DNA of 64,000 bases from a virus (taxonomy: Duplodnaviria; Heunggongvirae; Uroviricota; Caudoviricetes): IMG/VR virus record IMGVR_UViG_2721755756_000002; one strand, 5' to 3'. Position 1 is the first letter of the stretch. Each line of letters begins with the position of its first letter. The notes under the pieces were generated by a model. It had not been told where the DNA came from. It worked only from the letters and a program-made list of their open reading frames with translations, and searched no databases. Below are positions 1 through 64,000 of the stretch, in pieces. The translations under genes and the position numbers were made by a program.

Positions 1-107
1 CATTTTGTATAAAAAATGATGAATACGATTATACAAAGTACTCTTTTGATATTCCAAGTGAAATAAATAGGGAATACGAATATGCGATTTCTAATGATGT
101 TTCATTC

Positions 108-680
108 ATGGAAATTGATGGTGTAACTTATTTCGTGGCAGAAGAGAAATATCAAGATAGATATACAATGGAAAAGTATTTAGAAGCAATGAAGTATTAT
201 TATACTCCTAATTATAATAATGAAAAATTGAGCAAGGAAGCCCAAGACGAAGTTAATTATGGAATGATGCAATATCTACTTGCCTATATATCACCTGATT
301 ATAAGGGAAAAGATTATAAAACGATAATCCCGAAGGCTGAAAAAATAATAGGCTCCAGAAAAGAGTGGGAAAAGAATTACAAAGAAAATTTAGAACGCAA
401 TAGAGATTATGCAATCAAATTTATACCGGATAACCAACTCGCATCAATTAGAGAATTTGGAAAACAAGTAAAAGAACAAAAGGATGAAGAGATGCAAAAG
501 AAAAAGATTGAACCTGCCATAGGTATGACAGAAGAGGAAATAATTTCAGGCATGTGGGGATCTCCGAAAAGGAAAAACAAGGATGAATATTCATGGGGGA
601 CAGAAGAACAGTGGGTATATCCTAGTAGAGGTTATATTTATTTTAAAAATGGAATTGTAACAAGTATCCAACATAGATAA
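108..680 (+). CDS. hypothetical Lys/Glu-rich protein; belongs to neighbouring unit left of the lysogeny switch
   Basis: 190-aa ORF ending before a 1.2-kb non-coding block; no recognisable motif. Confidence 0.45.
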   Translation: MEIDGVTYFVAEEKYQDRYTMEKYLEAMKYYYTPNYNNEKLSKEAQDEVNYGMMQYLLAYISPDYKGKDYKTIIPKAEKIIGSRKEWEKNYKENLERNRDYAIKFIPDNQLASIREFGKQVKEQKDEEMQKKKIEPAIGMTEEEIISGMWGSPKRKNKDEYSWGTEEQWVYPSRGYIYFKNGIVTSIQHR

Positions 681-724
681 CGAGACAGACACACTAGAAC
701 AGCGGAGTCGTGATTTTCCTTTTC

Positions 725-760
725 TTTGGAGTATATATATTTATATATATACTCTTTCTT
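725..760. repeat. perfect AT-rich palindrome GAGTATATATA-ttt-TATATATACTC
   Basis: 11-bp arms directly downstream of ORF 108-680; weak terminator or binding site. Confidence 0.4.
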
Positions 761-1458
761 TTATATAATATAATAACCTTTATAAGTAAAATGTATAAGT
801 AATATTAAAGTGTAATATTATTTGACTTTATATTTACTTGTCTTTTTATTATTCACTACGTTCATAATAAAAGAGACAAGTTCGAGCCTTACTCACTACG
901 TTCGTAGTCTCGGATAGTCTATATCGACAAAGAATGATAGATATTAAAAGTGTACTTATTATGATAATTGAATAAATATTCACTGATATATAAAATGTGA
1001 GATTGGTTGTATGACCCTTAAATTGATTATAAGCCTTGAATCAATCCGTTTGAGAGACTTTTGGATGCTTGGTGAGTATTTGTCTATCAGAAGTTAATTG
1101 CGAAGCTTATACGATTAAAATTCAGTGGTAGTATAGAAACGGTTTGAATAAATGAGCTGACGATCATAAATTGGTAAAGAGGGTGATTTTATAATACACC
1201 CCTTATTTTTGCCTGTATGGGCAGAGTATAAGATAGAGATGAGTATCAGGTAGGGGAAAGGGATTAAAGCTTGCTGAACGGGTCATTTGAAGGCTTATAT
1301 CAAATTTTAAGATTAGATCGTTGGTGCTATATGTTTTTTTTGTACAATTATAAGACAGATCGTTCATTGCTGCATAATTAGCATCAAGAGGTGATAAAGT
1401 GCAATATCGAATCAACATAATAATCAACATAAAAATACAACAGGAAAATCACTGTTTT

Positions 1459-1484
1459 CAAGCTCTTTTTGAGCTCTTTTTTTG
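1459..1484 (+). terminator. rho-independent terminator (agctc-ttttt-gagct + T-run)
   Basis: 5-bp GC-containing stem, 5-nt loop, followed by a T-run. Confidence 0.5.
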
Positions 1485-1690
1485 TTGGATAAAACAGGGT
1501 AAAATCATAGGAAAAATCGTGCGAAAAATAGCCTGAAAATATATGTAAAAGAGGTGATTGAAAGAAGGAGAATAAAAGTACCAGGAATAAACATGCCCCC
1601 CCCTTTATAATGATGAGAAAAAGCCTATAGATAAAGGATAATTTGAATATTGTGTGCGTTGACTAGGTGGGCGGTTTTTCAGCGATTTAC

Positions 1691-1718
1691 AAAAAAAAGA
1701 GGTAGTAAACTACCCCCA
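1691..1718 (-). terminator. probable minus-strand terminator (A-run + ggtag/ctacc hairpin on + strand)
   Basis: hairpin followed by a T-run when read on the minus strand; downstream of the leftward HTH genes. Confidence 0.4.
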
Positions 1719-1919
1719 TCGGTCGTTAGAATAGGCATTTTAACTTGCCGATGCCATAAGCATACCAATTAGCTTGAATTTTAGTGATATTGCTAAAATT
1801 GTCACAAATAACAATTTTGATAAAATGCCAAGCTTGCTTTGCAACTATACGTAGCACTACTATACTTTACACTACTTTATCTTATACCACGATATAACAT
1901 TTACATAATTTGTCCTATC

Positions 1920-2186
1920 TCATTGCTGCTCTTTATCTGCTGGATCCATGGCTGGGTTAATGTCATACTCGTTGTAAGACACAAGCTCTTTATCAGTCCT
2001 ATTGTCTATTATTGATACTCTACAGTTATACTCTGAACATAGCTCCACTAAGTCTTTAAGATATATTTTATCTTTGATTATCTTCTGGTGTAGGTTACTT
2101 TTACTTGTACCCTTTAACGTTGCATAGCTAGTCAAGTTAATGCCTTTTATCTTAATAAAGCCTTTTGTTTTGGCTTTTATACTCAT
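1920..2186 (-). CDS. small HTH-like regulator
   Basis: 88 aa; segment ATLKGTSKSNLHQKI...LVELCSEYNCRVSIID resembles helices 2-3 plus C-terminal helix of XRE-type HTH; minus-strand orientation typical of a lysogeny module. Confidence 0.45.
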   Translation of the reverse strand: MSIKAKTKGFIKIKGINLTSYATLKGTSKSNLHQKIIKDKIYLKDLVELCSEYNCRVSIIDNRTDKELVSYNEYDINPAMDPADKEQQ

Positions 2187-2271
2187 TGTTTCACATCCTT
2201 TTTTTTATGCCTATATATAGAAAGCTAAATGCATAAAAACAAATTTACAAAAATATTTTTAAAAAAGTTTA

Positions 2272-2300
2272 GAAAAAAGCTTTACACAAGTTTAGATATT
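2272..2300 (+). promoter_or_regulatory. sigma70-like promoter TTTACA-17-TAAACT with embedded palindrome AGTTTAG-n7-CTAAACT
   Basis: 17-bp spacer; 21-bp palindrome overlaps the spacer and -10 box (operator-like). Confidence 0.45.
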
Positions 2301-2416
2301 TGCTAAACTATAGGTGTCAAAGGACAGGACGCAATAAAGGCTACCAACCAAACGCACCTATCCAATGACAGAAATAACCTTTACAAAAACATTTTTAAAA
2401 AAGTTTTGAAAAAAGG

Positions 2417-2445
2417 TTGACAAGGTAACCAAAATTGGTTATCAT
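2417..2445 (+). promoter_or_regulatory. sigma70-like promoter TTGACA-17-TATCAT with embedded 20-bp palindrome GGTAACCAAAATTGGTTAtC
   Basis: near-consensus -35 and -10 boxes; exact 17-bp spacer; palindrome in spacer; a second GGTAACC repeat lies just downstream (2456-2480). Confidence 0.55.
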
Positions 2446-2475
2446 GTAATCGTAAGGTAACCAAAGATGGTAACC

Positions 2476-2700
2476 TTACAGAAAATCATCACTAGAAATA
2501 GTAGAAATTGAATTGCCGTTCTTATCGACTATTTCCAGTGAATAACCAAGGTATTCACAAAGCTTTACTAAGTTTACGGCTTTAACATTCTGGTTAAAGG
2601 TTCGATTAAAATGTTGCTTGAAAATTCCAGTTTTCTTACAATATCCGGCCTTAGTTTTACCAGTTTGTTCTAAAAGCTGATTGACTTTATCTAATAACAT
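2476..2700 (-). CDS. XRE-family HTH transcriptional regulator (Cro/CI-type)
   Basis: 74 aa; GKTKAGYCKKTGIFKQHF...NLVKLCEYLGYSLEIV fits the HTH_XRE pattern; GGAGG RBS 8 nt upstream on the minus strand. Confidence 0.7.
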   Translation of the reverse strand: MLLDKVNQLLEQTGKTKAGYCKKTGIFKQHFNRTFNQNVKAVNLVKLCEYLGYSLEIVDKNGNSISTISSDDFL

Positions 2701-3345
2701 TTGTGAAAACCTCCAGTCAGTAGGTCGACATAAAGAACCTACACGTTATAACTGATAGACAACAGGCCATTCGGGCGTGCCTACCAATCAATAAAAATCG
2801 TACCGGCGCTAACCTGTGACGTTAACAGGATTCAAGAATTTGGCTCTTTGACAATCGAATCAGCAACCCGAACTATAAAGCAATCCACCTATAAGGTGAG
2901 CGCTTGGAATCCTCCTGCCAAGTTGTGGAGGGTTTTCCCAAAAAGGGTAATCATAGGGTGTTTGCTGATACTGTTTAGTGCCTATCGGTACAATGACAGT
3001 ATAAATAAAATAACAAGAAAAGTCAATTCCTGTATGGCTATGAAAATAAAAAGGCGTGCGCCTTAATTGCACTTGTGCCGTTTTCCTTGGACGAGTGCAG
3101 CAATACCACAGAATGCGCTTATTCCGCAAAAAATGGTACTTAGAATGAGTAAAACAATTTTTAACACGCCTTTGTACTATGGAGTTTTTTCATAATACAC
3201 GCCTCCTTTCGTGAATCTAAAGGGGCAAAACAATTATATCATAGCTACGCAGTTTTGAAAATAGAGGCTCAATGCCTCATGTATAAAATGGATTAGTAAC
3301 AAGGTCGGTGAATAACTGGCCTTTTGTAATAGGAGGAAAGAAAAT

Positions 3346-3597
3346 ATGGAAATGTATGAATTAGTACCTACAAATCAAAAGAGTTTTTATGGCAAAGCTA
3401 TCGTGGTAAGAGACGAAGCAGGAAATAAAACACTATATAGTTATAACACACCAATTATCAAACGTTCTAATTCTGGTGAGCTTGTCAGATTATGGGATGG
3501 TTGGAGTGCTACAACAGGCAGACATATAAAAGCTTTTTGTGGATTGAATAAGGCAGGTTTCATGGCCTTACCAGCACAAAATACAGGAGGAAAATAA
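3346..3597 (+). CDS. hypothetical early protein
   Basis: ORF with AGGAGG RBS; first gene of a long + strand early operon. Confidence 0.5.
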   Translation: MEMYELVPTNQKSFYGKAIVVRDEAGNKTLYSYNTPIIKRSNSGELVRLWDGWSATTGRHIKAFCGLNKAGFMALPAQNTGGK

Positions 3598-3599
3598 GA

Positions 3600-4091
3600 A
3601 TGTTAGATGGTACAAAAAAATATAGCATGGAGAAGTTTGGGAAGAAATGTTTTTTGTTAGGTCAAGACAAGGATGGAATTAACTATTTCCTTGAGGCAGC
3701 CACATGGGATTGTGAATGGTACTGGGGTGGTGGATATGTAGAAACATACACAAATAACTGTAATCCGGTATTATCAAAAGATATTAAAAGTCACCAACAT
3801 TTTGATGGGCTTTTCTTTGGTGGACGAAAAAATGGCTTTGATACATTTAAGGAATTTCTGCCAGTTAATCCTTTTACTGATTCGGAAATTTGGCAAATAT
3901 GCGAATTGATGAAATCGTTTTATATAGCGCGAAAGTATGCCGATATGGTTTATACAGGCGGTGCACATTATACAAAAAATCCAGCTGCTGAAATTATCAA
4001 ATCAGAAGACGAGTACAAGCGTATAAATAACATCGTAATCCCAGCTATTATGGAATCATTATATAAAATTTTGGAGGAGGTAGCAGCATGA
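3600..4091 (+). CDS. hypothetical protein
   Basis: 163-aa ORF tightly packed with the preceding ORF. Confidence 0.5.
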   Translation: MLDGTKKYSMEKFGKKCFLLGQDKDGINYFLEAATWDCEWYWGGGYVETYTNNCNPVLSKDIKSHQHFDGLFFGGRKNGFDTFKEFLPVNPFTDSEIWQICELMKSFYIARKYADMVYTGGAHYTKNPAAEIIKSEDEYKRINNIVIPAIMESLYKILEEVAA

Positions 4092-4336
4092 AAACACTGT
4101 ATCAGCGACTTGTTGAGGTCATGAAACCAGAAGAAATCGACCATCACAGCAGTGACCTGTATGTAAGGATAACAAAAGAAAGCAAACGAATCATTGACGA
4201 ATACTATGCAGAACATCCAGAGTTACATAAACATATGTTTGTAAGTATTTTTGAATCAAATATACCACCTCGTTGTTTGTGGTATGACATCGCATTTGCA
4301 TATGACCCATTCTGGGAGGAGGCGAGCAAAAAATGA
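4088..4336 (+). CDS. hypothetical protein
   Basis: ATGA overlap with upstream ORF (translational coupling). Confidence 0.5.
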   Translation: MKTLYQRLVEVMKPEEIDHHSSDLYVRITKESKRIIDEYYAEHPELHKHMFVSIFESNIPPRCLWYDIAFAYDPFWEEASKK

Positions 4337-4521
4337 AAAAGGCAGGAACAATCTTTACACTATTACTTGTTGCGTTGGTCTTAGCAACGTTTACAGCAGG
4401 ATTTTATTGTGGGCAGCAGCATACACTTGACAATCAAATTGTAACTAACACCGATCGCACGGAAGGAAACTACCTTGTGGATCTAAACGGGAAAACATAC
4501 TACTACTGGTATGAGGAATAG
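4333..4521 (+). CDS. small membrane protein (N-terminal TM helix)
   Basis: hydrophobic stretch IFTLLLVALVLATFTAGFY; ATGA overlap with upstream ORF. Confidence 0.45.
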   Translation: MKKAGTIFTLLLVALVLATFTAGFYCGQQHTLDNQIVTNTDRTEGNYLVDLNGKTYYYWYEE

Positions 4522-4768
4522 GGAAGGTAGGAAAGTAATGAAAAATTTACCAAGTGGGTACAAAAACGGGCAGTATATGCTTGTGAAGTCCATTGTGCAA
4601 AAGTATGCACATATGGCGAAAGAAGTACAACTGATTAAATGCAATACTATGTATAGAACGTTTGCACCTGAAGAGCTTATATCAGCAGAGCTGTATGGGC
4701 ACTGGCATGTACATACGTTTGATTACAACCCTGTGACATGTTCATTAGGGATATGGACTGTAGAATAA
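4511..4768 (+). CDS. hypothetical protein
   Basis: 85-aa ORF ending inside the terminator hairpin. Confidence 0.45.
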   Translation: MRNREGRKVMKNLPSGYKNGQYMLVKSIVQKYAHMAKEVQLIKCNTMYRTFAPEELISAELYGHWHVHTFDYNPVTCSLGIWTVE

Positions 4769-4783
4769 CTACAGTCTTTTTTA
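4755..4783 (+). terminator. rho-independent terminator (gactgtag-aataa-ctacagtc + T7)
   Basis: 8-bp perfect stem followed by a T-run. Confidence 0.6.
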
Positions 4784-4880
4784 TTAAACTAATCCATTTT
4801 AAACACGAGGTATTGAGCTGTGCACGGTATTTTGTACCGTGTCATAAGACAATGTAAAATAAAAGAAAGAGGTAATATAA

Positions 4881-5162
4881 ATGAAATTATCAGAATTAAA
4901 AAAAGAGCCGTTTAAATGGGAAGATATGCCTTCATATTTCCGCTTAGGGAATAGTAGATATTGTACATTTATTAAGCTTTCCAGTGTAAAAGAATGTTCT
5001 AATCCATATGCTTATATCGAAGAAGAGCCATGTCAGAATCATATTTGCAGGGTATTAAGCCCAGAAAAAACATACAATGAAGCTCTTGTAATTAGAGATG
5101 ATGGAACGGTATGGAAAATTCGTTTAGATTGTTTTAAAGATGTCGTTTTATTAGCATTTTAA
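4881..5162 (+). CDS. hypothetical protein
   Basis: 93-aa ORF with RBS. Confidence 0.45.
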   Translation: MKLSELKKEPFKWEDMPSYFRLGNSRYCTFIKLSSVKECSNPYAYIEEEPCQNHICRVLSPEKTYNEALVIRDDGTVWKIRLDCFKDVVLLAF

Positions 5163-6028
5163 AAAAAATGTTTTACAAAAATACTTTTTACATTGTCTTG
5201 TGATACGGCATAAGCCGTATGCAGATTTGTTGGATAACAACCGACCATCTGCAGTTGGTGTGAGGAGGTGAAACCATGAAAAAATCATACCAACTAAAAA
5301 AGCCCGTAAAGCGTGTACTATGGTTGACGGCCACGGTACTACTTGGGGCTTTTGTCTTCACGACTAATAGGGCACTTCTCATTTCATGGCTGGCAGTGCT
5401 GCTATTAGCCACGCTATCTATTGATTTTTAATAGATAGCTCAAGGGGTGGAGGTTGATATCTCCATCCCTACTATATCAAAAATACAGTAATTATACAAT
5501 ATAAAAAAGAAGGCTAACCCACGACAGCCGCCTTCAATACTCATTCTACAACAATTCGCCATTGGTGGCAAGGAGGAAACAAAATGACAAGAGAAGAATT
5601 TGTAAATAATACTGGATGGAAAATGACATATGAAGAATTCCTTATGTGTGATTGTACAATTTGTAATAAAAAGGATTGTGTGCACAGGGATGCATTTAGA
5701 AGAATGCCCCGCATAGATGGCGGTCTGGGGCTTTGTCCTAATTTAAAGAAAGTGCAATGAGTAATTATGAGGGGTTCTTCCCCTCTTCCCTAAGTGGGAA
5801 AGGAGGATGAAAAAGTGAAAACATATAGAGCAGAAATTGAGGATGATAATTTTGAAATTATTTTTGCAGATAACGATTATGATGCTATGGAAGAATATTT
5901 GAATCTGTCAAAAGAAGGTCACGATATTTTCAATTTATTCGAGTTAAATGAAGACAATGATGTAATAAGGACGATTGCGTAATCAAATAAGGGCATAGGA
6001 GACATAATTTAAAAGGAGGAAACCCAAA

Positions 6029-6316
6029 ATGAAGGGTAGCGAACAAGTGTCAAACAAGTATTCAGTTAATTATCATTCAGGTATTACATATGAGTTTGAT
6101 AACGTTTGTGAAGCAATGAAGTTTGCAGATAATAATGCAGGATATTCACAGCGTAATATCACGATCGAAGATAAATTGGGTAACACAATCGCTGAACGTA
6201 CCTGGTATGGTTGTAAAGATGGAATCAGCCTTTGTGAAAATCCTATCTCGTTTGGTGATTTTGGATTTTATGATGATTGGTGTACTTTTGATGTAAGAGA
6301 AAGGTTAAAGTCATGA
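6029..6316 (+). CDS. hypothetical protein
   Basis: ORF with AGGAGG RBS. Confidence 0.45.
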   Translation: MKGSEQVSNKYSVNYHSGITYEFDNVCEAMKFADNNAGYSQRNITIEDKLGNTIAERTWYGCKDGISLCENPISFGDFGFYDDWCTFDVRERLKS

Positions 6317-6576
6317 AGAATAATGAAAGAGAAGTCACGCTTAAAATGATTAAACAGCAGGTAGAAATATGGGGTGATTATTATTATGAGGAAGGTGAAT
6401 ACAGAGACGATACGATATTTCTTGAGACTGAAAACGGTGACACTGCAATATATGACCCCTATGTGAGTGAGTGCATGAGGTTTGATGTTGACCCTGTTAA
6501 ATATTATGGTAAGCAAGCGTACGAGGATTGGCTGGGAAAAATGGCAGAACATATCAGAAAAAACGGAGTGAAATAG
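6313..6576 (+). CDS. hypothetical protein
   Basis: ATGA-coupled to the upstream ORF. Confidence 0.45.
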   Translation: MKNNEREVTLKMIKQQVEIWGDYYYEEGEYRDDTIFLETENGDTAIYDPYVSECMRFDVDPVKYYGKQAYEDWLGKMAEHIRKNGVK

Positions 6577-7011
6577 CCATGAGATGGATAGAAAGAGGGT
6601 AAAAGGATGAAATTAGATGGCACAAAAATCATAATTGAAAGCAGACGGGAAATTGATTTGCTGCAAGATATGATAGATTTATATACTAAGAATAATAAAG
6701 ACATTAGCGAATCAGCAAAGCGTGAACTTCTGAAGTTAAAGGGGCAACTTGAAGGTTTATGGTTTTGTTGGTAAGAAGAACATGTATTCAAAATTTTAGG
6801 AGGACAAAGGGATGCAAAAGAAGCGATATAAAGATAATTACGGCGGTGGCTTATCTATTTCAAAATGTCAGACAGGCGGTTTCCGCCTTAAGTGTTGGAT
6901 ATATACAGGCGAAGTGTATTATAACAAGGTTTTGAAGACAGAGCTTGCTTGTAAACAGCAGATGGGTAGATTGACAGATGGGTATGTGGAAGTGAAGTAG
7001 GAGGTAAGAGG

Positions 7012-7302
7012 ATGAATGATATACATTATTATGAACTATGCTTCTTCCATGACGAAGACGATTCAATGGCAACACAAGGAAGATGCAGCTTTTGCATAAA
7101 AACTGAAATATCGCCTGTTATTTCTAACGATGTAGCATTAAGTATTTTGTTTGGTGATAATCCGTCTGAGTACGATAAAGTATTGATGGCTAATTTAACA
7201 TGCATAATCGAAGTAACTGCCGAGGAAGCAAAATGGTTATTTGATACTGACGGTCTTACTATACGAATCGAAAAGGAATATGGTGTATTTTATACACGAT
7301 AA
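7012..7302 (+). CDS. hypothetical protein
   Basis: 96-aa ORF with RBS. Confidence 0.45.
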   Translation: MNDIHYYELCFFHDEDDSMATQGRCSFCIKTEISPVISNDVALSILFGDNPSEYDKVLMANLTCIIEVTAEEAKWLFDTDGLTIRIEKEYGVFYTR

Positions 7303-7326
7303 TCAAAATAAAAGGAGTGATTTTTA

Positions 7327-7542
7327 ATGGAAATTCATTTTTTTAAATTAACTGTGCTCGATGCACTTGTTATAGATGGGAAACGTTATAAAAATGTTAA
7401 AGCTTTCAAATTAGAAATATTGGAAGATGGAGAAGTGGAAATAACATTTGATGCTGATAATGTAAAGACTACTTTAAGAGGACGTGCTGATGCTACTGTT
7501 CAAGTTTTAATGGGATTTGAGGAAAGTGAAGTTATTGAATAG
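7327..7542 (+). CDS. hypothetical protein
   Basis: 71-aa ORF followed by a hairpin. Confidence 0.4.
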   Translation: MEIHFFKLTVLDALVIDGKRYKNVKAFKLEILEDGEVEITFDADNVKTTLRGRADATVQVLMGFEESEVIE

Positions 7543-7585
7543 TTAAAAAAAGAAAGACAACTACAAAGTTGCCTTTTCACTAGAG

Positions 7586-7852
7586 CTATAATAAATTAAC
7601 ATAAGCTATTCGCTGATGGATTTTACCATTCCAGTGCTCATTAAAAATTTTGAAAACACGGAATTTCTGAGACATCGAATTGGTTAGGATATCTCCAATC
7701 TCAATATTGGTAGTAGGACGAAATCCTATAATGGGAATCCCTTCATGTTCTCCATAAATCCCAATGGTGTTCTCTACTAAAATATCATTACGATGAATTT
7801 CATAGGACTCCCCATTGATTTTTAAAGCTATTTCTAGTGGTTCCAAGCTCAT
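7586..7852 (-). CDS. hypothetical protein; isolated minus-strand gene inside the + strand early operon
   Basis: 88-aa ORF with its own flanking intergenic spacers; convergent with the upstream + genes. Confidence 0.45.
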   Translation of the reverse strand: MSLEPLEIALKINGESYEIHRNDILVENTIGIYGEHEGIPIIGFRPTTNIEIGDILTNSMSQKFRVFKIFNEHWNGKIHQRIAYVNLL

Positions 7853-7925
7853 AAATTACACCCCTTTTATTTAAGTATAACAGAAATAGGGGTGTTTTAA
7901 AATAAAAAGGAAAGAAGGTATTCAT

Positions 7926-8648
7926 ATGAAGTCAAATGAAATAAAACCTCTCGTTTGGAATAATGAGAGGGTTTTGACAACAAAACAAATAGCAGAAGCT
8001 TATGGTTGTAAAGAAAAACAGATAAGACAAAACTTTAACAATCATAAAGACCGCTATAAAGAAGGTAAACACTATTATACGTTAAAAGGGAGTGATTTAA
8101 AATTCTTTAAGGATTATGTTAACTCAATGGAGTACGTCGATAACATCGACTTAGTTGATAAACGAGCACCGCATACAACTATATACACTAAAAAGGGTGC
8201 GTTTATGGCGGCTAAGCTTATTGACACAGATAAAGCGTGGGATATGTACGAACAGCTTGTTGACCACTATTTCACTGTGAATGATGCTGTCAATAAGCCA
8301 GCTCTTCCATCAGATCCAAATGAAATACTCAAGCTGATTGTACAAGCAAACGAAAATGTCTCTAAACGTGTTACAGCTATTGAACAGGATAATATCGTTA
8401 TGAAGGAACAAATGAGCACTATAAATGATGTTATCATCCTTTCAGCTGAGCATTGGGAGGAGGTCAAGAAAGTCGTAATGGAAAGAGTACATGGCATAAC
8501 AGGGAATGTATCTAAACAAAGAAAACTGTATAGGGGATTATGGAAGGCTATGCAGGAACGATATAATGTTACAAAGTGTAAGCAGATTAAGGACAAAGAT
8601 TATGCAGATGCTATTGAATTTATCAATAATTGGGAAGGAGTAAGCTGA
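7926..8648 (+). CDS. phage antirepressor-like protein (ORF6N domain)
   Basis: N-terminus LVWNNERVLTTKQIAEAYGC...HYYTLKGSDLKFF...KLIDTDKAWDMYEQLVDHYF matches the ORF6N/Ant pattern. Confidence 0.65.
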   Translation: MKSNEIKPLVWNNERVLTTKQIAEAYGCKEKQIRQNFNNHKDRYKEGKHYYTLKGSDLKFFKDYVNSMEYVDNIDLVDKRAPHTTIYTKKGAFMAAKLIDTDKAWDMYEQLVDHYFTVNDAVNKPALPSDPNEILKLIVQANENVSKRVTAIEQDNIVMKEQMSTINDVIILSAEHWEEVKKVVMERVHGITGNVSKQRKLYRGLWKAMQERYNVTKCKQIKDKDYADAIEFINNWEGVS

Positions 8649-8649
8649 C

Positions 8650-9591
8650 ATGGAAGAAAAATTGAGATTAGCGTTATTTACAGAAAGAACAAATGTTTTT
8701 ATCCATGGAGATGATGTTGATGTGGACAATCCAAAATATACCATGGATATAGTAGGTAATAAGCTTTATTATCGTCATCCAAGGTTTAGTGAAGCGCTGG
8801 TGGAGTTTCCGCTTGAATTTGCATTTCAAAATTTGCCAGATGAATATTTAACTGAACATGCGAAAGTATATTTTTGTACATGTAACTGGTACGAGCGTAA
8901 TATATCTTGGGCGAAACCATATTGTAATTTATGGGATTTCGGAGGGTTAGACAACTTTTATGGAAGGACTGCTGATGATACATGGGCAGTATATGAAGAT
9001 TTTTATGATTTTGTGAAAGAGCTGTCAGTAGAAAACAGGGAATATCTGGACTTGTTGATCGCTTTGAATAAATATTCTGGTGATGAAGGAGATGGATTTG
9101 AACAATATGGTAAAATCAGTGAAATTCCGGATGTTATCCCTTTAGCTTACACAACATCTGATAATGGAGATTTTGAGGTTCGAGTAGAATTTGACCTGAA
9201 AAATTTAAAATGGAAAGAATATATAAATGAAGATTTATTCAGGGAAGAAAAGATGTCTTTGCACGATTTTATTGACAAACTTAATGAATGCGAATTTATG
9301 ATAGTGTTGCATGATGTACTTGCAGCTGCAAATATAATCGAGGAGAATAACGATATGAGCAAATATGAGATGGTTGGGACTTATACAGATAATAAAACAG
9401 GTACACAATCTGTTTTGACATGTAGTATTGAAGATAACACGGTTGTGTTCAATAATTTTAATAAAGGTAATGCAGGTTCGTGGACAGATAGATTTCCATT
9501 AGACGAGGCGATAGGTGAAAAGCATAACGGAGAGAAATGGTTTTCTTTGCTTTATAATTGGCTCCATGATGGAAGGAGGTACATTAAATGA
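8650..9591 (+). CDS. hypothetical protein (313 aa)
   Basis: long ORF; no recognisable motif. Confidence 0.55.
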   Translation: MEEKLRLALFTERTNVFIHGDDVDVDNPKYTMDIVGNKLYYRHPRFSEALVEFPLEFAFQNLPDEYLTEHAKVYFCTCNWYERNISWAKPYCNLWDFGGLDNFYGRTADDTWAVYEDFYDFVKELSVENREYLDLLIALNKYSGDEGDGFEQYGKISEIPDVIPLAYTTSDNGDFEVRVEFDLKNLKWKEYINEDLFREEKMSLHDFIDKLNECEFMIVLHDVLAAANIIEENNDMSKYEMVGTYTDNKTGTQSVLTCSIEDNTVVFNNFNKGNAGSWTDRFPLDEAIGEKHNGEKWFSLLYNWLHDGRRYIK

Positions 9592-9884
9592 GTGCTTGGA
9601 ATTCTAGAATGGTATATCTTTTGACTGAGGAGTACATAAAAGATACCAGTGTGTTTCAAAGCAGTATTATATGTGCTTCTACAGATAAACAGTTTTGTAA
9701 TGAACAGATGAAAGAGTTGATTAAAGCTGACATATATGAGCTTTTCAAGGAAAATGGTGCAAATCAATTAGACAATAATACTATTTGTTCTTGCAATGAG
9801 GATTCCGAGGAATATGTCATTTATCAAATTCATGAATTTGAGCTTAACAAGCCATGGGTTGATTTTAGAGACAGCTCACAATAG
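9588..9884 (+). CDS. hypothetical protein
   Basis: ATGA-coupled ORF. Confidence 0.45.
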   Translation: MSAWNSRMVYLLTEEYIKDTSVFQSSIICASTDKQFCNEQMKELIKADIYELFKENGANQLDNNTICSCNEDSEEYVIYQIHEFELNKPWVDFRDSSQ

Positions 9885-9890
9885 GAGGAA

Positions 9891-10415
9891 GTGAATATGA
9901 GATATAAAATTGGAGATCAGGTGAAGGTTAGAAGAGATTTAGTGGTTGGAAGGGATTATAATGGTTACACTTTTCTGTCGGAAATGGAAAAATGTAGAGG
10001 AAAAATTCTATTTGTATTTGACTATATAGAAGGAGGATATAAACTGACAAATGCTCCGATTACATGGACAGAAGAAATGTTTGAAACACTTGATGTTAAA
10101 GGTCTTAATAGTCTTGAAAATGGTATGACTTGTGAATTGAGAGATGGAGTTATTTGTAAATTATTGGAAAACGGATATGGCACATATTTTCTTCACAAAA
10201 ATGGAATCTTATCCACTGATTTAGATGAAGAGTATTATGATGACTTAACTTCACGTTCTGATAGCGATAATGATATTATGAAAATTAGTGTAAGTGATAA
10301 TCCTTTTGATTTCACGCATGGGGCAATCATATGGGAACGTGAAGAGGCTGTTGAAATGACTTTGGATGAGATTGAAGAAGCACTTGGATATAAAGTTAAA
10401 ATTGTAGGAAGCTAA
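9891..10415 (+). CDS. hypothetical protein
   Basis: 174-aa ORF with RBS. Confidence 0.5.
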   Translation: MNMRYKIGDQVKVRRDLVVGRDYNGYTFLSEMEKCRGKILFVFDYIEGGYKLTNAPITWTEEMFETLDVKGLNSLENGMTCELRDGVICKLLENGYGTYFLHKNGILSTDLDEEYYDDLTSRSDSDNDIMKISVSDNPFDFTHGAIIWEREEAVEMTLDEIEEALGYKVKIVGS

Positions 10416-10418
10416 GGG

Positions 10419-10442
10419 ACAGCATAAAGCTGTTTTTATTTT
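10419..10442 (+). terminator. rho-independent terminator (acagc-ataaa-gctgt + T-run)
   Basis: hairpin followed by a T-run after ORF 9891-10415. Confidence 0.5.
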
Positions 10443-10552
10443 AGAAAAGAGGACGAGATAAATGGAAAAGAAATTTGAATTGACTAATATATCTATAGAA
10501 AAAAAACGGAAGAAAACTATACAGAATTAAAGCACTCAAATCGTTCCAAAAA

Positions 10553-10993
10553 GTGAAGGTGGGTGAGTTAGGAGGTTATGTAGAAAAAGAAGAAAATCTA
10601 TCTCATAAAGGTTCTGCGTGGATATCAGATGATGCATTAGTATATGATAATGTAATTATACGTGATAATGCACTTGTACGTGGCAATGCAATTGTGTGTG
10701 ATAATGCAATTGTGTGTGATAATGCATTAGTATATGATAATATGATAATACTTGGTAATGCATGGATAACAAATATAGGCGATGTGCTAACTGTATCTCA
10801 TATAGGTTCAAGGTATGATACGACAACATTTTTCAACACATTTGACTCAATTGAAGTTAAATGTGGATGTTTTAGGGGAGATATTAACGAATTTGAGAAA
10901 GCTGTAGAAGCCACACATAAAGGCTCTATTTATGAACAGCAATATAAACTAGCTATACAATTAGCAAAAATAAGTATTAAAAAAAGGAACTAA
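10553..10993 (+). CDS. hexapeptide-repeat (left-handed beta-helix-like) protein
   Basis: tandem six-residue repeats DNALVR/GNAIVC/DNAIVC/DNALVY/DNMIIL/GNAWIT; GTG start. Confidence 0.55.
   Translation: MKVGELGGYVEKEENLSHKGSAWISDDALVYDNVIIRDNALVRGNAIVCDNAIVCDNALVYDNMIILGNAWITNIGDVLTVSHIGSRYDTTTFFNTFDSIEVKCGCFRGDINEFEKAVEATHKGSIYEQQYKLAIQLAKISIKKRN
10655..10760 (+). repeat. tandem 18-bp DNA repeats (gataatgcaattgtgtgt x2 plus degenerate copies) encoding the hexapeptide repeats
   Basis: exact duplication visible in the sequence. Confidence 0.7.
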
Positions 10994-11009
10994 GAAAAGA
11001 GGATTATAT

Positions 11010-11465
11010 ATGGAACTTATAGATAGAAAGGTAGATGAAGAACTTAATCTAAAGCAAGTAACACGAAGTAATGCAAAAAAATACTTTAGTGATGGAGTTG
11101 TTATATACGCCAGATTTATGGATAACATATGGGCAGCTTACGTTAAGGATGTCGATATTGATTTCCCTGATATCGACTATTCGGTGCGGTGCTATGTACA
11201 AGAGGATGAGCAGCCTGTCATTATTTGCAAAGATAAAAAGATTCTGCAGAATCTTGCCAAACATAATATTGTTGGCACTGTTGTTGATTGTATAGATGCG
11301 GAATTGATGAAAAACAGAGTAGTTTACTATTATGGTGACAAGAATATTGGTATTAAAGAAGCTGGATCGTGTAAGGCCTTTTACGAGGTTTGCAGGTGTC
11401 TATCTGCTGATGACAAGATTAAGTTCAACAAATATGTGTGTAAAAGGGAAACGTTTTTCTTATAG
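11010..11465 (+). CDS. hypothetical protein
   Basis: 151-aa ORF. Confidence 0.45.
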   Translation: MELIDRKVDEELNLKQVTRSNAKKYFSDGVVIYARFMDNIWAAYVKDVDIDFPDIDYSVRCYVQEDEQPVIICKDKKILQNLAKHNIVGTVVDCIDAELMKNRVVYYYGDKNIGIKEAGSCKAFYEVCRCLSADDKIKFNKYVCKRETFFL

Positions 11466-11659
11466 GAATACTTGAAATTATATCTAAAATGAATGATAAT
11501 TTCTTGTATAGAATGGAGCTGATATTTTGAGGAAGATGCTTGAAAAGAGATATAATGTAAAAATTGAACAAACTAAGTATGGCTATATCCTTCATGTAGA
11601 TGATAGAAAAATATCATTTCATTATGTGCGTGATATAGTGAAATATTTAAATCAGAATT

Positions 11660-12295
11660 ATGCAGACAGGTGTAAATAACCTGTCTTTTATTATGGAGAA
11701 TATGGAGGAGAATATGTCAGATAAGTTTGAATTATTAGGTAAGATGAACCTTACTATTCGTGGGCTGAATGTCAATATCAGCAAATTACACAGAGAAATT
11801 GATAGTCTCTATGAAAAGCTTGATATCAATAGTGATGTGAAATATGCCATTAGAGACATTAAACAGATGGAACAGGAGCTCCATGAGAAAAAAGAATATT
11901 GTAAGAAGCTGTTAATTAAGATAGATGCTTGGGAACAGTGTCGATATATACTGTTTGAAAGGTCTTCATATAAAGCACCGAATCAAACCTATATGGAGGC
12001 TTTGGAAGCTTTAAAACGATATGACGAAAATTATGAAGCTGCCCTTCTTCAACATGGTGAAAATATTGTTAGTGAACCGGTGTACGAAAATCAAAAAGCA
12101 ATTGACCAATTAGAAAGTCTGATTGGATGTCAGTTTAGTAAAAAAGAACTTGGCTATATTAGACTTAAAACGCTAGGTTATGACAGTACACTCAAATATT
12201 GTATTGATATGTCAGCAGAAGAACAAGAAGATTTAACTAGCAGCATTGAGCAGAAGCTTTCTCAGCAGGAGGTACTGATTGGAGACGGACTGTAA
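11660..12295 (+). CDS. hypothetical coiled-coil protein
   Basis: 211 aa; heptad-rich sequence. Confidence 0.5.
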   Translation: MQTGVNNLSFIMENMEENMSDKFELLGKMNLTIRGLNVNISKLHREIDSLYEKLDINSDVKYAIRDIKQMEQELHEKKEYCKKLLIKIDAWEQCRYILFERSSYKAPNQTYMEALEALKRYDENYEAALLQHGENIVSEPVYENQKAIDQLESLIGCQFSKKELGYIRLKTLGYDSTLKYCIDMSAEEQEDLTSSIEQKLSQQEVLIGDGL

Positions 12296-12394
12296 AGGAA
12301 AGAGTATGGTATTTACATCGAAGGATTATTCTCATTTTAAGCGGCTTTGCTACTGATAAAATTGGATGCTTGATAGATATTGAAAGAGGGATAG

Positions 12395-13228
12395 GTGACG
12401 ATTATGGAATATAAAGTCAAGGTATTTTTGAATACAGAATTTGAAGTTGAAGCATCTTCAATGGAAGAAGCTGAAGCTGTTGCATGGCCGCAGGTCTATG
12501 AAAATGCTATTGAGCATGGTTTTGAAATAGAAGTTGAAGAAATGGACAAAGATTTGCGAGACAAGTTTAATTATTATTTTGAAATTGTTTATAATGCTTT
12601 GAAAAAGAAAAATTATATAGATTTTATAGAGATTATGAATAACCCTGACTTAAAATATGGATTGTATTATATCACACGATGTTACCATATTGGATACAGT
12701 TTTGCAGAATACGGATTATGCAATATGGTGATGCTGATGAATGGTTCTAATAGCAAATATTTGAATTACCATGACCTGCAAAAAATAGGGATAGACAGAA
12801 AAGAATATGAGCAATGCTTTTGTGAATTTAAGAAAGTTGGCATCCCTATAGTTACAGTATCAGTACAAGAAAAAAAGAACGAATTTGCAGGAGAATTTGG
12901 ATGGCTTTCTCCTACAGGTGTATTTACACCATCACCATTTGGAACTCATGAGCAAACAGCTAGTGAAATAACAGAGAAGAAGCACCTTGCAACTGATTTT
13001 CGCTTATGGATAAGAAAGCAAAAAAAAGAAGAACAAATTTTTATGAGTTTATATAGAGATTTTCTAATCCATGAAAAAGGATATTGTCTTATCCACAACC
13101 CATCATCCAATGGTGGATATATTGTTACAAATCATAAAAAACTAACAAAGGCTCAGAACGAATTTTTGTTTGGCTATTTTATGGATCTAGGGTATGCATT
13201 AAAAGCCGAGCGATTTATAGAAAAATAA
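12395..13228 (+). CDS. hypothetical protein (277 aa)
   Basis: long ORF. Confidence 0.5.
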   Translation: MTIMEYKVKVFLNTEFEVEASSMEEAEAVAWPQVYENAIEHGFEIEVEEMDKDLRDKFNYYFEIVYNALKKKNYIDFIEIMNNPDLKYGLYYITRCYHIGYSFAEYGLCNMVMLMNGSNSKYLNYHDLQKIGIDRKEYEQCFCEFKKVGIPIVTVSVQEKKNEFAGEFGWLSPTGVFTPSPFGTHEQTASEITEKKHLATDFRLWIRKQKKEEQIFMSLYRDFLIHEKGYCLIHNPSSNGGYIVTNHKKLTKAQNEFLFGYFMDLGYALKAERFIEK

Positions 13229-13246
13229 TAAAGGAGAGTAAAGAAA

Positions 13247-13714
13247 ATGAAACTAACTAAAGAAGAATGCCAAAAAGCATTGAGTGTTGTTGAAAATTTA
13301 AAAGGAATACCATGTCCTGTATGCAGGGAGAATGAAACAGACGATACAGTTCTGTTTGATGAAAGCCAAGAGTTTGTAAAAGATTGTGATGTACTCTGCG
13401 AGCTCATAAGAGAACATTTTGAACTTATAGAAACAGCAAAACAACTTCAAGATGAAGTTGATAAATACAAACACGAATATTTTGCGATGTGTGATTTGAT
13501 AGAAAACCCTGTGCCCTTAAATTTCGAAGAATTAAAAAAAGGTATGTGGGTGTGGGATGATAAGAAAAAATGGTATAGGAAAATAGTTATTCTTTTTGAA
13601 CCCTGCCAAGAACACCCTAAAGGTAGTTTTAAATCATATGCAGATTCATGTGAAACAAGTTTAGATTTTATAGAATTTAAAGAAAACCGTTTCTATCGCG
13701 GGGAGGTGCAATAA
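13247..13714 (+). CDS. hypothetical protein with CxxC pair
   Basis: contains CPVC. Confidence 0.5.
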   Translation: MKLTKEECQKALSVVENLKGIPCPVCRENETDDTVLFDESQEFVKDCDVLCELIREHFELIETAKQLQDEVDKYKHEYFAMCDLIENPVPLNFEELKKGMWVWDDKKKWYRKIVILFEPCQEHPKGSFKSYADSCETSLDFIEFKENRFYRGEVQ

Positions 13715-14095
13715 ATGATGTATACATGGACTTTTAATCCAAATAATCCGTGGCCAAATGATACGTTTGATACTATCGAAGAATGCTTGGGTGAAGCACG
13801 ATGTAACCCATACTATGAAGGTCAGATTATTTATATTGGTGAAGCAATACCCTACACATTTACTGTTGATGCAGAGTATATGTTGGATAGATTGTCAGAG
13901 CAGGCATTTTATGAGGTAGGAGAAGTAGCGGATGATTGGCCTTATGGTTATCGCAGTGAAGATTTAGATAAACTAGCAGAAAAATTAACTGAATGCGTTA
14001 CAGAATGGTTAAAAGAACACAATGATTTGCCAAGCTTTTACAAAGTTAGCAATGTTAGAGCGATAGGAATAGATAATAATGAAAAAATACAATAG
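13715..14095 (+). CDS. hypothetical protein
   Basis: 126-aa ORF. Confidence 0.5.
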   Translation: MMYTWTFNPNNPWPNDTFDTIEECLGEARCNPYYEGQIIYIGEAIPYTFTVDAEYMLDRLSEQAFYEVGEVADDWPYGYRSEDLDKLAEKLTECVTEWLKEHNDLPSFYKVSNVRAIGIDNNEKIQ

Positions 14096-14165
14096 TATAG
14101 ACGGCCGTATACATACAAACAGCAGGTTGTGGTTTGCTTTCCGGATGGCAGTGAGGAGTTAGTAT

Positions 14166-14555
14166 ATGAAAAAATATCAAGAAGCACTAAATAGAATATT
14201 AGATAATGACTACGATTTTCCACACGATTTTTATGGGGAAGATAAAGCTACTACGAAAGAACGTGATGCCGATATTTTGCAAGAGTTAATCGATAGAGAA
14301 AACAATAGCAAGACAGCAAGAGAGATGTTTAAAGAATTAGGGTATGAGTGTGATGATTCATACGATGATTGTATATATTTCACAAAATACTTCCAAGAAA
14401 CAAAAGTGAATTTTCAAATTTGTTTTGATTTAAAAATCAAACAATGTGAATTGAATGCAGATTGTGATTGTAAAGGATTAATTCTTAGTTTTGATGAAAA
14501 AGAACATAAAGCGATTCATCAACAAATGAAAGAACTGGGGTGGCTAGAACAATGA
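14166..14555 (+). CDS. member 1 of the 'KYQEAL' small-protein paralogue family
   Basis: N-terminus MKKYQEALNRIL and internal ILQELIDREN, shared with the three downstream ORFs. Confidence 0.5.
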   Translation: MKKYQEALNRILDNDYDFPHDFYGEDKATTKERDADILQELIDRENNSKTAREMFKELGYECDDSYDDCIYFTKYFQETKVNFQICFDLKIKQCELNADCDCKGLILSFDEKEHKAIHQQMKELGWLEQ

Positions 14556-14857
14556 ATAAATACCAAGAAGCGTTAAATAGTTTAATAAGAGTGTCTTGTG
14601 TCAAAAAAAATAGTTGTAATGAATGCGAAATACGTAAGGTTTGTAATTGTGAAGCTAGGTCATATATTGACACGCTACAAGAATTAGTGAATAGAGCAAC
14701 ACCTAAAAGACCAGCTACTAAAGGTGGATATACAGATTTTAAATGTCCTGTTTGTGGTAGACGTGTTAGAAGTGGCAAAGGTTCATCAAGTAGGCAAAAG
14801 GATAATGTGTGTCAAAGATGTTTTCAGGTTCTAGATTGGAGTGAAGAAAATGAATAA
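14540..14857 (+). CDS. member 2 of the 'KYQEAL' family; Cys-rich with zinc-ribbon-like motifs
   Basis: MNKYQEALNSLI...TLQELVNRATPKRP...CPVC...CQRC. Confidence 0.5.
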   Translation: MARTMNKYQEALNSLIRVSCVKKNSCNECEIRKVCNCEARSYIDTLQELVNRATPKRPATKGGYTDFKCPVCGRRVRSGKGSSSRQKDNVCQRCFQVLDWSEENE

Positions 14858-15136
14858 ATACCAAAAAGCTTTACTTGCTATAAAAAAATCGTCATCGATG
14901 AACGAGCTGATGGCTTTTATCATCCACGGACAGTTGCAGATTTTTACTGCGGTGAAGTCGATATTATGCAAGAATTAGTTAATAAGGCATCTCCTAAAAA
15001 GCCATATCGTGGTGAATTTGGTTATCGTTGTCCGATTTGTAAAACTTACGAGATTTACGATTATGAACATGATTATGAATCAATGTATTGCTCAAATTGT
15101 GGACAACGAATAGATTGGAGTGATGGAATTGAATAA
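14850..15136 (+). pseudogene. member 3 of the 'KYQEAL' family, interrupted by a -1 frameshift at an A7 run (14882-14888)
   Basis: MNKYQKALLAIKK in one frame; ...IMQELVNKASPKKP...CPIC...CSNCGQRIDWSDGIE in the -1 frame; the halves are homologous to members 1 and 2. Confidence 0.45.
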
Positions 15137-15515
15137 ATATCAAGTTGCATTCGATGCATTGTATGATGAAGATGAAATGTATAAATTGGCCAAAGGATTT
15201 TCTTTTGATGATGATTACACATCCGAATATGATTATGAAAAAGCCAAAGAATATTGCAAAAGTACGATGCAGGGATTGATAGATAAGTATGCTTGGATAC
15301 CGGTAGAAGAAAGACTGCCTGAAAAAGAAGGATATTATATAAGTGGTGATTATTTAGTTACACTAAAATATGACATTCTGAATATGAGCGTAGTTCAGTG
15401 CGCAAGAATTACACCAGATGAAAGATGGATGCGCATGACACCCAATGGTGAAATTGATGTAACCAATGAAGTTATTGCATGGATGTCATTACCGGAGGCA
15501 TATGGAGGTGAATAA
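15120..15515 (+). CDS. member 4 of the 'KYQEAL' family (divergent C-terminus)
   Basis: M(M)ELNKYQVAFDAL N-terminus. Confidence 0.45.
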   Translation: MMELNKYQVAFDALYDEDEMYKLAKGFSFDDDYTSEYDYEKAKEYCKSTMQGLIDKYAWIPVEERLPEKEGYYISGDYLVTLKYDILNMSVVQCARITPDERWMRMTPNGEIDVTNEVIAWMSLPEAYGGE

Positions 15516-15525
15516 AATGAATGAA

Positions 15526-15753
15526 TTAAAACAATGCCCATTTTGTGGAGGAGCAGCAGAAGTTTATGAATATGATAATGGCCATAAAGGAAATGGCATA
15601 TATACAGCTACATATAGAATAGGTTGTCCAAAATGTAAAGTGTATTTCACACATAATGTTGAGTTTAAATTAGAAAAAGGCCAGCCTGTGTTTATACAAA
15701 ACGGCTATGAAAAATGTGCTAATGCTTGGAACAGGAGAATTGGTAATGAGTGA
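15526..15753 (+). CDS. Lar-family restriction alleviation protein
   Basis: MNELKQCPFCGG...CPKCK...ANAWNRR matches the Lar (TIGR03655-like) signature CPFCG...AWNRR; GGAGGTG RBS 8 nt upstream. The track ORF 15466-15753 probably starts too early. Confidence 0.6.
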   Translation, partial: LKQCPFCGGAAEVYEYDNGHKGNGIYTATYRIGCPKCKVYFTHNVEFKLEKGQPVFIQNGYEKCANAWNRRIGNE

Positions 15754-16153
15754 AATTTTAAATAAAAGAGGTATTGACCTTAATGAAGGGCATCGGCTTC
15801 CAGATTTGCTAAATCAATGCAATCCTTGTGTAATGTGTTCATCAAATCCATTTCACTGCAAAGAAAGGAAAGATTGTAATGCAATTAGTAAATGGGTAGA
15901 GCTGGTGAACTATATAGAGATGTTAGATGCATCTGATACTTCTAAAGAAGAATGTACAATCATGCAATATGGAGAAATTAAGGAACTTGAGAATGAGGTG
16001 AAGAGTCTTCAGGCAGCTTTAAATAGAGCATGTGATAAATTGGAGTTCTTCAGTAGAATATGTAATGATTACGATGAAGATATCGCTTTGAGCGAAGACT
16101 GGAAAGAGTGGTGTATAGAAAGTGAAGGAGCTAAAAGAAAACACAAGCTTTAA
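15707..16153 (+). CDS. hypothetical Cys-rich protein
   Basis: ORF; true start may be the internal Met at about 15746. Confidence 0.4.
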   Translation: MKNVLMLGTGELVMSEILNKRGIDLNEGHRLPDLLNQCNPCVMCSSNPFHCKERKDCNAISKWVELVNYIEMLDASDTSKEECTIMQYGEIKELENEVKSLQAALNRACDKLEFFSRICNDYDEDIALSEDWKEWCIESEGAKRKHKL

Positions 16154-17114
16154 CGTCGGGGATACTACTATAAATACAATCGTAAATGCAAGTACGGCTA
16201 TAGCAGTACAATTTCAATTTGATGCGCCAACATTCTTGGAATGTTGGAATGAGGTGTACGCCAAAAAGATAATCAAAAAGTCAGAAGGTACGCAACGTAG
16301 TTATCAGTCAGCATTCAGAAGATTTTCTTATCTGTACGAAAGGAAGATCAATACAATCACTTTAAGAGATTTACAACCCATCTTTGATAATGCCATGGAA
16401 GCAGGAGCATCTAGGTCATTATTATGTAATATGAAATGTATTTTAAATTATATTTATGACTATGCCCTAAGGTATGATTATGCATTTAAACGTTATCCAG
16501 ACTATATCGAATGGGAAGCTACTACTCAAGATGTAATCAAACACGAACCATTTTCAAAGGAAGAAATTCAAAAAATATATGAAGCTGCAAGTCATTCAAG
16601 ATTTTGTGAGTTAATACTAATTTATATCTATACTGGTATGCGTCCAATTGAGCTTATCTGTATGACTTCAGAGGATATACACCTTGATGACGATTATATG
16701 GTAGGTGGTGCAAAAACACATGCAGGTAAGAATAGGATAATCCCTATACACCCGTTGATTAAACCGTACATCGTCCATTTGCTTGAAAGGGATAAAAGGT
16801 ATCTACTATATAATGATTGTAATAGACATACGGTAAATAATTATCGTATGAACATGTTTTATCCCGTAATGGACATTTTAGGTATGGATCATTACCCATA
16901 CGATACTCGACATACCTTTGCAACACTTTGTAATGAATATCATGTTGATGATTATGCAGTCAAGAAAATTATGGGGCATTCTTGCAATGATATCACTAAA
17001 GATGTGTATACACATGCATATCTTGATTATTTACAAAAACAAATCAGAAAGTTACCAAATCCTGATAAATTGAATAAGAAAAGTATGTGGAGGAAATTGT
17101 TTGAAGAGATATGA
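16122..17114 (+). CDS. tyrosine site-specific recombinase (phage integrase family), internal to the replication region
   Basis: SAM-like N-terminal domain; catalytic-region motifs TGMRPIEL (Arg), KTHAGKNRIIPI (Lys), DTRHTFATL (H/R), GHS...DVYTHAY (His, Tyr). Confidence 0.75.
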   Translation: MKELKENTSFNVGDTTINTIVNASTAIAVQFQFDAPTFLECWNEVYAKKIIKKSEGTQRSYQSAFRRFSYLYERKINTITLRDLQPIFDNAMEAGASRSLLCNMKCILNYIYDYALRYDYAFKRYPDYIEWEATTQDVIKHEPFSKEEIQKIYEAASHSRFCELILIYIYTGMRPIELICMTSEDIHLDDDYMVGGAKTHAGKNRIIPIHPLIKPYIVHLLERDKRYLLYNDCNRHTVNNYRMNMFYPVMDILGMDHYPYDTRHTFATLCNEYHVDDYAVKKIMGHSCNDITKDVYTHAYLDYLQKQIRKLPNPDKLNKKSMWRKLFEEI

Positions 17115-17227
17115 TACGATGACTTCAAAAAATGTAGCATGTTTTTTAGAGCGTTTCGGACTACGTCTCAGTAATTATGAGTAGTTTAATCGTTCAAGAG
17201 AACCAACAAAGATAGAAAGAGGTACTG

Positions 17228-17620
17228 ATGAAAAAAAGAAAATGTGGAAGATTTGAGTTTTACGATTATCAGGCAGAAATTAAAGATATCATCTATCTTG
17301 CGAAAGATGAATTTGAGTGTAATTTAAAAGATATAAAAAAATTAGACCAATTACAACAGGACTTGTTGCATAAGCTTGAAGAAGATATCAATACTATAAA
17401 TGTATTGCAAATAGCTTGGGATTTGAGAAGACTGAGACTTAAAAGAAGAGAGTGCAAGGCGAGAGATAAATTTTTATATCAGTTTATCAATGAGCTTAAT
17501 AACTCTTATAATAAAAAGACCTTAAATCGAATGCTTGATCCTAAAATCATGAATTACGAAGACCATGAGTATCGTCCAAGGCTAGGTGACAAACAAAAAG
17601 TAAATGAAATATTGTCATAA
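17228..17620 (+). CDS. hypothetical basic protein between the two recombinase-like genes
   Basis: 130 aa; K/R-rich. Confidence 0.45.
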   Translation: MKKRKCGRFEFYDYQAEIKDIIYLAKDEFECNLKDIKKLDQLQQDLLHKLEEDINTINVLQIAWDLRRLRLKRRECKARDKFLYQFINELNNSYNKKTLNRMLDPKIMNYEDHEYRPRLGDKQKVNEILS

Positions 17621-17651
17621 ATGGAAAAAAATGGAAATTATTCATAAATTG

Positions 17652-17680
17652 ATTGACACATACCCCAGAATTGTGTAAAA
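17652..17680 (+). promoter_or_regulatory. sigma70-like promoter TTGACA-17-TAAAAT carrying the conserved motif CCCAGAATTGTG.AAA.TGTAGACGAA
   Basis: consensus boxes with 17-bp spacer; the same ~30-nt motif recurs at 30690-30720. Confidence 0.5.
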
Positions 17681-17722
17681 TGTAGACGAATCAAAGAAAG
17701 AGTCTATGTAATAATGTAACAA

Positions 17723-18550
17723 ATGCTAGTGATACTAATATTGAAAGGAGGGAAATGTGTGGGTAAAAATGAAATAACTGATTTTGACAAGTATGTATCT
17801 GAAAGATATACAACTACCATTGCAAAAAGATTTGGTACAATTGCTAAGTTGTTTAATCAATACATGTGTGATAACGGGCTTAAAGCAGAAGCTGTTACAG
17901 AACAGGATATAAAGGACTTTATATCTAGCAAGGAAAAATTGAGAATGACCGAATACTTGATGTGCTCAGCTATAAAATGTTATGGAGAATATCTAGGGCT
18001 GAATAACATCATTGGTGTAGATGTCGATACGGGCAAAGATGTTAAGGTCTTAACTAGATCCGACATTGACAATATGCTGGATCGACATGATGTTACGTAT
18101 AGGCAAAAGTTATTGGTAAAACTATCTTATACGTATCTATTCAAAAAGTCAGATATTATCAATTTGAAGTTTTCTGATATTGACTTTGATATGAGGACGA
18201 TCCGACGTGGAGATTTGATTTTAGACATAGATGATGAGTTTGAAATCATGTACAAAGACTATTATAAAGATCTTATGGAAGATATAGCTAGGTGGCAGGA
18301 AACAAGAAGAAAGAAGTCCCGCCCTGAGCTAAAGTATTCAAATCATGTGTTTCGGACAGCCAATTCAATTAAATTGTCAATTTCAACAATAGAACAGGAT
18401 TTATTAAGGTTAGGTACAAACGTAAAAGTTTTACGAGACAGTGGAAAGGTAGACCTATTAAAAAACGGTCATACTGTTGCAGAAGTTTTGGAGCTTGCAG
18501 GTACAGACAACTATGATGCTGTAATTAAACTTTATAAACATGTCTTATAG
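17723..18550 (+). CDS. divergent tyrosine-recombinase-like protein (possibly catalytically altered)
   Basis: integrase-like N-terminal region; C-terminus VLRDSGKVDLLKNGHTVAEVLELAG...KLYKHV is similar to LRHTFAT...GH...YxH but lacks the HxxR His. Confidence 0.4.
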   Translation: MLVILILKGGKCVGKNEITDFDKYVSERYTTTIAKRFGTIAKLFNQYMCDNGLKAEAVTEQDIKDFISSKEKLRMTEYLMCSAIKCYGEYLGLNNIIGVDVDTGKDVKVLTRSDIDNMLDRHDVTYRQKLLVKLSYTYLFKKSDIINLKFSDIDFDMRTIRRGDLILDIDDEFEIMYKDYYKDLMEDIARWQETRRKKSRPELKYSNHVFRTANSIKLSISTIEQDLLRLGTNVKVLRDSGKVDLLKNGHTVAEVLELAGTDNYDAVIKLYKHVL

Positions 18551-18638
18551 TGTTAATATATTACATAAGAGCAGAAATGCTCTTTAAAAACCAATTTCCA
18601 GAATTACGGAATTTGTAGATGGATAAAAGGAGAAAAGG

Positions 18639-18872
18639 ATGAAGATTGGAAATTACATTGAAGCGGTAGTGTCTCCGGTGTTAGACACGATCGAGGTGAT
18701 GTTCTCGCAAGGAGACATACGTTACGAGCATGGAATAATGCTCGCTGAAGGAGTTTGTAACATCAAGAATTGCATTGAGGAGGGCGAAGATAGCCACGAT
18801 ATTGACTCTGCATATATGATGTTCAAAAAAGATATGAAGCAATTAAAAGAAAAGGAAGGTAAAAAATGCTAA
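18639..18872 (+). CDS. hypothetical protein
   Basis: 77-aa ORF with RBS. Confidence 0.4.
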   Translation: MKIGNYIEAVVSPVLDTIEVMFSQGDIRYEHGIMLAEGVCNIKNCIEEGEDSHDIDSAYMMFKKDMKQLKEKEGKKC

Positions 18873-19672
18873 AAACAGAAAACAGAATTGAAGTAGTAGG
18901 GACGGTAAGTAACTTTAAAATCATGAAAAATGATAAGACAGGAAAGAAGAGAGCCTTTATCACAATCAAGGATAGTAAGGCAAATAACTACACATCTGTA
19001 ACAATGTATGATCGTGAAAATTTGAAATATGGTGATCAGGAAGTAACACTTGGAGCATTGAAAAAGATTTTCTTAGATGCAAATGATAAGTCAAATAATG
19101 TTTTGGTTCATGCTATCGGATCTTGTAGTGAATCTTATGACGATGACAAAGGAAAATTGTACGAAAACAATAATGTTTTCTTCATAAATCCATGTGACGA
19201 TGTTGAAAATCAAAAATCGGTGTTCGCAATCAAGGGTTTTATTGAAACAATTAAAAAATTTAAAGAAACAGATGAAGCTGGCGATGAAAAAGAGTGTATT
19301 CGAGTTAAAATTGGAACATATGCATATAAATCTGGTACGGATCAGAATGAAGTAACAGGAGTAAACCATAAAACACTTATTGCAAGAGGAGAAGCTGCCG
19401 AGAAATTGGAAGACCTTGGAAAGGGTGCTTATGTTGTTGTTGGTGGTAGAATCTTCAATCAGTTACCTCCGAGAGACGAGTTTGGTTTACAGAGTGGCAA
19501 TGGGAAGAAAGAATACGCTATTGCTGTAGTAAAATCAGTAATAGATGCTGATGACGTAGATGAGGATGAAGCAAAGCTGTTTTCAAAAGCTAATAAACTG
19601 AAAATAGGAGACTCCATGTCGCTTGTAGTTAAAGATGAAGCTGCAGATGTAGATGAGGAGGCGTTTGACTAA
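18866..19672 (+). CDS. ssDNA-binding-like protein (OB-fold-like, acidic C-terminal tail)
   Basis: acidic tail DVDEDEAKLF...DEAADVDEEAFD typical of SSB partners; precedes an AAA_24 ATPase. Confidence 0.4.
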   Translation: MLKTENRIEVVGTVSNFKIMKNDKTGKKRAFITIKDSKANNYTSVTMYDRENLKYGDQEVTLGALKKIFLDANDKSNNVLVHAIGSCSESYDDDKGKLYENNNVFFINPCDDVENQKSVFAIKGFIETIKKFKETDEAGDEKECIRVKIGTYAYKSGTDQNEVTGVNHKTLIARGEAAEKLEDLGKGAYVVVGGRIFNQLPPRDEFGLQSGNGKKEYAIAVVKSVIDADDVDEDEAKLFSKANKLKIGDSMSLVVKDEAADVDEEAFD

Positions 19673-20772
19673 TGGCTGACGTATTTGACTTGTGGGGGCT
19701 TGATGTAAAGCCGATTGATGATAACATCAATCACTATAGCTTCAACTTAGTGGGTCAGGATGGAGCTGGCAAAACATCCTTCATGACTGCTCTAATGAAT
19801 ACTATGGGTAAAACATTCACATGTGGGTTCGAGGATCGCTTTAAATCCGTACCTAATATTAAGGTAATGCAGTTTAATAAATGGAAGGAATTTCTTGAGT
19901 TTAAGAAAGGTTTAAAGAAAGGACTTAAAGAAGGTCGTGCATTGCCTTTCGATTGCTGCGTCATTGACACGATTGGTGAAGCTGCAAAGATGGGAAAAGA
20001 GCACATTATGAACCTTAATGGATGGACTGAATTAAAAGGAGATCAGTACAATATCGTTGGCCAGTCGATTACTGATGAGATCCGTGAACTTCGGAAGTTA
20101 GGCTTTATCGTCAATTTTGTTTCTCATGATAAATCCCGTGAACTTACAACGGCTACAGGAGATAAATACAATCAGACTGTCCCTGATGCAATGAATCAGA
20201 TTAAACATCTTGTTATGGGCGATTGTGATTTTATCCTTTATCTTGAGGTTGTGAATGAAACAGACGAAGATGGGGACAAGAAAGAGTTCCGTAGGTTGTG
20301 GATCCATGGACATCCAATGCTAAAGCTAAAGACCGCATTATATGGGATGCCTAATTACATTGACTATACCAATGTAGGTGAAGGAGTTTCTAAGTTTCTT
20401 GCTGCATTCAATGAAGGAGTAAAATTCACTCAAAAGATGCAGGATGATGGAATGGATGTCAGCAATCCTAATTCTGACAATAATGTAATTGTTGAAGAAA
20501 AACAAATTATTACAGGATTGAACGAAGATACGTTGCCTGATTTTGAAGAAGAATTTGAGAAAGAACCTGCACAGGAAGTGAAGGAGCCAGTTAAGGAAGA
20601 AGTAGATATTGAAATCTTGCGAGAGCAAGTGAAGAAAACTCGAGATGCCATGCTGAAGACCATGGAGGCATCAGCAGTTAAAGACATCATGAGATCTGAG
20701 CTTGGATTCGTTCAGGTAAGTAAGGTTAGTGATGCAAATAAATTAAAGAAATTTATTAACAAGCACAATTGA
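19672..20772 (+). CDS. AAA_24 / Sak4-like phage ATPase (RecA-fold recombination mediator)
   Basis: Walker A LVGQDGAGKTSF near the N-terminus; Walker B-like CCVIDTIGE; K/E-rich C-terminal extension. Confidence 0.55.
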   Translation: MADVFDLWGLDVKPIDDNINHYSFNLVGQDGAGKTSFMTALMNTMGKTFTCGFEDRFKSVPNIKVMQFNKWKEFLEFKKGLKKGLKEGRALPFDCCVIDTIGEAAKMGKEHIMNLNGWTELKGDQYNIVGQSITDEIRELRKLGFIVNFVSHDKSRELTTATGDKYNQTVPDAMNQIKHLVMGDCDFILYLEVVNETDEDGDKKEFRRLWIHGHPMLKLKTALYGMPNYIDYTNVGEGVSKFLAAFNEGVKFTQKMQDDGMDVSNPNSDNNVIVEEKQIITGLNEDTLPDFEEEFEKEPAQEVKEPVKEEVDIEILREQVKKTRDAMLKTMEASAVKDIMRSELGFVQVSKVSDANKLKKFINKHN

Positions 20773-20786
20773 ATTTTTACGACATA

Positions 20787-20812
20787 GGGTAGATGTTTTC
20801 TACCCTTTCTTT
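20787..20812 (+). terminator. possible terminator (gggtaga/tctaccc hairpin + T-rich)
   Basis: 7-bp stem followed by tttcttt. Confidence 0.4.
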
Positions 20813-20831
20813 ATAAAGGAAGTGATAAATT

Positions 20832-21302
20832 ATGGCAGATATTTGTAAAATCTGTGGAAGGCGTATCATCCGGAAAAGTACAAATTGGATGCTTAAAGAT
20901 GGTTTTATGATTCATATTAAGTGCCCAACATCAAAGCAGAACGTTATACCAGCCTCTGAGAGAGCAGAATATGACCATCTCAGAGATAGACTTAAGGAAG
21001 TCTCTATTACGTGTCCACGAGGCTATTTAGCGGAGCATCAAATGAATTTTGCTAAAGCGATGCAATCAGTTAAGCATATGCATGATAACGGATATACATA
21101 TGGAGAGATTGAGTACGCTTTGGATATAGTAGTAGATGAACAGAAGGGTTTTTGGGGCATTGGTGCTGTTGAAAATCGAATTGATGTAATCATTATGCGT
21201 AAAAGGAAATTTGAAGAAAGAAAGGAGAATACTCAGAAAGTAAAGAAAACATATGATTCGCTTGATTTAAGCGCTATGATGACAAAATCTGATGAGTGGT
21301 AA
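20832..21302 (+). CDS. hypothetical protein with N-terminal zinc-ribbon-like motif
   Basis: CKICGRR...HIKCPT. Confidence 0.45.
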   Translation: MADICKICGRRIIRKSTNWMLKDGFMIHIKCPTSKQNVIPASERAEYDHLRDRLKEVSITCPRGYLAEHQMNFAKAMQSVKHMHDNGYTYGEIEYALDIVVDEQKGFWGIGAVENRIDVIIMRKRKFEERKENTQKVKKTYDSLDLSAMMTKSDEW

Positions 21303-21646
21303 TTATGGAAAATAAAAAACAGGAATATTACAGTTTCCCTTTAAATGAAGAATTCCGTATAACGCAATATGGAAAAGGAAAGTTTCAACTTGAACAGTTC
21401 GTGACAACTGAATATGTCAAACAAAAGAAAAAGGATGGACAAGAAGAAATACGAGATGTTAGCAATAAGTGGGTGCCGATTGCTTATCAGATGAATCCTT
21501 ACTTGCTAGTGAAAAGATTCATGAGCATGGTAGATATTGGAGAAAACGAGACTCTACAATCATATTTTCAAAAGGTTGATGATCAGTGGAAGTGCATCAT
21601 GGAATTTGTAGAAAAATATGGAGATATTCTGAATGGTAAGCAGTAA
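21296..21646 (+). CDS. hypothetical protein
   Basis: 116-aa ORF. Confidence 0.45.
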   Translation: MVIMENKKQEYYSFPLNEEFRITQYGKGKFQLEQFVTTEYVKQKKKDGQEEIRDVSNKWVPIAYQMNPYLLVKRFMSMVDIGENETLQSYFQKVDDQWKCIMEFVEKYGDILNGKQ

Positions 21647-21793
21647 AAAGAAATTTCTATTCTTCCCTAAACATATCAATAATAACTGGTATTGGTTAAG
21701 AACTGTCACAGTTTATGAGAAAAGGACTCCGATTATCGTTGACGGAAGAGTAGGAACAAGGGTTGAAAAATCCTATAAGATTTGAGGTGATTT

Positions 21794-22270
21794 ATGACAC
21801 TGAATAAGAAACGAACAATCATACTTATCATAACTCTTCTAGCTTTATTCTTTGTAACCAGACTTTGTGATTTTGAGGACAAAACATTCAGTTATGGACA
21901 TGCAGTATCAAATATAAAAGAACAAGCGAAGAGAGTTAAATTACCAAAAATAAAGGCATACAAAAAAAAGTCAAAAAAAGAAGTAAACTGGGTCAATATA
22001 GGAAGCTTTCGTATAACACATTACGGTATGGATATCACCACAGCTACAGCAACTGGTGCAACACCTACTATTGGTAGAACGATTGGAGTAGACCCAAATG
22101 TTATCCCTTATGGAACACAGGTAATGATTAACGGGCATGTATATATTGCCGAAGATACAGGTGCTTACACAGGTAACCATATCGACGTATTATGTGAGAG
22201 TGAAGCATATTCAGCTGAACTCGGTACTTACACCACAGACGTTTATATAAAAAATGAAAGGTCAGAGTAG
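21794..22270 (+). CDS. membrane-anchored 3D-domain protein (MltA/YuiC-like cell-wall binding/hydrolase domain)
   Basis: N-terminal TM helix; RITHYGMD...IGVDPNVIPYGTQVMINGHVYIAEDTGAYTGNHIDV is a 3D-domain signature. Confidence 0.7.
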   Translation: MTLNKKRTIILIITLLALFFVTRLCDFEDKTFSYGHAVSNIKEQAKRVKLPKIKAYKKKSKKEVNWVNIGSFRITHYGMDITTATATGATPTIGRTIGVDPNVIPYGTQVMINGHVYIAEDTGAYTGNHIDVLCESEAYSAELGTYTTDVYIKNERSE

Positions 22271-22888
22271 TTGATGAACAATGTAGTAATTGGATTAAGT
22301 GGAGCTGCAAGAGCTGGTAAAGACACTACAGCAATAATGATAAAGCATATCTTAAAAAGCTCTTTTGAAAAAAAGACGTGCTTATTAGCTTATGCAGATT
22401 ATCTAAAAATGATATGCATGAAGAATTTTGGATATGTAGATAAAAGAACAGATCGTAAAGTCTTACAGGACTTTGGTGAGAATGTACGTAAAGAGAACGA
22501 GGATTTCTGGATGTCAACGACATGGTTTACAATAGACCAATTTAGAAATTTATTTGACGTTTTTATTATAAGCGATGTCAGATATGAAAATGAGTTACAT
22601 CCATATCCATGGAATGTTGTTTACCCTTTTATCAATGTACTTGTAAAGAGAGATACATCAGGGCTACTTAATGATGAAGAAGCTGCTCATGAAAGTGAAG
22701 TAATGGCTCATGATGGTGACGAAAGCAAGTATGATTTTATCATTAACAACAATGGAACAATGGAAGAAACATACGCACAAGTGCTAAAAATGGTCAATGA
22801 AATCATGGATAGATGGGATGAGTGGTTCACAGAATTAAAAGCCAAAAATCCTGAAGGGAGTGCAAGCGATGCGTTACAGGGAGAATAA
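22271..22888 (+). CDS. deoxynucleoside monophosphate kinase-like P-loop protein
   Basis: GLSGAARAGKDT resembles the T4 gp1 dNMP kinase P-loop (SGxxRSGKDT). Confidence 0.5.
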   Translation: MMNNVVIGLSGAARAGKDTTAIMIKHILKSSFEKKTCLLAYADYLKMICMKNFGYVDKRTDRKVLQDFGENVRKENEDFWMSTTWFTIDQFRNLFDVFIISDVRYENELHPYPWNVVYPFINVLVKRDTSGLLNDEEAAHESEVMAHDGDESKYDFIINNNGTMEETYAQVLKMVNEIMDRWDEWFTELKAKNPEGSASDALQGE

Positions 22889-23033
22889 GCTCAACAATGA
22901 TAATATAAACTCTTTCATTAAAGAAGTTAAAAAGAATGGAGTATTGCACTTGGTGACTTGTTGCAAAAATGGAAATTACTTTGCGATTTACAGTGGTGAG
23001 CATGTCAACTTACAGAATATCGGGAATTGATAA

Positions 23034-24425
23034 ATGGTAGAGTATACAGCAGTAACCTCTGAGGGCGTTGTAATAGGAGCACTAATGAATGATGTTAAGC
23101 TCATTCTGGCATTAAAGGAGCTTAAACCAGATTTCTTCACACACCCTGCGTATAAGATTTTATATCTAACGATAAGAAAATTGTTTAGAGATGGTTCAAC
23201 AGAAATAGATATTCTTGATGTTTATGCTTTCTTGGAATCAAGTAAGAAGTATTTTAAGATTATTGAAGATGAAGGTGGCGTAGATTTTCTTGACACCTTA
23301 TATGGTATGGGAGAAGGTTATACTCTCGACATGCTAAAACCTCACGTATATAACATTTGCAGATGTGCTTGCAGGAATGAAGTAAATGATGTGATAATCG
23401 GGCTTCAAGACTATATAAGCAATGCAGAAAACTATTCGATAAGAGAAATCTTTGACGAAATTGAATCAAGATTCCTCTCATTAAAAGGAAAATATTCTAC
23501 AGGACATAAAATGGATCTACTTGGAGAAAGGCTAGACAACGTTTTAGAGGAACTTGAAAGAAATTCGCATAAAGAATTTTGTGGATTCCCAACTGGGTTT
23601 CCATTAGTAGATAAATTCTTCACATACGAAAAGGGGGAGCTTGTTATCTTAGCAGCTCCTGCCAAATTTGGTAAATCACAGTTTGTCACAGATGCCGTAT
23701 ATCGTCTCTGTATAAGAAATAAAGTTCCTATGTCTGTTATAGATAGTGAGTTGTCAGATAAATTGTTCACGTTGAGACTGATTGCTCGAATCATGGAGGT
23801 TAACTTCTCTTTTATCAAAACAGGGAAGTACAAAGAATATGACTGGGCTGTTAAGAAATTCAATGAAGCCGAGGAATTGATTAGAAATAGCCCTCTTATT
23901 CACCAATATATTTCTGGATGGGCGAATGAAGAAGTTTACAGTGAAATAAAAAGAACCACCATACAAAACAACATTCAAATCGTCTTTTGGGATTATCTCA
24001 AGGTTGATGACCTTGGTGACAACAAGAAAGAAAATGTTGAGTTAGCTAAAATGACGAATTTTTTGAAAAACAAAGTAGCTGGCGAATTAAATATTGCCGT
24101 TGTAGCTATGGCTCAAACTTCTGATTATAGTAAGCAAGAGGGCTCATTGAGACTTTGGGGCAGTAACCAAATCAAGCAGTTTGCATCAACTATTGCTTAT
24201 TTTGTAAAAAAGAACAAAGAACAAGTTGCAAGAGATCTCGATGCTGATGTTGGAGGTGACTCCTATTTACATGTCAAGGAAAATCGTAATGGACCTTCGA
24301 TGGATGATGAGGAATTTGGTATAAATTTCTGTACAAACAAAGCCAAAGCAATATTTGAACAGGCGGATCAGCAATGTAAAGAAGTTCAAGAGATTCTTGC
24401 ATCATATGAAGTAAAAGAGCGGTGA
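23034..24425 (+). CDS. DnaB-like replicative helicase
   Basis: DnaB N-terminal domain; Walker A LAAPAKFGKSQF; Walker B IVFWDYLKVDDLG; RecA-fold C-terminal half. Confidence 0.75.
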   Translation: MVEYTAVTSEGVVIGALMNDVKLILALKELKPDFFTHPAYKILYLTIRKLFRDGSTEIDILDVYAFLESSKKYFKIIEDEGGVDFLDTLYGMGEGYTLDMLKPHVYNICRCACRNEVNDVIIGLQDYISNAENYSIREIFDEIESRFLSLKGKYSTGHKMDLLGERLDNVLEELERNSHKEFCGFPTGFPLVDKFFTYEKGELVILAAPAKFGKSQFVTDAVYRLCIRNKVPMSVIDSELSDKLFTLRLIARIMEVNFSFIKTGKYKEYDWAVKKFNEAEELIRNSPLIHQYISGWANEEVYSEIKRTTIQNNIQIVFWDYLKVDDLGDNKKENVELAKMTNFLKNKVAGELNIAVVAMAQTSDYSKQEGSLRLWGSNQIKQFASTIAYFVKKNKEQVARDLDADVGGDSYLHVKENRNGPSMDDEEFGINFCTNKAKAIFEQADQQCKEVQEILASYEVKER

Positions 24426-24612
24426 TTGTAAACAAATGAAGCGTAATTTATATTTTTGTGTTTACGATCTACGTGACAATGAACTTTGCGTTGGATCATT
24501 TGATAACAAAGAGGATTTGTGCAAAATGCTTGGTATAAAGATTCAGTATCTAAGTCGCATCATGCAACGAGACGGTGTATACAAGAGCCGATATAAAATT
24601 GTCATAAAGTAG

Positions 24613-25617
24613 GTGGAATATCATGTGAAGTTAGATAGTCAAGCAATTATAGAAGCTGCAGACCCATACATCACAGATATTCTTGACAAGTTGGGCATGG
24701 AATGGATGCAGGAAAGCTCTTGGTTAGCTACACCTTGTATATTCCACGGCGGTACTAATTTCAAACTTAAATATAAAAACCTTAAATTCTATTGCTTCAG
24801 CGAATGTAATAAAAGCTATAGCGTAATTGACGTTGTAAAAAAGGCATTAGACTTAGACTTTGTAGCAGCAATGAAATGGTTGTGTAGTGAATTAGGATTA
24901 TCAGCAAATGATTATGTCGTAAGTGATAAAAAGATCAGATCACGAAAGAATTTGAAATTGATGAAGAGACTATCAAAGAAGAAGTCTCATACTGAATATA
25001 AGCAAGTAGATCAGCTAATTCTAAATGACATTATTCCTTATTCACATCCATATTTATTAAATCAGGGGTTCTCTGATAACACATTAAGGTACTTCAATAT
25101 AGGATTCTGTTTATATGGAGAATTAGAAAATAGGGTATGTTTTCCAATTGATGCACCTGATGGAACAATCATAAGTATATCTGGTAGGGCAATAGATGGA
25201 GCTGAACCAAAATATTTAATCATTGGTAATACGTTTAAGAATTTGACTTTGTATAACTATTCAAGAGCTAAAAAAGAGGCAATTGAAAGAGGCTATGTAA
25301 TATTGGTCGAGGGGTTTAAATCTGTTATGAAATTACATGAATTTGGATATAAAAATTCTGTAGCTTGTATGGGAAGTAGTATTGATGATAAGCAGATGAA
25401 GCTGCTTCTAAAATTAGGGGTGATAATAGTAGTTTGTGGTGACAACGACAAGACAGGAAAATTGTTAAATCAAAAGGTATATAACATGTGTTATAAGTTT
25501 ACAAAAGTGATTAAGCTGCCAATGAGTAAATATACAGAGAAGGAAGCTGATAGCATTGCTGATTTGGACAATGATGCAATATTTGAATTAGTTGATGATT
25601 TGGATGGAATCAAATAG
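24613..25617 (+). CDS. DnaG-type DNA primase (zinc-binding + TOPRIM)
   Basis: CHC2-like CIFHGG...CFSEC; TOPRIM VILVEGFKSVMKL...GDNDKTG. Confidence 0.75.
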   Translation: MEYHVKLDSQAIIEAADPYITDILDKLGMEWMQESSWLATPCIFHGGTNFKLKYKNLKFYCFSECNKSYSVIDVVKKALDLDFVAAMKWLCSELGLSANDYVVSDKKIRSRKNLKLMKRLSKKKSHTEYKQVDQLILNDIIPYSHPYLLNQGFSDNTLRYFNIGFCLYGELENRVCFPIDAPDGTIISISGRAIDGAEPKYLIIGNTFKNLTLYNYSRAKKEAIERGYVILVEGFKSVMKLHEFGYKNSVACMGSSIDDKQMKLLLKLGVIIVVCGDNDKTGKLLNQKVYNMCYKFTKVIKLPMSKYTEKEADSIADLDNDAIFELVDDLDGIK

Positions 25618-25918
25618 AGGAGGATATATTATGAATACGAGATTTAATATAGGTGATACAGTTTATCCAATTAACGTGGTTGATGCTTACGTTGGAGGAG
25701 CACAGGTTATAGAGTACATTACTGCAGGCGAAAAGGGGACATTCTATAGTCTCACAGTATGGCAAAATGTAAAAGCTTCGTTATGTTTTAGGTCTTTCGA
25801 GGAAGCTAAAGAAAACCTGCTAAAAATGATGGCTGAAGACTTTAGTGAAAAATTAAAAACAGTTATAGATTCAGTTGACGAAACCAGATGTGATGATCCA
25901 TATGAAGACTTTGAATGA
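25592..25918 (+). CDS. hypothetical protein (likely start about 25631)
   Basis: ORF with AGGAGG RBS before the internal Met. Confidence 0.4.
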   Translation: MMIWMESNRGGYIMNTRFNIGDTVYPINVVDAYVGGAQVIEYITAGEKGTFYSLTVWQNVKASLCFRSFEEAKENLLKMMAEDFSEKLKTVIDSVDETRCDDPYEDFE

Positions 25919-26228
25919 AGTTATTGATTCTCTATATAAAAAATATAGTAAGTACGGCATTACAAAAGAATTTATAAAAAGGCAGCTTGATGATGGGTTT
26001 AAAGCAGGGCTGAGTTTAGAACTGATGCATGTTACTTTAAGATTGATGTTAGCAGATCATTATGACGAAGATGAGTTATTTGATACTCATGATATGGCAG
26101 TTCTGCTTGACGTGAGCGATTTTGAGGCTTCAAAGATTATTGAGGAACAAAAGGCAAAGTTTGAAGAACAAGGTATTGATACAAGTGACATGATTTGGAA
26201 GAAACCACCACGTCATTTGATGTCATAG
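25875..26228 (+). CDS. hypothetical protein
   Basis: 117-aa ORF. Confidence 0.45.
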   Translation: MTKPDVMIHMKTLNEVIDSLYKKYSKYGITKEFIKRQLDDGFKAGLSLELMHVTLRLMLADHYDEDELFDTHDMAVLLDVSDFEASKIIEEQKAKFEEQGIDTSDMIWKKPPRHLMS

Positions 26229-26235
26229 AAGGAAG

Positions 26236-26547
26236 GTGAAGGTAATGGAAGGTTTAGTCAAGGTAACGTATAACGATGACAGGATAACGGTATCAGCAAG
26301 GGAGTTACATGAATTCTTTGGAGTTTCAACAAGGTACAACGACTGGTTCAAGCGGATGTGCGAGTATGGCTTTGAAGAAAACGTTGACTTTCAGGCTATT
26401 ACTCAAAAAAAAGTAACAGCTCAAGGGTGTAAATTTTTTAACACCCTAGCAAAACAAGAACTTCAAGACTTTCAAATTACGATCGATAAGGGAAACTTGC
26501 ATGATTGTGTTTTCACCAATAAGAAAGGTGGCGTATCTTATGCATGA
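26236..26547 (+). CDS. AntA/AntB-like antirepressor N-terminal domain protein
   Basis: ELHEFFGVSTRYNDWFKRMCEYGFEENVDF matches the AntA pattern. Confidence 0.5.
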   Translation: MKVMEGLVKVTYNDDRITVSARELHEFFGVSTRYNDWFKRMCEYGFEENVDFQAITQKKVTAQGCKFFNTLAKQELQDFQITIDKGNLHDCVFTNKKGGVSYA

Positions 26548-27313
26548 ATTGCAAATATTTGAAAATTCACAGTTCGGCAGTTTGAGAGTTACTGAAATAA
26601 ACGGGAAGATATATTATTGCGGGACAGACGTTGCGAGAGCATTAGGATATACGAAACCAAACAATGCAATAAATCAACATTGTAGGTATACCCTAAAACA
26701 GGGCATACCTCATCCCCAAAATCCTACAAAGAAAATTGAAATGTCCTTTATTCCAGAAGGCGATGTATACAGATTGACAGCACGAAGTAAGCTGCCGCAG
26801 GCTGTTGAATTTGAGTCATGGGTATTTGACACAGTGTTACCATCTATCAATAAAAATGGTGGATATTTAGCTGGACAAGAAAACATGACTCCTGCAGAAA
26901 TTGTTGCGCAGGGATTGCTGGTCGCACAGAAGATCATTGATGAAAAGACACAACTTTTACAGGCTCAACAAGTTGAACTAGAAGCACTTAAACCCAAAGC
27001 GGATTATTGTGACATAATTCTGAATTGTAAAGACTGTGTGACCATATCACAAGTAGCAAAGGACTATGGATTTACTGCAAATCACATGAACAAATACTTA
27101 CATGAGCAGGGCGTACAATACAAAGTTAACAAACAATGGGTTCTATATTCAAAACATGCAGACAAAGGTTACGTTGAGTCTGATACTACATACAAGGAAG
27201 ACCGATATGGGGTTTCACATGCTTATGTGAATACTAAGTGGACTCAAAAAGGACGCTTATTCATTTATGACCTGTTGAAAGAAAATGGAATCCTTCCATT
27301 GGTGGAACGATGA
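26501..27313 (+). CDS. Bro-N / KilA-C phage antirepressor
   Basis: N-terminus ELQIFENSQFGSLRV...CGTDVARALGY (Bro-N); KilA-C-like C-terminus. Confidence 0.65.
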   Translation: MIVFSPIRKVAYLMHELQIFENSQFGSLRVTEINGKIYYCGTDVARALGYTKPNNAINQHCRYTLKQGIPHPQNPTKKIEMSFIPEGDVYRLTARSKLPQAVEFESWVFDTVLPSINKNGGYLAGQENMTPAEIVAQGLLVAQKIIDEKTQLLQAQQVELEALKPKADYCDIILNCKDCVTISQVAKDYGFTANHMNKYLHEQGVQYKVNKQWVLYSKHADKGYVESDTTYKEDRYGVSHAYVNTKWTQKGRLFIYDLLKENGILPLVER

Positions 27314-28587
27314 ACTTAGATAAGACTCAGGAAGCAATTGTTAACAGCAATGCTTCTAAAATTATCGTGAATGCAGGAGCTGGCTCGGGGAAAACAAGGG
27401 TACTTATTGAGCGTATTGTCAGATTACTAAATGAAGGTGTCGAATCAACTTCTATTGTAGCAATTACGTTTACTAATATGGCAGCTGATGAAATGAAGAA
27501 ACGCATCTCTGAGTACGTTAACTGTTCAGGCATGTTTATTGGGACGATACATTCATTCGCAAATACAATTTTAAAATCGTCAGGGGAAGACTATCAGTTG
27601 TTTACTGATGAAACTAAAAATTACTATATGAGCGTACTCATTAAGAAATATGCAAAATATCTGAGCTATAAAAAGTATTTAGAGTTTGAAAAAGTGAGAA
27701 GCAGAGAATTACTTGGTTTGACGAATAAAAAGCGTTCTATAGATATACTTAATTATGATGAGTACAAGGAATATGAGCGCTTAATGAAGTTGGAACCTGT
27801 TGAGAACTACCCAGAAACGATTACAAGCATGAAAAAGAAGCTTAACGCAATCAGTTTTGATGAACTCATTACAAAAGCAACCTCGTATTTCAGTAAAAAT
27901 GGTAGCAAAATCTCGTATTTATTTGTAGATGAATTTCAGGATGTAGGACATATGGAATACGAGTTTCTTGAAGCTTTGAATGCTGATAATTGCTTCCTAG
28001 TAGGGGATGACTGGCAGTCGATTTTTAGCTTCAAAGGAGGATGTGTTGATATCTTCATTAAAATATTCAATAGTCCGGAATGGGAATCTTACATTATGGC
28101 GAATAATTATAGATGTGGTAGTGAAATTTTAGATTATGCTAATACAGTTATTCATCAGGCTGGGGACATTATTGAAAAAGAAGTCATATACAAGAGTGGA
28201 AAAGAAGGGGAAGTTATCATTCAACCTAAAAGATTTTTTATGGATGTGATAAATGTCATACATAAAGATGATTATGGTAAATGGGCAGTCCTTGTCAGAA
28301 CAAATAAGGAGCTTGAAAGTATTGCAGGAAGACTTGAATATGAGGGAATTCCATTCATGACATTTAAGAAATCAGATTATAGTCTTGAAGAGATGAATAA
28401 GATGCTTAAAGAGAATAAGGTTAAGGTTTTGACAGTCCATACATCTAAAGGGTTAGAATTTGACAATGTGATTTTGTATGGCAATTGGTATCTGCATGAA
28501 CCGAGTTACAGAAGAAATTCTGATGAACGTAAGGTCATGTATGTAGGAATGACAAGAGCAATAAATAATCTTGTTATTCAGAATTGA
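27310..28587 (+). CDS. compact UvrD/PcrA-like SF1 DNA helicase
   Basis: Walker A GAGSGKTRVL; motif II LFVDEFQDVGH; motifs V-VI VHTSKGLEFDNVILYG...VGMTRA. Confidence 0.75.
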   Translation: MNLDKTQEAIVNSNASKIIVNAGAGSGKTRVLIERIVRLLNEGVESTSIVAITFTNMAADEMKKRISEYVNCSGMFIGTIHSFANTILKSSGEDYQLFTDETKNYYMSVLIKKYAKYLSYKKYLEFEKVRSRELLGLTNKKRSIDILNYDEYKEYERLMKLEPVENYPETITSMKKKLNAISFDELITKATSYFSKNGSKISYLFVDEFQDVGHMEYEFLEALNADNCFLVGDDWQSIFSFKGGCVDIFIKIFNSPEWESYIMANNYRCGSEILDYANTVIHQAGDIIEKEVIYKSGKEGEVIIQPKRFFMDVINVIHKDDYGKWAVLVRTNKELESIAGRLEYEGIPFMTFKKSDYSLEEMNKMLKENKVKVLTVHTSKGLEFDNVILYGNWYLHEPSYRRNSDERKVMYVGMTRAINNLVIQN

Positions 28588-28882
28588 AGAGAGGCTTAGG
28601 ATGGTAACAGTGAGTATTGTATTAAGTATTGTGTTTGGTGTTGCTACGTTTGCAGCTACGTTGGTAGGACTTAGAAAAGAGTTTAATGGCAAAATGATAA
28701 ATTCAGAAGATCTTTCATTTATAGCATTTATTTTCTTTGTTAGTGAGTTTATTGCGATCACTATAGGACTTTTCTGGTTTGTTGTTATTCCAATTATTAT
28801 CATAGTCGGTGGGGTATTATTGTTTATATACTGGAACACATTCAAACAGTTTTGGAAGGAGTGGAAAGATGGCAGAAATTAG
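28571..28882 (+). CDS. small two-TM membrane protein
   Basis: two hydrophobic helices. Confidence 0.45.
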   Translation: MLFRIEERLRMVTVSIVLSIVFGVATFAATLVGLRKEFNGKMINSEDLSFIAFIFFVSEFIAITIGLFWFVVIPIIIIVGGVLLFIYWNTFKQFWKEWKDGRN

Positions 28883-29162
28883 TTATGGTGTCAGTATGAT
28901 ATTTTCTATAGCCGCCCCTGTCGTTACGATTTTCATAATAAAGAATTATTATAGAAATAAATGTACACGCGAAGTAGATGGCTATGACATCGTTCTGACA
29001 CTTATGATTATTGTTTTCTCTATATTTTGCGGAGCTTTTATTGGAGTATTATGGTTTATCATTGTCCCGAATATTTTGATTGGTACAGCTATAGTAAAGT
29101 TTATATTTCCAGATAAGACAAAGAAAATGTGGAAAGACTTTAAGAAAATGGTGACTAAATGA
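28809..29162 (+). CDS. small two-TM membrane protein (paralogue-like of 28571-28882)
   Basis: similar architecture; motif FIGVLWFIIVP resembles TIGLFWFVVIP in the preceding protein. Confidence 0.45.
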   Translation: MGYYCLYTGTHSNSFGRSGKMAEISYGVSMIFSIAAPVVTIFIIKNYYRNKCTREVDGYDIVLTLMIIVFSIFCGAFIGVLWFIIVPNILIGTAIVKFIFPDKTKKMWKDFKKMVTK

Positions 29163-29206
29163 AGTTGAATAAAGGGTTAAAAAAATAAGGAAAGGAAATA
29201 GAAAAA

Positions 29207-29722
29207 ATGAAGAAAGTTGAAATAGGAGATATTGTAAGAGCTAATAAGTTGTCTTTTGTGTATAGAATCACAACACTAGAAAACAAGTGGGTTGGGAGAG
29301 TTACAGCTGTTAATGAAGATGGTTCTTTCAATGCTAAAACTATTGAGTCTGCATTAGATAATTATGGACGATGTTACCTTAACTTAGAACCAAGATACTT
29401 TGATTTGGTTAAAAGACTTAAGAGGGACTGTGTGTTGGTTTCAGATCAAACCACAATACTATTTGATGAAGATGGTAAAAAACATGTGTCAAAGTGTAGC
29501 AATGAAGAATTTGATATTGAAAAGGGTATTATGATGTGTCTTTGTAAAAAACATGGATATACATACCAAGATATAAGAAGGCTCCTTAAAAATGTAGAAT
29601 TTAAAGAAGTAGAGAGGCGAGGTAGTGTACTATCCAATTTCGTAGCATTTTGCGAGAATCCACTAGCCTCTGGAACAAAATTTCAAGACACGAGGGATAT
29701 AGATGCCAACGAAGATATTTAA
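29207..29722 (+). CDS. hypothetical protein
   Basis: 171-aa ORF with RBS. Confidence 0.5.
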   Translation: MKKVEIGDIVRANKLSFVYRITTLENKWVGRVTAVNEDGSFNAKTIESALDNYGRCYLNLEPRYFDLVKRLKRDCVLVSDQTTILFDEDGKKHVSKCSNEEFDIEKGIMMCLCKKHGYTYQDIRRLLKNVEFKEVERRGSVLSNFVAFCENPLASGTKFQDTRDIDANEDI

Positions 29723-30677
29723 AACATTCCTTGATAAGAATGGGAGTGAATTTAGAAGACTGGCTGTTTCCTACTCTCAATTAGACACTTTTCTTACATG
29801 CCCAAGAAGGTGGATGTATAGATATTTACAAGGGTATGGGAAAAGTGATGACACTGAATCAACACAGTTGGGAACACAAGTACATGCATCAATTGAAGAA
29901 TACTGTAAACGCTTGTCTGAAGGCTATGAATGGACGATTGCTGAAGCTGTTGATCTAGTACAAAGCAATCTCAATAAGCGAACGATCAAGTTTAAAGATA
30001 TTGATGATGAAATCGTTGAGCAGCACAAAGCAATGATGGAAGGTCTAGTGACTGGCGATGGAGAATTAGCAGAATTACTTAATAAGTGTGATGTGTTAGC
30101 CCAAGAACTTGAATTTAGATTGCCGATAAAACTGCCTTTTAAAGTACGTGATAAACAAAAGAATTTGTATGATGAAGTTATATTAAACGGGTTTATAGAT
30201 CTAGTGCTTAAAGACCGAGATACAGGAGGTATTATCGTAATTGACCATAAAACGGGGAAGTCTTTATTCAAGCCAATTAAGCTAAGAACTAACTTGCAGC
30301 TCCCTATTTATTCGCTTGTTATTCAAAGTGTGTACGGTAGACTACCTGAACGTTGCTGTTATTACTTTACTAGGTTTGACCAGCTGCAGGATGTACAGCC
30401 TTTAGCGCTTGACGATAACAGTGCGGAGTGTGTTTATTTTAAAACAGGCAAAAGAAAAGGACAATTAAAATCTAAGCAAAGAACTGTTAAGGATATTGAA
30501 ACTGAATTACTTTCAATATTCAAAAGAATGTACACGTCTAGTACATACACCACTTCAAGTACGCCACTTTGTTCGTGGTGCGAATTTGGAGCATATGGAG
30601 ACTTAAGATGTGATGATGCTCAATTTTATAGAAGAAGCGATATAGAATTACCAACTCATAATAGGGTGTCAATATGA
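29703..30677 (+). CDS. PD-(D/E)XK nuclease (Cas4/RecB-like) with C-terminal Cys cluster
   Basis: SYSQLDTFLTCPRRWMYRYL N-terminal motif; IDLV...IDHKTGK core; C-terminal CSWCEFGAYGDLRCDD (Fe-S-like). Confidence 0.6.
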   Translation: MPTKIFKTFLDKNGSEFRRLAVSYSQLDTFLTCPRRWMYRYLQGYGKSDDTESTQLGTQVHASIEEYCKRLSEGYEWTIAEAVDLVQSNLNKRTIKFKDIDDEIVEQHKAMMEGLVTGDGELAELLNKCDVLAQELEFRLPIKLPFKVRDKQKNLYDEVILNGFIDLVLKDRDTGGIIVIDHKTGKSLFKPIKLRTNLQLPIYSLVIQSVYGRLPERCCYYFTRFDQLQDVQPLALDDNSAECVYFKTGKRKGQLKSKQRTVKDIETELLSIFKRMYTSSTYTTSSTPLCSWCEFGAYGDLRCDDAQFYRRSDIELPTHNRVSI

Positions 30678-30724
30678 TTTTTTTTAAAAGCCCAGAATTG
30701 TGCAAATTGTAGACGAAAGAAGAG

Positions 30725-31390
30725 GTGGACAGTATTAACGTATATAAAGATGAAAAGGTTTTGGTTGTTGAAAATAAAGACCTTGCTGCTTGGGGAAGGG
30801 TATCTGATAACGATACAAAGGCACTTATAAATGCAGTGCAGCATCATGGTTTCTTCAAGGATAGAACCCTCGTTGAAAGCGATACAGAGCTAAAACAGGT
30901 CATCCCTTATATTGTGCTTGAATGTAATGGAAAATACCTTGTAACGAAGCGAATTAAGGGCGATGAGCGATTGGTAAATCAGTATTCGATCGGTGCCGGT
31001 GGACATGTAAATTTAGACGATTATGTAAAAGGTGCAGGAGCAATCGAGGTTATTGACTTTCAAGCTACAATTACTAATTGTGTTGAGAGAGAACTGGCAG
31101 AAGAGACAACTTATAAAGGAGATTGTCATTTCAAAGCGATTGGAGCTTTCACAGATGATAAAGAAGAGGTATCAAAAGTACATATTTGCTATTTGGTTAA
31201 AATGAGCCTGTCAGAGCAGGTACAGATAAGGGAAACAGACAAACTTGAAGGCTCTTGGTTAGAGGTTGAGGAACTACGTAATTTAATTAGCAAGATGGAG
31301 AATTGGAGTGTTATAGCGATTGAGATGCTTGGAATATTGAAAACTCCAAAGAAAAGAAAGCGTAGAACGAAGAAGGTGCAGGTATGTTAG
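30725..31390 (+). CDS. possible Nudix-like hydrolase
   Basis: GGHVNLDD...ERELAEETTY loosely resembles a Nudix box; basic C-terminal tail. Confidence 0.35.
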   Translation: MDSINVYKDEKVLVVENKDLAAWGRVSDNDTKALINAVQHHGFFKDRTLVESDTELKQVIPYIVLECNGKYLVTKRIKGDERLVNQYSIGAGGHVNLDDYVKGAGAIEVIDFQATITNCVERELAEETTYKGDCHFKAIGAFTDDKEEVSKVHICYLVKMSLSEQVQIRETDKLEGSWLEVEELRNLISKMENWSVIAIEMLGILKTPKKRKRRTKKVQVC

Positions 31391-31559
31391 TTATAAATTT
31401 CCTCGTTTATGCGTTAGCAATAATGTTCTTTGCGATAGTGGTATATGGTGCTTTCAGATTGATGATGAGAGGTCTGAAGGATGTTCATAAATACGAACAA
31501 GAATTAAAGCATGAAAAAGAATTAGAAAATGAAAAAAGAGAAAAGGAAGGTAAAGAAAA

Positions 31560-32450
31560 ATGAGTAAAACAAAAAGCGTTGCATTAGGATTAGGAATCGG
31601 AGCAGTTGTATTAGTTGGTGGTGGAGCATTAGGTATGGTAGCCACGGGAAGCTTTGTGACAATTAACCCCGGAGAAGTTGGCGTTGTCTATGATTTAAGA
31701 AATGGTACGTTGGATGACACTCTTCAGCAGGGCTTCCATGTTATTTCACCATTTCAGAATGTCAACAAATATAATGTTTCGCAGGAACAGTTGATGCTGA
31801 CATCCGATAAACCTTCAGATGTCGATGAAGATGATTTTGAAGATCACCATATTGACGGTGTTGCAAAAGGTGGAGGAGCTATCAAAGTAAATTTGCAGGT
31901 TCAGTACAAATTTGACGAGGAACGTGTACCTGAAATCTACCAGAAATTTAAAGGTAAAACAGGCGAATATATTGTAGAGCATTACATGTCTAACAAGATT
32001 ATCTCTTCTACAAAAGCTATTATTGCGAATTATAGTGTTGAAGAGCTGTATCCGGTGACAGACAAAATCAATGAGGAATTGAAGAAACAACTGGATGATG
32101 AATTGAATAGTGCTTATGGTATCCGTATTGTAGAAGCAAATATCGTTAAGACAACACCAACAAAAGAGGTTATGAAGAAAATTGATGCTAAAGTGCAGGC
32201 AAAACAGGAGAAAGAGAAGGCAGAGTTGGATATGGCAACGGCCGAAGCGCAGGCAAATACTAACAAGGTAAAGGCTGAAGGTGAAGCAGCTGTAGCAATT
32301 GAAAAAGCAAAGGGACAGGCAGAGGCAAATCGTGTTGTAAGTCAGTCTATTACAAAAGAGTTGATTGAAATGAAGAATGCAGAAGCTCGTTTAAAACATG
32401 GATGGGTAGAAGTACAAGGTGCTGACTCTGTTGTCGTGAAAGGAAAGTAG
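31560..32450 (+). CDS. SPFH/band-7 (prohibitin/stomatin-like) membrane protein
   Basis: N-terminal TM helix; SPFH core; Ala/Glu/Lys-rich coiled-coil C-terminus. Confidence 0.65.
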   Translation: MSKTKSVALGLGIGAVVLVGGGALGMVATGSFVTINPGEVGVVYDLRNGTLDDTLQQGFHVISPFQNVNKYNVSQEQLMLTSDKPSDVDEDDFEDHHIDGVAKGGGAIKVNLQVQYKFDEERVPEIYQKFKGKTGEYIVEHYMSNKIISSTKAIIANYSVEELYPVTDKINEELKKQLDDELNSAYGIRIVEANIVKTTPTKEVMKKIDAKVQAKQEKEKAELDMATAEAQANTNKVKAEGEAAVAIEKAKGQAEANRVVSQSITKELIEMKNAEARLKHGWVEVQGADSVVVKGK

Positions 32451-32453
32451 TGG

Positions 32454-33359
32454 ATGGATTTTAAAAAATATCAGCATGTAGGTCGTTTAGGGACTACATC
32501 GACAGAAGGAATATTGAACGGCTATGTCTATGTTCAGCCCAAAATAGATGGTTGTAATACGACCATTTACATTGATGATAATGACTGTATACATATTGCA
32601 GGGAGGAATAAAGAATACGAGAAAGGAACAAAAAATGATAGGGGTCTTATAAACTATATAGAATCGCATATAGAGTATAGAAAATTCTTGTTAGAACATA
32701 AGGGAACAAGACTGTATATGGAGTATTTAGTCCCTCATTCACTTCGCACTTACTTTGATGATGCTTGGAGAGTTCCATATGTATTTGATGCTATGAAAGA
32801 AGATGAATCTTATTGGGTTCCAAGCACGTTACACGCTGAATTAGAATCATATGGAATCCCTTATGTACCTAATTTGTGGGAGGGTGACGGAAGTGATTTA
32901 ACTGCAGAAAAAATCAAGGAATTGGTAAATGGTAATAAATTTTTAGTTGATCCAGAAAAAGGAGAGTTTGGTGAGGGAATCGTAATTAAAAACTACACTT
33001 ACAAAAATCCATATGGGGATATTATCTGGGCGAAAGTCCTGCATGATGAGTTCAATAATCATTCCAATGTAAAAGGAAGACTAAAGGATGTATCTAATAG
33101 CGAATTAGAAAATGAGATAGCTACTTTGTATATCACTAAAGATTTTGTTAATAAAGAATATGCAAAAATCCTAAATGACGATCCGTTTATTGAAAGGCAT
33201 AAGGTTATTCCAATGCTGTTATCAACATGCTGGCATGAGTTTATATGTGAAGAAACATATAATTTTGTAAAAAAATTCAGATGTCCAAAGGTAGATTTTA
33301 AAACATTAAATCAGGTAGTAATAAAAAGGATAAAGGAATTGAAACCAGAGTTGTTTTAA
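32454..33359 (+). CDS. ATP-dependent polynucleotide ligase, Rnl2-like (KxDGxN motif I)
   Basis: motif I QPKIDGCN (lysine-adenylate); size about 300 aa. Confidence 0.55.
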   Translation: MDFKKYQHVGRLGTTSTEGILNGYVYVQPKIDGCNTTIYIDDNDCIHIAGRNKEYEKGTKNDRGLINYIESHIEYRKFLLEHKGTRLYMEYLVPHSLRTYFDDAWRVPYVFDAMKEDESYWVPSTLHAELESYGIPYVPNLWEGDGSDLTAEKIKELVNGNKFLVDPEKGEFGEGIVIKNYTYKNPYGDIIWAKVLHDEFNNHSNVKGRLKDVSNSELENEIATLYITKDFVNKEYAKILNDDPFIERHKVIPMLLSTCWHEFICEETYNFVKKFRCPKVDFKTLNQVVIKRIKELKPELF

Positions 33360-33452
33360 TCCCTGAAATGATTGATTGTAGCGTTGTAATAGTAGTGTCT
33401 AACACATAGTCATTTAATATTACAACGCTTCTTATATAAAGCGATAGGAGGC

Positions 33453-33692
33453 TTGAAAATGAATATAATGCTAATTTGCGATGAGTATTGTGGGAAGATA
33501 GAAGGTTTTATGTTTAATAGTTCAAATAAATATCGAGCACATGTAATTTTAAACGATAGTTCAAAATCTTTTTGGTTAGATTTGACAAAATATAACATTA
33601 CAAAAGAAGATATCAAGAAGGAAATGAAAAAGCTTAAAACAAGTGAAAGTGATAGCAGTTGTGTGATTTGGATTGATATGACGGAGGATTAG
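33453..33692 (+). CDS. hypothetical small protein
   Basis: 79-aa ORF with GGAGG RBS. Confidence 0.4.
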   Translation: MKMNIMLICDEYCGKIEGFMFNSSNKYRAHVILNDSSKSFWLDLTKYNITKEDIKKEMKKLKTSESDSSCVIWIDMTED

Positions 33693-33694
33693 TT

Positions 33695-33901
33695 ATGAGA
33701 TTATTTTGGGAAAAGCCTCATGAGAAGAAATATATATGTGATGTAGAAGACCGAGCTAAGGCAATAAAAATGATTTATGATATCTTAGATTCTTTATATA
33801 TAAAAATTGACATATTGGTGGTAGACAGAGATGATGCAGGTAATACCATAATTGACATAAATCATAAAAATGGAATCTTTCATTACGTCTTGGAGGAATA
33901 A
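33695..33901 (+). CDS. hypothetical small protein
   Basis: 68-aa ORF. Confidence 0.4.
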   Translation: MRLFWEKPHEKKYICDVEDRAKAIKMIYDILDSLYIKIDILVVDRDDAGNTIIDINHKNGIFHYVLEE

Positions 33902-36900
33902 TGAGTACGTCATTACATACCCACAGCTGTTTATCACTTGGTGATTCTACAGCGACTATTGAAGAAATTGTAGGCTTCGCAAAAGAGAACGATCATGAAG
34001 CTGTATGCATATCTGACCATGGTACTCTAGCAGCAATGATTCAGTCACATAAATTAGCAAGGAAGGCAGGTATCAAATGTTTAACAGCTTGTGAAATCTA
34101 TGAGGTTGATGATGATGAATGGCGGTCTGATACAAAGGAATATAGTCAGCCAAGATACCATTTATTATTGATAGCAAAAAATAATATAGGGCTTCACAAC
34201 CTGATTCAAATAGTTTCTTATGCGAATACTGATGGTTTTTACAAAAAACCAAGAATTGATATCAACAGGATTAAAAACAATGGTTGGGGTGAAGGTCTAA
34301 TTTGCTGCACGGCTTGTCAGGCAGGTCGCTTGAGTAAATATTTAACACAGAAAATGGAGGAAGAGGCGTGGAAATACGCAGATGATCTGTGTGGGACATT
34401 CGATAATGTTTATTGTGAAATACAATCACATAATACACCAGAACAAGCTAAAGCAAATAGGCTCATATATGACTTTGCCATTGAAAACGACTTACCATAT
34501 GTTATTACTACAGATGCACATATGATAAGAAAAGAAGATATGAAATATCATTCGATGTTTGTTGAAGCTATTGGACATAGAGAAGTAGGAGAAGCGTACA
34601 TAGATTGCTATATGCAGACAGACAGCGATATATATAATACTTTGGGCAACCAGTTTACGAAAGGGCAGATAAAAAAGGGGATTGAAGCAACTACTGAAAT
34701 AGCGGATATGTGCGAGCAGGTTGATGTTGGTCTTGATAATGACAATCAAATGCCTCATATAGATGTACCTGATGATTTTTTCGATTCTGAAGACTATCTC
34801 AGATATCTGTGTTATAAGACCTTTAACGAGAAATTTGGGCATATGAACAAGGAAGAGCAGCAAAAGAGAAAAGACAGAATAGAAATGGAAATACCAGTGC
34901 TTGTCGAACTTGATTTTGTTGATTACCTTATAATGCTGAGTATGATAGCTGATGAATGTAGAAAACGAGATATTCCATTAGGGTACAGTCGTGGATCAGG
35001 GGGTAATTGTCTGTGCTTATATATGCTAAATGTTACACAGATAGACAGTGTAAGATGGGATTTAGATTTTTCACGATTTGCAAACATTGGCAGAAAAGGC
35101 ACCTTGGCAGATTATGATTTTGATGTCAGTAAAATACATCGTCCTCAAATGGTGCAAGTATTCAGAGATTTATTTGGGGAAGAAAACGTATGCAATATTT
35201 CAACCTACAATACATTTACAAACAAGGTAGCAATAAAAGACCTTGGCAAGGTCTTCAACGATAAACCTGATAGTCCATACTTCGGACAGATACCTCAGGA
35301 GCTGAGAGATCATGTTGCAAAAATCATACCAGTTATCAAAGTAGTAGACGAAAATGGAGAAGAAATTGAAAAAGATGTTGCCTTAAAAGATGCAATAAAA
35401 GGGAATGAGGAATTAGAAAATTTACACAAAAAATACCCAGCTTGGTTTGACAGTGTAATTCATTTAAGTGGACTTCCTAAATCTCGTGGATGTCATGCAT
35501 CGGCCATAATGATAACGCCTAAACCTGTTACTGAATATTGCTCTATCTGTAACAATAAAGATGGCGAAGTTATGTATGAAGATGAAATGCACTCTTTAAT
35601 GGACGATATCAAGCTTATCAAAATGGATTGCTTGGGTCTCAAAAACTTGAGCGTTGTCGATATGACACTCAATCTATCAGGGCTGACTTGGAGTGATGTT
35701 GATATAAATACTTTAAACCTTAAAGATGAAGCTGTGTACAACGAAATATACAAGACAGGGTATACAGCTGGTGTTTTCCAGATGGAGTCACTAGAAGCTC
35801 GTAGGATGCTTATAGCAGCTAAGGCGGATAACATTGAGGATATCATCGTAGTTAATAGTGCAAATAGACCAGGCACAAAAGAATCTTTTCCCGACTACTG
35901 TCACAATAAATTACATCCAGAAGATATCACAGTCATTCATGATGATCTAAAAGAAATTTTCAAGCAATCACATAGCGTGTTGCTTTATCAGGAACAAGCA
36001 CTGGCATTACTCCGATATGCAGGGTTCCCTGAAGAAGAAGTGGAAACTGGACGAAAAGCGATTGGAAAGAAGCTTGAAGCGGTTATGAGGAGCCTGAAAA
36101 AGAAATTCAAGAATGGCCTTAAAGAAAGAGGTTGGCTGGACGAGCAAATTGAGACTATATGGAAGCTGCTAAAAAAACAATCTGAGTATTGCTTTAACAG
36201 AGGTCATGCAGTTGCTTATAGCTTGTTGTCATATCTGACTGCATATCTAAAAACACATTATCCGATAGAATACATGACCGCAAGCTTATCGTTAGAGGAA
36301 GATAAAGAAAAATCAGCAGCCCTCCTTAATGAGCTAAAGAGAATGGGAATGAAGTTAGATAACCCAGATATAAATTTATCAAGTGAAACATTTACGCCTG
36401 ATAAGGAGAATAATAGAGTCTTGTATGGCCTTGGATTTGTAAAAGGATTGTCAAGTAAAGGCTATGAAGCTGTTATGAATAATAGACCATATAGTGACTT
36501 TGAAGACTTTCTTGATAAAGTATATTCAAAAGTTGATATATCTGACGTAAATGCTCTGATTAAAGCAGGTGCTTTTGGAACTGAGTGTAAAATTGATTGT
36601 TTTAGAATGTATTATACAAAAAGGTTTTGGGATAAAAAAATAGATAGGAAAATAGCAAAGCATCCTATAAAAAATGCAAAAAAAGCTTTCATTGAAGAAG
36701 CTTTTAAATTAGGTCTGACTACTCCAGAAAATAAAGATAATAAAGAGTTGGTAGTAAAGTGTATAAATCAATATAGGTTAGAAAATGGATGGGAAGTATT
36801 TAAAAAGAAATACTGTGAAGGGAATGAATTAGAGTGGGAAATGGAGACTTTAAACACATTCCTATCTGGTGATCCATTTGAAGGCGTTTTCATACCTAAT

Positions 36901-37224
36901 TGGGATAACGTTAAGGATGATGAAGATGGATGGCTTGGCGGTGTTATTGTCAATGTTAAAGATGTAATTGTAAAAAACGGTAAGAATAAGGGTCAAAAGA
37001 TGTGTTTTGTGAATCTTGATATAAATGGTGAAATGGGCGATTTGGTAGTTTTCTCTAATAATTATTCTAAGTTCTCAGATATTTTAAAGAATGGGAAATG
37101 CGTTGTATGCAGAGTGACTAAAGACGCTTCTGCAAAATATAAAGGAATCATTCAAGGAGTATCGCTTTTAAGTAAATACCTAGAGCAGACCAAAACGGTG
37201 CAGCAGAAAAGAGGGAAAAAGTGA
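33901..37224 (+). CDS. dnaE: DNA polymerase III alpha subunit (DnaE-type, N-terminal PHP domain), phage-encoded
   Basis: PHP motif LHTHSCLSLGDS...ISDHGT; 1107 aa; polymerase core region GSGGN... Confidence 0.85.
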   Translation: MSTSLHTHSCLSLGDSTATIEEIVGFAKENDHEAVCISDHGTLAAMIQSHKLARKAGIKCLTACEIYEVDDDEWRSDTKEYSQPRYHLLLIAKNNIGLHNLIQIVSYANTDGFYKKPRIDINRIKNNGWGEGLICCTACQAGRLSKYLTQKMEEEAWKYADDLCGTFDNVYCEIQSHNTPEQAKANRLIYDFAIENDLPYVITTDAHMIRKEDMKYHSMFVEAIGHREVGEAYIDCYMQTDSDIYNTLGNQFTKGQIKKGIEATTEIADMCEQVDVGLDNDNQMPHIDVPDDFFDSEDYLRYLCYKTFNEKFGHMNKEEQQKRKDRIEMEIPVLVELDFVDYLIMLSMIADECRKRDIPLGYSRGSGGNCLCLYMLNVTQIDSVRWDLDFSRFANIGRKGTLADYDFDVSKIHRPQMVQVFRDLFGEENVCNISTYNTFTNKVAIKDLGKVFNDKPDSPYFGQIPQELRDHVAKIIPVIKVVDENGEEIEKDVALKDAIKGNEELENLHKKYPAWFDSVIHLSGLPKSRGCHASAIMITPKPVTEYCSICNNKDGEVMYEDEMHSLMDDIKLIKMDCLGLKNLSVVDMTLNLSGLTWSDVDINTLNLKDEAVYNEIYKTGYTAGVFQMESLEARRMLIAAKADNIEDIIVVNSANRPGTKESFPDYCHNKLHPEDITVIHDDLKEIFKQSHSVLLYQEQALALLRYAGFPEEEVETGRKAIGKKLEAVMRSLKKKFKNGLKERGWLDEQIETIWKLLKKQSEYCFNRGHAVAYSLLSYLTAYLKTHYPIEYMTASLSLEEDKEKSAALLNELKRMGMKLDNPDINLSSETFTPDKENNRVLYGLGFVKGLSSKGYEAVMNNRPYSDFEDFLDKVYSKVDISDVNALIKAGAFGTECKIDCFRMYYTKRFWDKKIDRKIAKHPIKNAKKAFIEEAFKLGLTTPENKDNKELVVKCINQYRLENGWEVFKKKYCEGNELEWEMETLNTFLSGDPFEGVFIPNWDNVKDDEDGWLGGVIVNVKDVIVKNGKNKGQKMCFVNLDINGEMGDLVVFSNNYSKFSDILKNGKCVVCRVTKDASAKYKGIIQGVSLLSKYLEQTKTVQQKRGKK

Positions 37225-37415
37225 AGAATAAAAAGGAAGAAGCTCGGCGTAAGCTTAATGCTAGAGTCAAAACAATCAACTTGAATTATCAAAGACGGAA
37301 TCCAGATTCTCTGCTAAACGAAATGTTAAAAATAAAATTAAACAGATTTGAAAGCTATATTATCAAGAAACTGGTGCAGAGGAGTGTAAAGCGTGGAAGA
37401 AAAAAGAACAGGTAA
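37221..37415 (+). CDS. small basic protein
   Basis: K/R-rich 64-aa ORF; ATGA-coupled. Confidence 0.35.
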   Translation: MKNKKEEARRKLNARVKTINLNYQRRNPDSLLNEMLKIKLNRFESYIIKKLVQRSVKRGRKKNR

Positions 37416-37579
37416 AGGAATAATCATCCATAACTGGTGTAAAGATCAAATAACAATAGGGAAAATCTATCCAATATACATTAAGAATGGCAAGGATGGT
37501 ATTTACGATGATATTGGATGGTTCTTGCCAATGAATTTCTTGAATATCTTCGCACAATATGAGGAGTGTGTATTAGAAA

Positions 37580-38062
37580 ATGATATTTAGTATAGACCCG
37601 GGCAACGTGTATAGTGCATATTCAGTTTTAAATGAAGATTTAAGACCTATTGAGTTTGGCAAAGTAGAAAATCAAGAACTATCTGAAATTATAAAGAATC
37701 ATTATGAATTGGATCATACGAGGATGCCATTTGTAATCGAAATGATTGGACACTATGGCACAGGAATGCCTGCAGGAAAGACGGTGTTTGATACATGTGT
37801 ATGGATTGGAAGATTTACAGAGTTGTATCACCAATACACTGGTAAAGAACCTGTCTATATTATGCGTAGAGAAGAGAAGTTGAATCTATGTGGGAATATG
37901 AAAGCCAAAGATGGGAATATACGACAAGCATTGATAGATAGGTTCGGTGTTGTAGGCACAAAGAAAAACCCGGGGTGGTTCTATGGGGTTTCTAAAGATG
38001 TATGGGCTGCCATTGCTGTTGGAGTTTCGTATCATGATATTTATGAGGAGGAAAGAAAATGA
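37580..38062 (+). CDS. RuvC-like / RNase-H-fold Holliday junction resolvase candidate
   Basis: N-terminus MIFSIDPGNVYSAYSVL resembles the RuvC GIDPG motif. Confidence 0.45.
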   Translation: MIFSIDPGNVYSAYSVLNEDLRPIEFGKVENQELSEIIKNHYELDHTRMPFVIEMIGHYGTGMPAGKTVFDTCVWIGRFTELYHQYTGKEPVYIMRREEKLNLCGNMKAKDGNIRQALIDRFGVVGTKKNPGWFYGVSKDVWAAIAVGVSYHDIYEEERK

Positions 38063-38601
38063 AACTGAGTGATTTGAAAACGGGTATGTGGGTTAAGTCA
38101 AGGAATGGTGACATGTCTCTTGTTATGAGAGACCACGTATCTATAAGTTCAAGTGATGGCATATTTATTGACAAATGTGGATATTTTGAATTCAAAGAAT
38201 ACAATGATGATATGACAGATTGTGAGTTCACAGAATGCGACATAATCGAAGTGTTTATACCAGATTTGGAAAAGTGCACATTAAATGGAGATGGTCTAAT
38301 CTCTATTTGGAAAAGAAAGGAATTGCCGAAATTAGCTCCATTTGAAAAAGAATTCCTAAAAGCTTTAAAGCCTGCATATAGAAGTTGTTGGATTGCTAGA
38401 GATAAAGGTGGAGACTTGTATGCACATGATGGAAAGCCAATAAAGAATGAACTGGTTTGGGTAAGTGAATACTGCCATGAAATTAGTGATTCTGCCAATT
38501 TCCAGCTCTTTTCCAAAGAACCCTTTACATGGTGCAAATGGGAAGACGAAGAACCGTGGTATATTCCGGATTTGTTAAAAGAGGCATAAGGTATGGCTGA
38601 T
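38050..38601 (+). repeat. ~550-bp direct repeat, copy 1 (paired with 57452-58004)
   Basis: first ~330 nt differ at only a few positions, the remainder at about 90%; identity ends right after TAAGGTATGGCT. Confidence 0.8.
38059..38589 (+). CDS. hypothetical protein; copy 1 of a duplicated gene (copy 2 at 57453-57992)
   Basis: about 95% identical at DNA level to the second copy. Confidence 0.6.
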   Translation: MKLSDLKTGMWVKSRNGDMSLVMRDHVSISSSDGIFIDKCGYFEFKEYNDDMTDCEFTECDIIEVFIPDLEKCTLNGDGLISIWKRKELPKLAPFEKEFLKALKPAYRSCWIARDKGGDLYAHDGKPIKNELVWVSEYCHEISDSANFQLFSKEPFTWCKWEDEEPWYIPDLLKEA

Positions 38602-38728
38602 AACAAACATATCACGATATGGGAAAAAGAGAATTCTGAACATTCTAGCAAAGCAAGGGCTGAAGTGCAGATTTGTCTTAACAGGGACTGAAAATGATCC
38701 AACTGATATTTTGGAGATAGTGAAATGA
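38593..38728 (+). pseudogene. decayed 3' remnant of a homologue of ORF 60215-60688
   Basis: about 85% nucleotide identity to 60566-60688; encodes the in-frame C-terminus ISRYGKKRILNILAKQGLKCRFVLTGTENDPTDILEIVK without any start codon. Confidence 0.5.
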
Positions 38729-39714
38729 TCAAGACACTTGAATTTTTTGGTGGTATAGGATCACCTCGATGTGCGCTTCGTAATATAGGTGTTCCAGTAA
38801 AAGCAATAGACTATGTAGAAATTGATGAAAAGGCTGTGAGAAGCTATAATGCAATGTTTTCATCTGAATTAAGATATAAAACGCAGTCTGTAGTTGGCTG
38901 GAATTTAAAGCCAGATATTTTGATACATGGATCACCTTGTCAAGACTTTTCAATAGCAGGCCATCAAGGCAAAGCTAGAGCAGTTGACGGTAGAATAAAT
39001 ATTGGCGCAGGAGGGGATGAAGGAAGTGGTACAACATCATCTCTTATGTGGGAAACAATACATATAATTGAACAAATGGGGAAGTGGAAACCAAAATATG
39101 TTATATGGGAAAATGTGAAAAATGTACGTTCTAAACACATGGTAGCAAATCATGAACGGTATTTAAAAGTTATGGAATCAATGGGATACGCAAATTCATT
39201 TGCTCTCCTTGACGCTAGAGATTTTGGATTGCCACAATACAGACAAAGAATTTTCACAATCAGTTGCTTAGATGGTGAGAAATTTAATTTTGACGATTTG
39301 ATTAGAACCCCTATGAGAGATATTGACGATTTCTTGCTGCCGAATGAAGAAGTGTCACATGTGTATGATGTAACTCAGCCTAGTGTTTTAAATGGAATTG
39401 GTAGAAATGACATTAAAAGAACAACCATAATTAAAGATTTTGCATACACAATTACAACACGCCAAGACAGGACGCCAGCGCAAGTCATTGATTGTGGTAA
39501 TGGAAGATATCGCTATTTAACAGAGCTTGAATGTTGGAGATTGCAAGGATATAAAGACGAAGATTTTTATGCAGCTAGTTCAGTACATAAAAAAAATGGA
39601 AGATTTTGTATGCCACTTTACAAACAGGCGGGGAATAGCATACCGGTTCCAATTTTTGAATCAATCTTTAGAAAATTATTTTTAGGTGAAACAGTAGTAA
39701 AGGAAAAGGAGTAA
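38725..39714 (+). CDS. C5-cytosine DNA methyltransferase
   Basis: motif I FFGGIGS; motif IV GSPCQDFSIAG; motif VI VIWENVKNV. Confidence 0.8.
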   Translation: MIKTLEFFGGIGSPRCALRNIGVPVKAIDYVEIDEKAVRSYNAMFSSELRYKTQSVVGWNLKPDILIHGSPCQDFSIAGHQGKARAVDGRINIGAGGDEGSGTTSSLMWETIHIIEQMGKWKPKYVIWENVKNVRSKHMVANHERYLKVMESMGYANSFALLDARDFGLPQYRQRIFTISCLDGEKFNFDDLIRTPMRDIDDFLLPNEEVSHVYDVTQPSVLNGIGRNDIKRTTIIKDFAYTITTRQDRTPAQVIDCGNGRYRYLTELECWRLQGYKDEDFYAASSVHKKNGRFCMPLYKQAGNSIPVPIFESIFRKLFLGETVVKEKE

Positions 39715-39963
39715 AGCAATGGAAGTTAGAACGGATAGATTTACAGTAATGGAAACTAAACCATTACAAATCTAAAGAATAATCAAGAAAACAAAAGCAA
39801 TAGGCTTTGATAATTTAAAAGTTGGAGATGTAATAAGGGTGGCAACTATTTTAAGACCTGTAGGTAACAACTCTAAAGGTGCAGCTCGGCCAGTATATTT
39901 CTATGTCAAAGTGAATGATGGACAGTATATTAAGACAACACGTACATACAACACTATAAATGC

Positions 39964-40335
39964 ATGTTTAGATTGCTTCGAATTTGTGGTGTTAGAATGA
40001 CGGAAAGGGTATGGGTTCGTAGCCAAGACAGAACTTGTCTGTCATCATGCGATGATTTTTCAATAGAAGTTTATTATCAAGATAAAAAAACACATAAGAT
40101 ACTTGTAGAGTCTCTTTATGTAATGGGGTATGAAGAAAAATATGAGAAAATATTCTATATTAATAATTTAGGAGTCTACACTTCTGAAGAAAAAGCGCTA
40201 AGTGTATTAGATTGTATTGCTGAACATATATCACACAATACGAATGCTGTATTTCAAATGCCACAAGATGATGAGGTGAAGACTGTTAATGATTATCTCC
40301 AGAATCGTCTTCGCCAGATATTTGAGGGATCATAA
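39964..40335 (+). CDS. hypothetical protein
   Basis: 123-aa ORF. Confidence 0.45.
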   Translation: MFRLLRICGVRMTERVWVRSQDRTCLSSCDDFSIEVYYQDKKTHKILVESLYVMGYEEKYEKIFYINNLGVYTSEEKALSVLDCIAEHISHNTNAVFQMPQDDEVKTVNDYLQNRLRQIFEGS

Positions 40336-40805
40336 TGAACAAGTGTGTGATTATGTGTGGATTGCCAGGTAGTGGGAAAAGCACGTACATCAAGAAGAAC
40401 TTTTTAGGGCGTATAGTAGTATCAAAAGATGTTATCAGAGAAACTGCTCTCAAAAAAATTTTCGGTAATACGAAAGAAGAAGAGTATGTGCATTTTGTTG
40501 CGATATATACCTTCAGGTATTTTCTAGCCTATGGAATAGATGTTGTCTATGATACTACGGCTTTAAAACCAAGGTATAGAAAAGAATTGATAGAGTTGGC
40601 AAAAGAATATGGTTATAAGGTTGAATGTCATGTCATGCAGACACCAATTGATATATGTAAGGAGCGAGCAGAAAAGAGGTCTGGAAAAGAATGGAAGACC
40701 TCTCCTTCAGAAGTTATTGATAGAATGAATAAAGGATATGTCTTCCCTAAATTGAGTGAAGGATTCGATAGAATAATAATCATAAAGGAAAGAATAGCAT
40801 TATGA
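40335..40805 (+). CDS. polynucleotide 5'-kinase-like P-loop kinase (T4 Pnk kinase-domain-like, no phosphatase domain)
   Basis: CGLPGSGKSTY; region KEYGYKVECHVMQTPIDICKERAEKRSGKEW parallels T4 Pnk [27 protein letters not shown]. Confidence 0.6.
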   Translation: MNKCVIMCGLPGSGKSTYIKKNFLGRIVVSKDVIRETALKKIFGNTKEEEYVHFVAIYTFRYFLAYGIDVVYDTTALKPRYRKELIELAKEYGYKVECHVMQTPIDICKERAEKRSGKEWKTSPSEVIDRMNKGYVFPKLSEGFDRIIIIKERIAL

Positions 40806-41035
40806 TAAAGAGAGGATCTAAACTTTTTTCCGCCCACGATGGTGCTATACAAGAGTTGACAATCGTTGATATATGTTTGGATGGTGATGATATTTGGCCG
40901 TTACCAATAATAGTGATGATAAACCAATATGGTGAACGTATAGTTCATACCAGATATCCAATTACTGATCTTGTAAAAACTTATGAGGAAGCAGAAGAGC
41001 AGCTGTTTCGTTATCAAGGGGGCGGAATCGCATGA
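40802..41035 (+). CDS. hypothetical protein
   Basis: ATGA-coupled 77-aa ORF. Confidence 0.4.
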   Translation: MIKRGSKLFSAHDGAIQELTIVDICLDGDDIWPLPIIVMINQYGERIVHTRYPITDLVKTYEEAEEQLFRYQGGGIA

Positions 41036-41388
41036 AAGGAGAAAACAAAATGGATGTGCGTGGATTAAAGATGGAAATTGAAAGGTTAAAACGGAAAATC
41101 GAGAAACTAAAAAAAGAAAACGCTAAATATGAACAAATGAATGCCTTTCTTCAAGGAGAATACTATGAGATAGAAATGAAAAACAAATGCCTAAAAAAAG
41201 AACTTAGGATTAAAGAAGATGAAAGAGAGGTATCAAAAGATGAAATGAGAAAAATACTAGTAGAACGCTATCAAAGAGTAATCGATGTAAGAAACGATCC
41301 AGTAAGGAAAGAACGTGAATACTACCAAGGTGCTGCTGCAGCACTCAAATTAGCATTGGAAGTAATGAAAAGGTGTTATGATAAATAA
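41032..41388 (+). CDS. hypothetical coiled-coil protein
   Basis: charged heptad-rich sequence. Confidence 0.45.
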   Translation: MKGENKMDVRGLKMEIERLKRKIEKLKKENAKYEQMNAFLQGEYYEIEMKNKCLKKELRIKEDEREVSKDEMRKILVERYQRVIDVRNDPVRKEREYYQGAAAALKLALEVMKRCYDK

Positions 41389-41842
41389 CATCGCATCAAA
41401 GGAGAAAATAATGAGTCTATATATTAAAGGACGAGAAGTTGAAGCTATGTTTATGTATGACGGGGATTTAATTGATTCAAATGGTGCATTCTATGTACCT
41501 GTGTGGGCAGAGAGACTTTATAGAGACGGCTATTTATACTATAAAGAATATAAAGGTAGTCCAAGTGAGCTGTTTTATAAGACAGAAAAGATAGATATGC
41601 ATATACCTGTCAACTCATACGTTTTTAAGTGTTATGAAAGAGATTACTTAGTGATTTTAACAGAAGATGAAGTTAACGAAACTTCTATATATGCTGAGGA
41701 TTATTACATAAAAGAAATAGAAATGGCTGAATCGAGAATTGATACATTAAAAAAGATAAATAGTGACTTAACTGATAGATTAAGGAAGTATGAATGGAAT
41801 CATGAAATGATGAAACGCATGATTGAAGGAGCTATAAAGTAA
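41378..41842 (+). CDS. hypothetical protein
   Basis: 154-aa ORF. Confidence 0.45.
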   Translation: MINNIASKEKIMSLYIKGREVEAMFMYDGDLIDSNGAFYVPVWAERLYRDGYLYYKEYKGSPSELFYKTEKIDMHIPVNSYVFKCYERDYLVILTEDEVNETSIYAEDYYIKEIEMAESRIDTLKKINSDLTDRLRKYEWNHEMMKRMIEGAIK

Positions 41843-41889
41843 TATGGAAAGGGTATTAGCTGTTTTTGGAGCTGTTCACATCCTAATCG

Positions 41890-42720
41890 ATGCGACAGCT
41901 TTGGTTGCACTATGGTTTGCTTACCGTAATGCTCCTAAGATATACGATGATTGGAGAACAGATGGAAGAATTTGAAAAAGAAGAAATAATGGAAGGTGTG
42001 AAAAAACATCTTGAATATGTAGAACAAAAGTACCCACAGCTTAAAGTGTTAGGTATATTCGTTATTGGCAGTCAGAATTACGGTTTAAGCCTTCAAACAG
42101 ACGAATACAGAAGCAATTTGGATACAGTGGTAATTGTACAAGCGGATGATAGTTTTCCTTCCTATATGAATACTGAAATGGATACAGATAATAAAAATCG
42201 CATCCAAATTCATGCACAAGATTATTTTGCAAATTGGTTAGCTTATAACACATGGAACATTACACAAGTGTTATTTACCGATTTTAAAATTATTAAAGAC
42301 GATAGATTAAATATTTTGATTCGAAATGCTAATAGGTTATCAGAAGCAAATCAGTGCAAGATGCAGTTAGACATATTAGAGCATGTTGTTATAATGTGTG
42401 ATTCATTGAGTCTTGATGATAGTTATATCAACAAAAGACTTTATGATACTTTTAGACTATACGTTTTTGCAAGAGATCTATACTATGGTGTGCCTTACAG
42501 GGATGCATTGCATCCTGATAGTATAGATGCAAAAATCCTAATTGATATAAAGACTGGTAAGTTTAGTGAGGTTAATGACATTTCCTTGCAAAAATTTGCT
42601 GAAGAGATAAAGGCAAGCGCTATCAATCTCTTAAAGCAGATAGAAGAACACGTTGACGATTTTACAATTGATACGTCAGCATACGATATATTAGATGAGT
42701 TCAAAAAGCAATTCAATTAA
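41890..42720 (+). CDS. possible Pol-beta-superfamily nucleotidyltransferase-like protein
   Basis: GSQNYGLSLQTDEYRSNLDTVVIV resembles GS...D.E/D NTase motif; start probably at the internal Met about 41959. Confidence 0.35.
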   Translation: MRQLWLHYGLLTVMLLRYTMIGEQMEEFEKEEIMEGVKKHLEYVEQKYPQLKVLGIFVIGSQNYGLSLQTDEYRSNLDTVVIVQADDSFPSYMNTEMDTDNKNRIQIHAQDYFANWLAYNTWNITQVLFTDFKIIKDDRLNILIRNANRLSEANQCKMQLDILEHVVIMCDSLSLDDSYINKRLYDTFRLYVFARDLYYGVPYRDALHPDSIDAKILIDIKTGKFSEVNDISLQKFAEEIKASAINLLKQIEEHVDDFTIDTSAYDILDEFKKQFN

Positions 42721-42725
42721 AATAA

Positions 42726-42760
42726 CCACTTCTCCTTTGTGAGAGGTGGTCTTTTTTTTT
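42726..42760 (+). terminator. rho-independent terminator (ccacttctc/gagaggtgg + T9)
   Basis: 9-bp stem with one mismatch followed by a T-run. Confidence 0.6.
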
Positions 42761-42817
42761 ATTGTGAAACAGCCCTTATGGTGATACAATGGTACTGAAT
42801 CAAGGAGGTGATTTCTA

Positions 42818-44200
42818 ATGGCTACTAGAGCCTATAATTTTACAGATAAAAGCGGAAATAAGTTTTATAAGAAGACAGAACTAGGAAAAGACTATTTCTC
42901 CAAGCAATACCAATTGACTATAGATGGAGTAGCTCAAAAACCTAAATGGACACCTCAATTTAATACTACGAAAAAGGTATTAGATTTCATAAACGATGAA
43001 AAGGCCAAAGCAAGGTCAATGACAGGGGTATATAAGACTTTGGACAAACATTCCTTCAGATTTGTTTTTGACAAGTGTTATGAGAAGATGATAGAACAAT
43101 ACAAGCTTAGTGGGAAAAGTCCGAGAACTATCAAAAAGTATGAAACCAATATCATGAAGTATGTTATAGGGAGAAACGATGAGCTGCCCTATAAAGGTAT
43201 CGGTGATATGAATGTTGAAGATATGACGATCATGGATGTTAAGAATCTCAAATTTGCCATCAACAAAGCATATGCAGCTGTATATTCAAAAGATACTATT
43301 AAACATATATTTGGGCACATAGATAAGACTTTCCTGTATGCGAGGGATAATGGTTGGGTGTCATATGATTTTTGTAACAACATAAAGGTGTCACCTGAAG
43401 GGAAGCTTCAAACAAGTAAGCAAGCTATAAGAAATTTCTTTTCAGAGAAAGAATATGAGTTATTCAGGTCAAAATATGACAAATATGCAAAAGCAGTATT
43501 TACAGACAACTACAAAAATTATCCTTTAGAAGTCAAAGAGAAAGATAGTGAAGATGTCATCGTTGATTTTAGAACTATACTGTATAGGGCATTCTTCTCA
43601 TTTGTGTTTTATACTGGAAGTAGAAAAGGAGAGGCCAGAGGTTGTAAATGGTCTGACATTATTGCAGGTAGTGATGCTTTTGACTTGGAATGTATAAAGA
43701 TTGACAGTCAATATGCCGAAGACAATGCTGAAATATTAGGAAAGAAGGTTCACACAAAACCTAAAACGGACGATAGTGTACGTATATGTACGATGCATGA
43801 GCAACTTTCAGATGATTTAAAAGAGCTGAAGACCTTCCTGCAGCTGCATGGTTTGTTTGATCCAGAGCAATATATATTTTTTGATTATTACTGCGAAGAG
43901 CCTAAACCCATACCTAGCAGCAATATAAACAATCAATTCAATAAATTCAAGGCATTAACGAATATAGAGAATGATAGTATTGCAATCAATGGTATTGAGA
44001 GAAAGATCACAGTACATGGTATGCGACATTCAGCTTGTGCAATGCTATTAGAAAAAGGTATGGATAAAGTAGATGTAGCTAAATTTCTTGGCCATAAAGA
44101 TACAAAAATGGTTGAAGAAGTGTATATGCACTTCATAAATCCTATTGATATGGAAGAAGAAAGACGAAAAAAGAATATGCAGTTCTTTAGAAAAGGTTAG
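42818..44200 (+). CDS. int: tyrosine integrase
   Basis: motifs YTGSRKGEARGCKWSDI (Arg), HGMRHSACAMLL (H-x-x-R), LGHKD...EVYMHF (His, Tyr); 460 aa with long N-terminal domain. Confidence 0.8.
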   Translation: MATRAYNFTDKSGNKFYKKTELGKDYFSKQYQLTIDGVAQKPKWTPQFNTTKKVLDFINDEKAKARSMTGVYKTLDKHSFRFVFDKCYEKMIEQYKLSGKSPRTIKKYETNIMKYVIGRNDELPYKGIGDMNVEDMTIMDVKNLKFAINKAYAAVYSKDTIKHIFGHIDKTFLYARDNGWVSYDFCNNIKVSPEGKLQTSKQAIRNFFSEKEYELFRSKYDKYAKAVFTDNYKNYPLEVKEKDSEDVIVDFRTILYRAFFSFVFYTGSRKGEARGCKWSDIIAGSDAFDLECIKIDSQYAEDNAEILGKKVHTKPKTDDSVRICTMHEQLSDDLKELKTFLQLHGLFDPEQYIFFDYYCEEPKPIPSSNINNQFNKFKALTNIENDSIAINGIERKITVHGMRHSACAMLLEKGMDKVDVAKFLGHKDTKMVEEVYMHFINPIDMEEERRKKNMQFFRKG

Positions 44201-44204
44201 GTTC

Positions 44205-44230
44205 TCTAGATTTTCTCTAGATTACGTGTT
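44205..44230. repeat. direct repeat TTCTCTAGATT x2 (possible integrase arm-type site)
   Basis: ggttctctagattttctctagatt. Confidence 0.35.
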
Positions 44231-44333
44231 AAAACAAGGGGGTATGTAGTGACACGTAGCATCACGAAAAGCCTTATTTTATCGTGTTTTGACACATTGA
44301 GAGTTTTTGCCGTATTACTCTCAAGGCTGTATC

Positions 44334-44361
44334 ACGGGTTCGAATCCCGTACGCGATACCA
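44334..44361 (+). tRNA. tRNA/tmRNA-like 3' terminal fragment (T-arm + acceptor 3' strand + discriminator + CCA); probable att core
   Basis: acggg-TTCGAAT-cccgt T-arm, then ACGCGAT-A-CCA; a complementary heptamer atcgtgt lies at 44281-44287 but the intervening sequence does not fold into canonical D/anticodon arms. Confidence 0.5.
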
Positions 44362-44374
44362 TATAGCGTTTAAC

Positions 44375-44397
44375 CCTTTAAATAAAAGGGTTTTTTT
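44375..44397 (+). terminator. rho-independent terminator (cccttt-aaata-aaaggg + T7)
   Basis: follows the tRNA-like fragment as in genuine tRNA gene ends or attP. Confidence 0.55.
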
Positions 44398-44435
44398 ATT
44401 ACTTCTCTTAATTTGGTGTAAATTTGGTGTAAAAT

Positions 44436-45623
44436 TCATATGGAATTAAGCTTATCCACCATTTTTATTTGAGCGTCATTGAACCAATGACCATAAATAT
44501 TGTTCACCATATCCACGGTATGCCCAAGTCTTTTTGCTATATCAAATGAATCAAAGCCTAAGTTGATTAATAATGAAACATGAGAATGACGGAAATCATG
44601 AATTCTGATTATCGGAACATCAGCTTTTTCAGCACATCTATCTTTGATGTTTTTGATATTATTATTGTCTAATGGCTTATCCATGAAGAAAACAAAACTA
44701 TCTTCACTAAAACCGATTATGTCTTTTTCATACTGATAAAGAATTAACATGGCTTTATAACACGTATCAGGCATAAGGATTGTCCTATATGAATTTCTTG
44801 TTTTAGGTGTAGTTATTAACTTTGTTTGCTTACTGTATGTTTTAGAAATATGAATGCTTTTTTCTTGCATATTAACATCAGACCATTTTAGTGCAAGTGT
44901 TTCACCAAGTCTGGTGCCACACCAATAAAGAACACTATAGAAGGCTACATATATAACACTTTTTTCTTCAAGCTGAACTTGTTTGATGAAGCTATTATAT
45001 TCGTCAGGATGCCAGAAATGCATCTCTTTCTTGATTTCATTTTTCCTTTGAGCAATTTTGAAATTGGTAATTCTATAATCTTTAATGTATCCCATGTCAA
45101 AACCGTATTTGAGAATTCCTTTAAATTTTGTTTGGATCGCTTCTATTGTCCTGTTTGCTAATAAGCCGCCATGTTTAGACTTTTGAGTTAATAAACTTTT
45201 TTGGTATAACTCGATTGTTTTTTTTGAAATCTTATCAAGGTGAATATCCTTCCAATAAGGAAGAATATGTAACTCAGAGACTTTTGTATAATCATAAATT
45301 GATCTTTCTTTTAATATGCCTTGCTTTGATGAAATAAATATACTGTATAGTTCACCAAAAGTTATATTACTACTAACTTCATTTTTTGCTGCTAAAAGGA
45401 ATGAACGTTCCCAATCTTTTGCTTCTTCCTTTCCTGCAAAACCTCTTTTATGATATCTATGAAGTTCGCCATTACAGTCAACGTAGCTTCCTTCACATTT
45501 ATAGGTTATTTTTTTTACCATTTTACTTTTGTCTTTTTTGCTTTTGACAAAGCGTTCATCTTTTTTAACTGCCATTGAATTTACCTCCATTTTTTTAGTA
45601 TAATGAAGGTACAATAAAAGCAA
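44436..45623 (-). CDS. int: tyrosine integrase
   Basis: CGTRLGETLALKW (Arg); HDFRHSHVSLL (H-x-x-R); LGHTVDMVNNIYGHW (His, Tyr); convergent with the other integrase across the att remnant. Confidence 0.8.
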   Translation of the reverse strand: MLLLYLHYTKKMEVNSMAVKKDERFVKSKKDKSKMVKKITYKCEGSYVDCNGELHRYHKRGFAGKEEAKDWERSFLLAAKNEVSSNITFGELYSIFISSKQGILKERSIYDYTKVSELHILPYWKDIHLDKISKKTIELYQKSLLTQKSKHGGLLANRTIEAIQTKFKGILKYGFDMGYIKDYRITNFKIAQRKNEIKKEMHFWHPDEYNSFIKQVQLEEKSVIYVAFYSVLYWCGTRLGETLALKWSDVNMQEKSIHISKTYSKQTKLITTPKTRNSYRTILMPDTCYKAMLILYQYEKDIIGFSEDSFVFFMDKPLDNNNIKNIKDRCAEKADVPIIRIHDFRHSHVSLLINLGFDSFDIAKRLGHTVDMVNNIYGHWFNDAQIKMVDKLNSI

Positions 45624-45719
45624 TGATTCGTGGTCATTCGTTTATTGTACCGATAGTGGTACGCCAATACCTACTATCACCCTCGTTCCTACGCCAATAG
45701 GAGCGGGGGATTTTTTTGT

Positions 45720-46514
45720 TTAATCATATTTATTTGTATAAACTGTCCCATCCAAAGATAAATAAGTACATGATGCTATATCATCTTGTATTTCCATTTT
45801 AATTACAAAATCACCACGTACTTCAGTACCAAAACTATTTTGTGAATCAACATAAGACTTAACAGTGATTATTTCATCTTTTTCATCATACTGCCAGTCT
45901 TTATCTGGATTTAAAAAAGAACCGGGGTATTTAGCTGTTGATGGTGATTTTAGTATCTTACTAATCCACTGTTTACAATTTTCTTGAATAGCACTTCTAC
46001 CATATGTATCTAATAATGACGATGAATTAGTAGATTTACCTAAACTTGCAGGTATACTTTTTTTTGCTAATTCTTTATAATTTTTGTTAATAGAGGACAT
46101 TTGGTTAATAAAGTCATCAAATTGAATATTTATAACTTTTAGATATTTTTCAAAATCATCACGAGCTTCTTTATTTGTATTTTGTTTGTCATTACTGTAG
46201 ACTATTTCAGTGATGTATTTACCATCTGAATACTTATCAAATCTCGAATAGTCAATCATAACTAACTTAGTATAGTCATGCATTATGCTAATCATCAAAT
46301 AATCATCTTCAACATAACCTTTTATATCCAAATAAATATATCCGTCAGTTCCATCTTTTTTATTGCCTTCACTGTATTCAAATTCAAAACCATCTTCTTT
46401 CATTGTTTCTAAAGGATCATCAGAATAGTTTTTTTCTTTTTCATCATCGGATCCTCCGCATCCACTTATTCCAAAACATAAGATTAGGCACAATACTAAG
46501 AAAAACTTTTTCAT
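45720..46514 (-). CDS. lipoprotein (moron / possible superinfection exclusion candidate)
   Basis: signal peptide plus lipobox ISGCGG; located between int and the CI-like repressor. Confidence 0.6.
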   Translation of the reverse strand: MKKFFLVLCLILCFGISGCGGSDDEKEKNYSDDPLETMKEDGFEFEYSEGNKKDGTDGYIYLDIKGYVEDDYLMISIMHDYTKLVMIDYSRFDKYSDGKYITEIVYSNDKQNTNKEARDDFEKYLKVINIQFDDFINQMSSINKNYKELAKKSIPASLGKSTNSSSLLDTYGRSAIQENCKQWISKILKSPSTAKYPGSFLNPDKDWQYDEKDEIITVKSYVDSQNSFGTEVRGDFVIKMEIQDDIASCTYLSLDGTVYTNKYD

Positions 46515-46577
46515 TTTACTTTTTCTTCCTTATTATTCAAGTATGCTTTCATCATAAAGATATATCAATTATAAGAC

Positions 46578-47444
46578 CTAATACTTTTGTCGACACTCAA
46601 CAACTTTGCCAATTATTTTAACCGGGAGTTGTTCAATATCATCTGCTGTATATATCCATGGATCATATTTTGTGTTAAAAGGTATCAGCATGATACCGTT
46701 ATCCATGATTCTGATCTTTTTAACTGTTGCTTCATCGCCATTTACGAGTACGATTGCCACATCACCTGTCTGAGCGGTTTCTTGCTTCCGGACAATAACG
46801 ACATCCCCTTCGCTCATTTTTGGCTCCATGCTGTCTCCTTTGACCTGTAATGCGAAAAAATCACCAGTACGTGCCATTGATTCAGATATTTCTTCATAAT
46901 CTAATATTTCTTCGATCGCTTCGATTGGAATTCCTGCAACAACACGTCCAAGAACAGGTACTTTGATACCGCCGGTTGATAAAGAACTTCTTCCGACTAA
47001 TTCTGTAAGATCAGATTTATAACATTTAAAATAGCTTGTTAACTTTTGTAATATTGTTATATTAGGTATTTTTATACCATTTAACCATTTATTGACTTCA
47101 TCAATTTTCACATCACATACTTGGGCGATGATTTCTTTTGAACTAGCTGACATATTTAAATAATGTTTTAATTTATATGCGAAAATTTCTTCTTTAGATT
47201 TAAAGGTTTTCGGATTACCATTAAAGTCAGTTAAATCATTATTTACACCCATTAACCATGCTGGTGATACATTTAATGCTTCGGCTAGTAAATAGATTTT
47301 ATCTTGCTTAGGTATTACTTTGCCCTTTAAATATTGACTTATTGCAGGACGACCTAAATTAGTGTCTCTTGCTAGATCAGCTTGTGTTTTATTGGATTTT
47401 GAAAAAGCTAGATTAAGCCGTTCTGTAGTTTTAGATGTTTCCAT
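46578..47444 (-). CDS. CI/LexA-like repressor (HTH_XRE x2 + S24 peptidase)
   Basis: N-terminal HTH QADLARDTNL...ISQYLKG; S24 core GDSMEP...GDVAIVLVNGDEATVKK with a Ser/Lys dyad. Confidence 0.75.
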   Translation of the reverse strand: METSKTTERLNLAFSKSNKTQADLARDTNLGRPAISQYLKGKVIPKQDKIYLLAEALNVSPAWLMGVNNDLTDFNGNPKTFKSKEEIFAYKLKHYLNMSASSKEIIAQVCDVKIDEVNKWLNGIKIPNITILQKLTSYFKCYKSDLTELVGRSSLSTGGIKVPVLGRVVAGIPIEAIEEILDYEEISESMARTGDFFALQVKGDSMEPKMSEGDVVIVRKQETAQTGDVAIVLVNGDEATVKKIRIMDNGIMLIPFNTKYDPWIYTADDIEQLPVKIIGKVVECRQKY

Positions 47445-47606
47445 AATTTCCTCCTTGTTAAATAGATTATAACACTTTGAACAAACTATTCAAGATGTTT
47501 AACTGCTAATGTTAAATAAATTGAATAAACATATTGCTTTTTTTGAAAATAGGTGCTATTCTTTAATCGTGTTCAAAAAGTTTAACACAAGAGAGGAGGT
47601 GATATC

Positions 47607-47846
47607 ATGTGCACAAGTCAGGTTACGTTTGATTATTGCAAACTGAGAGGAAGGATAGTTGAGAAGTTTGGGTCTCAACGTGCTTTTGCTGATGCGTTAA
47701 AGACCTCTGAGAATCAAGTTTCTTATAAATTAAACAACAAAAAGAAATTTGAAGACAGAGAAATTTTACATTGGTGTGAGTTGCTTGGTATACCAGATAG
47801 GGATATAAACCTATATTTTTTTACAAAGAGTGTTCAAAATGTTTAA
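47607..47846 (+). CDS. Cro-like HTH protein
   Basis: 79 aa; divergent from the repressor; RAFADALKTSENQVSYKLNN HTH-like. Confidence 0.5.
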   Translation: MCTSQVTFDYCKLRGRIVEKFGSQRAFADALKTSENQVSYKLNNKKKFEDREILHWCELLGIPDRDINLYFFTKSVQNV

Positions 47847-47868
47847 CAGATAGGAGGGCAGCCTTATT

Positions 47869-48633
47869 ATGAAGGTATTAAATGAAATTGAGTATTCAAA
47901 TAAGAAAGTCTTAATAACTCAGCAATTAGCAGAAGTTTACGAAACTGATATTAAGAATATTCAAATGAATTTTGCTAGAAATAAGACACGATTTGTTGAG
48001 GGAGTACATTTCTTTCTTCTTAAAGGAGATGCTTTAAGAGCGTTTAAGAACTTACCAACTTTGAGTGGGTTAGTTGACAAACATGCAAATCAACTAATTC
48101 TCTGGACAGAAAAAGGCGCTGACCGTCACTGCAAGATTCTTGATACAGATAAAGCATGGGAGCAATTTGATAATCTGGAAGAAACTTATTTCAGAGTTAA
48201 AGATAATGCAGCAATTCCAAAAACACTTCCAGAAGCTTTAAGGGCATATGCTGATCAGGTGGAAGCAAATGAAAAATTACAAATAGAAAACAACAACATG
48301 AGGCCTAAAGCATTATTTGCTGATGCTGTAGCAACGAGTAATGATTCAATCTTAGTCGGACAACTCGCCAAGCTTATTAAACAGAACGGATGCAATATCG
48401 GGCAAAATAGATTGTTTGCATGGATGCGAGAGAATGAGTTTCTTTGTATCAAAGGTGATAACTATAATATGCCCACGCAGAAAGCAATGGAACGTGGTTT
48501 GTTTGAAATTAAAGAACGAACTGTTAATAATCCAGACGGTAGTGTTAGGACTACACGGACACCAAAGGTTACAGGCAAAGGTCAGATATTTTTTGTTAAT
48601 AAGTTTTGTAAAGGAAATGGATGTTTAAAGTGA
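47869..48633 (+). CDS. phage antirepressor (ORF6N + KilA-C-like)
   Basis: KVLITQQLAEVYETDIKNIQMNF...HFFLLKGDAL...ILDTDKAWEQFDNLEETYF parallels the 7926-8648 protein. Confidence 0.65.
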   Translation: MKVLNEIEYSNKKVLITQQLAEVYETDIKNIQMNFARNKTRFVEGVHFFLLKGDALRAFKNLPTLSGLVDKHANQLILWTEKGADRHCKILDTDKAWEQFDNLEETYFRVKDNAAIPKTLPEALRAYADQVEANEKLQIENNNMRPKALFADAVATSNDSILVGQLAKLIKQNGCNIGQNRLFAWMRENEFLCIKGDNYNMPTQKAMERGLFEIKERTVNNPDGSVRTTRTPKVTGKGQIFFVNKFCKGNGCLK

Positions 48634-48935
48634 AAGGAAAGTATGATGATTCGCTAAATATTGAGCGTGAACGTATCATTATGAAAATTTACCTTACTTT
48701 AACGGATGTGAGAAATTTTCTTAGATGTAGTTGGCCAAAAGCCAAGATAAGATTTAATGAGGCAGCTGATCTATGCATAAAAGATGGAAAGAAAAATCTT
48801 GAAGGAAGGGTTTATTACAAATATTTTCTTCAAGTAATTGCTATAAGCGAGAGTGAAATTCATAAAATGGCTAAATATGAAAGGCAAATAAAAATGTCGC
48901 ACCCCACGACCAATGACGATGCGACAAAACTATAA
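48621..48935 (+). CDS. hypothetical protein (possible small DNA-binding regulator; start likely internal Met)
   Basis: 104-aa ORF. Confidence 0.35.
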   Translation: MFKVKGKYDDSLNIERERIIMKIYLTLTDVRNFLRCSWPKAKIRFNEAADLCIKDGKKNLEGRVYYKYFLQVIAISESEIHKMAKYERQIKMSHPTTNDDATKL

Positions 48936-48988
48936 GCGACTCGAATAACAAGTCAATCTTATTATAGAGCGGGGAAAGGAGAAAAACA

Positions 48989-49213
48989 ATGGTTTATTTG
49001 GTGATTTCCATCATTGCTTTAATGATATCCGTGATTTGTTATATAAGGGTGCGTGCTTTAGATAACGAGTTTGAAAGTTTGGAGCGAAGAACCTATGGGA
49101 ACATTAAATTCAATAGTTTCTATTTACAGCCAACAAGAGAACAATTAGAAAAAGCTGAAAGATATGAAAAAATCCTCAAAGAATATAAAACTACTTTTGA
49201 GGATAAGGAATAG
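48989..49213 (+). CDS. small membrane protein
   Basis: N-terminal TM helix VYLVISIIALMISVICYI. Confidence 0.4.
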   Translation: MVYLVISIIALMISVICYIRVRALDNEFESLERRTYGNIKFNSFYLQPTREQLEKAERYEKILKEYKTTFEDKE

Positions 49214-49757
49214 TAACAGAGTATTGTTTGAAATTCTTACGCTTCCTGTTACGGTCTATTGAATTTGGAATTAGAGTTTCTTTGGTTATTTTAAACCTAA
49301 TTGTTATAGAAGATGTATGAAGATTCGTTACATTGACAGGTATTTCAAAACGTGTGAAATGATTGCTCTTGAATATACCGAAATTACTGTCCAGTGGATA
49401 TAATCTGCATCTGTAATTATTTATATATGAATAAACTAGTCCACTATCTTGTGGTGTTAGACCTACATTAAATTTTGTTAGATAGTCTATAGGGTTATTC
49501 TTATCATCAAGAACCATTAAATCAAAAAAGCCAATGTCAGTCGGACTTGGATTTACTAATAAAAAAGAGAAAGATGCCAATGTATATTCAGTTATTGGTT
49601 CGGCTTGTGGGTCAGTAAATATTTCATTCAATATGAAATATTCTTCTGGCAGATGCACACTTAGACGTTTCCTTGATTTATATAGTGTATATAGAGAAAT
49701 CAAAATCGCAATGAAAGAAAAAATGAACGAATAAAAATTTAAGTCAAGCTCATGCAT
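49191..49757 (-). CDS. membrane protein encoded antisense to the early operon (moron; exclusion/abortive-infection candidate)
   Basis: 188 aa; N-terminal TM helix FYSFIFSFIAILISLYTLY; only sizeable minus-strand ORF in this block. Confidence 0.45.
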   Translation of the reverse strand: MHELDLNFYSFIFSFIAILISLYTLYKSRKRLSVHLPEEYFILNEIFTDPQAEPITEYTLASFSFLLVNPSPTDIGFFDLMVLDDKNNPIDYLTKFNVGLTPQDSGLVYSYINNYRCRLYPLDSNFGIFKSNHFTRFEIPVNVTNLHTSSITIRFKITKETLIPNSIDRNRKRKNFKQYSVTIPYPQK

Positions 49758-50277
49758 ACTACCACCTCTTTACAAGGTTAATTATAGTATGCCAAGAAGA
49801 TAAAAACAATATGAAAGGAGGAGAACAAAGCATATGGAATCTTCAATTAATGATAAAGCTTCAATAACGTATGATTTGCAAGGATTGATGATTGAAAAAA
49901 TCGTGTTTACAAGTTGTCCAAAAGAGGTAGAAGATTTAAAAAAATCTGAATTCAGCGTGATACTAAATCCAGATAGTAAAGATGGAGTATTGCTTCATGC
50001 GAATTTCTTTATCCTTTGTAAAGAGACGAATCAGGAATAGGCAGTTTATCATCACCTTCACAAATGAATGATAAGAATGAATGTGGAAAATCGGTATCAA
50101 CTGACTCACCTTGAAAGTACCAACCGAGTTTAACATATTCAGCAATTATCCATTCTTTATAATTTTCACTTAATTCCTCGCTCCTTAGGCGTTGAATAAA
50201 AGTCATAAATGGCAGCCCCCTTTCTTAGCTATATTTTAACGCTAATCGGGGGAATTATAAGAAGAAAGGAGAAGTCA

Positions 50278-50550
50278 ATGGAAGAACATGTTAACGCAGA
50301 AGTGAAACAGAAAGAACGAATGTTATGGACAATGCTTGTGTTGGCGCTCAGCATTACTCTTAACATCGTATTTACATACTCAATACACATGAATTTAGAA
50401 AGTATTGATATATACCGGAAGAAAGTCACTACAACAGAAACCCGAGCGGTGGAGTTAGAGGATGACTTAGAAAGAATGACCACGAAAAATAAAGAACTAG
50501 ATGCGAAGGTTGAAAAGTTAGAAAGGAAACTGGCTGAGCAACCAAAATGA
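50278..50550 (+). CDS. TM + coiled-coil protein ending at an in-frame TGA that precedes a 3D domain
   Basis: RBS AGGAGAAG before ATG 50278; TM helix LWTMLVLALSITLNIVFTY then a heptad-rich segment; TGA at 50548-50550. Confidence 0.5.
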   Translation: MEEHVNAEVKQKERMLWTMLVLALSITLNIVFTYSIHMNLESIDIYRKKVTTTETRAVELEDDLERMTTKNKELDAKVEKLERKLAEQPK

Positions 50551-50838
50551 AGATCATTAGGAGTTTTTAAGCTTACAGCCTATTATGCAGGCGAAGATGA
50601 ATGGGGTAATACAATCGCAAAACCCTGTGATGGTGAGCATAAAGCACGGCTAAACCACACAATAGCTGTTGACCCAAACGTTATACCTCCAGGAAGTAAA
50701 GTCCTCATTGATGGCATCGTCTACACGGCTGAGGATGTAGGCGGCTCAATCAAAGGAAATATCATAGATATCTGGGTAGGCACTGAGCAAAACAGCTTTG
50801 GTGTGAAATACAAAGAAGTTCGCATAATGGAAAAATAG
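50551..50838 (+). CDS. 3D-domain coding segment, in frame with and immediately after the TGA of 50278-50550; no start codon of its own
   Basis: translates to ...FKLTAYYAGEDEWGNTIAKPCDGEHKARLNHTIAVDPNVIPPGSKVLIDGIVYTAEDVGGSIKGNIIDIWVG, clearly homologous to the 3D domain of 21794-22270. Confidence 0.5.
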   Translation, partial: RSLGVFKLTAYYAGEDEWGNTIAKPCDGEHKARLNHTIAVDPNVIPPGSKVLIDGIVYTAEDVGGSIKGNIIDIWVGTEQNSFGVKYKEVRIMEK

Positions 50839-50848
50839 GAGAAAAAAT

Positions 50849-51313
50849 ATGACAAAAGAAGAATTCTGGAAGAAGTTTAAATCTGGTGTGCTTTGCATTC
50901 ACACACCTACGGAAGAACAGTGCATGGCAGTTGTAAAGATGAGTAAAAAAAATGGCATATATTTTGGTTTAGATAGGGCAGAGTATTTTGAATATGGCGA
51001 AAATACATACTTAGGAGTCGTGAAAAAAGATGATTTAGATTTTTTCTCAAGAGTCATGGCTGAATCGCATTTCGGAAAAAGTATTGATTGTTGGCTTGCT
51101 TATGGAACAAAAGAACACGTTGGTCACACTCAGATTGTTGAGTTTTCAGAGGTGTTTGGCGAGGAAGGAGAAGAAAATGAATCAGAGTTGAACATCGATG
51201 CAATTCTTTTAACAGGTTTATCCACTGCTATCGCGGTACTCATTGAGTCAGGGATTCCAGAGTTTTTAATTAATAAGGCAGTTAAAGAAGGTATTGAACA
51301 TGCAAAAAACTGA
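50849..51313 (+). CDS. hypothetical protein
   Basis: 154-aa ORF with RBS. Confidence 0.5.
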   Translation: MTKEEFWKKFKSGVLCIHTPTEEQCMAVVKMSKKNGIYFGLDRAEYFEYGENTYLGVVKKDDLDFFSRVMAESHFGKSIDCWLAYGTKEHVGHTQIVEFSEVFGEEGEENESELNIDAILLTGLSTAIAVLIESGIPEFLINKAVKEGIEHAKN

Positions 51314-51427
51314 GACCAACGAAGTTCTGGATAACATCGACTTCCAGCTGGAGAAAGATGCTGAAGCAGAAGAAGAATTTATGGCACACGAGGAAAGGGA
51401 CAGGAAAAGTACGGAGGAGATTTTCTA

Positions 51428-53485
51428 ATGAAAATATTAAAGGTTATAATTGATAACTTCCGCAATATCGCTCATGCGGACTACGACTTAGGGGATAGGA
51501 ATATCTTCATCGGGCCGAATTATAAAGGCAAGACCAATACAATTCTTGCTATCTATTGGGCGCTAACAGGTTATATGCTTGATGGCAGCAATGATGATAT
51601 GTCACTGAAACCACTAGATGATACCAAGAAGGAAGTATCTGTTGAGCTTGTGTTTGAAGATGGTTGGACATATAAAAAAGCCTATAGTGAAAAATGGACT
51701 ACGAAGCGTGGTACTAAGGAAACAGTAATGGAAGGCCATGTCACTCAATATTACGTTAAGGGTGATAAGAGTAGTGCTAAAGATGCACTGTCAGAGTTGT
51801 TCCAGCATATGGGATTATCAAATATAAAGTTGGAAACGAGTAAATTCGGTTTAGTTAGAGCCATAATTGATCCGTATTATATGGCAGAAACATGTGATTG
51901 GGCAATACTTCGCAGTTTTGTGATTGAGTTAGTTGGCGATGTCAGTAATGACGATGTATATGCTGCCGAAGAGCTGTTAAATAATATTCGTCCTTTATTA
52001 ACTGGATACGGTCATGATACAGCAAAAGCTACTAAGCACCTGAAAAGCAGAATCAAAGGTGCAAAAGATGAAACGAATGAAAAGAAAGCTATGCTGAAAG
52101 GCTTTTCTGATATTGCAGATGTCGATGCTAGTGTATTGGCTACGGCAAAAAAAATATTGGCCGATACCGACAAGACGATTGCACAATACGCTGCACAGAA
52201 AGCCGGATCAGTAAATCAGAAGCTTATTGATTTGCGAAACAATCTTGCACAGGTGAATTTGGAACTGGCAGAATCTATTGAATATGACCGCCACCATCTG
52301 GATGAAGTAAATGCAGATACCAAAGCAAAAATTAGAGGGTATGAAGAAGAAGTGTCTTCCGTGAGGAAAACACTTGCTGAGAAGCGCAATGTATTTACAA
52401 ATATGCAAAACGAGAATGTAAAACTTGATGCTGACATTGAGCGGGTAAAAAATGAAATAGATATCAAGAAAAAAGCAAAGGGAAATAAGCGGGATGAATA
52501 CTTAGTGGCTAAAAAAAGCCAGTTTGATGGTGGTATGGTTCTTCCTGATGAGAATACATGCCCTCGTTGCGGAGAAGTTCTGAATGCTGAATACATTGAT
52601 ACTGTAAAGGCACAGAACGAAAAACTTAAATCAGAGTTTGAGAAAAAAAAGAAAGTCACTCTGGATAGTATTGCATCAGAAGGTAAAAAATTAGAACTTG
52701 AGATCCAGAATCTTGAGTTTGAATTAGACAACTTACAGAAAAAAGAACGTCAAAACCCTGATTTTATCCTTGCAGAAATCAAAAGCATAGAAGCTGATAT
52801 GGCACAGAAGAAAGTAACCATTGAATCTCTGGAAAAGGCCATGGTAAACGAATATACATCGGAGAAGACATATGGTCTTCGCATGAAACAGAACGATATA
52901 CAGTGTGCTATTCGCAAAGAGGAGACTGTAAACACTACAGAAGAACTTGATGCTAAAATTGCAGAATTAAAGGTATCAAAGGTGCCTTATGAAGAAACAA
53001 TCAATAAACATAACCTGTATTTGCAGGCTCATGAACGAGTTAATTTGCTGAATAAAGAACTGGATGATATTGCAACAAAACAGTGCGAATATGAAAGCAA
53101 ACTGATGCTTGTTGAGAAATTCACTCAGACAAAGCTTTCTATGCTTCAGAGCAACGTTGAGAAGGTGTTCGGCAAAGCTGTTAAATTTACTCTTGTTAAA
53201 AGCAATATCAAAGAGGGTTCGTGGGATGAGGTATGTTATCCGTCAGTATTTGGTAAAGATACACCATTTAAAAAGGGTTCTGAATCAGAAAAGATCATTA
53301 CTGGCATTTATCTGATTGAGTGCGTGAAGAAAAAGATGGGTATACCGGATTTACCAATTATCTTTGATGCAGGCAGTGAATTGGACACACAGTCTTTAAA
53401 TACAAGATTAAACACTAATTCACAGCTCATCATGACAAAAGTTGACGATATCAATTATACGGATGTAACGCTGCTTAAAGCGTAG
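51428..53485 (+). CDS. SbcC/Rad50-like SMC ATPase with CxxC zinc hook
   Basis: AAA_23-like N-terminus FRNI...IFIGPNYKGKTNTILAIYWALTG; long coiled coil; CPRCGEVL hook; C-terminal Walker B/D-loop LPIIFDAGSELD. Confidence 0.65.
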   Translation: MKILKVIIDNFRNIAHADYDLGDRNIFIGPNYKGKTNTILAIYWALTGYMLDGSNDDMSLKPLDDTKKEVSVELVFEDGWTYKKAYSEKWTTKRGTKETVMEGHVTQYYVKGDKSSAKDALSELFQHMGLSNIKLETSKFGLVRAIIDPYYMAETCDWAILRSFVIELVGDVSNDDVYAAEELLNNIRPLLTGYGHDTAKATKHLKSRIKGAKDETNEKKAMLKGFSDIADVDASVLATAKKILADTDKTIAQYAAQKAGSVNQKLIDLRNNLAQVNLELAESIEYDRHHLDEVNADTKAKIRGYEEEVSSVRKTLAEKRNVFTNMQNENVKLDADIERVKNEIDIKKKAKGNKRDEYLVAKKSQFDGGMVLPDENTCPRCGEVLNAEYIDTVKAQNEKLKSEFEKKKKVTLDSIASEGKKLELEIQNLEFELDNLQKKERQNPDFILAEIKSIEADMAQKKVTIESLEKAMVNEYTSEKTYGLRMKQNDIQCAIRKEETVNTTEELDAKIAELKVSKVPYEETINKHNLYLQAHERVNLLNKELDDIATKQCEYESKLMLVEKFTQTKLSMLQSNVEKVFGKAVKFTLVKSNIKEGSWDEVCYPSVFGKDTPFKKGSESEKIITGIYLIECVKKKMGIPDLPIIFDAGSELDTQSLNTRLNTNSQLIMTKVDDINYTDVTLLKA

Positions 53486-53499
53486 AAGGAGAAATTATC

Positions 53500-54528
53500 A
53501 TGGGAAATGAAGTAGCAAAGAAACAGCCATTTACTACGGCATTAGCACAAATTCAGGACAAGTTTACAAACGCTGTCGTTAATGCAGGGAAGGCCATGAA
53601 TATTCAGTACAATGAATATCAATCAGCCTGCATGATGAATATGCTTGGAAAAATGCAAGCACTTGCTGTAGAAAATCAATTAGATATTCTGAAAATGGAT
53701 TATAGCCAGATTACGAATATCCTACAGACAGTAGCAATGCTGAATTTGAATATTTCAGCAATACCTAGAGAATGTTATATCATCATCCGAAGCAAAAAGG
53801 TAGGTAATAACTGGAAAAAGGAATTTGAATTTAATATCGAAGGTGATGGTAATGACAAGTTGTTACGGAAATTCGGTGTTGGTGTAAAGGAAGTCCGCAC
53901 ACCTTGGTTAGTGAGAGAGAACGATGAGTTTACATATCCGTCATTTAATGGTTTAGAGGTCACCCCTCCTACATGGACACCAAAGGATTATACCTCAAAG
54001 GTTGTAAGAATCGTGTATCCAATCATTAAGGATAATGACATGGTGGAATTTCATATCGCAGAAAGAGAGGGCGTTGTTCATAATCTGCAAGCGCATATCG
54101 CAAACAATCTAATGAAAAACCGAGAAGTAAAAAATGCGGCAGAATTAAATCAGATGGCAGCAACAAAAACACTGGATGAGATTCTCTCATGCCCTGAATT
54201 GCTTCCTCATATTTCTCCGGCGTGGAAAAATGCCGGAAGTAGTGAAGCTATGATTATCAGGAAAATGAAGAACAATGCCACAAAGAAATTCCCTAAGGAC
54301 TTCCAGAACGCATTCACTGCTGCAGCTTATGAATCAGCATATGAAGATTATGAACAGTACAAAGAGGATGAAAGAATAAATAAAGAAGAAGCTGTAGATG
54401 CAGAAATCATTGAACAATCCGGTACTGAACATATCGAAACACCAAAAGAAGTTATTAAGGAAAAAGCTGCAACACAGCCTGATTCTTCTGATTCTAGGCC
54501 TAAAGATGATGAGGAATGTCCGTTCTGA
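53500..54528 (+). CDS. RecT-family ssDNA-annealing protein
   Basis: N-terminal pattern NEVAKKQPFTTALAQIQDKF...CMMNMLGKMQALAVENQLDI...IIIRSKK typical of RecT/Red-beta-like proteins. Confidence 0.5.
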   Translation: MGNEVAKKQPFTTALAQIQDKFTNAVVNAGKAMNIQYNEYQSACMMNMLGKMQALAVENQLDILKMDYSQITNILQTVAMLNLNISAIPRECYIIIRSKKVGNNWKKEFEFNIEGDGNDKLLRKFGVGVKEVRTPWLVRENDEFTYPSFNGLEVTPPTWTPKDYTSKVVRIVYPIIKDNDMVEFHIAEREGVVHNLQAHIANNLMKNREVKNAAELNQMAATKTLDEILSCPELLPHISPAWKNAGSSEAMIIRKMKNNATKKFPKDFQNAFTAAAYESAYEDYEQYKEDERINKEEAVDAEIIEQSGTEHIETPKEVIKEKAATQPDSSDSRPKDDEECPF

Positions 54529-55286
54529 TGAAATTTATTTGTTTAGCAAGTAGTAGCGCTGGAAACTGCTACTACGTTGAAATAGAAAGAGTAAACCTAC
54601 CTCCAGTGAAATTGATGCTGGAAGTAGGTATCCCTTTTAAAGAAATCATGTATAAGGGACTTAATCAAGGAATCAAAATGTCTGAGATTGATGCAGCAGT
54701 CGTAACACATGGACACGGTGATCATTGTTGTGCTGCAAAGGATTTTGTAAGCCACAGAATACCATTTTATGCAAATGAAGATGTGCTTAGTAAATGTGGT
54801 GGAAACCCAAAGAATAGGCTCATTCACAATGAAATGCGTTATCTAGCAAAGGATACGCTAATCATACCGTTCAACGTAGAACATGATGCGCCCAATAGTC
54901 TTGGTTTCGTGATTTGTACAGACAAGGAAACATTGCTATTCGTTAATGATTGCAAATTCTTCAAAGCTGATTTGTCTGATTATAAATTTGATTATGTTTG
55001 CATCGAAGCGAATTATGATGGCCAGCAAATGCATTTTGCATATGAAGATGCGAAACAGAAAAATGATTATCAGAATATAGCCAGATATGAACGCTTGTTC
55101 GATAGCCATATGTCATTAGCACATTGTCGTGACCATCTAAAAAAGCTGAATTTATCTCAATGTAAGGCAATCTTCCTGATGCACTTGTCGGATAGACATG
55201 CCAATGAAAATAAATTCAAGGAGACTATTTTTGAAGCAACTGGAATCAACACTTATGTGTGTAAAAAGAATGGAGGTATTGTATGA
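54516..55286 (+). CDS. metallo-beta-lactamase-fold nuclease
   Basis: VVTHGHGDHC (HxHxDH) motif. Confidence 0.65.
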   Translation: MSVLMKFICLASSSAGNCYYVEIERVNLPPVKLMLEVGIPFKEIMYKGLNQGIKMSEIDAAVVTHGHGDHCCAAKDFVSHRIPFYANEDVLSKCGGNPKNRLIHNEMRYLAKDTLIIPFNVEHDAPNSLGFVICTDKETLLFVNDCKFFKADLSDYKFDYVCIEANYDGQQMHFAYEDAKQKNDYQNIARYERLFDSHMSLAHCRDHLKKLNLSQCKAIFLMHLSDRHANENKFKETIFEATGINTYVCKKNGGIV

Positions 55287-55534
55287 ACTTGTGGATAGAA
55301 TCTCAGGATAAAGAATTTTTAGGAATATTCAAAAAAATCCAGCAGCATGATGAAGAAATACTTGGATATGATGAAACATGGGAGGATGATGCCAAAGTAG
55401 TTCTTGGAGAATACGCATCAACTGAGCGGGCTAAAGAAGTTATGGCTGAAATTAAAAAAGAGATTATGTTTCTGGCTATGGAAGATGGAACATATTTATG
55501 TCCAAATAATGTATTTGAAATGCCGCAGGAGTAA
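55283..55534 (+). CDS. hypothetical protein
   Basis: 83-aa ORF; ATGA-coupled. Confidence 0.4.
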   Translation: MNLWIESQDKEFLGIFKKIQQHDEEILGYDETWEDDAKVVLGEYASTERAKEVMAEIKKEIMFLAMEDGTYLCPNNVFEMPQE

Positions 55535-55552
55535 GGAAAGAGAGGGAACAAA

Positions 55553-55984
55553 ATGAAACAGACAAAGAAATCAATTATCGAAGCATGTCATGGAAAAATC
55601 ATGGAGAAGGCTGATTATGCATTAGAACAGGTGTTGGCAAATATCAATGATATGAATACTGACGAAAGAAAAAAAAGAGCTATCACGATAAAGTTGGAAT
55701 TCGCTCCGCAGAATGAGCGAAAGGAAATCAAAATGGCGGTTCAGGCATCGGTAAAACTTGTGCCGGCAAACCCAATCGAAACAACGTTATTCAATGTCAT
55801 GGAGCAGAATAAAGAAACTGGTGAAGTGGTTAATGTTTTAAAGGAAATGACAGGGCAGGCACCAGGGCAGATCAATTTTGAAGGTGACATCATCGAACCG
55901 GAAGTATTTGTAATCGGCATGGAAGCAGAAAAAATCATCACAAAGGAAGAAGCCAATAGGGCAGGAGGAGAAGCATTATGTTAA
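55553..55984 (+). CDS. hypothetical protein
   Basis: 143-aa ORF. Confidence 0.45.
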   Translation: MKQTKKSIIEACHGKIMEKADYALEQVLANINDMNTDERKKRAITIKLEFAPQNERKEIKMAVQASVKLVPANPIETTLFNVMEQNKETGEVVNVLKEMTGQAPGQINFEGDIIEPEVFVIGMEAEKIITKEEANRAGGEALC

Positions 55985-56709
55985 AAGAAGCATTGCAGTA
56001 TGTAGCTAGATTAGCTACCGATTCACAGGAAATCATCGTAAAAGATATTAATGGTGAAACTTATGTAAAAGGAGATGCACACCGCATACCTACAGACATG
56101 GCATCTAAAATGAGACTCAATAGTTTGGATTCCACAGTAGACTATATTAAAGATTGTATCAGTGGTTGTAAGTTTGTGCTTCCGTATGTTGTCAATGTTG
56201 GATATAAAGAAATTGATGTATATAGCGGACTCAATGAACGTCTGGAACGTAATGTTTTGATCGAAACAACACCTTTATTGCCTCGTATATCATTTGATCA
56301 TTGGATGGACATGGAATCATTTGTAATCCAGTTGAAAACTTGCTTTGTTGAAACTGACAATTTGAATAAGTTGGTCGCTATTGTATCATCCATTACCGAT
56401 GAATCGAAGGTTTCAATGGAGGATGATGGATTTGGACTGAAAGTATCTCAGGTGAGCGGCACCACCATCAAAAAACCGGAAGAATTCCAGATTAACCCAA
56501 TTGTGAGACTTGCTCCATACCGTACTTTTACCGAATTAACTCAGCCAGAAAGTAGATTCCTGTTACGTGTTCGAGACGGCGGTAAAATGGCACTTTATGA
56601 AGCTGATGGAGGAATGTGGAAATTAGAAGCGCAGCGAAACACATCGGATTATCTGCGTGAAGCACTGGCAGAAGAGATTGCAAATGGCACAGTGGTGGTA
56701 GTCGGATAA
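55978..56709 (+). CDS. hypothetical protein
   Basis: 243-aa ORF. Confidence 0.5.
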   Translation: MLKEALQYVARLATDSQEIIVKDINGETYVKGDAHRIPTDMASKMRLNSLDSTVDYIKDCISGCKFVLPYVVNVGYKEIDVYSGLNERLERNVLIETTPLLPRISFDHWMDMESFVIQLKTCFVETDNLNKLVAIVSSITDESKVSMEDDGFGLKVSQVSGTTIKKPEEFQINPIVRLAPYRTFTELTQPESRFLLRVRDGGKMALYEADGGMWKLEAQRNTSDYLREALAEEIANGTVVVVG

Positions 56710-57131
56710 TGCAATTTACCGTCTATGGTGAACCAGTAGCAAAAGGAAGACCTAAGTTCAGCAGACAGGGAAATTTTGTAAGATCATATACTTCGACCAA
56801 GACAACGAATTATGAGAATTTAGTGAAGCTCTCATATGCTGAAGCGTGCCGTGGATTGAATAATCCTTTAGAGGGGGAAGTGTCAATGAGAATTGATGCT
56901 TTCTTCTCTATCCCAAAATCAACAAGTAAAAAGAAAAGAGAGTTGATGAACACTGGATTGATAAATCACACAAAGCGCCCTGATGCAGATAATCTTGCTA
57001 AAGCCATATGTGATGCACTGAACAAGGTTGCCTATGCCGATGATAGCCAGATCGTGCATCTTGAAGTAAATAAGTATTATAGTGATGTCCCAAGGGTAGA
57101 AATCACGATTGAGGAGGTACTACATGAATGA
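56709..57131 (+). CDS. rusA: RusA-family Holliday junction resolvase
   Basis: MQFTVYGEPVAKGRPKF N-terminus and ...RPDADNLAKAICDAL Asp motif. Confidence 0.7.
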   Translation: MQFTVYGEPVAKGRPKFSRQGNFVRSYTSTKTTNYENLVKLSYAEACRGLNNPLEGEVSMRIDAFFSIPKSTSKKKRELMNTGLINHTKRPDADNLAKAICDALNKVAYADDSQIVHLEVNKYYSDVPRVEITIEEVLHE

Positions 57132-57432
57132 AGAAAGCAATGAAGTTATCACCTTACAAATTAATGACAAACTACGCATTTTGAATGGTGATAACGACAG
57201 CTTTATTTTACAGGAAGCTTATATATCAGAAAAAACGAACACTTTACAGTGGCGTAATAAGAGCTATTACAGCGACATTTTGACTTGCCTATACGCAATC
57301 CTCCGGAGAATGCCAATCGAGCAGGGAGATACCATTGCAACGTACACAGAGCGTTTTGAGAAGTTATATCAGTTTCTATACATTGATTTTCTTGGAAAAG
57401 TAAGTTTGAAAGCAAAAAAAACATGGGGGTAA
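57109..57432 (+). CDS. hypothetical protein
   Basis: 107-aa ORF. Confidence 0.4.
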   Translation: MRRYYMNEESNEVITLQINDKLRILNGDNDSFILQEAYISEKTNTLQWRNKSYYSDILTCLYAILRRMPIEQGDTIATYTERFEKLYQFLYIDFLGKVSLKAKKTWG

Positions 57433-57451
57433 GGGGGCAGTGAAAGAAGGG

Positions 57452-58004
57452 GATGAAGAAAATGAAACTGAGTGATTTGAAAACGGGTATGTGGGCTAAG
57501 TCAAGGAATGGTGACATGTCTCTTGTTATGAGAGACCACGTATCTATAAGTTCAAGTGATGGCATATTTATTGACAAATGTGGATATTTTGAATTCAAAG
57601 AATACAATGATGATATGACAGATTGTGAGTTCACAGAACGCGACATAATCGAAGTGTTTATACCAGATTTGGAAAAGTGCACATTAAATGGAGATGGTCT
57701 AATCTCTATCTGGAAAAGAAAAGAATTGCCGAAATTAGCTCCATTTGAAAAAGAATTTCTAAAAGCTTTAAAGCCTGCATATAGAAATGGTTGGATTGCT
57801 AGAGATAAAGGTGGAGACTTGTATGCACATGATAGAGAGCCAATAAAGAACGGACTAGGTTGGGTAAGTAGATACTGTTATGAAATTAGTGATTTTGCCA
57901 ATTTCCCGCTCTTTTCCAGAGAATCCTTTACATGGTGTCAATGGGAAGACGAAGAACCGTGGTATATTCCGGATTTGTTAAAAGAGGCATAAGGTATGGC
58001 TTCA
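57452..58004 (+). repeat. ~550-bp direct repeat, copy 2
   Basis: see copy 1. Confidence 0.8.
57453..57992 (+). CDS. hypothetical protein; copy 2 of the duplicated gene (copy 1 at 38059-38589)
   Basis: near-identical protein with 3 extra N-terminal residues. Confidence 0.6.
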   Translation: MKKMKLSDLKTGMWAKSRNGDMSLVMRDHVSISSSDGIFIDKCGYFEFKEYNDDMTDCEFTERDIIEVFIPDLEKCTLNGDGLISIWKRKELPKLAPFEKEFLKALKPAYRNGWIARDKGGDLYAHDREPIKNGLGWVSRYCYEISDFANFPLFSRESFTWCQWEDEEPWYIPDLLKEA

Positions 58005-58820
58005 TATAAAAGGCATCTGAATAAAGACTATACTGTCATGCCTAACCATCATCTACGAAATAAGGATTTATCGTTAAAAGCAAAAGGATTGCTTAGCATG
58101 ATGTTAGGGTTACCTGATGATTGGGATTATTCAATCAACGGTCTGGTGGCAATATCCAGAGAAGGCAGAACAGCTGTTGAAAATGCTTTGAAAGAATTAA
58201 GAGAAGCGGGCTATGTTGTCATACGTAAGTTATATCCTAATCAAACAGATAGTAGAATCATTGAATATGAGTACAATATCTACGAATTTCCACAAGGCGA
58301 AAATGTAGCGAGTCAAGACATCATATATCAAGAAGCACATAAACAAGGAACAGGTTTTCAGCCCCTTGAAAACCACCAACAATTAAATACTTATAAATCA
58401 AATACTTATAATAAAAGAAATATAAAAGAAATTCAATTTGATTTGACAGGAAAAGAAGAAACGGACAAATCTACACCAGAGATAGAGTTAGAGATAGATA
58501 TATATAAATATAATGTGCAAATTCATGATGAATTTGAAGAATTATGGAAGCTTTATCCTAACAAAAAAGGTAAGACTAATGCATTTAAGTCTTATGAAAG
58601 AGAATGCAAGAAAAAGAAGAATCCTGCTAAGTTTGAGGAAGTGAAGAAAGGCCTTATTGCATATTGTGAATATATCAAAGCAACGAATATAGAAATGCGC
58701 TTCATAAAGAATGGTTCTACCTGGTTTAATCAAAGATGCTGGGAGGATGATTATACTATCCAAAATGGAAAGAATAGTCAGACAAATAAGAAGGCTCAAC
58801 CGGAATATGAATTATTGTGA
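57996..58820 (+). CDS. DnaD-like phage replisome organiser / replication initiator
   Basis: N-terminus YTVMPNHHLRNKDLSLKAKGLLSMMLGLPDDWDYSINGL...AVENALKELREAGYV resembles the phage replisome-organiser N-terminal domain. Confidence 0.5.
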   Translation: MASYKRHLNKDYTVMPNHHLRNKDLSLKAKGLLSMMLGLPDDWDYSINGLVAISREGRTAVENALKELREAGYVVIRKLYPNQTDSRIIEYEYNIYEFPQGENVASQDIIYQEAHKQGTGFQPLENHQQLNTYKSNTYNKRNIKEIQFDLTGKEETDKSTPEIELEIDIYKYNVQIHDEFEELWKLYPNKKGKTNAFKSYERECKKKKNPAKFEEVKKGLIAYCEYIKATNIEMRFIKNGSTWFNQRCWEDDYTIQNGKNSQTNKKAQPEYELL

Positions 58821-60018
58821 TTCTGACAAAAGTTATCTCCTAGAACAACAGGTACTCTCTATTCTCATGGTAAATGATGAAATGCTGAAAGAGTCTGAAC
58901 TAGATCCAGAGATATTCACGGATATTAGACATCGTAGAATTTACCAAAGTATGAAAGATATTTACAAAAGCAAAGGTATTGTTGATCTTATTGAAGTTGC
59001 AAAAAGAAATGAAGATATTTATAAGCTTCCAGATTATTTGTTTGCGCTTCAAGATCAATACTTTAGCTCAAAAAACTTTTATGCCTATGTCGATGGGTTG
59101 CAAGAAGTATACAAGAGGCGTAAAGCACATGAGATTTTGGCAAAGTGTGATAAAGAAGAAATTACATATGATGAAATGGTCAGTGAAATTTCAAAAGTTG
59201 GTGTTACCTTTGCACAGGAATCTAATGCAACTATGTTAAGCGCAGTGGATATGTATGAGTTAGTCACAACAGATAATGCAAAAATCAAGTTTGTGAGATT
59301 CGCAAGTCTACAAGAAAAAATTGGTTTCATCGAAAATACAATGAATATCATTGCTGCCAGAACATCCGTAGGTAAATCTGCTTTTGCATTGAATTTGATT
59401 GATGATCTATCACGGAATTATAAGTGTTTATACATGAACATGGAAATGACGGAAAAGGAGCTATATCAGAGATTAGTCAGCATTAACAGTGGTGTACCTA
59501 TCAATGAGTTTACGAAAACAAGACAAAACAAAACGTTGAGTAATAAAATCATTCAGGCTATAAACATTGTGCGTAGCAAAAAAATCAAGGTATACAATGG
59601 TTCTAAAAGTATTGATGGTATTAGAAAAATAATTTCAAGAGAATGTAAGGATGGACACTGCATTGTTTTTATAGATTATGTTGGTTATGTGTCAACGAGG
59701 AAACGACAAAATGATAGGGAGCGTGTAGGAGAAGTTACAAGAGAATTACAGATTATGACAAAGGATTTTAACTGCACGATATTTCTTCTCGCCCAAATTA
59801 ACAGGGAAGGAACAGAGGCACCTACTTTAACAAATCTGAAAGATAGCGGTGAGCTAGAGCAGTCTGGACATGCAATACTCTTTCTTCATAATCCTTCAAA
59901 CGACATCAACGATCAGACACCAGAGTATGATTTGATAGTTGCTAAAAACCGTAGTGGCAGGCTTGGAAAATTAAAAATCATGTTCTATAAAGCGATTCAG
60001 AGATTTGAGGTGATGTAG
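58711..60018 (+). CDS. DnaB-like replicative helicase (second copy in the window)
   Basis: DnaB N-terminal domain LSILMVNDEML...; Walker A ARTSVGKSAFAL; Walker B IVFIDYVGY; true start likely internal Met about 58850. Confidence 0.7.
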   Translation: MVLPGLIKDAGRMIILSKMERIVRQIRRLNRNMNYCDSDKSYLLEQQVLSILMVNDEMLKESELDPEIFTDIRHRRIYQSMKDIYKSKGIVDLIEVAKRNEDIYKLPDYLFALQDQYFSSKNFYAYVDGLQEVYKRRKAHEILAKCDKEEITYDEMVSEISKVGVTFAQESNATMLSAVDMYELVTTDNAKIKFVRFASLQEKIGFIENTMNIIAARTSVGKSAFALNLIDDLSRNYKCLYMNMEMTEKELYQRLVSINSGVPINEFTKTRQNKTLSNKIIQAINIVRSKKIKVYNGSKSIDGIRKIISRECKDGHCIVFIDYVGYVSTRKRQNDRERVGEVTRELQIMTKDFNCTIFLLAQINREGTEAPTLTNLKDSGELEQSGHAILFLHNPSNDINDQTPEYDLIVAKNRSGRLGKLKIMFYKAIQRFEVM

Positions 60019-60214
60019 ATGTGGAAAGTTTATGAAATGATAAAATCAGGGGATTTTGATATCGAACTAATAAAAAAGATTCCGCCACAAGAGATAAAAG
60101 AGGCATTGATTGAATTTGCATTAAGCAAAGATAAGTAATCTGTACGTGTAGCGGCGTTATAGCAAGGCGAAAGGTGTTGCCCCTTATCGGTCTCACTTCC
60201 GCCTGTTACACGCC

Positions 60215-60688
60215 ATGGAACAGCCATATGAGGCGCTGATAACGAATCAGAAGGGAGTGAGGGATATGCGGATAGCTAAAAGAGCAGAATTGCTAAAGAG
60301 ATGGGAGCAAGAGCATAAATCGTTCCGAAATGAATTGGCAGAACGGATAGGTATTACTCCGGTAAGCATCAATAATTATTTGAAAATATACACAGGGACG
60401 ATCAAGCAGAAGGAGTTCTGGAAGGTTGCAGGTGAAATGATGGGAGTAGATTTTGAAGCTGAAACTGAAAAACCAAGAAAATATGAGAAGGTTGTATTAC
60501 CACCTTACATTGCAACAACGTTGAAATCAAAAGGCAGGACTGTGATTGAACGCAAGTACATATCACGATATGGGAAAAAGAGAATTACGAACTATTTAAC
60601 TAAACAAGGGTTAAAGTGCAGATTTGTCTTAGCCGGAACTGAAGAAGATCCAACTGATATTTTGGAGATTGCAGCAGATAACAAATGA
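60215..60688 (+). CDS. hypothetical protein (intact homologue of the remnant at 38593-38728)
   Basis: 157 aa; its C-terminus corresponds to the remnant. Confidence 0.5.
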   Translation: MEQPYEALITNQKGVRDMRIAKRAELLKRWEQEHKSFRNELAERIGITPVSINNYLKIYTGTIKQKEFWKVAGEMMGVDFEAETEKPRKYEKVVLPPYIATTLKSKGRTVIERKYISRYGKKRITNYLTKQGLKCRFVLAGTEEDPTDILEIAADNK

Positions 60689-60724
60689 GGAAGGAGAGAG
60701 TTAATCACGGACAATACAAAAATT

Positions 60725-61342
60725 GTGAAAGCGATGGAACGCATTGAAGCGTTATACCATGATACCGGCGGTAAGTGCTATGTATCGTTTAGCGGTGGCA
60801 AAGACAGTACAGTCATACTCGCTCTCATAAAAATGTGCGAGCAGATTTATACACTACCACCAGATTCCATGCCTGCGGTATTTTGTAACACAGGGATAGA
60901 GCTGGGAGCTACGGTTAATTTTGTACGATGGGTAAAGGATAACTATTACTCCAACGTGCAGATTATCAGACCAGACCCTAAAAAGCCATTTGACTGGATA
61001 ATCAAAAACTGTGGGAAACCAATAAAGTCAAAAATGAAGAGCGAAATGCTGCACCGTTGGCATGCCACAAAAAACGAAAAATCGCTCAAATGCCTTGTTG
61101 ATGCAGATAACAAACTAAACAAAACAAAAATAGCGAACAAAGACCTGCACCTAATACATCCTGATTTTGATATCACCGTCAGTCAAAAATGTTGCATGTA
61201 CCTAAAAAAGAAACCATTCGAGAAATACAACAAAGATACCGGCATTAAAGGATTTATAACCGGATTACGATCTGGTGAGGGGCAAGACAGTTACAGGCAG
61301 ATGGAAGAATCAAAAATGGCGGCAGCTTATGCACGACGATGA
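60725..61342 (+). CDS. PAPS-reductase-family (PP-loop ATP pyrophosphatase) protein, N-terminal portion
   Basis: PP-loop SFSGGKDST; GLRSGEG...R motif. Confidence 0.6.
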   Translation: MKAMERIEALYHDTGGKCYVSFSGGKDSTVILALIKMCEQIYTLPPDSMPAVFCNTGIELGATVNFVRWVKDNYYSNVQIIRPDPKKPFDWIIKNCGKPIKSKMKSEMLHRWHATKNEKSLKCLVDADNKLNKTKIANKDLHLIHPDFDITVSQKCCMYLKKKPFEKYNKDTGIKGFITGLRSGEGQDSYRQMEESKMAAAYARR

Positions 61343-61734
61343 GAGGCAAATTAATAAACAAGCTACCAATCATCGACTGGACAGATAAAGACATTGAGGA
61401 CTTTATCAACGAGTATAACGTGCCTTTATCCAAAGCGTATACTGAGCAAGGCTACGAGCGTACAGGATGCTTCCTGTGTCCTTATTCTTTGCACCTTGGG
61501 GATAACTTAATCAAATTGCATAAGTATGAGCCATTGCGCTACAAAGCTGCCATGCATTGGTTAAAGGATGTGTATATAGCGCAAGGTGTAATCCTGCCGT
61601 TTGATGCTGAATACGAAACGGAAAGAGTGAAAAAATGGAATGAAGTTTACTCGCAAATGCGGTATGAAATGCTTTTGAAATACAGACCGCTATCAGCAAA
61701 AAAATATGAAAATGAGCAGCAATGTTTATTTTAA
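61339..61734 (+). CDS. C-terminal portion of the PAPS-reductase-family protein (separate ORF overlapping by ATGA)
   Basis: LPIIDWTDKDI...GYERTGCFLCP corresponds to the conserved C-terminal block of the same family. Confidence 0.5.
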   Translation: MRGKLINKLPIIDWTDKDIEDFINEYNVPLSKAYTEQGYERTGCFLCPYSLHLGDNLIKLHKYEPLRYKAAMHWLKDVYIAQGVILPFDAEYETERVKKWNEVYSQMRYEMLLKYRPLSAKKYENEQQCLF

Positions 61735-61742
61735 ATAAAAAT

Positions 61743-61873
61743 GGTGTCCTCCATCCATATGTTGAGCAAGACAACGACCCTATTTCATGCAGTGGAAAGT
61801 TGATAAAAGGCAAACGCTCAACCAGGTGCGTGCGGGAAAGGAGGGCAGTTTGACGCATGGATGGAGGGCATCA
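61743..61873 (+). promoter_or_regulatory. GC-rich structured leader closed by a 12-nt inverted repeat (cctccatccat / atggatggagg) with nested gttgagc/gctcaac stem
   Basis: visible inverted repeats; local GC much higher than surroundings; 3' arm overlaps the annotated start of the next ORF. Confidence 0.4.
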
Positions 61874-62187
61874 TTACAAAAAGAGAGGAAACTATGAAAG
61901 CATATTGCATGAACGGCAGTGTAATTGATGTTGTAAAAGCCGATAAGTATGTAAAACAAGTAGATGAGAATGCTGCTTATATGGCTGATGTAGGAACATA
62001 TATGCTTATGTTGATACCGTCCGATAAAACTGAAATCGAGTCAGGGCATGAATATATGACTTACAAAATAAACGATGAAATGTATGAATCGTGTTTGACA
62101 AGTAAGCACGATGAGCTTGTAAAATTTTACGGTGGCCAAACATTTCGTAAAAATAGAGCACTACATGAGCAATTAAGTTTATTTTAG
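61861..62187 (+). CDS. hypothetical protein (start likely the internal Met at 61894)
   Basis: RBS AGAGAGGAAACT before ATG 61894. Confidence 0.45.
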   Translation: MEGIITKREETMKAYCMNGSVIDVVKADKYVKQVDENAAYMADVGTYMLMLIPSDKTEIESGHEYMTYKINDEMYESCLTSKHDELVKFYGGQTFRKNRALHEQLSLF

Positions 62188-62202
62188 AAAGCAGGTGAAA
62201 TT

Positions 62203-62499
62203 TTGAAACAAGAAAGCTTATTTGGAAGAGCTGTTGATCTTTCAACAATGAAATATGAAAAAAGAGGAAAAAAGACTATAAAGCAAGCATTCCGTGAAGT
62301 GGCTGGATATAACGATAAACATACATGCGCTGACTGTAAGCATCATCATGCGTATAAACATTGTGGAAGTCGTAAAAGGATTTATCATAAATGTGAAAAA
62401 ATTGGAAATAGCAGCTGTGAATCCACAGATATCCGGTTGAGTGATAGAGCGTGTAAATTTTATGAGTCAGAAGGAAGCGAGAAGAATGGAACGAAGTGA
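62203..62499 (+). CDS. Cys/His-rich small protein (zinc-binding-like)
   Basis: CADCKHHHAYKHCGSRKRIYHKCEKIGNSSCE. Confidence 0.4.
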   Translation: MKQESLFGRAVDLSTMKYEKRGKKTIKQAFREVAGYNDKHTCADCKHHHAYKHCGSRKRIYHKCEKIGNSSCESTDIRLSDRACKFYESEGSEKNGTK

Positions 62500-62845
62500 A
62501 TTAAGGATTGGACAAACCGTGTATATCGAACCGACAGGGAATTCCGCTAGAAACGGCAAAGAAATTATCGAAACCAAAATATCGAAAATCGGAACGAAAT
62601 ACATTGAGACAGAACATTTTGGAAAAAGAACCAAATTTAATATCAGTGATGGCAAGGAAAAAGATACAGGATATGGTTACGGATATGACTATATCTTGTA
62701 CCTTACCAAAAAAGAAATTGAAGATAAAAATGAAAGAGAGGAATTACTTGGGGATTTACGTTATGACTGGTATCGCCTGAATTTAACCCTTGACCAATTA
62801 AGGAGAATAAAGGCGATTATAGATGAGGGGAAGGCTGAACAATGA
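62441..62845 (+). CDS. hypothetical protein
   Basis: 134-aa ORF. Confidence 0.4.
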   Translation: MIERVNFMSQKEARRMERSELRIGQTVYIEPTGNSARNGKEIIETKISKIGTKYIETEHFGKRTKFNISDGKEKDTGYGYGYDYILYLTKKEIEDKNEREELLGDLRYDWYRLNLTLDQLRRIKAIIDEGKAEQ

Positions 62846-63471
62846 AACCTATATTGTTTAACACTGAGATGGTGCAGGCCATTTTACAGGGCAGAAAGAC
62901 AGTAACAAGGCGTATAATCAAAGGATTGCCGCAAGATGCTAAGCGTATTGGATGGTTAACTGATAGTGGCAATGATGAGTCATATGGTGTGGCAATTTTT
63001 GAAATAAATGACAACAGAAAAGATTTTAAAGTACCATGTCTTGTCGGAGATATTTTGTACGTACGTGAAACGTGGCAAAAGTCACCGGCAGGGACATATC
63101 TTTACAAGACCGATAACAACGGTAATCTTTCTAATGGGCATGTCTATAAATGGAGACCATCTATCCACATGCCCAAAGAAGCCGCACGATCATTTTTGCG
63201 AATTACTGATGTACGAATAGAAAGATTACAAAGCATAAGTGGTGATGACTGTTTTCGTGAAGGAGCATTGACATTAAAAACATATCATAATTTTGATGGA
63301 GATATGATGCAATCTTGTGTTCCGTATGATTTTTTTGCGGACACGTGGAATTCGACACTGAAAAAAAATGAGCTAGAACAGTATGGATGGGATGCCAACC
63401 CTTATGTGTGGGTCTATAAATTTGAGGTTATCAGCAAAGAGGAAGCAATGAAGGAGAGTGAAGAAGAATGA
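62842..63471 (+). CDS. phage protein with ASCH/PUA-like N-terminal motif
   Basis: MKPILFNTEMVQAILQGRKTVTRR N-terminus. Confidence 0.4.
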   Translation: MKPILFNTEMVQAILQGRKTVTRRIIKGLPQDAKRIGWLTDSGNDESYGVAIFEINDNRKDFKVPCLVGDILYVRETWQKSPAGTYLYKTDNNGNLSNGHVYKWRPSIHMPKEAARSFLRITDVRIERLQSISGDDCFREGALTLKTYHNFDGDMMQSCVPYDFFADTWNSTLKKNELEQYGWDANPYVWVYKFEVISKEEAMKESEEE

Positions 63472-63923
63472 ACAGAGTGGTATTAGTTGGCAGGCTTACA
63501 AAAGACCCAGTGCTGCGTAAGACTGCAAACGGTGCCAGCGTCACAAGTTTTACATTGGCCTGCACCCGCCGTTTCAAGCAGGAGGGACAGCCGGATGCTG
63601 ATTTCATCAATACGGTTGCCTGGAATAAAACAGCGGATATCGTGCAGCAGTATACACATAAAGGCTCACTGGTCGGCGTGGAAGGAAGAATCCAGACACG
63701 CAGCTATGATGATCAAAGCGGTAAACGCGTTTATGTAACAGAAGTTGTCGCAGACAGTGTACAGTTTCTGGAAAGCAAAAGCGCTGCCGCAAGCAATGCG
63801 AATGCCTATGTACCGGAACAGGGAAGCAATCATGGCTACCAGAGTGACAACGACCAGTCCTATTCCAATGACTTTACAAGCAGCAGTACACTGGATATTG
63901 CAAGTGATGATCTACCATTTTAA
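63468..63923 (+). CDS. ssb: single-stranded DNA-binding protein
   Basis: OB-fold SSB core VVLVGRLTKDP...; acidic C-terminal tail ending DDLPF; notably higher GC than neighbours. Confidence 0.85.
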   Translation: MNRVVLVGRLTKDPVLRKTANGASVTSFTLACTRRFKQEGQPDADFINTVAWNKTADIVQQYTHKGSLVGVEGRIQTRSYDDQSGKRVYVTEVVADSVQFLESKSAAASNANAYVPEQGSNHGYQSDNDQSYSNDFTSSSTLDIASDDLPF

Positions 63924-64000
63924 GGAGGGTGTAAGATGCAGCTATTGATAAAAGATTTAAACATCAGTGGTACTATCAACAATCAGTGGATTATGGATAA

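Follow-up and report, generated by a model that had tools for sequence, protein, structure and literature searches.

A conserved, structured, non-coding hairpin module between early genes of prophage Maintenon and related gut phages

Between two early genes of the prophage Maintenon lies a hairpin element of about 136 nt (61740-61875, + strand), initially annotated as the structured leader of the gene that follows it. The locus raises the question of what such an element is made for, and whether it belongs to that gene at all. The window analysed, 64 kb in length, is a stretch of the C. innocuum I46 chromosome that carries this prophage. The element is a conserved, sense-strand, structured, non-coding module. 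It most likely does not switch the gene that follows; we tentatively read it as a hairpin for mRNA processing or stability between cistrons, probably a substrate of the RNase III type, and give this reading a probability of about 0.35.

Architecture of the hairpin

The initial annotation reported an inverted repeat enclosing about 100 nt just upstream of ORF 61894, and this repeat is indeed present and strong. Its perfect 11-nt cores were also correctly recognized, with coordinates 2 nt too high: CCTCCATCCAT occupies 61748-61758 and ATGGATGGAGG 61857-61867. The whole repeat pairs 61740-61758 with 61857-61875, that is 19 nt with 89% complementarity, and the basal RNA helix reaches 26 bp once G·U pairs are allowed. 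Among the 16 inverted repeats of at least 15 nt within 200 nt found in the window, it is the sole G+C-rich one of such quality. The GC-richness described for the element holds against most of the nearby sequence, as a modest enrichment only: 0.48-0.49 compared with roughly 0.3-0.45, two adjacent 120-nt windows attaining 0.53. A second GC-rich intergenic spacer, at 60139-60214, gave no significant fold (z = -1.3).

As RNA, the + strand folds at -54.7 kcal/mol (z = -4.87), a value equalled by none of 200 shuffles, while the - strand folds less well (z = -3.06). With DNA parameters the scores fall to -3.33 for the + strand and -2.38 for the - strand, and the inner, G·U-rich portion of the basal helix is not formed. 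In each of the 15 aligned homologues the sense strand gives the stronger fold, at -50 to -64 kcal/mol compared with -37 to -53 kcal/mol for the opposite strand. In the same alignment, pair cells with G·U outnumber those with A·C by 145 to 5; G·U predominates in ten pair columns and A·C in none. This bias and the sense-strand preference of the fold point to RNA. Indels of 1, 2, 3 and 5 nt are incompatible with a conserved open reading frame. Nor is the element an independent gene, since a promoter and terminator scan revealed neither a sigma-70-type promoter nor an intrinsic terminator there. A candidate single-strand DNA promoter mimic in the stem was set aside, TTGACG being present with no conserved -10. 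The parts of the element and the two adjoining genes are listed in Table 1.

Table 1. Coordinates of the hairpin element, its parts and the neighbouring genes in the window
Feature	Position	Strand	Basis
Upstream gene, PAPS-reductase-family protein	60725..61734	+	
A-rich 5' flank AAATAAAAA	61733..61741	+	Copy alignments
Basal helix, 5' strand (26 bp), contains CCUCC	61742..61767	+	RNAalifold consensus columns 6-31, MFE, inverted repeat
Internal loop, motif AAGACAACGAC, 5' side only	61768..61777	+	Alignment and consensus fold
Three inner helices, 5' strands CCCU, UUUC, UGCA, with bulged A's between	61778..61791	+	Consensus fold
Variable apex with 1-5 nt indels and substitutions; local pairing uncertain	61792..61830	+	Alignment, consensus fold
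Inner helices, 3' strands UGCG, GGAA, AGGG	61831..61845	+	Consensus fold
Basal helix, 3' strand GUUUGACGCAUGGAUGGAGGGCAUCA	61848..61873	+	Alignment, consensus fold
Downstream gene, 97-aa protein (MKAYCM...)	61894..62187	+	

The A-rich 5' flank starts within the TAA that ends the upstream gene, and nearly all copies retain AAAT(A/T)AAAA as part of the module; homology among copies from unrelated contexts begins there. In the window copy, the basal helix contains a single A·C mismatch, at 61759. The 11-nt motif AAGACAACGAC is invariant except in contigs L068 (2-nt insertion) and L048 (last base C to T), and its last base, C61778, is drawn as the opening pair of the next helix. The inner-helix pairs are 100% paired across 15 copies, and pairing survives one-sided changes: 50/112 has U·G or U-A, 58/104 has A-U or G·U, and in L080 a U·G becomes U-A. 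In the variable apex, helix 3 contains three pairs that are each broken in one copy. The 3' strands of the inner helices include GAAAGGAGG, a Shine-Dalgarno-like purine run.

Several pairings had been proposed by eye within the repeat. That of CCCT (61778-61781) with AGGG (61842-61845) is retained in the consensus structure. GTTGAGC can pair with GCTCAAC in the window, yet other copies vary in the 3' partner (GCTCAGC, GCTCGCA, GCTCACG, GTTCGCA), and changes in L048, L074 and L057 instead support the pairing of UGUUGAGC with GUUUGACG (61849-61856). The supposed GNRA-like GGAAAGG loop is not a loop, its GGAA being paired with UUUC. Conservation and covariation had been put forward as a check of the whole structure. 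The former was observed, the mean column identity being 87%; 98.7% of pair cells are paired overall and 98.5% in the 26-bp helix (columns 6-31 with 121-146). The substitutions that keep pairing comprise C-G to U-A (L048), G·U to A-U (L074), G·U to G-C (L057) and U-A/U·G/C-G at 6/146. Statistically significant covariation was not obtained: at this level of identity, one double change gave a score of 0.073, which equals the shuffled control (0.072). Diverged relatives were sought to gain covariation power, and the family nevertheless stayed narrow.

The PAPS-reductase gene is split here by a frameshift near 61279-61282 and encodes an intact protein of 335 aa in relatives. The likely true start of the downstream gene at 61894 is confirmed, because its homologues begin exactly at MKAYCM or MRAYCM, and a ribosome-binding site of its own, GAGAGGAAA, precedes it at about 61881-61889, clear of the hairpin. 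The ATGs at 61857 and 61861 in the 3' arm, which had been proposed to sequester the first ATG, are starts of no conserved protein. Two gene calls of the Maintenon record are corrected, since both a 'hypothetical protein' of 43 aa and an N-terminal extension fall within the hairpin. The 97-aa protein itself has no Pfam or PHROG match.

A module with exchanged neighbours

The module, of about 140 nt, occurs in 16 distinct gut phage and prophage contigs, with 85-96% identity and once per genome; the window and the complete 57-kb Maintenon genome have one copy each. Where flanking genes are shared, the element is 85-92% identical, versus 66-74% at third codon positions of the PAPS reductase and 80% at those of the MKAYC gene. 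It always has the same orientation as the genes, which are all on the + strand in every context, and it starts 5-24 nt past the stop of the preceding gene, while 0-30 nt separate its end from the start codon that follows. The breakpoints of homology coincide with its edges, about 9 nt before the hairpin and exactly at its end.

The genes on either side are exchanged. At least four different upstream genes and at least six different downstream genes accompany the element, the latter encoding the unknown 97-aa protein, a PcfK-like protein, a Dam-type methylase, a 161-aa methylase, a 685-aa protein and an unknown protein of 105 aa. This number of partners argues that the element is not a dedicated leader of ORF 61894, as had first been suggested. 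Moreover, homologues of this ORF have no element upstream in L003, L004 and L005-L007, and in L005-L007 and L066 the element is found downstream of them. The commonest other context, with the MDLKEIEK gene (L043, L059, L061, L069, L070, L072 and L073), is the only one in which the downstream Shine-Dalgarno lies inside the 3' arm, where the GGAGG of the basal helix is placed 9 nt before the ATG. Truncated derivatives arose three times independently (L030/L051, L003/L078 and L079).

Beyond these contigs the element was not encountered. A covariance model retrieved no copy from 33 further phage loci, 13 PAPS-reductase phages included, nor from L087 searched with filters off. Two scans of 185,579 species genomes returned zero matches and two chance proteobacterial matches, respectively; 72,556 plasmids held nothing similar, and Maintenon itself was the only match in a phage database. 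In the PAPS-reductase phages that have no element, no analogous hairpin follows the reductase gene and the genes abut, except in L023, where a 371-nt spacer folds with z = -3.9 and has no Rfam match. The Maintenon papers do not discuss the element, and the literature yielded nothing connecting PAPS reductase, phages and ribozymes.

The initial annotation could not match the hairpin to a riboswitch consensus, and a full scan agrees with it. The Rfam 15 covariance models (4227 families) gave no match in the whole window at the gathering threshold, and at E<=10 neither 61500-62100 nor the L043 copy gave a relevant one, riboswitch or ribozyme. A tRNA and tmRNA scan found none, and a check by eye for K-turn, GNRA-receptor, twister-like and hairpin-ribozyme likeness revealed nothing convincing. 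Complements of the invariant loop and apex, sought elsewhere in the window as targets in trans, occur at chance level only.

Possible functions

In our favoured reading, the element would be a self-contained structured RNA module, transcribed within the long rightward early operon of Maintenon and acting in cis on the polycistronic mRNA at any position, not as a switch for one gene. The G·U-rich basal helix of 26 bp would be long enough to serve as a substrate of the double-strand-specific RNase III of the host, whose sites comprise about 20 bp or more of near-continuous double-stranded RNA. Position and orientation fit the sense strand of a polycistronic message, with all genes on the + strand and no promoter or terminator nearby. 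Alternatively, RNase Y might cut in the A-rich tract just 5' of the basal helix. Cleavage would uncouple the replication-gene message upstream from the message downstream, leaving hairpin-protected ends, and where GGAGG lies in the 3' arm it could also free the ribosome-binding site of the next gene. Transcription, RNase recognition and the consequences for expression are what we infer from the sequence; the element is a predicted substrate. In element-bearing related contigs, intercistronic ribozymes occur on the same strand, pistol (RF02679) in L043 and twice in L079, and hammerhead II (RF02276) in L080, which suggests that intercistronic RNA cleavage is a recurring feature of such operons.

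On other aspects, the data speak against an RNase III-type hairpin. There is one element per genome, whereas known phage RNase III sites are several. The strict 11-nt loop motif and the bulged inner helices suggest a partner more sequence-specific than a generic double-strand RNase. Some relatives, those with truncated derivatives, do without an intact hairpin, and covariation does not rise above the shuffle control.

Other explanations place the function in DNA or on the opposite strand. The element could be a lagging- or minus-strand initiation site of the sso/ssi type, recognized by the host, which would fold in the displaced sense strand and prime the complementary strand. A location in the replication module, a single copy, a fixed orientation and a long, imperfect, strand-specific hairpin would all suit such a site, as would the PF23343 HUH Rep (rolling-circle, ORF2/G2P family) found 0.2-2 kb upstream in 11 of the 16 distinct copies. 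The sso elements of rolling-circle plasmids are exchanged as cassettes between unrelated replication modules, which the exchange seen here resembles. We nonetheless hold this origin to be rather unlikely. The window phage, L066, L071 and L068 carry the element without such a Rep, having DnaD-like, DnaB or other initiators instead; about 21% of the pair cells would be G·T, weak in DNA, where the fold reaches a z of only -3.3 and the inner basal helix is lost. RSB and CS-6 (TAGCGT) are the conserved motifs of ssoA-type origins, and inspection of the alignment revealed neither of them, nor a promoter-like hexamer pair, in the stem; some copies have TAGCTC near the apex and the window CGCTCA. Nothing similar exists in the plasmids, and AT-rich direct repeats within the initiator gene (58381-58520) make a better candidate origin. 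It is distinctly improbable that the element is a piece of mobile DNA or a cassette for recombination (MITE-like or attC-like), conserved through spread and not through an RNA function, with arms that serve as terminal inverted repeats or are recognized by a recombinase. The homology edges and the many gene combinations lend this idea indirect support as mosaic junctions, the 19-nt arms resemble terminal inverted repeats, and about 22 nt (GAGCA..TTTATTTTA) are common to the ends of the PAPS-reductase and MKAYC genes. The core consensus words of attC sites are GTTRRRY and RYYYAAC, which GTTGAGC and GCTCAAC fit, but in reverse order and with the second one not conserved in relatives. MITEs would be expected in multiple copies, in both orientations and with target-site duplications; the element is single in each genome, never inverted and devoid of such duplications. 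It is confined to this phage lineage, with none in the species genomes or plasmids, no integron integrase or transposase is adjacent, and a duplex DNA site would not explain the sense-strand G·U bias. Least probable of all is an intrinsic terminator of leftward transcription, despite TTTTTATTT directly after the hairpin on the - strand, where the A-rich flank kept in nearly all copies would provide a U-tract behind the stem. Every context has its neighbouring genes on the + strand, the - strand stem holds A·C mismatches and is weaker by 4-25 kcal/mol, an identity of 85-96% with invariant internal loops is not normal for terminators, and the terminator scan was empty here. The + strand has no U-tract, and the T-run of the - strand follows a hairpin of 136 nt.

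Among the explanations that remain at the RNA level, a translational operator or riboswitch responding to a ligand or protein, with the basal helix opening or closing for the next gene, seems unlikely. In its favour, the GGAGG of the MDLKEIEK gene lies in the 3' arm, and Shine-Dalgarno sequestration typically involves pairing of the CCUCC/GGAGG kind; the internal loop, being invariant, and the bulges resemble a specific binding site, and a second copy of GGAGGRCA (61840-61847) would in principle be able to compete for pairing with the 5' arm. However, the at least six unrelated genes after the element make a riboswitch for a particular gene function unlikely, and in most contexts, the window included, the gene has a ribosome-binding site of its own that lies clear of the hairpin. 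With 26 bp, the helix is also too stable to toggle unaided, no terminator or alternative expression platform is present, and no riboswitch model matches. Were the element a small self-cleaving ribozyme of a new class, or some other autonomous RNA released from the operon, catalytic or acting in trans, this would agree with the intercistronic position, the highly conserved unpaired nucleotides and the pistol and hammerhead II ribozymes in the same operons of related contigs; the neighbourhoods of such ribozymes have earlier been used for finding new classes. Even so, we judge it very improbable, since a 26-bp closing helix and a size of 140 nt are atypical of small ribozymes, no ribozyme model matches at E<=10, and a compact catalytic core lacks covariation support. 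There is likewise only a slim chance, somewhat above that of a ribozyme taken by itself, that the element stands for an undescribed functional RNA class of gut Erysipelotrichaceae phages, either a self-cleaving ribozyme of a new type or an RNA that binds a protein or ligand sequence-specifically, and that it moves as a cassette from one early-operon junction to another, in genomes where pistol and hammerhead ribozymes are likewise placed between cistrons.

If the RNA reading is true, the hairpin would be an undescribed structured RNA motif, absent from Rfam and kept under selection while neighbouring genes swap, and it would add evidence that the early operons of these phages are organized by intercistronic RNA cleavage. 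C. innocuum I46 belongs to the OMM12 model community, in which Maintenon is inducible, so that the element is directly testable by experiment.

Comparison with known systems

The RNase III hairpins of phage early genes, such as the R0.3-R1.3 sites of T7 and the early mRNA sites of the Bacillus phage SP82, number several per genome. With them the element shares an intercistronic position on the sense strand of a long early operon, about two helical turns of double-stranded RNA with an internal loop, and conservation of sequence as a module. It differs from them in its occurrence once per genome, its length of about 136 nt, its invariant 11-nt asymmetric loop and its three bulged inner helices, and its cleavage is only predicted.

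The single-strand origins ssoA and ssoU and the minus-strand origin of filamentous phages are imperfect hairpins of 130-200 nt that function in one strand and one orientation. Like them, the element forms an imperfect hairpin in one strand and orientation, is interchangeable and lies near a HUH Rep gene in most copies; unlike them, it is also carried by phages without this Rep, has a helix rich in G·U (G·T) and is without RSB, CS-6 and plasmid homologues. The pistol and hammerhead II ribozymes have a much shorter closing helix, and no ribozyme model matches the element in sequence or structure, yet they share with it the same genomes or lineage, the same strand and the intercistronic position.

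The PeSL cassettes of T4-type phages join an early promoter to a stem-loop resembling a terminator, and exist in many copies (PMC2839356, PMC4122927). Our element has no detected promoter or terminator, is present in one copy per genome, and its module starts 9 nt before the stem. In common with PeSL, it is, among closely related phages, a conserved intergenic stem-loop cassette located at the boundaries of shuffled gene modules.

Setting and fold of the hairpin

Positions 61300-62300 of the window are 100% identical to 16956-17956 of Clostridium phage Maintenon (ON453900.1; host [Clostridium] innocuum), one of the two inducible prophages of C. innocuum strain I46 of the OMM12 community (PMC10197239). 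About 14 kb of this phage's long rightward early region precede the element. The region runs from a Cro-like repressor through SbcC/RecT, the replication initiator and a DnaB-type helicase towards a sigma factor. Nearly all early-region genes have + strand orientation, as do all genes in the 13 kb that surround the element, and the hairpin occupies a 159-nt gap between two of them (see the table). A second, related phage-like region may lie upstream of Maintenon, to judge from direct repeats spaced about 19-22 kb from each other, in agreement with the two prophages reported at this I46 locus (PMC10197239). That region holds no second hairpin copy, and the complete Maintenon record contains a single copy.

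The inverted repeat described in the initial annotation exists, 2 nt lower than placed there, and extends to 19 nt with 89% complementarity. As + strand RNA, 61735-61900 folds into a single long irregular hairpin of -54.7 kcal/mol (z-score -4.87), a stability reached by 0 of 200 dinucleotide shuffles. Among the 16 inverted-repeat pairs of the 64-kb window (at least 15 nt, within 200 nt), the element is the sole G+C-rich one of comparable quality. Its G+C content of 0.48-0.49 does exceed the 0.30-0.45 of most adjoining 120-nt windows, but two nearby windows reach 0.53, so that the contrast is modest. No tRNA or tmRNA was found, and the Rfam scan initially proposed matched no family, either over the window with the gathering threshold or locally with E<=10.

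A consensus structure was obtained with RNAalifold from 15 copies. Paired cells amount to 98.7% in this structure, against ~45% for slid structures. The UGUUGAGC/GUUUGACG pairing is kept through changes from C-G to U-A (L048), G·U to A-U (L074) and G·U to G-C (L057) in compared contigs, and the innermost helix changes from U·G to U-A in a fourth, L080. The structural details first proposed mostly fail: the GTTGAGC/GCTCAAC stem is confined to the window copy, its partner in relatives being GCTCAGC, GCTCGCA, GCTCACG or GTTCGCA. Covariation amounts to one double change and is not significant (score 0.073 vs 0.072 in shuffles); with a mean column identity of 87%, the family is too shallow for covariation to prove the structure.

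Features of the element and its surroundings (window positions unless a contig is named)
Feature	Position	Details
Maintenon record position 1	~44345	
Direct repeats, pair 1	38053-38352; 57456-57755	99%
Direct repeats, pair 2	38607-38718; 60558-60669	87%
DnaD-like initiator gene	57996-58820	
AT-rich direct repeats	58381-58520	AATCAAATACTTATA x2, ATAAAAGAAAT x2, AGAGAT x4
PAPS-reductase-family gene	60725-61734	205-aa + 131-aa ORFs
Split region	61275-61345	frame +2 to +1 near 61279-61282
Perfect repeat cores	61748-61758; 61857-61867	CCTCCATCCAT; ATGGATGGAGG
Extended repeat	61740-61758; 61857-61875	
Basal helix	61742-61767; 61848-61873	26 bp
Internal loop, 5' side	61768-61778	AAGACAACGAC, essentially invariant, last C drawn paired; two unpaired bases opposite
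Three short helices		CCCU/AGGG, UUUC/GGAA, UGCA/UGCG; bulged A's between
Variable apex	61792-61830	indels of 1, 2, 3 and 5 nt
Annotated CDS WAK79456.1	61722-61853	43 aa; almost certainly spurious
WAK79457.1, N-terminal extension	61861-61893	probable mis-annotation
ORF 61894	61894-62187	97 aa, function unknown
Similar gene ends	61710-61734; 62163-62187	GAGCA..TTTATTTTA + stop
Non-coding spacer	L023 3408-3780	371 nt; z about -3.9
Pistol	L043 5034-5097	weak: 34.9 bits vs 34.5-bit threshold
Pistol	L079 1592-1655	56.6 bits
Pistol	L079 2416-2479	34.9 bits
Hammerhead type II	L080 7452-7514	- strand, as its element copy

Neighbours and distribution of the copies

The reading of the hairpin as a leader of ORF 61894 is largely wrong, the element being a module found with other neighbours. 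The observation behind it was real, and the distribution proved more interesting than was then apparent. A BLAST search of all retrieved loci with the 161-nt region placed a matching ~140-nt sequence directly 3' of the PAPS reductase with other genes next (L010, L011), 3' of homologues of ORF 61894, here called MKAYC genes (L005-L007, L012, L013), and in unrelated surroundings (L043, L047). No hairpin lies upstream of the MKAYC homologue in L003-L007, where a different gene abuts. The two-anchor pattern CCTATTTCATGC..CGGGAARGGAGGG was present in 14 viral loci and in 16 from metagenomes; those ENA metagenome records that are named are human-gut assemblies. It was absent from one-genome-per-species bacterial and archaeal contigs, and a second genome scan gave just two proteobacterial matches, both due to chance.

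Deduplication left 16 distinct full-length copies of 85-96% identity and three independent truncated derivatives. In L030/L051, the 5' arm was removed by a deletion from TGAGCAAG in the PAPS-reductase gene to the identical word in the element; L003/L078 retain only the first ~42 nt, whereas L079 retains 57 nt from the same end. In the window, a covariance model of 15 copies has a single match (157 bits), and it has none in 13 PAPS-reductase phage loci without the sequence. In PAPS-reductase phages devoid of the element, the following gene abuts directly.

The upstream gene encodes the 335-aa PAPS-reductase-family protein, a second, 374-aa PAPS-reductase-like protein, a 51-56-aa zinc-ribbon protein or the MKAYC protein. 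Downstream lie the MKAYC gene, a gene for a 105-aa unknown protein (MDLKEIEK) followed by an N6/N4 methyltransferase and a SNF2-type helicase, a PcfK-like then a PcfJ-like protein, a Dam-type methyltransferase, a 161-aa methyltransferase-like protein or a 685-aa protein. In all contexts the element follows gene orientation, starting 5-24 nt past the upstream stop and ending 0-30 nt before the next start. Copies in unrelated contexts are homologous from a conserved AAAT(A/T)AAAA, 9 nt before the stem, to exactly the last paired base.

Several side observations concern these neighbours. The PAPS-reductase gene, intact in relatives (335 aa), is frameshifted in the window, which could reflect a pseudogene, a sequencing slip or a programmed shift. 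Its last ~22 nt resemble those of the MKAYC gene, also in L066, possibly a trace of a changed MKAYC gene/hairpin order between phages. In L023, a distantly related phage, a stably folding spacer without Rfam match follows the PAPS-reductase gene.

Conservation, coding potential and strand

Since the apex carries indels and no frame is kept open, a conserved ORF within the element is excluded. Homologues of ORF 61894 in IMG/VR contigs begin exactly at MKAYCM/MRAYCM, which confirms 61894 as the start, and the GenBank start of WAK79457.1 (61861) falls within the hairpin. To judge from the 1-5 nt indels of related copies and from the conserved MKAYCM start, WAK79456.1 and this N-terminal extension are mis-annotations.

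Between copies sharing a flanking gene, element identity is 85-92%, against 66-74% and 80% at third codon positions of the PAPS-reductase tail and the MKAYC gene, respectively. Variation is concentrated in the outermost pairs and the apex, alignment columns 12-58 and 102-140 being nearly invariant. By these comparisons, the element is constrained or repeatedly exchanged, and not a decaying palindrome.

Across 45 pairs, 145 cells are G·U and 5 are A·C; ten pair columns are mostly G·U and none mostly A·C, whereas neutral transition decay of an inverted repeat would make G·T and A·C equally likely per strand (two-sided probability of 10/10, ~0.002). The sense strand folds better in 15/15 aligned homologues (-50 to -64 vs -37 to -53 kcal/mol), and the RNA z-score is stronger than those of + strand DNA (-3.33) and - strand DNA (-2.38). 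The inner part of the basal helix, rich in G·U, fails to form when DNA parameters are used. The G·U bias, strand folds and z-scores thus favour sense-strand RNA over a sense-strand DNA hairpin.

Possible roles and related systems

From this anatomy, conservation, strand bias and modular distribution, we tentatively infer a cis-acting intercistronic mRNA hairpin acting in processing or stability (probability about 0.35). With its 26 bp, the basal helix is long enough for an RNase III substrate, and the A-rich tract beside this strong hairpin resembles RNase Y entry sites in Firmicutes. Cleavage at the hairpin would split the replication-gene message off from the one downstream, with ends protected by the hairpin, and would free the sequestered GGAGG in contexts using it as ribosome-binding site. 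Rfam scans of element-bearing contigs detected self-cleaving ribozymes between cistrons and on the gene strand (see the table), and none in the window. Cleavage of RNA between cistrons thus seems to recur in these operons, which makes the processing role more plausible and leaves a small chance that the hairpin itself is a new ribozyme; a new ribozyme or another RNA class is altogether among the less likely rivals.

The foremost rival, a hairpin in sense-strand DNA that would serve lagging-strand priming, is less likely given the preference for RNA. A rolling-circle Rep of the ORF2/G2P family (PF23343) is encoded upstream of 11/16 copies; the window, L066, L071 and L068 lack it, and the window has a DnaD-like initiator and a DnaB helicase. 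The element accompanies at least two unrelated initiator types and is thus probably not an initiator-specific origin; the repeats within the DnaD-like gene are a plausible, more conventional origin candidate. In L043, L048, L057, L069 and L074, the 301-aa HUH Rep (motif HHHFVID) lies 0.2-2.6 kb upstream of the element, on tailed-phage-like contigs also encoding PcfK- and PcfJ-like proteins, otherwise known from conjugative plasmids. Control of translation by an operator is unlikely, the GGAGG of the downstream gene lying within the 3' arm in the MDLKEIEK context only; a riboswitch for a defined gene class is improbable with unrelated downstream genes and no expression platform. Mobility as a recombination cassette, which the varied neighbours might suggest, is less likely again: as a single copy in one orientation without target duplication the element is probably no MITE, and its attC-like words, in the wrong order and not conserved, argue against an attC site. 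An independent sRNA gene is improbable as well, the scan at the element having found no sigma-70-type promoter or terminator and the conserved module starting only 9 nt before the stem. Among the main rivals, a - strand terminator is the least probable, despite the T-run after the stem on that strand; the stem is weaker there, and leftward genes are absent.

The element thus appears as an undescribed RNA-like module under selection in an experimentally tractable gut prophage, and we class it as a conserved structured intercistronic phage RNA element, a narrow family of putative function. It belongs to none of the Rfam families, lacks the defining features of attC sites and MITEs, and has no RSB or CS-6 motif as in ssoA. 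Its distribution recalls that of PeSL cassettes in T4-type phages (PMC2839356, PMC4122927), without the promoter and multiple copies that define them. In its proposed working, it would come closest to the sites at which RNase III cuts early mRNAs of T7 and SP82.
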